Shown: positions 1 to 24,516 of the stretch, in pieces
How positions within the stretch are numbered: the stretch's first letter is position 1
How the letters are laid out: each line of letters starts with the position of its first letter
Source: a virus
Taxonomy: Duplodnaviria; Heunggongvirae; Uroviricota; Caudoviricetes
Virus record (IMG/VR): IMGVR_UViG_2609460332_000001
Direction: 5' to 3' (one strand)
DNA length: 24,516 nucleotides
Notes under the pieces: model-generated
What the model was told of the DNA's origin: nothing
The model's input: only the letters and a program-made list of their open reading frames with translations
The model's database searches: none
Made by a program: the position numbers and the translations under genes

Positions 1-56
1 GTTAAACTCACCGGTAGTGTCAGTGGGTCGTCTGAGATGCTGCATGAGTTATCAGA

Positions 57-83
57 GCCATCAGTACTTACTGGTGGCTTTTT
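57..83 (+). terminator. tR'-like intrinsic terminator in the late-operon leader upstream of the holin
   Basis: Stem GCCATCAG/CTGGTGGC (one G-U pair) with 6-nt loop, followed by TTTTTATTGTT; sits immediately 5' of the lysis cassette as in lambdoid PR'-tR' leaders. Confidence 0.5.
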
Positions 84-118
84 ATTGTTGTCAGCTTCCG
101 GATAACGGGAGACGGGGT

Positions 119-334
119 ATGTACCAGATGGAAAAAATCACAACAGGTGTGTCATACACCACGTCAGCGGTGGGAACGGGCTACTGGTTCCTGCAGTTGC
201 TGGACAGGGTTTCCCCGTCTCAGTGGGCGGCAATAGGCGTGCTGGGGAGTCTGCTGTTTGGGCTGCTGACATATCTGACTAACCTGTATTTCAAAATCAG
301 AGAGGACCGTCGTAAGGCGGCACGGGGAGAGTAA
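119..334 (+). CDS. S: class II holin, phage 21 S (pinholin) family, 71 aa
   Basis: [15 protein letters not shown]...[51 protein letters not shown] closely resembles recalled S21; two TMDs; two in-frame Met codons (M1, M4) like a dual-start motif; GGGAGACGGGG RBS. The ORF-track start at 17 runs through the upstream terminator and is rejected. Confidence 0.85.
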
Positions 335-338
335 TTCA

Positions 339-683
339 ATGACTCAAAACTATGAACTGATTGTGAAAGGGATCCGCAATTTTGAGAATAAAGTTACGGT
401 AACTTTAGCGTTACGGGACAAAAAACGCTTTGACGGTGAAATTTTTGACCTGGACATCTCGCTGGACCGTGTTGAAGGTGCCGCGCTGGAGTTTTATGAG
501 GCAGCAGCCAGAAGGAGCATCAGACAGGTCTTCCTGGATGTTGCTGCCGGGTTATGTGAAGGGGATGAGCAGTCGCCGGAAAAGCGCCCCGTAATTTTAG
601 AGGCGCAGGATGTGTTGATAACCTACAGAGGAAAACTACCGGGAATAATTACGGGTTCTCTGAAGAGTCCGCCGAAATGGTAA
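339..683 (+). CDS. hypothetical protein between holin and endolysin, possibly YdfR/DUF1327-like
   Basis: 114-aa ORF starting 5 nt after the holin stop; same position as ydfR between essQ and rrrQ in E. coli Qin prophage (recalled synteny, family not verified). Confidence 0.55.
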   Translation: MTQNYELIVKGIRNFENKVTVTLALRDKKRFDGEIFDLDISLDRVEGAALEFYEAAARRSIRQVFLDVAAGLCEGDEQSPEKRPVILEAQDVLITYRGKLPGIITGSLKSPPKW

Positions 684-921
684 TTTTACCAGCATATTTT
701 TCATCCAGTAATACAGCAAGCCGCCTGAAAGAGTCTTGTTGTTCCTGAGACCATTTGGGATTGCATGATTCAAACTGGATTGATGCCAGCGTTGATTGCA
801 TCTGTTCCCTTGGAATTGAGAATGCCAGATATGAGAAGGCGACGGTAAGGGTATTCACGTCTTCCCGAAGCCTGGAAATGCTGTCGAGCAACTCCTGTAG
901 AGAAATGGTGTTATTGTCCAT
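649..921 (-). CDS. hypothetical protein, 90 aa, antisense within the lysis cassette
   Basis: Minus-strand ORF with AGGA-N7-ATG RBS and a TACAAT -10-like element upstream; overlaps the 3' end of 339..683 by 35 nt; helical-looking composition; no recognised family. Confidence 0.35.
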   Translation of the reverse strand: MDNNTISLQELLDSISRLREDVNTLTVAFSYLAFSIPREQMQSTLASIQFESCNPKWSQEQQDSFRRLAVLLDEKYAGKITISADSSENP

Positions 922-1026
922 AAATAATCCTCATGATTGTATTGACCTGTTAGCAGCCTGAGGCAACAGGCTGGAACTGATAAACATATCCAGGGCTCAG
1001 AAACCGATAAATCCTGATAAATATCC

Positions 1027-1560
1027 ATGAACGCAAAAATCAGATACGGCCTGTCGGCTGCCGTTCTGGCGCTGATTGCCGCTGGTGCGCCTGCGCCTGA
1101 CATTCTCGACCAGTTTCTGGATGAAAAGGAAGGTAACCACACCACGGCATACCGTGATGGCGCGGGTATCTGGACCATCTGCCGCGGTGCCATCCTGGTG
1201 GATGGCAAACCTGTCGTTCCGGGCATGAAGTTGTCGAAGGAAAAATGCGACCGGGTTAACGCCATTGAGCGTGATAAGGCGCTGGCATGGGTGGAGAAAA
1301 ACATCAAAGTGCCATTGACCGAACCCCAGAAAGCGGGGATCGCGTCATTCTGTCCGTACAACATTGGTCCCGGTAAGTGTTTCCCGTCGACGTTTTACAG
1401 ACGAATTAATGCAGGTGATCGCAGGGGAGCATGCGAAGCGATTCGCTGGTGGATTAAGGACGGTGGCAGAGACTGCCGTATTCGCTCAAATAACTGTTAC
1501 GGTCAGGTATTCCGTCGTGACCAGGAGAGCGCGCTGGCGTGCTGGGGAATCGACAGATAA
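1027..1560 (+). CDS. R: SAR endolysin (T4-lysozyme-like muramidase with N-terminal signal-anchor-release domain)
   Basis: N-terminal Gly/Ala-rich weakly hydrophobic segment YGLSAAVLALIAAGAPAP followed by the E-x8-D-x5-T catalytic motif (EGNHTTAYRDGAGIWT); paired with a pinholin-type S. Confidence 0.9.
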   Translation: MNAKIRYGLSAAVLALIAAGAPAPDILDQFLDEKEGNHTTAYRDGAGIWTICRGAILVDGKPVVPGMKLSKEKCDRVNAIERDKALAWVEKNIKVPLTEPQKAGIASFCPYNIGPGKCFPSTFYRRINAGDRRGACEAIRWWIKDGGRDCRIRSNNCYGQVFRRDQESALACWGIDR

Positions 1561-1652
1561 GCAGAATATTTTGCTGAAAAATGAGGTTGGCCAACGCGGG
1601 CGGATAACACGAAGTCCTGTGAACTGGCAAAACCTAAGTGAATAAAAGTAAA

Positions 1653-1689
1653 AACCCCGTTTGTTGGCAGCAAGCGGGGTTTTGTTTTT
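1653..1689 (+). terminator. intrinsic terminator downstream of endolysin
   Basis: AACCCCGTTTG / CAAGCGGGGTT stem (one mismatch), 7-nt loop, followed by TTGTTTTTA. Confidence 0.55.
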
Positions 1690-1715
1690 ATGGCAGTAAG
1701 CTATGGGAGGCTGCC

Positions 1716-1850
1716 TTGATTGATTTTAGCAAACTGATTAGGGAGTTGCGACTCATGATTAGTCAATTACCAAACTGGAAATTTTTGCTGGTCTGGAGCA
1801 TCCCTTTTTTATGGGTAGTATCCCAGTTAATTGTGGCAATTAAGGGGTAG
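1716..1850 (+). CDS. small hydrophobic peptide P1 (31 aa from ATG 1755, or 44 aa from TTG 1716)
   Basis: ...MISQLPNWKFLLVWSIPFLWVVSQLIVAIKG, one predicted TM helix; GGGAGG 5 nt upstream of in-frame TTG 1716; GGGAG 9 nt upstream of ATG 1755. Confidence 0.3.
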   Translation: MIDFSKLIRELRLMISQLPNWKFLLVWSIPFLWVVSQLIVAIKG

Positions 1851-1852
1851 CT

Positions 1853-1984
1853 ATGTCAGACAAACTCATAACGCCGGCAAAGGTCCTGTGTGTGATTGTC
1901 GGTATTTCATTTTCACTAATGCTGGTTGCTCTTTTTCTGTCCCTCGCCTGGGTGATGTTGTCTTCGTCGGGGCTGCTGGGGTGA
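1853..1984 (+). CDS. small hydrophobic peptide P2, 43 aa
   Basis: MSDKLITPAKVLCVIVGISFSLMLVALFLSLAWVMLSSSGLLG; strong RBS AAGGGG 5 nt upstream of ATG; starts 2 nt after the P1 stop; below the ORF-track length cutoff. Confidence 0.4.
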   Translation: MSDKLITPAKVLCVIVGISFSLMLVALFLSLAWVMLSSSGLLG

Positions 1985-2103
1985 CAGTGACTGATGACAT
2001 CAGCAGAGCGCTGGCTTTTGCTATTAAGTGGGTGGCTGTTGGTATTGCTGTGTCTCCGATGCTGTATGGGCTGGCAAAACTGGTCATTGCGCTGAAATCG
2101 TGA
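1981..2103 (+). CDS. small hydrophobic peptide P3, about 40 aa (GTG start overlapping P2 stop as GTGA)
   Basis: (M)TVTDDISRALAFAIKWVAVGIAVSPMLYGLAKLVIALKS; C-terminal part of ORF 1831..2103; shares the motif RA(L/M)AFAI(K/R)xVA(V/I) with P4. Confidence 0.3.
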   Translation: MTVTDDISRALAFAIKWVAVGIAVSPMLYGLAKLVIALKS

Positions 2104-2114
2104 ACTTTAAAAAG

Positions 2115-2201
2115 ATGAGTGCTGAACTTATTCGGGCAATGGCATTTGCCATTCGTATTGTGGCCATTGCTGTTCTGGTCTGGGCAATCCGTTGGTGGTG
2201 A
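2115..2201 (+). CDS. small hydrophobic peptide P4, 28 aa, paralog of P3
   Basis: [28 protein letters not shown]; stop TGA ends 1 nt before the Rz ATG; weak RBS. Confidence 0.3.
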
Positions 2202-2202
2202 T

Positions 2203-2697
2203 ATGAACCGTGTTCTGTGTGTGGTGATTATTGTCATGCTGGTAGCCTGTGGTGTGCTTAGTCTGGGGCTGAATCATTACCGCGATAACGCCATCACCTA
2301 CAAAGCGCAGCGCGATAAAAAAGTCAGTGAGCTGAAACTGGCGAATGCCACTATTACTGACATGCAGCAGCGCCAGCGAGATGTCGCTGCGCTTGATGCC
2401 AGATACACGAAGGAATTAGCCGATGCGAGAGCTGAAAATGAAACTCTGCGCGCTGATGTTGCCGCTGGTCGTAAGCGCCTGCGGGTCAACGCCACCTGCC
2501 CCGGTACCGTGCGTGAAGCCACCGGCACCTCCAGCGTGGATAATGCAACCGGCCCCCGACTGGCAGACACCGCTGAACGGGATTATTTCATCCTCAGAGA
2601 ACGGTTGATGACAATGCAGAAGCAGCTGGAAGGGGCGCAGGAATATATCCGCACTCAGTGCACTAAGCTGGCTTTTTATTATCCGGAGGATACATGA
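2203..2697 (+). CDS. Rz: i-spanin Rz
   Basis: [40 protein letters not shown]... closely matches recalled lambda Rz (N-terminal TMD, coiled-coil periplasmic domain). Start at ATG 2203 rather than ORF-track 2119. Confidence 0.9.
2423..2608 (+). CDS. Rz1: o-spanin Rz1 lipoprotein, embedded in the +1 frame of Rz
   Basis: [25 protein letters not shown]...[32 protein letters not shown]: lipobox LVVSAC and Pro-rich body, as lambda Rz1; wholly inside Rz. Confidence 0.85.
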
Positions 2698-2909
2698 AGA
2701 AATTACGGGTAACCGTAGAACCTTTTCAGGGAACAATTCCGTTCCGTATTTTGCAGCGTGGTCGTGTTCTTGTTGAAGGTTCGTTCAGTGGTAAATGTAC
2801 GCAATTACACTCCCGGACCTTTCAGGTGAATGCCACGAATGAAGAGCTAACCGTGGAGTGTACGATGAATGCCGCTAAATGCCGCATGGTATTACAGCCA
2901 GTGTGTTGA
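2694..2909 (+). CDS. hypothetical protein, 71 aa, translationally coupled to Rz
   Basis: ATGA start/stop overlap with Rz; [37 protein letters not shown]...; no recognised family. Confidence 0.4.
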
Positions 2910-3107
2910 GCGACCTTATTATCCATGCGCGGTATTGTCGCCGTATTCCTGCATTAACAGAGACCGCAGCCCGACAGGGAGACTCCTCTGCGCGAGTGTG
3001 CGGGGATAATCAAAAACGATACACACCGGGGTTTACCGCGTTAACGGAGCGCGGCGTTGTCCCCTCATAGTCGCCTGTCCGGTGCGATGGTGGAAGAAAC
3101 CGAACGT

Positions 3108-3308
3108 TCATTTCTCGTTATTTGTCATGCTGGCCGGGCGCAGATGCGTTGCATCTGTTGCCAGCCTTCTCCTGCAGGCTTCAATAACCCACGCTGAAAA
3201 GTTACCGGACCCTTTATGCTCAAGGGCGATGTTGATCTGTTCAATTATGTGATTGGGGAAACGGATATTGCGGGTTGTGGTTCTGCGGGTCCGGTTTTTC
3301 GATGACAT
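3108..3308 (-). CDS. ribbon-helix-helix (Arc/MetJ/CopG-type) DNA-binding protein, 66 aa
   Basis: MSSKNRTRRTTTRNIRFPNHIIEQINIALEHKGSGNFSAWVIEACRRRL... fits the RHH pattern (beta strand RNIRFP, then two helices); RBS AAGGA 7 nt upstream of ATG at 3308; only convincing minus-strand gene in the late operon. ORF track extends to 3368, but the internal start has the RBS. Confidence 0.6.
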   Translation of the reverse strand: MSSKNRTRRTTTRNIRFPNHIIEQINIALEHKGSGNFSAWVIEACRRRLATDATHLRPASMTNNEK

Positions 3309-3349
3309 ATTTATTTCCTTTACTGATTGCCATATGACGGGGATTTTAC

Positions 3350-3715
3350 ATGGCTGAGCTTCGTACACTCCAGAGCAGAATCAAAACACTGAATACCCGA
3401 CGGGTGAATATTCTGAAGGGGGAGCAGCGTCGTGTCAGTGGCAGTGCACGTGTTTCCCTCAAGCGTCATATCTGGCTGAGGGACGCCGGGCAGTGCTGTA
3501 TCTGTGGTCGTGTGGTTGACCTCTGTGACAGTGAACTCGATCACCGAATTGCACTTCAGTTCGGTGGTGGTAATGAGGAGACGAATCTTTGGACGCTCTG
3601 TGCCGAATGCCATCGACAAAAGTCTGCTCGTGAAGCGGCGAGTGGTATGCCGGACCCGACGCTGCCGGAGGTGTCCGGAGGTAGTGGCAGAGAGGACGAC
3701 ATCATCGGACTGTAA
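3350..3715 (+). CDS. HNH endonuclease (packaging-associated)
   Basis: CxxCG...DH...NL..LC..CH..K HNH motif (CCICGRVVDLCDSELDHRIALQFGGGNEETNLWTLCAECHRQK); located directly upstream of cos/terS as in HK97-like cos phages. Confidence 0.85.
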   Translation: MAELRTLQSRIKTLNTRRVNILKGEQRRVSGSARVSLKRHIWLRDAGQCCICGRVVDLCDSELDHRIALQFGGGNEETNLWTLCAECHRQKSAREAASGMPDPTLPEVSGGSGREDDIIGL

Positions 3716-4005
3716 CCCAACCCGGGGGGGGTATCATCCGGCGTAAAAAACGATCGCTTTGGACACCGCGCCCCCTCTCACGCAGAGAAAAAATTCCCGT
3801 TTCAGGGCAGTTAACATGTTAACTGGCTGCCCGGGCATTTTTGCGGTTTTTATCTTTATTATTCAGTTTGTTGTGCGGAAAAAATGTTAACAGGCTTTTT
3901 CAGCAAATGTTAACCAGGCAGCAGTTAACATTTGCGGCATGAGACGCCGGGAAAAATGGGCTGAACCATACCCGGCTGAGTGCGTTCTGGACCCGGGAGG
4001 AGGCT
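3716..4005. promoter_or_regulatory. candidate cos / packaging-initiation region with an array of ATGTTAAC motifs
   Basis: Five GTTAAC cores within 120 bp (3810-3815, 3818-3823, 3886-3891, 3909-3914, 3924-3929) in both orientations, including the 18-bp palindrome CAGTTAACATGTTAACTG; G8 run at 3724-3731; AT-rich; between HNH and terS. Confidence 0.4.
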
Positions 4006-4569
4006 GTGCTGACAACGCAAAAACGAAAATTTGCGCTGGCGCTCATGTCCGGGAAAAACAAAACAGCGTCAGCCATTGCCGCCGGTTATTCGGCGAAGAC
4101 CGCCAGGGTTAAAGGCTCGCAGCTGGCAAAAGATCCTGAGGTGCTTGCGTTTATAGCCCGTAAACAATGCGAGACGGTGGAGGTGGATGAGGTTCCTGTT
4201 TACCGGCAGAAAAAATCAGAGCAGGAGGATAAACCCCGTCGCCGTGAGGCGGCTGCAATACCACAGCCGGACGAAAACAATCTGGAGATGCCACCGTCCG
4301 CGGTGATGTCTCCTGGTATTGAATATATGGAGGATGGTCTTCCCGATCCGGTGAAAGCCATGGGGCGGATCCTGGTGGAAAACCTCTGCATTGATCCGAA
4401 ACTGGCACTGGATGCGGCCTGGCGTCTGGCGCAGTTCACGCACCATAAAAAAGGGGATACCGGGAAAAAATCGGCAAAAGGTGATGCCGCGAAAAAAGCG
4501 GCTAACCGTTTTGCGGTGCCACCGCCCCCCCGACTGGTGGTGAATAACGATAATGAGGGCAACGGATGA
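4006..4569 (+). CDS. terminase small subunit (P27-family-like)
   Basis: GTG start after GGAGGAGG RBS; N-terminal region (KRKFALALMSGKNKTASAIAAGYSAKTARVKGSQLAKDPEV) typical of TerS; ATGA overlap with the next gene. Confidence 0.8.
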   Translation: MLTTQKRKFALALMSGKNKTASAIAAGYSAKTARVKGSQLAKDPEVLAFIARKQCETVEVDEVPVYRQKKSEQEDKPRRREAAAIPQPDENNLEMPPSAVMSPGIEYMEDGLPDPVKAMGRILVENLCIDPKLALDAAWRLAQFTHHKKGDTGKKSAKGDAAKKAANRFAVPPPPRLVVNNDNEGNG

Positions 4570-6227
4570 TACCTGTATGGAGCACAGCCTGCCCGGACTG
4601 GGCAGAGCGCCTGAAAAAGGGGCTGTCGATTATTCCGGATCCGATTTATCCGGACGAGGCCGCACATGCCCTGGCGATTTTTAAACAACTGCGGATTGTG
4701 GATGCACCTGGTAGCCCTACGTTCGGGGAGTCCTGTGCACCGTGGGTGTTTGACCTGGTGGCGGCCCTGTTTGGCTCCTACGATGCGCAGACCGGTGTAC
4801 GCCATATCAAGGAAGTTTTTATCCTTATCCCCAAGAAAAACTCGAAGTCCACGCTGGCCGCGGGGATCATGATGACTGCACTGTTACTGAACTGGCGGCA
4901 GGCGGCGGGTTACACGATTCTGGCCCCGACTGTGGAGGTGGCGGCCAACGCCTTCAACCCTGCCCGGGATATGGTACGACGTGACGATGATCTGGATGAC
5001 CTCTGCCAGGTACAGACCCATATCCGGACCATCACCCACCGAGTGACGGACACCACCCTGAAGGTGGTGGCAGCCGATCCGAATACGGTGTCCGGTATCA
5101 AGTCCGTGGGTACGCTGATTGATGAGTTGTGGCTGTTTGGCAAGCAGTGCAAGGCGGAGGACATGTTACGTGAAGCCATAGGCGGCCTTGCCTCCCGCCC
5201 GGAAGGGTTTGTGGTGTATACGACCACCCAGTCGAATGAACCGCCCGCCGGGGTGTTCAGACAGAAACTGCAGTACGCCCGGGATGTGCGCGACGGCAAA
5301 ATTCATGATCCGCACTTTCTGCCGGTGATATTTGAACACCCTCCTGAAATGGTGGAAAGCGGGACTAACCTGCTGATGGAAAACCTCGCCATGGTCAATC
5401 CGAATCTCGGCTATTCAGTGGATGAGGCCTTTCTGTACCGGGAGTACCGTAAAGCCCGGGAAGCCGGTGAAGAGACATTCCGGGGGTTCATGTCAAAACA
5501 CGCCAATGTGGAAATTGGTCTTGCCCTGCGCTCTGACCGCTGGGCGGGGGCTGATTTCTGGGAAGAGCAGGGCCGTTGTATCAGCCTGGACGATATCCTG
5601 CGTCGTGCTGATGTGGTGACGGTGGGGATTGACGGCGGAGGGCTGGATGATCTGCTGGGGATGTATGTGATTGGGCGTGACCGGGAGACCCGCGAATGGC
5701 TGGGCTGGGGCCATGCCTGGGCGCATGAAACCGCGGTGGTCCGACGGAAGAGCGAGGCGTCCCGGTTTCAGGATCTTGTTGCCTGTGGAGATATGACCAT
5801 TGTCCGGCGTGTCGGGGATGACACGGCGGAAGTGGCGGAATATGTGCGTCGCATTCATGAGGCTGAGTTACTGGACCATATCGGTATTGACCCGTCAGGG
5901 GTGGGGCAGATTCTGGATTCACTGGCGGAAGCCGGGATCCCCGACGGAATTGTGGTGGGGATAAGCCAGGGCTGGAAACTGGGCGGGGCCATTAAAACCA
6001 CCGAGCGCAAACTGGCTGAAGGGGTGCTGGTGCATGGTGACCAGCCCCTGATGGCCTGGTGTGTCGGCAATGCCCGGGTGGAGCCTAAAGGTAACGCCAT
6101 TCTTATCACCAAACAGGCCAGTGGACGGGGAAAAATTGACCCGCTGATGGCGCTGTTCAATGCGGTCTCCCTGATGTCCCTTAACCCGGAACCGAAAAAG
6201 AAAGAATATGCGGTTTTTTTCATATAA
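4566..6227 (+). CDS. terminase large subunit
   Basis: 553 aa; Walker-A-like ILIPKKNSKSTLAAG in the N-terminal ATPase part and a C-terminal nuclease-like domain (VTVGIDGGGLDD); coupled to terS. Confidence 0.9.
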   Translation: MIPVWSTACPDWAERLKKGLSIIPDPIYPDEAAHALAIFKQLRIVDAPGSPTFGESCAPWVFDLVAALFGSYDAQTGVRHIKEVFILIPKKNSKSTLAAGIMMTALLLNWRQAAGYTILAPTVEVAANAFNPARDMVRRDDDLDDLCQVQTHIRTITHRVTDTTLKVVAADPNTVSGIKSVGTLIDELWLFGKQCKAEDMLREAIGGLASRPEGFVVYTTTQSNEPPAGVFRQKLQYARDVRDGKIHDPHFLPVIFEHPPEMVESGTNLLMENLAMVNPNLGYSVDEAFLYREYRKAREAGEETFRGFMSKHANVEIGLALRSDRWAGADFWEEQGRCISLDDILRRADVVTVGIDGGGLDDLLGMYVIGRDRETREWLGWGHAWAHETAVVRRKSEASRFQDLVACGDMTIVRRVGDDTAEVAEYVRRIHEAELLDHIGIDPSGVGQILDSLAEAGIPDGIVVGISQGWKLGGAIKTTERKLAEGVLVHGDQPLMAWCVGNARVEPKGNAILITKQASGRGKIDPLMALFNAVSLMSLNPEPKKKEYAVFFI

Positions 6228-6252
6228 CCCTGTTCACACTGTAACCATCACG

Positions 6253-6273
6253 AACCGCTCCGGCGGTTTTTTT
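6253..6273 (+). terminator. terminator-like hairpin upstream of the capsid ORF
   Basis: AACCGC / GCGGTT stem, 4-nt loop (TCCG), T7 tract; followed by AGGAGG RBS and GTG 6291. Confidence 0.45.
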
Positions 6274-6290
6274 ATTTTCAGGAGGCTGAT

Positions 6291-24516: not shown

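What the first reader, a model, noticed from the sequence alone, without database searches (positions are those of the whole stretch)
339..921. Two extra genes inside the lysis cassette, convergent and overlapping
Between holin and endolysin lie a 114-aa plus-strand ORF (position-equivalent to ydfR in Qin prophage, function unknown) and a 90-aa minus-strand ORF that overlaps its 3' end by 35 nt and has its own promoter-like and RBS signals. The intergenic stretch 684-1026 is AT-rich. Convergent overlap implies possible antisense interference during late transcription; the minus-strand gene would be expressed against the direction of the late operon, as morons usually are.
Basis: partly seen in the sequence, partly recalled or inferred. 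Interest (0 to 1): 0.45.

Follow-up and report, generated by a model that had tools for sequence, protein, structure and literature searches.

The report
Antisense moron pair inside lysis cassette
Between the holin and lysozyme genes of this E. coli prophage sit two real small genes that face each other and overlap by 35 bases; both are of unknown function, and the backward-facing one looks like a self-contained add-on gene ("moron"), a kind of element long known in such phages.

Summary
Plus-strand 339-683 encodes a 114-aa YdfR/DUF1327 protein. Minus-strand 649-921 encodes a 90-aa acidic helical protein (PHROG 2411, RefSeq WP_000369850.1). They overlap by 35 nt, and 684-1026 is 43% GC against 56% for the window.

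The minus-strand frame is the selected one. It is open in all 15 distinct alleles, down to 59% identity in Citrobacter, with dN/dS of 0.11-0.36 and conservative replacements. The rival plus ORF 755-961 is a wobble-sharing shadow frame.

Compared with K-12 Qin, the YdfR tail plus the antisense gene form a ~470-nt inserted cassette. Relatives of the 90-aa gene always lie antisense inside late operons, usually convergent with a late-strand partner. HK022 gp22/gp23 and ES18 genes 24/25, annotated morons, have the same layout.

The sequence upstream of the 90-aa gene is a degenerate copy of a conserved promoter-plus-structured-leader cassette. I found that cassette in over 120 viral contigs, in front of at least 21 unrelated small-ORF families, and it is absent from Rfam.

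Function is unknown. The best reading is a prophage-expressed moron silenced by late transcription, possibly a defence/counter-defence pair like Tab/anti-Tab. Expression was not tested.

The parts
119..334 (+). Class II (P21 S-type) holin; upstream context gene of the late operon
   Evidence: Pfam PF04971 E=9e-33. PGAP annotates it as 'class II holin family protein'.
339..683 (+). YdfR-family (DUF1327) gene, 114 aa, on the late-operon strand
   Evidence: Pfam PF07041 E=7e-43 and phrog_406 E=4e-68. It is 63% identical to K-12 Qin YdfR. AF2 model: three strands plus a long helix for residues 5-73, with a low-confidence tail.
545..683 (+). Cassette-linked C-terminal tail of YdfR. Homology to Qin ydfR ends near codon 70. 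The tail ends in the motif ITGSLKSPPKW (648-680).
   Evidence: DNA alignment with Qin and L085. The tail motif h-x-G-[SD]-[LI]-x-x-P recurs in otherwise unrelated partner ORFs of phrog_2411 genes, with synonymous codon changes.
649..921 (-). 90-aa gene: acidic (pI 4.5), soluble, predicted four-helix protein of PHROG 2411; the antisense moron gene
   Evidence: phrog_2411 E=1e-58. 62 homologous clusters. dN/dS 0.11-0.36 with no stops in 15 alleles. AF2 model of four helices, pLDDT 66. PGAP CDS WP_000369850.1.
649..683 (.). 35-nt convergent 3' overlap of the two genes
   Evidence: Convergent overlaps of 7-35 nt recur in relatives, and 57 of 63 cassette-driven genes have such a partner.
580..606 (-). 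Weak terminator-like hairpin (GCGCCUC...GGGGCGC followed by UUUU) 45-70 nt beyond the minus-gene stop, inside ydfR
   Evidence: RNA fold. It is below the scan's threshold, and its conservation is confounded by ydfR coding. Tentative.
928..932 (-). Shine-Dalgarno GAGGA, 7 nt before the ATG at 921
   Evidence: Read from the sequence. Conserved as GAGGA or AAGGA in diverged loci.
946..973 (-). 5'-leader hairpin (CCUGUU..AACAGG, or CAGCC..GGCUG); reduced counterpart of the cassette leader
   Evidence: Fold. Positional match to the hairpin-1 / UCAGCC-GGCUGA elements of the canonical cassette.
969..1023 (-). Promoter-like module homologous to the conserved moron cassette (ATCAGG...CCCTGGATATGTT; -10-like TATGTT at 988..983). 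It abuts the lysozyme start codon.
   Evidence: nhmmer profile of 82 cassettes: window 1023-969 (-), E=0.046. Equivalent hits in L088, L107, L002 and L102. CCCTGGATATGTT is conserved in all E. coli alleles.
755..961 (+). Rejected: 68-aa plus-strand ORF, a shadow frame of the 90-aa gene
   Evidence: It shares the wobble position with the true frame. It has stops at different places in L085 and L003, radical replacements (mean BLOSUM -0.6 to -1.2) and no family hit.
1027..1560 (+). Phage lysozyme (endolysin), the next late-operon gene; divergent from the 90-aa gene
   Evidence: Pfam PF00959 E=9e-24. PGAP annotates it as 'lysozyme'.

Best explanation
The ~470-nt stretch from about 545 to about 1020 is an inserted accessory cassette (a moron) in a P21/Qin-type lysis cassette. 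It contributes two things.

1. A minus-strand transcription unit. It consists of a promoter-like module (about 1023-969), a short structured leader, an RBS and a 90-aa acidic helical cytoplasmic protein.
2. The last ~45 codons of the late-strand ydfR gene, which run convergently into the 3' end of the 90-aa gene.

Inferred mechanism: in the lysogen, late transcripts stop at tR', so only the minus-strand gene is transcribed, from its own promoter, and its small protein acts by binding another protein. After induction, Q-antiterminated late transcription runs antisense through the whole 90-aa gene. That shuts the gene off by promoter occlusion, polymerase collision and duplex RNA, while the same transcript makes YdfR. 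The layout therefore works as a lysogeny-ON / lytic-OFF switch.

Shown: gene reality, the insertion, the conserved antisense and convergent layout, and homology of the upstream region to a widespread cassette. Inferred: promoter activity, timing of expression, interference, and binding.
For: Coding:
- dN/dS is 0.11-0.36.
- There are no stops in 15 distinct alleles, down to 59% amino-acid identity.
- Variable sites by codon position are 37/29/66.
- Replacements are conservative.
- The gene belongs to PHROG 2411 and is annotated by PGAP.

Insertion:
- Qin has essQ-ydfR-rrrQ with no gap.
- L104 has holin-YdfR116-lysozyme.
- DNA homology with Qin breaks at ydfR codon ~70 and resumes at the lysozyme RBS.
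- GC is 43% against 56% for the window.

Layout conserved across contexts:
- upstream of a lambda-type holin in Citrobacter;
- between tail genes M and L;
- upstream of terminase;
- beside a different lysis module in phiSTEC1575.

In every one of these the gene is antisense to the late genes. In most there is a convergent partner overlapping by 7-35 nt.

Promoter and leader:
- The upstream region matches a cassette profile.
- That cassette precedes the annotated morons HK022 gp23 and ES18 gene 25.
- The cassette is antisense to its flanking long ORFs by 75,452 aa to 7,135 aa.

Literature precedents:
- Morons are defined as independent transcription units with differing GC (PMC3594210).
- Antisense accessory genes with their own TSS are expressed in lysogens (PMC7067206).
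- Q expression lowers the antisense TaiEcA protein in phi80 (PMC11364771).
Against: - No expression data exist for this gene.
- The consensus sigma-70 scan finds no promoter upstream of 921.
- The cassette match in the window is marginal (E=0.046). It covers only the promoter part; the canonical hairpin 1, hairpin 2 and opposite-strand terminator are missing.
- The candidate terminator is weak.
- Frameshifted alleles are fairly common, so the gene is dispensable in many lysogens.
- Some family members are chromosomal or island-borne without any late operon around them, so antisense placement is not required for function.
- No fold or family match gives a biochemical handle.
Confidence: 0.62

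Rival explanations
1. Defence/counter-defence pair of the Tab/anti-Tab or Tai/Ati type. The 90-aa protein is made constitutively in the lysogen and blocks a late step (lysis, assembly or RNA metabolism) of superinfecting phages. The late-strand YdfR, through its cassette-linked C-terminal tail, binds and neutralises it when the resident prophage itself goes lytic.
For: The architecture is that of JBD26. There, Tab is 83 aa, on the minus strand with its own promoter inside the late operon, and anti-Tab lies on the plus strand just upstream and binds Tab (PMC10884400). In phi80, taiEcA is antisense inside the Q operon with the late-strand atiEcA adjacent (PMC11364771).

The partner tail motif h-x-G-[SD]-[LI]-x-x-P co-occurs with phrog_2411 genes on otherwise unrelated partners. 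It is conserved at protein level with synonymous changes.

The YdfR tail type changes together with the antisense gene type: the 114-aa tail goes with phrog_2411, and the 176/183-aa tail goes with phrog_2572.

57 of 63 cassette-driven genes have a convergent late-strand partner.
Against: - There is no sequence or profile match to any PADLOC model.
- tblastn of the 90-aa protein against the phage collection found 3 records, none of them phi80. Tab and Tai sequences were not compared directly.
- A 116-aa YdfR with the same tail motif exists without any antisense gene.
- phrog_2411 genes exist with only a dead tail remnant (L085) or alone.
- DUF1327 domains pair with at least three unrelated antisense families, which is awkward for a specific binder unless the tail does the binding.
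- No interaction or phenotype data exist.
Confidence: 0.2
2. Lysis-control genes. YdfR and/or the 90-aa protein tune holin or endolysin action, for example as a brake against accidental lysis from leaky late transcription. On this view they lie between holin and endolysin for functional reasons.
For: They sit between the holin and the lysozyme, and about a fifth of complete E. coli genomes carry the segment there. A genetic screen linked ydfR to envelope integrity, as cited in PMC13232886.
Against: The same gene family and the same pair layout occur between tail genes, upstream of terminase and upstream of a different holin type. ES18's DUF1327 gene lies between tail genes M and L. Position is therefore not tied to lysis. 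Qin and L104 cassettes do without the antisense gene. Neither protein has a membrane segment or signal peptide by inspection of the sequences (no predictor was run). Qin YdfR binds the RNase E catalytic domain and possibly RNA, not lysis proteins.
Confidence: 0.08
3. The functional product is a cis-antisense RNA. On this view the minus-strand transcript acts by pairing with the 3' end of ydfR or with the late mRNA of the resident or an incoming related phage (as STnc6030 does in BTP1), and the 90-aa ORF is secondary.
For: The convergent 3' overlap is conserved in length range. The leader is structured. An asRNA antisense to late genes gives superinfection immunity in BTP1 (PMC7067206).
Against: The ORF is clearly under protein-level purifying selection, with a conserved start, RBS and length across 59-100% identity. 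Chromosomal and island copies keep the ORF without any antisense target. An RNA role could be additional but not exclusive.
Confidence: 0.07
4. The minus-strand ORF is a spurious call, and the plus-strand ORF 755-961 (or no ORF) is the real feature of the AT-rich spacer.
For: Raw dN/dS in the plus (shadow) frame is also low (0.16-0.34), and the frame is open in several alleles.
Against: This is the wobble-sharing antisense frame, where low dN/dS is expected. It has stops at different positions in L085 (two) and L003 (mid-ORF). Its amino-acid identity falls faster with distance (0.52 against 0.59). Its replacements are radical (mean BLOSUM -0.6 to -1.2, against about 0). It has no PHROG or Pfam hit, a TTG start and no RBS.
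Confidence: 0.02

Closest known systems
HK022 gp22/gp23 and ES18 genes 24/25 (annotated morons in the tail-gene region of lambdoid phages)
   Same: Both are convergent pairs: a small late-strand ORF and a small antisense ORF inserted between conserved late genes. ES18 gene 24 is a DUF1327 protein like YdfR. Both antisense genes are preceded by the canonical promoter/leader cassette, of which the window holds a degenerate copy.
   Different: They lie between tail genes rather than between holin and lysozyme. Their antisense proteins are not detectably homologous to the 90-aa protein. The window copy lacks the cassette's opposite-strand terminator, hairpin 1 and hairpin 2. None of these genes has a known function.
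Tab / anti-Tab of Pseudomonas phage JBD26 (PMC10884400)
   Same: An 83-aa protein is encoded on the minus strand with its own promoter inside the late operon. A small plus-strand gene lies just upstream, so the two are convergent. The first is expressed in lysogeny, the second with late genes.
   Different: The host and phage type differ, and the pair lies between terminase genes. Sequences were not compared here. Defence activity and Tab/anti-Tab binding are demonstrated there and are untested here.
TaiEcA / AtiEcA of coliphage phi80 (PMC11364771)
   Same: It is an E. coli lambdoid phage. The defence gene is antisense within the Q-dependent late operon near the lysis genes, with a late-strand counter-defence gene adjacent. 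Q expression lowers the antisense product.
   Different: TaiEcA is 204 aa, and the pair is divergent (5' ends overlap), lying downstream of Rz/rha. tblastn of the 90-aa protein against the phage collection did not hit phi80.
Lambda bor (own knowledge; the L104-L106 loci carry a Bor-family gene in this layout)
   Same: A lysogeny-expressed accessory gene that sits next to the lysis genes and is transcribed against the late operon.
   Different: Bor is a secreted lipoprotein located after Rz. It has no convergent overlapping partner and no similarity to the 90-aa protein.
E. coli K-12 Qin ydfR (P76160)
   Same: The N-terminal ~70 residues are homologous, in the same position after the class II holin. 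Qin YdfR binds the RNase E N-terminal domain through residues 1-72 and co-purifies with RNA (PMC13232886).
   Different: Qin YdfR is 103 aa with an unrelated C-terminus, and it abuts rrrQ with no antisense gene. RNase E binding has not been tested for the 114-aa variant.

Membership tests
Moron (Juhala et al. 2000, as summarised in PMC3594210) | Extra DNA between two genes that are adjacent in related phages | tested here: met
   Qin has essQ-ydfR-rrrQ contiguous. L104 has holin-YdfR116-lysozyme. The alignment shows an insert of about 470 nt.
Moron (Juhala et al. 2000, as summarised in PMC3594210) | Base composition different from the neighbouring genes | tested here: met
   43.4% GC for 684-1026, against 55.7% for the window and 55% for the lysozyme gene.
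Moron (Juhala et al. 2000, as summarised in PMC3594210) | Own promoter | tested here: inconclusive
   There is no consensus sigma-70 site. There is a marginal but correctly placed match to the promoter part of a conserved moron cassette (E=0.046; better in sister loci).
Moron (Juhala et al. 2000, as summarised in PMC3594210) | Own terminator | tested here: inconclusive
   Only a weak hairpin with a U4 run at 606..580. Nothing passes the scan.
Moron (Juhala et al. 2000, as summarised in PMC3594210) | Expressed from the repressed prophage | not testable with these tools
   No transcriptome or proteome data are available. Paper searches for the accessions found nothing.
YdfR / DUF1327 (PF07041) | Profile match above the curated threshold | tested here: met
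   145 bits against a cut-off of 25, residues 1-111. phrog_406 matches over its full length.
PHROG 2411 (90-aa family, function unknown) | Full-length profile match | tested here: met
   E=1e-58, positions 1-90 of 90. The family is small: 20 representatives at 50% identity among 1.84 billion proteins.
Prophage defence/counter-defence pair (Tab/anti-Tab, Tai/Ati) | Antisense small gene inside the late operon with an adjacent late-strand partner | tested here: met
   Compared with the layouts in PMC10884400 and PMC11364771.
Prophage defence/counter-defence pair (Tab/anti-Tab, Tai/Ati) | Sequence or profile similarity to a known defence protein | tested here: not met
   No PADLOC hit for either protein. 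tblastn of the 90-aa protein against the phage collection found 3 records, none of them phi80.
Prophage defence/counter-defence pair (Tab/anti-Tab, Tai/Ati) | Protection against superinfecting phage, and binding of the partner to the defence protein | not testable with these tools
   This needs plaque assays and interaction assays.
Conserved lambdoid moron promoter/leader cassette (defined here) | Opposite-strand terminator, CTG-N9-CAG palindrome, CCCTGGTTAnGT, UCAGCC, 8-bp hairpin, GAUGGCUGAUUA hairpin, then SD | tested here: inconclusive
   The window keeps ATCAGG...CCCTGGATATGTT...CAGCC and a hairpin at the right place, but it lacks the terminator, the canonical hairpin 1 and hairpin 2. It is best described as a degenerate relative.

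The most novel reading that the evidence does not exclude
The window's antisense gene may be one cargo of a previously undescribed mobile regulatory cassette of enterobacterial lambdoid phages.

The cassette is about 150 nt. In order, it consists of:
- a late-strand terminator;
- a CTG-N9-CAG palindrome;
- a promoter;
- a structured 5' leader with UCAGCC/GGCUGA complementarity and two covarying hairpins.

It drives at least 21 unrelated families of 65-99-aa proteins. These are almost always antisense inside late operons and convergent with a small late-strand partner. On this reading, these pairs are a general lysogeny-ON / lytic-OFF format for defence plus self-immunity (Tab/anti-Tab-like), and the leader is a shared post-transcriptional control point.
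Probability: 0.25. Interest if true: 0.72.

Novelty: new member of a known kind. Interest (0 to 1): 0.4.

Why it matters
Taken alone, the finding is ordinary. It is an annotated pair of hypothetical prophage genes that fits the moron concept, dated to 2000 in the review I read (PMC3594210).

It matters in two ways. First, about one in five complete E. coli genomes carries this gene between holin and lysozyme, including ST131 strains, so a lysogeny-expressed product could affect phage susceptibility or lysis of clinical strains. Second, following the gene to its distant relatives exposed a shared promoter/leader cassette and a recurrent 'antisense small gene plus convergent late-strand partner' format. 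That format matches the two experimentally proven defence/counter-defence layouts (Tab/anti-Tab, Tai/Ati). If it holds, the cassette sequence would be a cheap search handle for dozens of untested candidate defence or host-modifying proteins.

Tried and rejected
- **Function by homology.** The 90-aa protein and its distant relatives gave nothing in Pfam, NCBIfam, PADLOC or PDB sequence profiles. The only blip was a chance-level match to anti-silencing Mip (E=0.037).
- **Function by fold.** The AF2 models are of modest confidence (pLDDT 66 for the 90-aa protein, 61 for YdfR). Foldseek against PDB gave no hit below E=0.5.
- **Shadow ORF 755-961.** Rejected as the coding frame.
- **SOS control.** There is no CTGT-N8-ACAG LexA box in the window. 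The chromosomal homologue next to dinI lies behind dinI's own terminator.
- **Known RNA family for the leader.** Rfam 15 gave no match in the window or in five loci with the canonical cassette.
- **Homology between the antisense genes.** hhalign of phrog_2411 against phrog_2572 gave probability 0.6%. hmmsearch of the 90-aa profile against 69 cassette cargo proteins gave no hit.
- **Homology between window YdfR and the Citrobacter 238-aa partner.** Not detectable by BLASTP or Pfam. Only the C-terminal motif is shared.
- **General partner tail motif.** The G[SD]L..P tail is specific to partners of phrog_2411 genes. It was found in 0 of 57 partners of other cargo families.
- **Literature.** No paper mentions the RefSeq accessions or the PHROG. 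DUF1327 appears in one genome paper only.
Full report
**1. What is there**

The first 2.7 kb of the window is a lambdoid lysis cassette. It contains, in order:
- a class II (P21 S-type) holin at 119-334;
- a 114-aa ORF at 339-683;
- a 90-aa ORF on the other strand at 649-921;
- a phage lysozyme at 1027-1560;
- a ~650-nt insert;
- an Rz-like spanin.

The same stretch occurs at 99.9% identity in E. coli chromosomes, including ST131 strains. There NCBI's PGAP calls both ORFs: 'YdfR family protein' WP_000193278.1 and 'hypothetical protein' WP_000369850.1. The segment 684-1026 is 43.4% GC, against 55.7% for the whole window. About 1053 of 5426 complete E. coli genomes hold at least 80% of it.

**2. 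Are both ORFs genes?**

The plus ORF is a clear DUF1327/YdfR protein (Pfam E=7e-43; phrog_406).

The minus ORF matches phrog_2411 over its full length (E=1e-58). It has 62 homologous clusters in the large protein collection, from Escherichia, Shigella and E. albertii, plus E. ruysiae and Citrobacter genomes.

I collected 15 distinct DNA alleles and computed Nei-Gojobori dN/dS in all six frames:
- The minus-ORF frame gives 0.11-0.36.
- It has no stop codon in any allele, including the Citrobacter one at 59% amino-acid identity.
- Variable sites fall 37/29/66 on codon positions 1/2/3.

It therefore also shows low raw dN/dS (0.16-0.34). Other evidence goes against it:
- It carries stops at different places: two in L085 and one mid-ORF in Citrobacter.
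- Its identity decays faster (0.52 against 0.59).
- Its replacements are radical (mean BLOSUM62 -0.6 to -1.2, against about 0 in the true frame).
- It has no family match.

A GAGGA or AAGGA Shine-Dalgarno sequence 7-8 nt before the ATG is conserved in all contexts. The minus-strand ORF is the gene. Several frameshifted alleles also exist, so the gene is sometimes lost.

**3. The two genes form an inserted cassette**

In K-12 Qin, essQ, ydfR (103 aa) and rrrQ are contiguous, and the ydfR stop overlaps the rrrQ start. DNA alignment shows the window is homologous to Qin through ydfR codon ~70. It then diverges and rejoins just before the lysozyme start. The inserted ~470 nt encode a different YdfR C-terminus (ending ITGSLKSPPKW) plus the antisense gene and its upstream region.

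At least four states of this slot exist:
- Qin: no tail motif and no antisense gene.
- A 116-aa YdfR with the tail motif and no antisense gene.
- This window: the 114-aa tail plus phrog_2411.
- A 176/183-aa YdfR whose extended tail overlaps a different 86-aa antisense gene, phrog_2572. That gene is not detectably related to the 90-aa protein (hhalign probability 0.6%).

In one variant (L085) the DUF1327 N-domain is gone, but the 90-aa gene and a dead remnant of the tail persist. In phiSTEC1575-Stx2k, the holin-ydfR-antisense unit is followed by a different holin/endolysin module.

**4. The family and its contexts**

A profile search of 1.84 billion representative proteins finds only 20 representatives. 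They include 81-97-aa distant members.

In phage contexts the gene is always antisense to the late genes:
- upstream of a lambda-S-type holin, CHAP endolysin and DUF2514 spanin in Citrobacter;
- between tail genes M and L;
- upstream of terminase.

In eight of nine phage contexts checked, counting the dead remnant in L085, the convergent late-strand ORF overlaps its 3' end by 7-35 nt. These partner ORFs have unrelated N-terminal parts: DUF1327, a 238-aa protein, and 60-88-aa coiled coils. They nevertheless end in a shared motif, h-x-G-[SD]-[LI]-x-x-P-x-x-x-stop. The codons of that motif differ synonymously between loci, so the conservation is at protein level.

Other members are stand-alone:
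- next to iha;
- next to an AIDA-type autotransporter;
- in the chromosomal run pyrC-dinI-[92 aa]-bssS behind dinI's own terminator.

**5. Upstream region: a degenerate copy of a widespread cassette**

The upstream regions of the distant phage members share a striking sequence.

The consensus, read on the small-gene strand, has these parts in order:
- a rho-independent terminator for the opposite strand (CATAAAAAAAGCCGC...GCGGC);
- a palindrome-like TACTGTCTGAATATCAGG (CTG-N9-CAG, one base short of LexA-box spacing);
- CCCTGGTTAAGGT (a -10-like TAnnGT);
- UCAGCC;
- an 8-bp hairpin with loop GUGGGA;
- a second hairpin whose loop GAUGGCUGAUUA is complementary to the 5' UCAGCC;
- AAGGA and the start codon.

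On a 35-sequence alignment the proposed pairs behave like a real structure:
- 92.5% of cells are paired, against 28-47% when the partners are slid.
- Seven pairs show compensatory changes.
- No shuffle out of 500 reaches the observed score.
- G-U pairs occur only on this strand.
- One distant locus (L231) has a hairpin of entirely different sequence at the same place.

One caveat applies. The search pattern fixed one arm of hairpin 1, and the UCAGCC/GGCUGA pairing is invariant, so it carries no covariation evidence.

Further properties of the cassette:
- Rfam 15 has no matching family.
- It precedes at least 21 unrelated families of mostly 65-99-aa proteins. Only DUF1883 and an aspartyl-protease-like domain are recognisable among ten representatives, and none matches PADLOC.
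- It is overwhelmingly antisense to the flanking long ORFs: 75,452 aa on the opposite strand against 7,135 aa on the same strand.
- 57 of 63 distinct cargo genes have a convergent late-strand partner.

Among annotated phages it lies upstream of HK022 gp23 (convergent with gp22; both labelled 'moron gene product') and of ES18 gene 25 (convergent with gene 24). ES18 gene 24 is itself a DUF1327 protein, and both ES18 genes are labelled 'possible moron' with putative terminators.

A profile of 82 cassettes hits the window at 1023-969 on the minus strand (E=0.046 for 232 kb searched). That is exactly upstream of the 90-aa gene. It also hits the equivalent place in L088, phiSTEC1575 and L002, and the region upstream of the alternative antisense gene in L102 (E=1.5e-4).

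The window copy keeps ATCAGG...CCCTGGATATGTT...CAGCC and a leader hairpin (970..946). It lacks the terminator, the canonical hairpin 1 and hairpin 2. The plain sigma-70 scan finds no site there, so the promoter is inferred from homology, not shown.

**6. What it most likely does**

Neither protein has an informative relative or fold:
- The 90-aa protein is acidic (pI 4.5), soluble, and predicted to form four helices at modest confidence. Foldseek and PDB profile searches give nothing.
- YdfR's N-domain is predicted as three strands plus a long helix, with a low-confidence tail and no structural match.

The one experimental datum in the literature is that Qin YdfR binds the catalytic N-terminal half of RNase E through residues 1-72. 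It also co-purifies with RNA, and it has little effect on the transcriptome or growth when overproduced (PMC13232886).

I commit to the following reading. The cassette is a moron. Its minus-strand gene is transcribed from its own promoter in the lysogen, and its small protein acts by binding. After induction, Q-dependent late transcription runs antisense through the gene and silences it while producing YdfR.

Published cases support each step in kind:
- Antisense accessory genes with their own TSS are active in lysogens (PMC7067206).
- The 83-aa Tab lies on the minus strand of a late operon, with a plus-strand anti-Tab that binds it (PMC10884400).
- phi80 TaiEcA is antisense inside the Q operon, and its level falls when Q is expressed (PMC11364771).

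The layout, the co-variation of YdfR tail type with antisense gene type, and the partner tail motif make a defence/self-immunity pair the most attractive specific hypothesis. It is weakened by tails without antisense genes and antisense genes without partners, and it is untested. A role specific to lysis is unlikely, because the same family and the same pair format occur in tail and terminase regions.

**7. Novelty and verdict**

Antisense interference remains an inference.

The pair itself is a new, uncharacterised member of a known kind: lambdoid morons, with convergent pairs already annotated in HK022 and ES18. The more interesting by-product is the conserved promoter/leader cassette and the generality of the 'antisense cargo plus convergent late-strand partner' format. 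I could not find either described in the searchable literature. That search does not cover Juhala et al. 2000 or Casjens et al. 2005, which may mention the sequence similarity.

Noticed in passing
L108-L227 (IMG/VR), L228 1501-1656 (HK022 13978-14128), L229 1492-1650 (ES18), L092 3841-4000, L003 2901-3000; degenerate copy at window 969-1023 (-): A conserved ~150-nt cassette precedes at least 21 unrelated families of 65-99-aa ORFs in enterobacterial lambdoid phages. It consists of an opposite-strand terminator, a CTG-N9-CAG palindrome, a promoter-like CCCTGGTTAnGT, and a structured leader with two covarying hairpins and UCAGCC/GGCUGA complementarity. It is almost always antisense to late genes. 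It is not in Rfam 15 and is unannotated in RefSeq E. coli (224 of 5426 genomes hold it). GGA motifs in the hairpin-1 loop and in the SD suggest possible CsrA control (speculation).
   Followed up: partly
window 1561-2210: A ~650-nt insert lies between lysozyme and Rz; it is absent in E. ruysiae L002. It holds a strong intrinsic terminator right after the lysozyme gene (1651-1683 plus a T-run). After it come three small hydrophobic ORFs (43, 51 and 28 aa; phrog_4906, phrog_3246/1115/4493). The last two are paralogous (RA[LM]AFAI[KR].VA motif). All three are annotated as hypothetical proteins by PGAP.
   Followed up: partly
L102 2979-3239 (-) with YdfR 2501-3031 (+): An alternative cassette occupies the same slot. 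A 176/183-aa YdfR has its extended tail overlapped by 53 nt by an unrelated 86-aa antisense gene (phrog_2572). That gene is also preceded by a partial copy of the conserved cassette, including hairpin 1 (nhmmer E=1.5e-4).
   Followed up: partly
L095 4001-4279; L097 4001-4294: Chromosomal members of the 90-aa family exist outside prophages. One lies in the run pyrC-dinI-[92 aa]-bssS-solA, behind dinI's LexA box and terminator. These suggest a host origin or a host function for the family.
   Followed up: partly
L090 1446-1718 (-); L230 2501-2770: Intact homologues of the 90-aa gene sit in degraded islands next to virulence-type genes. One is divergent from the siderophore receptor/adhesin iha, among IS remnants. 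Another is downstream of an AIDA-type autotransporter.
   Followed up: no
A1 rows P0037, P0049, P0051, P0060, P0061: Several database alleles of the 90-aa gene are frameshifted. They switch into the +1 frame after residue ~26-60, and one returns to frame. This may be pseudogenisation or sequencing error. One such allele is named 'ybl58' by a source.
   Followed up: no
L001 526-861 (-), upstream of the holin; L107 3569-3892: An anti-adapter IraM-like gene lies antisense just upstream of the holin, both in the E. coli prophage matching the window and in phiSTEC1575-Stx2k. It is another antisense accessory gene in the Q-to-lysis interval.
   Followed up: no
window ~3108-3308 (-) (L001 6110-6310): A YlcI/YnfO-family gene (DUF3950-type) lies antisense downstream of Rz, before an HNH endonuclease and terminase. 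It is a further antisense small gene in the late region of this window.
   Followed up: no
L085 4238-4321 (-): An Rfam hit to sRNA STnc100 (67 bits, E=1.6e-12, cut at the contig end) lies upstream of the holin in the variant that lacks the DUF1327 N-domain.
   Followed up: no
L003 2859-2876 (-), L084 ~15-40, L092 3856-3873 (-): In distant loci, the cassette's late-strand terminator sits immediately before the next late gene (holin or gpL). Non-antiterminated late-strand transcripts would therefore stop after crossing the antisense gene. This may insulate the system, or it may make downstream late genes depend on antitermination.
   Followed up: no

What the first reader, a model, noticed from the sequence alone, without database searches (positions are those of the whole stretch)
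1716..2201. Tandem cluster of four tiny hydrophobic ORFs inserted between the endolysin and spanin genes
Directly after an intrinsic terminator downstream of the SAR endolysin, an AT-rich ~500-bp segment carries four back-to-back small ORFs (31-44, 43, 40 and 28 aa), each essentially a single predicted transmembrane helix. They are tightly packed: 2-nt gap, GTGA overlap, 11-nt gap, then 1 nt before the Rz ATG. P1 and P2 have good Shine-Dalgarno sequences (GGGAGG, AAGGGG). P3 and P4 share the motif RA(L/M)AFAI(K/R)xVA(V/I), so they look like a duplicated pair. As far as I recall, lambda and phage 21 have R directly followed by Rz. Possible roles are lysis-timing modulators (antiholin-like), membrane-depolarising toxins or abortive-infection/superinfection-exclusion factors, or a type I toxin-like family; none is shown by sequence.
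Basis: partly seen in the sequence, partly recalled or inferred. Interest (0 to 1): 0.72.

Follow-up and report, generated by a model that had tools for sequence, protein, structure and literature searches.

The report
Tiny membrane-protein genes between endolysin and spanin
Four very small genes for single-helix membrane peptides really do sit between the cell-wall-cutting and outer-membrane-breaking genes of this E. coli prophage; they belong to uncharacterised, shuffled phage mini-gene families, and two of those families travel with a conserved RNA hairpin cassette that nobody seems to have described.

Summary
The window is the late region of a lambdoid E. coli prophage: S21-type holin, DUF1327, SAR-type lysozyme R, a hairpin (1651-1683), four tiny ORFs, then Rz/Rz1. 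All stated gaps, overlaps and SD motifs are correct; only the P1 part is AT-rich.

P2 and P3 are clearly coding (dN/dS 0.39 and 0.15). P1 is coding as the 44-aa TTG-1716 form, conserved across Enterobacterales, but has an in-frame stop in one E. coli lineage. P4 is a short P3 paralogue with weak evidence. All hit PHROG families of unknown function; nothing in Pfam, NCBIfam, PADLOC, Rfam or the literature.

The R-Rz gap is a hypervariable slot: empty in K-12 DLP12/Qin, ant plus a P2 homologue in Stx phages, other combinations elsewhere. The mini-genes follow six kinds of endolysin and also occur in tail and baseplate modules.

The "terminator after R" belongs to a portable 5' cassette (co-varying hairpin, spacer, SD) shared by the P1 and P3 families. 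Both carry a minus-strand promoter-like site in their first codons, aimed at that hairpin.

Best reading: mobile, late-operon accessory inner-membrane peptides co-expressed with Rz, function untested, possibly antisense-gated. Moderately interesting.

The parts
1027..1560 (+). R: SAR-type phage lysozyme, the upstream boundary of the slot
   Evidence: Pfam Phage_lysozyme at 9e-24. RefSeq names it rrrQ lysozyme. The N-terminus MNAKIRYGLSAAVLALIAAGAPAP is weakly hydrophobic (KD19 1.74). The SAR nature is inferred from its resemblance to R21.
1651..1683 (+). Hairpin 1: a G+C stem with an A run before and a T run after, shaped like a bidirectional terminator. It is the 5' end of the portable P1/P3 cassette.
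   Evidence: Terminator scan finds 15 pairs. The same hairpin precedes P1-family genes in lysis, tail and baseplate contexts, and also precedes long-form P3 genes. RNAalifold on 25 cassettes gives 12 pairs, 7 of them with compensatory double changes.
1692..1715 (+). Second small inverted repeat, GGCAG...CTGCC, enclosing the SD GGGAGG (1705-1710)
   Evidence: Read from the sequence and present in the predicted fold. Other cassette types have different stems at the same place: CCTTG/CAAGG, CCTG/CAGG, CGTTA/TAACG. Support is weaker than for hairpin 1 because it was not tested statistically.
1716..1850 (+). P1: a 44-aa tail-anchored membrane peptide with a conserved cytoplasmic N-terminus (IDFSKLIRELR), LPNWKF, and then a variable TMD. 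An internal ATG lies at 1755.
   Evidence: Hits phrog_6632. Full-length homologues at 56-89% identity occur in Salmonella, Citrobacter, Enterobacter, Klebsiella, Providencia, Brenneria, Pantoea and Symbiopectobacterium. dN/dS is 0.23, Fisher p = 0.002. The L087 lineage carries an in-frame stop.
1723..1751 (-). Promoter-like site on the minus strand, TCGCAA-17 nt-TGcTAAAAT. It would start an antisense RNA of about 75 nt at about 1716, ending at hairpin 1. This is a hypothesis.
   Evidence: TGNTAWWAT occurs only twice in the 24.5 kb window. Synonymous divergence in codons 2-13 is 0.25 against 0.61-0.72 elsewhere. An analogous TAGTCA-18-TATACT site lies at the same relative place in P3-long genes. 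There are no expression data.
1853..1984 (+). P2: a 43-aa single-pass membrane peptide
   Evidence: Hits phrog_4906 at 4.5e-21. 103 protein clusters, all E. coli. dN/dS is 0.39, pairwise 0.21-0.63, with p from 6e-5 to 0.013. RefSeq WP_001280935.1. A homologue lies directly upstream of Rz in Stx phages such as P27 gp79.
1981..2103 (+). P3: a 38-40-aa copy (GTG 1981 or 1987) of a 60-aa family. It has lost its N-terminal 20 residues and its own 5' cassette.
   Evidence: Hits phrog_1115, 3246 and 4493 at 6e-25 to 5e-17. 69 clusters in E. coli and Salmonella. dN/dS is 0.15 with dS up to 1.6, p = 1e-8. The long form and its cassette are shown.
2115..2201 (+). P4: a 28-aa short paralogue of P3 that ends ...AIRWW-TGA-T-ATG(Rz)
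   Evidence: Hits phrog_4493 at 3.8e-6 and phrog_3246 at 9e-5. BLASTP against P3 gives E = 2e-4. RefSeq WP_032140280.1. There is only one diverged copy (L090, 82% aa identity), giving dN/dS 0.28 and p = 0.065. No SD.
2203..2697 (+). Rz i-spanin, with Rz1 embedded at 2423-2608: the downstream boundary of the slot, 1 nt after the P4 stop
   Evidence: Pfam Phage_lysis at 4e-51 and phrog_13.

Best explanation
The segment is accessory cargo in a hypervariable slot between the endolysin and spanin genes of a lambdoid prophage. It is a mosaic of three unrelated, independently mobile mini-gene families: P1, P2, and P3 with its short paralogue P4. Each encodes a single-pass inner-membrane peptide, predicted N-in.

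The genes have no plus-strand promoter of their own. They lie on the late strand, are packed with 2-nt, overlapping and 11-nt junctions, and end 1 nt before the Rz start. They are therefore most likely transcribed only on the Q-antiterminated late transcript, which reads through the upstream hairpin, and translated together with Rz.

The inferred role is to act in the inner membrane late in infection, tuning envelope disruption through lysis timing or efficiency, via the holin, the SAR endolysin or the spanin. They are not essential lysis components.

Shown: the genes are real, mobile, slot-associated and membrane-type. Inferred: late-only expression and a lysis-modulating role.
For: Coding:
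- dN/dS in the annotated frames is 0.15 for P3, 0.39 for P2, 0.23 for P1 and about 0.3 for P4. The other frames give about 1 or contain stops.
- All four hit PHROG families.

Membrane character: KD19 values are 1.9-2.9.

The slot is variable:
- Empty in K-12 DLP12 and Qin.
- ant plus a P2 homologue in Stx phages.
- P3-long plus P2 in O157.
- P1 plus P2 only.
- Four tiny TM ORFs including two further families in L090.

The same families follow other endolysin types:
- GH108.
- HP1-type holin plus lysozyme in Salmonella.
- GH19 and Peptidase_M15_4.
- CHAP.

Spread and mobility:
- The full cluster is in 589 of 5426 complete E. coli genomes.
- The P1-P4 block is 99-100% identical while its flanks are 90-97% identical, so it spreads as a module.

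Expression context:
- No plus-strand promoter-like site lies between R and Rz.
- Many P1-family genes end ...RWW-TGA-N-ATG(Rz), the same junction as P4.
Against: - No functional data exist and no homology to any characterised lysis protein was found.
- The families are dispensable. Many lambdoid phages lack them, and P1 carries an in-frame stop in one lineage.
- P1 also sits in tail and baseplate modules, and P3 also sits next to SASA esterase/DUF1353 at a prophage end. The common denominator is therefore 'late operon', not 'lysis cassette'.
- A terminator in front of the genes would be polar in phages that lack antitermination.
- P4 lacks an SD and has only marginal evolutionary support.
Confidence: 0.45

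Rival explanations
1. These are prophage-benefit morons. The peptides would be made in the lysogen and would protect or change the host, for example by superinfection exclusion at the inner membrane as with HK97 gp15 or T4 Imm, by anti-phage defence, or by membrane stress tolerance.
For: - The pattern is moron-like: present in some related phages and absent in others, and inserted at different places in late operons, including tail modules where known Sie morons sit.
- The P1 part has lower GC.
- The cluster is widespread in clinical ST131-type genomes.
Against: - No plus-strand sigma-70-like promoter lies between the hairpin and P1, or inside the cluster.
- The hairpin lies upstream, not downstream, so it would block rather than allow lysogenic read-through.
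- There are no PADLOC hits.
- Any promoter here would also express Rz/Rz1.
Confidence: 0.2
2. The P1 cassette, and the intact P3-long cassette elsewhere, is an antisense-gated toxin-like module resembling type I toxin-antitoxin loci. A minus-strand promoter inside the first 12 or so codons would make an RNA of about 75 nt. That RNA would cover the start codon and SD and end at hairpin 1. It would keep the membrane peptide untranslated until late transcription outruns it.
For: - P1: the extended -10 TGcTAAAAT with -35 TCGCAA at 17 nt lies at 1751->1723. The motif occurs only twice in 24.5 kb.
- P3-long: TAGTCA-18-TATACT is the only promoter-like hit in the region of the E. coli O157 locus. In the Salmonella locus it is one of two hits, at the same relative position.
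- Both sites point at the hairpin. The hairpin has T runs on both sides, and the scan calls it a minus-strand terminator in L088.
- Synonymous divergence is three-fold lower in P1 codons 2-13.
- In the unbiased set, all synonymous changes in that stretch fall in the promoter spacer and none in the hexamers.
- There is a precedent for a type I TA aiding Stx-phage release: hokW-sokW (PMC8621323).
Against: - The promoter sites are weak (3/6 and 4/6 in the -35) and were found post hoc.
- The -10 varies to TAATAT and the -35 varies in some members.
- Wobble pairs in hairpin 1 fit the plus strand better.
- The toxin has no promoter or long 5' UTR of its own.
- There is no Rfam hit.
- Toxicity is untested.
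- P2-P4 have no such elements.
Confidence: 0.15
3. The cluster is selfish or decaying cargo. The mini-genes would persist because they recombine easily through shared cassettes and junctions, and most copies, especially the window's truncated P3 and the tiny P4, would do nothing for the phage.
For: - The window's P3 lacks its N-terminal 20 aa and its cassette.
- P4 is 28 aa with no SD and p = 0.065.
- There is a P1 nonsense allele.
- A chimera (P0048) and frameshifted forms exist.
- The near-identity of the block across phages reflects recent spread, not necessarily selection.
Against: - P3 shows strong purifying selection even between E. coli and Salmonella (dS 1.5, dN 0.10).
- P2 is conserved in every Stx-phage lineage, next to Rz.
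- The P1 N-terminus is conserved across at least 9 genera.
Confidence: 0.15
4. The real gene is the 123-aa ORF on the minus strand (1866-2237), and the plus-strand ORFs are its shadows.
For: It is the longest ORF in the segment. Its frame shares third codon positions with P3, where its dN/dS is 0.30.
Against: - In the P2 part its frame shows dN/dS of 1.3 and 13 stops across variants.
- P2, P3 and P4 occur separately and in different orders in other phages, so the long ORF cannot be conserved.
- The plus frame fits P3 better (0.15).
Confidence: 0.01

Closest known systems
Morons of lambdoid phages (Hendrix/Juhala definition; e.g. lambda bor and lom, HK97 gp15)
   Same: They are extra genes inserted between conserved late genes in some relatives and absent in others. 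Their nucleotide composition partly differs from the flanks. They are often small membrane or envelope proteins. The same mini-gene turns up at different sites.
   Different: Classical morons carry their own promoter upstream and a terminator downstream, and are expressed in the lysogen. Here the terminator-like hairpin is upstream, no plus-strand promoter is seen, and the genes are coupled to Rz.
Holin/antiholin and other lysis regulators (S21 pinholin/antipinholin, T4 RI, P1 LydB)
   Same: They are small inner-membrane proteins encoded in the lysis cassette on the late transcript.
   Different: There is no sequence or profile similarity. These genes lie after the endolysin rather than before it, have no charged C-terminal tail and no dual-start motif, and are dispensable in many relatives.
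Mu gp25 releasin (DUF2730; PMC9239132)
   Same: It is a membrane-tethered short cytoplasmic domain encoded beside a SAR endolysin and spanins. P1 likewise has a conserved cytoplasmic segment plus a variable anchor.
   Different: gp25 is 99 aa, N-out/C-in, acidic, and belongs to DUF2730. P1 is 44 aa, predicted N-in, net basic, and has no Pfam hit.
Type I toxin-antitoxin loci (hok/sok, ldr/rdl, ibs/sib, zor/orz; prophage hokW-sokW, PMC8621323)
   Same: They encode small hydrophobic peptides, occur as tandem paralogues, and are controlled by an antisense RNA over the translation start. A minus-strand promoter-like site and a terminator with that geometry exist for P1 and for P3-long.
   Different: Here there is no own toxin promoter or long 5' UTR, the ORFs are packed in an operon with Rz, there is no Rfam or Pfam match, and neither toxicity nor the antisense RNA has been shown.
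PeSL (promoter-early stem-loop) mobile cassettes of T4-type phages (recalled from the literature, not read here)
   Same: A conserved stem-loop-containing 5' module precedes many different small ORFs and seems to mediate their shuffling between genome positions.
   Different: Different phages, no sequence relation, and no plus-strand promoter in the cassette found here.

Membership tests
PHROG families 6632 (P1), 4906 (P2), 1115/3246/4493 (P3, P4) | Significant profile match over most of the peptide | tested here: met
   E-values are 6e-5 for P1 (31-aa form), 4.5e-21 for P2, 6e-25 to 5e-17 for P3, and 3.8e-6 and 9e-5 for P4. All these families are of unknown function.
Holin / antiholin | Match to a holin family profile | tested here: not met
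   None of the four peptides has a Pfam, PHROG-lysis or NCBIfam hit. The true holin at 119-334 does hit Phage_holin_2_1.
Holin / antiholin | At least one TMD plus a highly charged C-terminal tail; gene normally precedes the endolysin | tested here: not met
   A TMD is present, but the C-termini are 2-7 residues long with at most one charge, and the genes follow R.
Holin / antiholin | Controls lysis timing | not testable with these tools
   Needs induction and lysis curves of deletion mutants.
Type I toxin-antitoxin | Small hydrophobic peptide under 60 aa | tested here: met
   The peptides are 28-44 aa with KD19 of 1.9-2.9.
Type I toxin-antitoxin | Antisense or partly complementary sRNA gene overlapping the toxin's translation start | tested here: inconclusive
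   Minus-strand promoter-like sites lie upstream of a terminator-shaped hairpin, for P1 and for P3-long. There are no RNA data. P2, the window's P3 and P4 have none.
Type I toxin-antitoxin | Own toxin promoter and long structured 5' UTR | tested here: not met
   No plus-strand promoter-like site was found. Only about 33 nt separate the hairpin from the start codon.
Type I toxin-antitoxin | Similarity to a known toxin or antitoxin family | tested here: not met
   Rfam gives nothing at E <= 1. Pfam and NCBIfam give nothing.
Type I toxin-antitoxin | Toxicity on overexpression, neutralised by the RNA | not testable with these tools
   This is an experiment.
Moron | Present/absent polymorphism between otherwise syntenic phages | tested here: met
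Moron | Own promoter upstream and terminator downstream; expressed from the prophage | tested here: not met
   The hairpin is upstream, there is no plus-strand promoter, and no terminator lies between P4 and Rz. Expression itself was not testable.
Spanin (i-, o- or u-spanin) | i-spanin: N-terminal TMD plus a periplasmic coiled-coil domain. o- and u-spanins: lipobox. | tested here: not met
   The peptides have only 2-7 periplasmic residues and no lipobox. Rz and Rz1 are intact downstream.
Releasin (DUF2730) | Pfam PF10805 match; N-out/C-in topology with a cytoplasmic domain of about 70 aa | tested here: not met
   No Pfam hit. Features of gp25 were taken from PMC9239132.

The most novel reading that the evidence does not exclude
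Temperate phages of Enterobacterales carry a portable cassette of about 70 nt. It consists of a co-varying bidirectional terminator hairpin, a second small hairpin at the SD, and the SD itself. The cassette delivers different tiny membrane-peptide genes (the P1 and P3 families) into late operons, whether lysis, tail or baseplate. Each such gene hides a minus-strand promoter in its first dozen codons. That promoter would make a cis-antisense RNA of about 75 nt, ending at the hairpin. The result would be an antisense-gated membrane-peptide module built into the phage late transcript, for example as a threshold timer for lysis. It would also be a lambdoid counterpart of the T4 PeSL shuffling cassettes.
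Probability: 0.2. Interest if true: 0.75.

Novelty: new variant of a known kind. Interest (0 to 1): 0.55.

Why it matters
Lysis cassettes of lambdoid and Stx phages are treated as a solved three- or four-gene system. Yet about a third of complete E. coli genomes (1862 of 5426) carry at least part of this cluster between R and Rz, and every Stx-phage lineage sampled keeps a P2 homologue next to Rz.

If these peptides tune lysis timing or membrane integrity, they would affect phage burst and, in Stx phages, toxin release.

The shared hairpin cassette offers a concrete, testable mechanism for how tiny genes are shuffled among phage late operons. The possible antisense gate would be a new regulatory layer in late gene expression.

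Tried and rejected
- Pfam, NCBIfam, PADLOC and Rfam searches of the peptides and the region found nothing.
- Literature searches by protein accession, by peptide string and by topic found no paper on these peptides. The Stx-phage lysis-cassette survey (PMC8136144) does not mention them.
- The minus-strand promoter-like site at 1859->1830, antisense to P1, was rejected because its -10 is not conserved in homologues.
- The 123-aa minus-strand ORF was rejected.
- The idea that the P3/P4 TMD is SAR-like was rejected: KD19 is 1.9-2.2 against 1.74 for the R SAR domain, so there is no clear distinction and no test.
- The idea that P2 is a copy of the Rz TMD was not pursued, because similarity does not extend beyond VLCV.
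- A first attempt to classify neighbours from mechanical ORFs was too noisy. It was replaced by Pfam scans of cluster representatives.
- The search for related loci with single peptides failed because the queries were too short.
- The genome-contig scan with the P3 alignment found no relatives.
- The best-80 IMG/VR hits were near-identical and useless for dN/dS.
- The profile search for P3 in 1.84 billion representatives found only 18 clusters, so no distant relatives help with function.
Full report
**What the window is.** The first 4.6 kb reads as the late region of a lambdoid E. coli prophage.
- Class II (phage 21-type) holin, 119-334.
- DUF1327/YdfR, 339-683.
- A 90-aa minus-strand hypothetical, 649-921.
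- An R21-like lysozyme with a weakly hydrophobic N-terminus, 1027-1560.
- The segment in question.
- Rz, 2203-2697, with Rz1 embedded at 2423-2608.
- A 71-aa ORF, YlcI/YnfO, an HNH endonuclease, and terminase.

The segment is 100% identical to chromosomes of many human ST131-type isolates.

**Observation.**
- P1 is 1716 (TTG) or 1755 (ATG) to 1850. P2 is 1853-1984. P3 is 1981 or 1987 (GTG) to 2103. P4 is 2115-2201. The Rz ATG is at 2203.
- The SDs GGGAGG (before TTG 1716), AGGGAG (before ATG 1755) and AAGGGG (before P2) are present. P4 has none.
- A 15-pair hairpin with a T run lies at 1651-1683.
- Each peptide has one strongly hydrophobic 19-residue window (KD 1.9-2.9). Only 6 of 121 ATG-ORFs of 25-60 aa in the window reach 1.6.
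- One correction: only 1600-1900 is AT-rich (42-43% GC). P2-P4 is 47-51% GC.

**Are they genes?** RefSeq annotates P2, P4 and a 51-aa form of P3 with an odd CTG start. A phage record also annotates P1. All four match PHROG families of unknown function: 6632; 4906; 1115, 3246 and 4493, with P4 hitting the last two. I used diverged copies from other prophages for codon-level tests.
- P3: dN/dS 0.15, with dS up to 1.6 between E. coli and Salmonella (Fisher p = 1e-8).
- P2: dN/dS 0.39 overall, 0.21-0.63 pairwise (p = 6e-5 to 0.013).
- P1, C-terminal part: dN/dS 0.23 (p = 0.002).
- P4: dN/dS about 0.3, from a single diverged copy (p = 0.065).
- The other frames give ratios near or above 1, or contain stops.

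The 123-aa minus-strand ORF (1866-2237) is rejected. In the P2 part its frame has dN/dS of 1.3 and stops in relatives. The three modules also occur separately and in different orders elsewhere. P1 has an in-frame stop in one STEC lineage, so it is dispensable there.

**What each peptide really is.**
- P1 is the 44-aa form. Full-length homologues, MIDFSKLIRELRxMxxxLPNWKFLLIW-TMD-(AIKG or IRWW), occur in Salmonella, Citrobacter, Enterobacter, Klebsiella, Providencia, Brenneria, Pantoea and Symbiopectobacterium. The cytoplasmic N-terminus is the conserved part (pN 0.07) and the TMD is variable (pN 0.34). It looks like a membrane-anchored short cytoplasmic peptide.
- P3 belongs to a family whose full form is 60 aa: M[GEA]KYKRILLRLTMKNGLELKAPVTDD..AFAIKWVAVGIAVSPMLYGLAKL... 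Here the TMD is the conserved part. The window copy has lost the first 20 or so residues and starts at the GTG overlapping the P2 stop.
- P4 is a short paralogue of P3 (BLASTP E = 2e-4). Its ...IRWW-TGA-N-ATG junction to Rz is also used by many P1-family genes.
- P2 is found only in E. coli so far (103 clusters). It includes the 50-aa ORF just before Rz in Stx phages such as P27.

**The slot.** The gap between R and Rz is hypervariable.
- K-12 DLP12 and Qin have the R/Rz 4-nt overlap.
- Stx phages have ant plus P2'.
- O157 prophages and PhiR5_2 have P3-long plus P2', the reverse order.
- Some STEC have P1 plus P2 only.
- PhiR5_1 has a 231-aa ORF (the related L089 fragment is annotated as a KilAC-domain antirepressor) followed by P1'-P2-P3-P4.
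- L090 has four tiny TM ORFs, two of which belong to other families.

The full P1-P4 block is in 589 of 5426 complete E. coli genomes, and some part of it is in 1862. Across IMG/VR contigs the block is 99-100% identical while R, the spacer and Rz are 90-97% identical, so it moves as a module.

The families also follow other endolysin types:
- GH108.
- HP1-type holin plus lysozyme in Salmonella.
- GH19 and Peptidase_M15_4.
- CHAP.

They also occur outside lysis cassettes.
- P1 lies between a gpV-like spike and baseplate genes, between a lipoprotein gene and gpJ, and after an LPD38 protein.
- P3 paralogues lie in tandem next to SASA esterase and DUF1353 at a prophage end.

**The unexpected part: a portable 5' cassette.** Aligning P1-family loci from six unrelated contexts showed that the 'terminator after R' travels with the gene. 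The unit is an A run, a G+C hairpin, a T run, a 33-37-nt spacer with an SD, and then the start codon.
- The same cassette, with the same spacer (TTTCTGnACCTTGAnnnAGGCAAGGGAGAAC), precedes the 60-aa P3 genes.
- RNAalifold on 25 cassettes predicts 12 pairs, 7 of them with compensatory double changes.
- A second small inverted repeat next to the SD differs between cassette types but is present in each. In the window it is GGCAG 1692-1696 / CTGCC 1711-1715. This was noted but not tested statistically.

Within P1, codons 2-13 are nearly invariant at the nucleotide level across genera (pS 0.25 against 0.61-0.72 in the rest). On the minus strand this stretch reads TCGCAA-17 nt-TGcTAAAAT, an extended -10 promoter shape. 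That motif occurs only twice in 24.5 kb. It would start transcription at the P1 start codon and run across the SD into the hairpin, giving an RNA of about 75 nt.

At the same relative position in P3-long genes, the promoter scan reports TAGTCA-18-TATACT on the minus strand. It is the only hit in the E. coli O157 region and one of two in the Salmonella region. In L088 the scan calls the hairpin a minus-strand terminator.

This geometry resembles type I toxin-antitoxin loci, but it remains a hypothesis.
- The -35 elements are weak.
- The elements vary in some members.
- Wobble pairs in the hairpin fit the plus strand better.
- There is no Rfam match.
- No expression data are available.

**How it most likely works.** Shown: these are real, mobile, single-pass membrane-peptide genes on the late strand, packed and joined to Rz, with no plus-strand promoter and a terminator-shaped hairpin in front. 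Inferred: they are made only when Q-modified polymerase reads through, that is late in the lytic cycle, together with Rz. There they act in the inner membrane as non-essential modulators of envelope disruption.

| Reading | Confidence |
|---|---|
| Late-operon lysis modulators (main model) | about 0.45 |
| Lysogen-expressed morons (Sie or defence) | 0.2 |
| Antisense-gated toxin-like cassette for P1 | 0.15 |
| Selfish or decaying cargo | 0.15 |
| Minus-strand 123-aa ORF | 0.01 |

The antisense-gated reading is not exclusive of the main model.

**Comparison with known systems.** The peptides are members of PHROG families only. They fail the tested defining features of several known kinds (see the membership table).
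- Holins.
- Spanins.
- The Mu releasin (DUF2730; PMC9239132).
- Known type I TA families.
- Classical morons, which have a promoter upstream and a terminator downstream.

They work most like moron-type accessory genes of late operons. The hokW-sokW system of prophage Sp5 (PMC8621323) is a precedent for a small membrane toxin under antisense control that aids phage release.

**Verdict.** It is more ordinary in another: these are catalogued hypothetical phage proteins in a known variable region, with no evidence for any specific function. Interest 0.55; a new variant of a known kind.

Noticed in passing
window 649-921 (-): A 90-aa ORF on the opposite strand between the DUF1327 gene and R, overlapping the DUF1327 3' end. 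It hits phrog_2411 (1e-58) and RefSeq calls it hypothetical. It is an antisense-oriented gene inside a lysis cassette. An extended -10-like TGGTAAAAT lies on the minus strand at 683-691.
   Followed up: no
window 2694-2909 (+): A 71-aa ORF whose ATG overlaps the Rz stop (ATGA). It matches only the middle of a 291-aa PHROG (phrog_2571), so it is possibly a fragment.
   Followed up: no
L090 1314-1466 and 1631-1780: Two further tiny single-TM ORF families, MQVKDNNKTF...(50 aa) and MIKAETTSQGADD...(49 aa), occupy the same R-Rz slot interleaved with P3' and P4'. A relative of the 50-aa family precedes a P1 remnant in Dryocola (L110). The slot therefore draws on a larger pool of mini-genes.
   Followed up: partly
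L092 70-2253: A prophage with two holins and a GH108 endolysin is followed by P3-long, P2' and a 60-aa lipobox protein (MKRKHW...LVGC...), but no recognisable i-spanin. It is unclear what disrupts the outer membrane there.
   Followed up: no
L096 about 2470-2500, and about 30 IMG/VR loci: In Salmonella-type P3 cassettes, a 26-nt insertion creates an 8-codon mini-ORF (M[CGV]REV[LYF]SL) between the cassette SD and the P3-long start. It may be an upstream ORF.
   Followed up: no
L093 2356-2668, L095 2501-2647: In Salmonella, P3-family genes sit away from any lysis genes, after a SASA esterase and before a DUF1353 gene at the prophage end. In L093 they form a tandem pair of paralogues (47 aa and 55 aa); in L095 only a single 48-aa gene was called.
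   Followed up: partly
P0048; window 1948: A 38-aa protein, MNAELLRAAAFAIKWVAVG..., looks like a chimera of the P4 N-terminus and the P3 C-terminus, as if from recombination between the tandem paralogues. Separately, RefSeq's 51-aa P3 model (WP_042004856.1) starts at a CTG codon in this sequence, which is probably an annotation artefact.
   Followed up: no
IKG-type P1 units: P1 genes ending ...AIKG are followed within 2-5 nt by a P2-like gene (MS[DEG]K...) in 10 of 14 distinct units, including non-E. coli ones (L104, L201, L230). P1-IKG and P2 may therefore be a functional pair. RWW-type P1 genes stand alone before Rz or baseplate genes.
   Followed up: partly

Follow-up and report, generated by a model that had tools for sequence, protein, structure and literature searches.

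What does a small gene do that is read against the late transcript of a lambdoid prophage, in the interval from its lysis region to its terminase genes? The DNA analysed here, a stretch of 24,516 nucleotides referred to as the window, is a lambdoid/HK97-type E. coli prophage, and the gene in question, ylcI, lies on its minus strand (Table 1). The open reading frame translates into a 66-residue product (MSSKNRTRRTTTRNIRFPNHIIEQINIALEHKGSGNFSAWVIEACRRRLATDATHLRPASMTNNEK), and the RefSeq annotation of the gene is identical (WP_000095741.1). The program-made list of open reading frames also offers a longer start, a GTG at 3368 that would give 86 residues. At the DNA level, homology to phage lambda runs from the ATG itself to about codon 50, and in a diverged Stx-phage relative the ribosome-binding site is kept in the same place with a differing sequence, GAGGA; the 66-residue reading is therefore the right one, and the GTG start is unneeded. 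When the window gene was compared with the lambda copy over 52 codons, pS was 0.64 and pN 0.067, and the resulting ratio indicates strong purifying selection on the protein. The window thus contains a real gene under purifying selection, and the minus-strand gene with a good ribosome-binding site that was proposed in the initial annotation is confirmed by the reading frame, the family matches, RefSeq and the pN/pS ratio. The same annotation had called it the only convincing minus-strand gene of the region, which does not strictly hold: PGAP calls a second minus-strand coding sequence at 649-921 (90 aa, annotated as hypothetical, with no family match), so that ylcI is one of two annotated in the window.

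Table 1. Features in and around the ylcI locus; positions are those of the window.
Feature	Position	Strand	Basis or remark
71-aa ORF	2694..2909	+	coupled to Rz stop by ATGA overlap; phrog_2571, E=1e-25
Convergent non-coding gap, 198 bp	2910..3107	.	inner edge of the variable-cargo junction, lysis cassette to ylcI
ylcI/ynfO-family (DUF3950) CDS, 66 aa	3108..3308	-	ORF, translation, Pfam/NCBIfam/PHROG matches, RefSeq WP_000095741.1, pN/pS 0.10 vs lambda
Variable, probably disordered C-terminal tail, residues 51-66	3108..3158	-	pLDDT, tail comparison
Predicted ribbon-helix-helix core, residues 10-55	3144..3281	-	
AT-rich (34% GC) divergent ylcI-HNH gap, 41 bp	3309..3349	.	GC content, promoter scan
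Shine-Dalgarno AAGGA	3316..3320	-	7 nt before ATG (3306-3308); read from sequence
HNH endonuclease, first gene of HNH-TerS-TerL packaging module	3350..3715	+	Pfam HNH, phrog_589, RefSeq; divergent from ylcI
Weak alternative promoter-like site inside HNH	3410..3449	-	-35 CTGACA 3433-3438, -10 CAGAAT 3410-3415, 17-bp spacer
GTTAAC / ATGTTAAC repeat array between HNH and TerS	3806..3935	.	repeat search

The gene belongs to the catalogued YlcI/YnfO (DUF3950) family, a membership that the initial annotation had missed. Its suggestion of a Pfam search bore fruit, as the product matches DUF3950 (PF13132) above the curated threshold (E=3e-19, 69 bits against a cut-off of 25); it also matches the NCBIfam model YlcI_YnfO_N (NF041551; 35.2 bits against a cut-off of 30) and phrog_949, a PHROG of unknown function (E=8e-33). 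YlcI of DLP12 and YnfO of Qin, both in E. coli K-12, are 68-87% identical to the window protein over residues 1-52, and their genes, too, run against the late genes and have the lysis region on one side and the terminase genes on the other. They differ in the C-terminal tail, which diverges from that of the window protein after about residue 50, and in their surroundings: the DLP12 and Qin copies adjoin cos-nohD/nu1, whereas the window copy adjoins the HNH gene of an HK97-type packaging module. The family is narrow: a set of 1.84 billion proteins yielded 99 cluster representatives, of which many come from frameshifted assemblies, and a second search with divergent seeds found it restricted to Enterobacterales; about 30 matches in unrelated taxa were rejected as lambda or sequencing-control DNA contaminating assemblies. 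The 1.5-kb segment around ylcI was found in 2,063 of 5,426 complete E. coli genomes, that is, in more than a third of them; the tested 1.5 kb is 100% identical to the induced phages vB_EcoS-569R3, -705R7 and -783R2 and to many chromosomes, that of an O25b:H4 strain among them. As an object, the window gene is consequently a common and already annotated family member. The literature searched held no functional study of ylcI, ynfO or DUF3950, and ynfO is counted among the uncharacterised genes of K-12 (PMC11551758). Nor were the ribbon-helix-helix (RHH) assignment, the lambda copy that lacks an annotation, the linkage to packaging or the operator-like arrays of satellites, all presented below, described in that literature.

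The position of the gene proved to be its most constant property. In RefSeq the order is holin, YdfR, lysozyme, small ORFs, Rz, the 71-aa hypothetical protein, YlcI/YnfO on the minus strand, HNH, TerS, TerL and the head and tail genes. The HNH gene, placed 40 bp away by the initial annotation, indeed begins with its ATG at 3350, at a distance of 41 bp. As close relatives we took 80 IMG/VR loci with YlcI at least 95% identical, in 78 of which the contig allowed the HNH gene to be checked; the distance was exactly 41 bp in all 78. The other side of the gene is variable, with Rz or the 71-aa ORF lying 198-2953 bp away among the 80 relatives. In lambda-type prophages of Escherichia and Shigella, ylcI is divergent from nu1 at about 390 bp across cos in every examined locus with flanks, and its 3' neighbours vary (ybcW-like, ybcV-like, KilA-N). 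The gene is always the nearest or next-nearest one to cos. In short, ylcI is a conserved component of the right-hand end of lambdoid genomes, is read in opposition to the late transcript and stands back-to-back with the start of the packaging module, which is HNH-TerS-TerL in the window and cos-nu1-A in lambda-type phages. In phage lambda, too, a copy of 64 aa is encoded at complement(48109..48303), with 199 bp between it and the right cohesive end. J02459 has no annotation for this copy, and the list of genes used in a genome-wide CRISPRi (essentiality) screen of lambda, which ends at lambdap79, does not include it (PMC10695390). In phi80, no ylcI homologue was found between the lysis genes and cos, which indicates that the gene is common rather than universal and is dispensable for the lambdoid life cycle.

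The locus had been proposed as a moron hotspot. This description suits the DNA from Rz to ylcI, with its variable length, and does not suit ylcI: the constant distance to HNH, together with the equivalent position at cos/nu1 in lambda types, shows that the gene is not variable cargo. A moron is a presence/absence insert with a promoter and a terminator of its own, and ylcI has a fixed spacing and promoter candidates that are weak, with 8-9 of 12 matches. In the promoter scan, a candidate -10 element, TAAAAT, was found at 3343-3348 on the minus strand, where it abuts the HNH start codon; the element and the HNH-side half of the gap are conserved in Stx2a_WGPS6. Upstream of the alternative promoter-like site lies a single GTGCACTGCCAC box (3438-3449), considered as an operator and rejected as probably due to chance, since it is not conserved in the Stx-type relative L064. 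No terminator-like site was found within the convergent gap at 2910-3107, and no Rfam RNA family within 2500-4200.

The convergence of ylcI with the Rz-coupled 71-aa ORF across some 200 bp was correctly seen in the initial annotation, the gap being 198 bp. The further idea that the two form a two-gene module is contradicted by their co-occurrence: 155 phage records have YlcI and 26 have the 71-aa ORF, and even among the 80 near-identical YlcI loci the ORF adjoins ylcI in only about 37. The 71-aa ORF is conserved, and it is not an obligate partner of ylcI.

With regard to the fold, the product had been described as RHH-like (Arc/MetJ/CopG), and this description finds support, in that the residue pattern of such proteins is present and the fold evidence leans the same way. 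The predicted strand N14-I15-R16-F17-P18 alternates hydrophobic and polar residues, and the loop G33-S-G-N-F-S38 caps helix B. In the predicted layout of the core, an N-terminal arm and strand at about residues 10-18 (TTTRNIRFP) are followed by helix A (19-32), the loop GSGNFS and helix B (37-55). The family conserves K/R-x-I-R-F-P, a helix, a G/S/N loop and NFSAWV-I/L-E/D-A-C, and I15, R16, F17, F37 and S38 are invariant among 85 homologues. Two AlphaFold (AF2) monomer models, with pLDDT of 67 and 70, have an extended N-terminus and helices at 19-32 and 37-55; the strand is unformed in both, which would be expected of a strand that forms only on dimerization. The C-terminal tails differ among homologues and are about 10-25 residues long; in the window protein, residues 57-66 have a pLDDT below 50, and a mosaic junction with other phages falls at about codon 50 of the gene.

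Fold searches gave mixed results overall. RHH antitoxins (TacA, ParD2, VapB and CopG-type) were the closest structural neighbours, both of the first AF2 model and in the Foldseek search. With the second model, Foldseek returned only ParD2, Rv0301 and NikR, all of them RHH proteins, and none of these matches reached significance. Sequence searches of the PDB with the protein and two family profiles gave no relevant match, and no Pfam RHH family was significant for the window protein. When the 85-member family profile was aligned by hhalign with 23 Arc-family proteins, P was 0.00098 and the probability 22%, with the alignment in register over the strand and helix A; as a control, unrelated small proteins scored 0.36-0.72 in single-sequence tests. 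Taken together, the residue pattern, the models and the searches make it likely that YlcI adopts an RHH fold.

Among known RHH proteins, Arc and Mnt of phage P22 (PF03869) resemble YlcI as small phage proteins in which NIRFP and NLRWP stand in register. Arc makes its base contacts through Gln9, Asn11 and Arg13, to which T12, N14 and R16 of YlcI correspond by the hhalign register; R16 is invariant in the family, whereas positions 12 and 14 vary between satellite lineages. There are also differences, as the hhalign probability given above does not amount to significant sequence homology, and ylcI adjoins cos and has no ant-like target gene, whereas Arc and Mnt belong to the immI region. The RHH antitoxins TacA/DUF1778, ParD, CopG-type and VapB share with YlcI a similar size and a disordered C-terminal tail, besides being its top structural neighbours.

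The search with divergent seeds also uncovered a large DUF3950 subfamily in satellites of the PICI/cf-PICI type. The hosts are Proteus, Morganella, Providencia, Serratia, Yersinia, Dickeya, Pectobacterium, Xenorhabdus, Klebsiella, Citrobacter, Salmonella and E. coli, and the consensus of the satellite proteins is MATGxKNNKSxxKGIRFPHELIEEIDASVEREK..NFSAWVLDACGRKLK. The order int, alpA, variable genes, DUF3950 on the opposite strand, small genes and primase was found in 43 of 45 IMG/VR satellite loci, often with capsid, protease and portal genes after the primase, and DUF3950 is the sole opposite-strand gene of these satellites. In an annotated E. coli satellite, its divergent neighbour encodes an Icd-like cell-division inhibitor. 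The gene is not mentioned in the PICI literature searched (PMC6092414, PMC10111431 and the cf-PICI preprint). The PICI protein Rpp was considered as a possible member of the family and set aside, being a winged helix-turn-helix protein. In the Pasteurella satellite Pmp7, a tblastn match lies antisense to an annotated repressor gene.

The region 5' of the satellite genes contains three palindromic boxes of 10-12 bp at about -102, -79 and -30 from the ATG, with a 23/47-bp spacing, the proximal of which abuts or overlaps the -10 element of the DUF3950 gene itself, TATgGT. Conservation across the lineages extends to the box arms (GTG, CAC) and to the spacers (GTCAA, TGTAT); the centres vary and follow the five residues that precede I-R-F in the satellite protein. 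Thus, GTGyAyAAACAC (e.g. GTGCACAAACAC) goes with the segment STTKG, GTGTTTAAACAC with xYKG, GTGTG(C/A)ACCCAC with SAKKH, TGTGCGCACA with SAKKN, and GTGTT(A/G)GGGCAC with SATKG. Box identity was 0.90 for pairs with the same segment (n=34) and 0.68 for pairs with different segments (n=344), a difference that none of 5000 permutations reached. Proteins at least 85% identical over the next 20 residues that differ in the segment have mostly different boxes, and proteins at most 75% identical over those residues that share the segment have the same ones. There is one counter-example, SSRVG and SAKKH having a common box, GGTGTGCACCCA. Since no more than about 100 bp separates the boxes from the codons of the segment, block inheritance contributes to this co-variation. 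The pattern, as read from the sequences, fits an autoregulated RHH repressor with diversifying specificity. The satellite subfamily, and only this part of the family, recalls in this respect Stl and Rpr, the master repressors of Gram-positive PICIs (Stl being that of SaPIs), which are likewise divergent from the replication operon and likewise have lineage-specific operator-like boxes in the control region shared by the two directions of transcription. In fold Stl, a large helix-turn-helix protein, is unrelated to DUF3950, and the window gene, for its part, belongs to a phage and not to a satellite.

The same search for operators was extended to the phage copies. Their N-terminal segment TTTRN is invariant in window-type and lambda-type phages, the upstream DNA of the two types is unrelated, and no palindrome or repeat common to both upstream regions was found. 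No satellite-type box was present in the window or the lambda ends, and a pair of boxes at 22-25 bp, sought in the window, the lambda ends and the other 19.5 kb of the prophage, was found only within the GTTAAC array.

From the analogy with the satellites and the invariant back-to-back layout with HNH/terminase or nu1/A, a reading of the phage protein as a repressor may be put forward, to which we give somewhat better than an even chance: YlcI would be a small RHH repressor, made in the lysogen, that damps the HNH/terminase operon or a target elsewhere. As a dimer, it would read DNA in a sequence-specific manner through its N-terminal arm and beta-ribbon. In the lysogen, where the late operon is off, ylcI would be transcribed from its own weak promoter, located within the 41-bp gap or close to it, and the convergent, Q-antiterminated late transcription would shut it off. 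Our best guess for its task during lysogeny is the damping of the adjacent, potentially harmful HNH/terminase operon, the alternative being a target elsewhere. Expression during lysogeny is suggested by the DLP12 paralogue rather than by the window phage: in at least 50% of K-12 RNA-seq samples, ybcW-ylcI forms a convergent overlapping transcript pair, or excludon (PMC12288877).

A wider reading would take in the whole family, with DUF3950 proteins as RHH master repressors of mobile elements. They would serve as the global repressor of Gram-negative satellites, acting through type-specific operators, and the phage copy beside cos would be a working homologue that either silences HNH/terminase in the lysogen, whereby cleavage of the chromosomal cos would be prevented, or communicates with the satellite repressors by way of mixed dimers. 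As a complete proposition this is unlikely, and yet it is this lead at the level of the family, more than the window gene itself, that is of interest. Should the phage copy guard the terminase or talk to satellites, a new regulatory element would be added to the best-studied temperate phage, and the RHH assignment, the linkage to packaging and the operator-like arrays of the satellites make the role of the gene testable.

The last element of this wider reading, cross-talk between helper and satellite, may also be considered by itself. Phage YlcI would then either combine with the satellite protein into inactive mixed dimers, whereby the satellite is induced, or occupy the satellite operators, whereby it is silenced. 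The two subfamilies share the core and the likely interface (I15, R16, F17, F37, W40, V41, C45) and differ in the N-terminal reading segment, although such conservation of the core is expected from a common fold alone. A copy is present in lambda, which is known to act as a helper of E. coli PICIs, and in the literature the global repressor of Gram-negative PICIs is described as unclear and their phage inducer as unidentified (PMC6092414). On the other hand, no homologue lies between the lysis genes and cos of phi80, which is a strong helper and activates alpA, and the boxes of the satellite type are those that the window and the lambda ends lack. We regard cross-talk as improbable.

An accessory function in packaging seems to us equally improbable. 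According to this explanation, YlcI would bind at or near cos, for instance to the GTTAAC array, and modulate the access of terminase, thereby protecting, for example, the cos of the prophage. This agrees with the place of the gene next to cos and with the fusion, in a few satellites, of DUF3950 to the N-terminal helix-turn-helix of TerS, where both domains score above the Pfam thresholds and the TerS part is 69% identical to the TerS of the window. In addition, two ATGTTAAC boxes of the array lie 23 bp apart, which is the spacing of the satellite operators, and the palindromes are of a similar TGT..ACA class; the array as a whole, however, lacks the three-box 23/47-bp layout. It holds five of the eight GTTAAC sites of the window, recurs in an Stx phage with the same HNH/TerS module and was found only with the HNH/Terminase_2 packaging module. 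No GTTAAC occurs within 700 bp of any lambda-type locus, though the reading segment TTTRNIRF is identical there and, more generally, across phages whose cos regions are unrelated, and YlcI is missing from two of the 98 loci that have the array. The array thus tracks the type of terminase, and the proposal of the initial annotation that YlcI regulates it is not supported; it is probably a terminase recognition (cosB-like) region and not an operator of YlcI.

The remaining proposal, an orphan antitoxin, fared no better. Among about 180 loci of ylcI-family genes examined in phages, satellites and chromosomes, no toxin-like neighbour was seen, and PADLOC gave no match for the ylcI locus. In place of an adjacent, co-transcribed toxin, the gene has HNH or cos-nu1 on its 5' side and, on its 3' side, variable cargo that is convergent or differently oriented, so that its position is kept relative to the packaging genes and not to any partner. 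It might still be supposed that YlcI counters a toxin encoded elsewhere, in toxin-antitoxin or abortive-infection immunity, with its variable tail binding the toxin, given that the best structural neighbours are RHH antitoxins, that there is a weak PHROG match to a HicB-like family, and that YlcI, like many antitoxins, ends in a hypervariable and disordered tail. The tails are short, though, and change at the mosaic junction, and we consider this version very unlikely. On the preferred reading YlcI is neither an antitoxin nor a reader of the GTTAAC array, and what stands of the functional interpretation first given to the locus is the small RHH-like protein encoded on the opposite strand, without the antitoxin, the array regulator and the module with the 71-aa protein.

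Lambda DNA is packaged left end first, so that the right end leaves the capsid first. A gene at the right end that reads inward could accordingly be transcribed from the linear DNA just after injection and have an early role in anti-defence or takeover. For the lambda copy, which starts 199 bp from the right end, the promoter has to lie within this stretch or on the far side of cos. Anti-defence, however, is not an obvious task for an RHH repressor, the satellite and chromosomal homologues do not lie at DNA ends, and this explanation is the least probable of all. The lambda copy is also to be kept apart from the 'orf-64' of the literature, which is a different ORF, lambdap73, located between Q and S.

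The GTTAAC / ATGTTAAC box array of the window, one box pair of which is spaced by 23 bp, is predicted from its distribution to be probably the terminase recognition site, since it accompanies the HNH/Terminase_2 module and was not found in lambda-type cos regions. Fusion proteins were observed in satellites: in P0188, P0217, P0218 and P0220, a DUF3950 domain is fused to the N-terminal helix-turn-helix of the Terminase_2 small subunit, and each of the two domains exceeds its Pfam threshold. The helix-turn-helix of the satellite fusion shares 69% identity with the window TerS over 36 residues.

In the PICI/cf-PICI satellites (L146-L190, L055-L060, L002 and L305), the DUF3950 gene is the sole opposite-strand gene from alpA to the Icd-like/primase operon. 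Three lineage-specific palindromic boxes, spaced by 23 and 47 bp, lie in the approximately 160 bp of DNA upstream of it, and the centres of these boxes co-vary with the N-terminal residues of the DUF3950 protein. The satellite proteins are candidates for a master repressor as yet undescribed in Gram-negative PICIs. Approximately 150 bp 5' of the same genes, a conserved hairpin (GCCCGG..loop..CCGGGC; columns about 12-60 of the alignment A8) is followed by a T-rich run, and its loop carries a GTG-N6-CAC box that is constant across lineages. This element could be a terminator or, alternatively, an RNA element in a P4-like immunity region.

Phage lambda encodes a YlcI/YnfO homologue of 64 aa, located 199 bp from the right cohesive end. 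The gene has no entry in the J02459 annotation, and the gene list of a genome-wide CRISPRi screen of lambda does not include it (PMC10695390). No homologue was found in the phi80 segment from the lysis genes to cos (L306, 42500-46150), where other small genes, rha among them, are present. Contigs of 3.5 kb or ~48.5 kb were also matched in about 30 assemblies from unrelated organisms (L005-L045), including Cohnella, Pedobacter, Polaromonas, an Arcanobacterium 'plasmid' and MAGs. All those compared were 100% identical to the right end of lambda, which points to contamination by lambda or sequencing-control DNA. Distant members of the family (37-58% identity) occur as solitary chromosomal genes outside prophages in Rouxiella and Pantoea (L040, L043, L047 and L051), next to either cytochrome bd / cydDC genes or copper-related and TonB-receptor genes.

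Features in the window and in compared loci
Feature	Location	Remark
GTTAAC / ATGTTAAC box array	window 3806-3935	between HNH and TerS
DUF3950/TerS-helix-turn-helix fusion P0188	L002 4714-5103	satellite
Satellite hairpin (example)	L146 5835-5885
Lambda YlcI/YnfO homologue	J02459 complement 48109..48303	= L052 2710-2904
Rz-to-ylcI 3'-end DNA	window 2910-3107
Imperfect inverted repeat	window 3262-3286 and 3375-3399	25 nt, 76% complementary
Second minus-strand CDS	window 649-921 (-)	90 aa, PGAP call
Truncated Ail/Lom-family gene and ISEc12 transposase gene	window 23507-24516

Within the window, the DNA that separates Rz from the ylcI 3' end is, judging by its length of 198 to 2953 bp in otherwise near-identical relatives (L066-L145), a cargo-insertion junction. 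The divergent start regions of ylcI and HNH are bracketed by the arms of the inverted repeat, which could form a long-range hairpin around the RBS and start codon on either transcript, or may have arisen by chance. The putative second minus-strand CDS and the YdfR-family gene overlap at the end of the latter, and the CDS has no match in Pfam or PADLOC. At the other end, the gene of the tail tip protein J is followed on its 3' side by the truncated Ail/Lom-family gene and then by the transposase gene of ISEc12 (IS21-like).

Follow-up and report, generated by a model that had tools for sequence, protein, structure and literature searches.

An array of repeats beside the cos site of a common Stx-phage packaging module as a probable small-terminase recognition signal

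The cosB element of phage lambda, located between cosN and Nu1, spans ~120 bp and comprises R3, I1, R2 and R1; within one family cosB can be simple (one site) or complex (several sites), a contrast exemplified by N15 and Monarch (PMC4669245). HK97 is the HNH-dependent cos phage studied in most detail, and its small terminase (TerS) reads a single 15-bp site located at +15 to +29 (PMC11331095). Here we describe an array of five ATGTTAAC repeats in the packaging module of many Stx phages, present in a stretch of viral DNA of 24,516 nucleotides (hereafter the window), and propose that the array is likely to be the TerS-recognition part of cos, bound by TerS and functionally equivalent to lambda cosB. 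The kind of signal, cosB-like, is a known one; the array in this common Stx-phage module was previously undescribed. Full-text searches turned up no account of these repeats, and the cos sequence in a single paper.

Like lambda cosB, the array consists of short repeats in both orientations that lie ~30-160 bp in from the left end of the genome, after cosN and ahead of the small-terminase gene, with a conserved A/T-rich IHF-like element (here a candidate) between the first site and the rest. As with lambda, 21 and N15, there are specificity classes in which the repeats and the recognition helix of TerS change together and, as with N15 and Monarch, simple and complex architectures occur in one family, here a single dyad and an array. 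The differences are equally clear. Unlike the winged-helix Nu1 of lambda, the TerS of this module has an SF6/SPP1-type helix-turn-helix (PF03592); the overhangs are, by homology, 10-nt 3' instead of the 12-nt 5' overhangs of lambda; an HNH partner is expected to be required for cutting; and the repeat unit is 8 nt long and built around a palindromic GTTAAC core. Nor is there sequence homology between this cos and lambda cos. With its SF6-type TerS and 10-nt 3' ends, the element is analogous to the lambda-like cos family and not a member of it.

HK97 is closer in organization: it shares the gene order HNH, cos, terS, terL, a 10-nt 3' overhang (here by homology), TerS recognition just downstream of the cut (here putative) and an A-tract after the cut, which in the window reads AGAAAAAATT (PMC11331095). 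The window has the features of an HK97-type cos module, with HNH upstream of cos, terS and terL, a PF03354-type TerL and, by homology, 10-nt 3' ends; its HNH dependence is putative. It differs from HK97 in TerS family, with an unrelated DNA-binding domain, and in having 5-6 dispersed sites out to +155, and we discarded an HK97 gp1-type TerS with a single site as a model because both the family and the multi-site array disagree with it. Given the single site of HK97, a multi-site array is not the rule among HNH-dependent cos phages. The homologous DNA-binding domain (TM 0.84, 30% identity) is found instead in the G1P proteins of SPP1 and SF6 (2cmp, 4zc3, 3zqp), and in both cases a ring-forming TerS is expected to contact several repeated boxes. 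The small terminase of SPP1 acts at a pac site with a pacL/pacR box arrangement. Unlike the phages described here, however, SPP1 and SF6 are headful (pac) phages without cohesive ends and without an HNH partner, and their box sequences are unrelated.

The packaging module and its cos region

A 290-bp spacer (3716-4005) separates the HNH endonuclease gene from terS. The HNH gene (3350-3715, plus strand; PF01844, E 2.7e-7, with RefSeq relatives annotated likewise) is the packaging accessory nuclease of HK97-type cos modules. The small-terminase gene terS (4006-4569, plus strand; PF03592) begins with GTG and is followed by terL, encoding a large terminase with ATPase plus nuclease domains (4566-6227, plus strand; PF03354, PF20441), 3' of which lie a prohead protease/major capsid fusion and then a portal gene. 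In terS homologues an ATG stands in the same alignment column as the GTG at 4006. The HNH-terS-terL block is 93-100% identical to those of the long-tailed lambdoid/Stx phages BP-4795, 2851, 1717 and YYZ-2008 and of many Stx1a/Stx2 prophages, and of 5,426 complete E. coli genomes 1,283 contain the module, some in as many as eight copies. The annotated records mark neither a cos site nor any feature in the spacer.

The position of the cut comes from the Stx1 phage Lys8385Vzw, whose TerL is 97% identical to that of the window and which has the same spacer. PhageTerm mapping of this phage gave the cos CGCCCCCCCT with 3' cohesive ends (PMC7946995), and its record ends in ...CGCCCCCCCT and starts with CTCACGCAGAG (longer termini ...GGACACCGCCCCCCCT and CTCACGCAGAGAAAAAATTCCCG...). 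By homology, cosN of the window is predicted at 3767-3776, with the 10-nt 3' cohesive end CGCGCCCCCT, and the left virion end is predicted to begin at 3777. Independently, the deposited sequence of Burkholderia phage Bcep176 (TerS 38% identical) starts exactly 10 nt before the homologous CTCACGCGCAGAAAA (CTCACGC) box, a terminus that agrees with the cos position taken from Lys8385Vzw. The cos homologue at 3767-3776 places the array between cosN and terS, at the end packaged first: on this map the left genome end is followed by the repeats at +34 to +155 and by the terS start at +230. The terS of Lys8385Vzw itself (MT225100.1, 185-793) is annotated 15 codons too long, from the equivalent of window position 3961; the homologues with an ATG at the window's GTG favour the shorter gene.

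An earlier reading of the window from its sequence alone had suggested that the array lies in a cos region and hinted that a G8 run just past the HNH stop marks cos. The former agrees with the mapped cos of Lys8385Vzw, beside whose homologue the array lies. The G8 run is present at 3724-3731, 9 nt after the stop codon at 3713-3715, but we rejected it as the cut, since the mapped cohesive end falls ~40 bp further right and the run is polymorphic in length among close relatives (G7-G11), although a run of G7-G9 is conserved in every Enterobacterales relative and on the satellite island described below. The DNA left of the cut (3724-3766), comprising the G-run, CGATCGC and GGACACC, is nevertheless conserved across relatives, the G-run and GGACACC in 21 Enterobacterales relatives and the satellite island, and may represent a right-end cos element, with a possible role in termination or in recognition by HNH/TerL; the G-run may itself be such an element. 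Directly right of the cut lies the most conserved cos box, CTCACGCAGAGAAAAAATTCCCGTTTC (3777-3803, plus strand), which is near-invariant in all long- and short-spacer relatives and whose core is kept even in Burkholderia phages. At the other end of the spacer, a variable linker with the terS ribosome-binding site GGGAGGAGG (3932-4005, plus strand) is little conserved between lineages and missing from the island, and on this comparison is outside the conserved signal. We also set aside the cos literature on SfI and SfV as a direct parallel: these phages have a different packaging module (TGCCCGCCCC) and offer only a general precedent for 10-nt ends.

The repeat array, its conservation and its two classes

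Exact-match search finds five copies of ATGTTAAC in the window, all within 3810-3931, three on the plus and two on the minus strand. Sites 1 (3810-3817, minus) and 2 (3816-3823, plus) form a perfect 18-bp palindrome, CAGTTAACATGTTAACTG, at 3808-3825. Sites 3 (3884-3891, plus) and 4 (3907-3914, plus) follow, and site 5 (3924-3931, minus) has a conserved GGCAGC flank at 3916-3921. Sites 4 and 5 form an inverted pair, GCAAATGTTAAC-N9-GTTAACATTTGC (3903-3914 and 3924-3935), and the site 5 region (3917-3931) forms a 15/16-nt inverted repeat with 3816-3831. The GTTAAC core occurs eight times in the window, five of them inside the spacer. Five GTTAAC cores in both orientations, a palindrome and an AT-rich setting had all been noticed in the sequence-only reading and hold up here: the GC content is 39% at 3800-3935 and 28% at 3838-3883, whereas the window averages 55.7%. 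Dinucleotide shuffling reproduced five copies of a single strand-collapsed 8-mer per 290 bp in 16 of 5,000 shuffles and, in the real window, such a density is met only by 290-bp frames that overlap the array region. The core-to-core spacings (8, 68, 23 and 15 bp), with their mixed orientations, are a poor match to a simple helical-phase model.

A T-rich tract ending in ATTCAGTTTGTTG (3838-3873, plus strand, with ATTCAGTTTGTTG at 3861-3873) separates sites 1/2 from sites 3-5 and is a candidate bend or IHF-like site. Within it, ATTCAnnnnGTT is invariant in diverged class A, class B (see below) and island sequences and has a unique match in the window. The IHF consensus is matched with one mismatch at 3861-3873, which is not significant by itself, as the window contains 35 such matches; we therefore rejected an IHF site called from the consensus alone, and it stays a conserved-element hypothesis. 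The match lies ~6 bp from the centre of the 3816-3831/3917-3931 inverted repeat, and a bend site here is plausible because the element is conserved and sits near that centre.

The motif search in related phages that the sequence-only reading had proposed as a check finds the array kept in relatives, diverged lineages included. Of the columns in 3777-4005, 18 vary across 52 unique close spacers, all of them outside the 40 motif bases. In the more diverged long-spacer phages L326/327 (TerS 84% identical) and L168 (65%), the DNA between motifs has strongly diverged; the 8-mers are at homologous places in L326, L168 and the island L336, with the exception of one base of site 2 in L326 (ATGTTAAT). 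L326/327 and L168 have added a sixth GTTAAC and also keep the CTCAYGCAGAGAAAAAATT box, the T-tract with ATTCAnnnnGTT and the GGCAGC flank of site 5.

A second class of loci (class B: L169/170, L321, L322/323, L324, L325, L167 and L333-335) has the long-spacer architecture, with every copy of the motif reading ATGTTTA[TC] (ATGTTTAY) or GTAAACAT and the palindrome becoming ATAAACATGTTTAT; two of these loci, L167 and L325, are contig-end fragments in which the array is covered only in part. Class B occurs in 11 of 5,426 genomes and is rarer than the GTTAAC class (class A), to which most of the loci returned by viral-contig scans with the queries P0023 and P0038 belong. All class B TerS proteins read ...AIEAGYSEKSARCKGS... 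(...KSARC...), while those of class A read ...AI[AT]AGYS[AEG]KTARVKGS... (...KTARV...). Comparison along the full length of TerS leaves columns 25, 32 and 35 as the only ones that separate the classes: GTTAAC goes with A(T)25/T32/V35 and GTTTAY with E25/S32/C35. No class-specific residues were found in the HNH protein.

Residues 1-50 of TerS are modelled by AlphaFold with a pLDDT of 91-96, and the N-terminal 55 residues are predicted to form four helices, 4-14, 19-25, 33-41 and 44-56. Foldseek superposes this domain on SF6 G1P (4zc3) with a TM score of 0.84, an rmsd of 1.6 A and 30% identity, and it is predicted to be an SF6/SPP1-type helix-turn-helix domain. By this superposition, helix 2 ends with residue 25, while residue 32 and residue 35 make up the N-cap and first turn of recognition helix 3. 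The TerS of L321 (P0005) is 89% identical to that of the window and resembles it in the C-terminal part, but its helix, like the motif of the locus, is of class B. The association of motif and helix could partly reflect co-inheritance of one haplotype block, because the motif and the helix codons are only 150-300 bp apart; class B also comprises only few independent lineages. The stronger argument is that, in either class, all five sites share one sequence although they stand apart.

Single-dyad relatives and a terminase-less island

In the Salmonella phage FSL SP-016 (TerS 49% identical), the HNH-terS spacer is only 106 bp and homologous to 3717-3823. The same short spacer is found at 20 Enterobacterales prophage loci (L087-L105, L107) from Atlantibacter, Kluyvera, Serratia, Kosakonia, Enterobacter, Citrobacter, Erwinia, Pantoea and other genera. 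These phages are without the 182-bp segment 3824-4005, and their terS ATG stands exactly at window motif 3816. Their order is G-run ... GGACACCGCGCCCCCT|CTCACGCRCAGAAAAAATYCCC ... GGAGGGTGTAAAC ATG TTA ACA GCN, so that a single imperfect dyad, GT[AT]AAC-RT-GTTAAC, lies over the terS start; the window palindrome (3808-3825) is homologous to this dyad overlapping the start codon in distant relatives. Leu2 is TTA and Thr3 is ACA in 20 of the 21 short-spacer sequences, the exception being L104 (GTG TTT ACG), while other synonymous sites vary, which indicates selection at the nucleotide level. TTA ACA is kept even in GC-rich Burkholderia relatives, including L106.

In the window lineage, the dyad is at an unchanged distance from cos, terS starts 190 bp further on (GTG CTG ACA), and three motif copies have been added to the single-dyad state. 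The single dyad of the distant relatives identifies the array as a derived expansion. A hydrophobic ORF of 24 codons at 3816-3890 (MLTGCPGIFAVFIFIIQFVVRKKC) was set aside as probably not a gene, since it is cut short at 5-14 codons in other lineages; its start is the ancestral terS ATG and its stop the TAA of motif 3. Short-spacer relatives (L087-L103, L004) also carry an extra GT[AT]AAC(AT) ~35 nt left of the cut (GAGTAAACATCGATCGC), where the window has GCGTAAAAAACGATCGC; in these phages, putative TerS sites would thus flank cosN.

The array is also present in an element that has no terminase. E. coli 2021CK-00607 carries a ~10-kb PICI-like island between cspD and clpS (L336/L337; NZ_CP104665.1, 3237340-3247050), encoding an integrase, an HTH regulator, an Icd-like protein, DUF4222, a RepA-family helicase, a YlcI/YnfO protein and a homologue of the prohead-protease/capsid fusion. 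We found no HNH, terS or terL gene in this island. Its end consists of the G-run, GGACACCGCGCCCCCT|CTCACGCAGAGAAAAAATT, five GTTAAC sites arranged as in the window and ATGATTCATCTGGTTG; cosN, the conserved box and the ATTCA..GTT element are kept at an overall identity to the window of 80%. Island-type cos sequences occur in 33 of 5,426 complete E. coli genomes, and E. coli MS6198 is another carrier of the cspD-clpS island. Cos-type SaPIs such as SaPIbov5 (Ccm) carry their helper's cos and a capsid homologue. A capsid gene together with a copy of the helper's cos is likewise typical of Gram-negative PICIs (PMC10111431). The island, and not the window, shares the layout of SaPIbov5 and many Gram-negative PICIs, with a helper-type cos/cosB, a capsid homologue and no terminase; its mobilisation is putative.

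Proposed role, alternatives and significance

The position given by the mapped cos, the footprint of unchanged motifs, their concerted switch with helix-turn-helix residues, the terminase-less satellite and the ancestral dyad together point to TerS recognition. On concatemeric DNA, the N-terminal helix-turn-helix domains of an oligomeric TerS would bind the repeats (+34 to +155), probably assisted by the T-rich, possibly IHF-bent segment between sites 1/2 and 3-5. Bound TerS would anchor TerL, working with the HNH nuclease, on cosN (3767-3776), where staggered nicks would produce the 10-nt 3' cohesive ends; packaging would then run rightwards through terS. We infer TerS binding, the role of bending or IHF and the binding stoichiometry from sequence comparison.

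The sequence-only reading had favoured cosB-type TerS sites in a cos region, which the computational lines above support, and had considered it equally possible that the repeats are operators. The candidate regulator is the divergently transcribed RHH-like DUF3950 (YlcI/YnfO) protein encoded at 3108-3368, which might act through the repeats on late or terminase genes. Its gene lies ~450 bp upstream of the array, its family is predicted to bind DNA, palindromic sites would suit a dimeric repressor, and a YlcI/YnfO family protein is found on the satellite island too, albeit with its gene ~6 kb from the island cos. However, the protein is identical at 65 of 66 positions beside class A and class B arrays and thus does not follow the motif switch; L169, L170 and L328 have the array without a DUF3950 gene next to HNH; and the HNH gene stands between the sites and the RHH gene with its promoter. 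Because the protein is near-identical across motif classes and its gene is missing at some loci, operators for it are the least probable of the explanations considered here, very far from the parity first proposed. A role for TerS or another factor that binds mainly to regulate terS/terL expression, through autoregulation or transcript processing, and not for packaging, is unlikely, if less so. The ancestral dyad does overlap the terS start codon and Shine-Dalgarno region, a weak minus-strand promoter-like match covers sites 3 and 4, and such regulation would be compatible with a packaging role as well. Yet the window array lies 75-190 bp upstream of the actual terS start, and in the spacer we found no intrinsic terminator or terminator-like structure, no Rfam RNA family and, as the only promoter-like match, the weak one just mentioned. 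The island keeps its array with no terminase gene after it, and retention by a terminase-less, packaging-only element argues against a role limited to terS expression.

The array could also be a neutral relic, left by duplication of the terS start (ATG TTA ACA, Met-Leu-Thr) or by a MITE-like insertion with the inverted ends 3816-3831 and 3917-3931. The array is clearly a derived expansion, the 15/16-nt inverted repeat is present, and FSL SP-016 and the 20 other short-spacer sequences, with their terS ATG at motif 3816, lack 3824-4005 altogether. Against a relic, the copies stay unchanged amid diverging DNA, every copy has switched together in class B, and a satellite without terS has retained the array. 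The segment is found at 3,020 places, against 3,025 for an HNH-terS query, that is, essentially at this locus only, which does not fit a dispersed mobile element. We therefore rejected a MITE or IS origin, dispersed copies not having been found in that search; the ISEc20 of PPompW prophages, which lies beside the G-run, was inserted separately. Overall, we regard a neutral origin as very improbable, and TerS recognition remains our preferred reading.

More tentatively, this HNH-dependent family may have evolved a complex cosB of its own, apart from lambda and via dyad duplication, with at least two mutually exclusive specificity alleles (GTTAAC with TerS T32/V35, GTTTAY with S32/C35) that decide which prophages and satellites each terminase packages; we consider this possible, at a little short of even confidence. 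If true, the alleles would sort the up to 6-8 co-resident prophages of EHEC, and PICI-like satellites, by packaging terminase, and would shape Stx-phage recombination and satellite mobilisation. About one in four complete E. coli genomes carries the module, as do many long-tailed Stx1/Stx2 phages, and O157 strains often have several copies; the signal with its specificity determinants offers a testable handle on the cross-packaging of prophages and satellites. Cos vectors and transduction assays for these phages become designable, and cos could be correctly annotated in thousands of prophages. Beside lambda, the locus would give a second and non-homologous example of a family with simple and complex cosB and with co-evolution between recognition helix and site, useful for learning how SF6-type small terminases read DNA.

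Single EHEC genomes, including O157:H7, carry up to 6-8 copies of one cos/cosB/terS module in separate prophages, which makes cross-packaging and recombination at cos possible in principle. In PPompW prophages of O157 (L330, PPompW_699; LC567826.1, 15712-17170), the IS110-family element ISEc20 abuts the G-run, and the lysis genes and the HNH gene are gone, leaving terS and terL without their HNH partner. In Stx2 phage 1717 (NC_011357.1, 33510-36483), terL is interrupted by IS629. In one TerS from E. albertii (P0001), 15 aa of the linker are duplicated (DKPRRREAAAIPQPD). Further downstream in the window, the portal protein (8440-10863, 807 aa) has a long C-terminal extension with a weak match to a carbohydrate-binding module (CBM_5_12) and ~3 tandem repeats of ~47 aa, with the unit IPVPRDGRDYDPDVLQxAVNDAVANIPQPADGKSLTPDDVRPMLEQMVKEAVSH.
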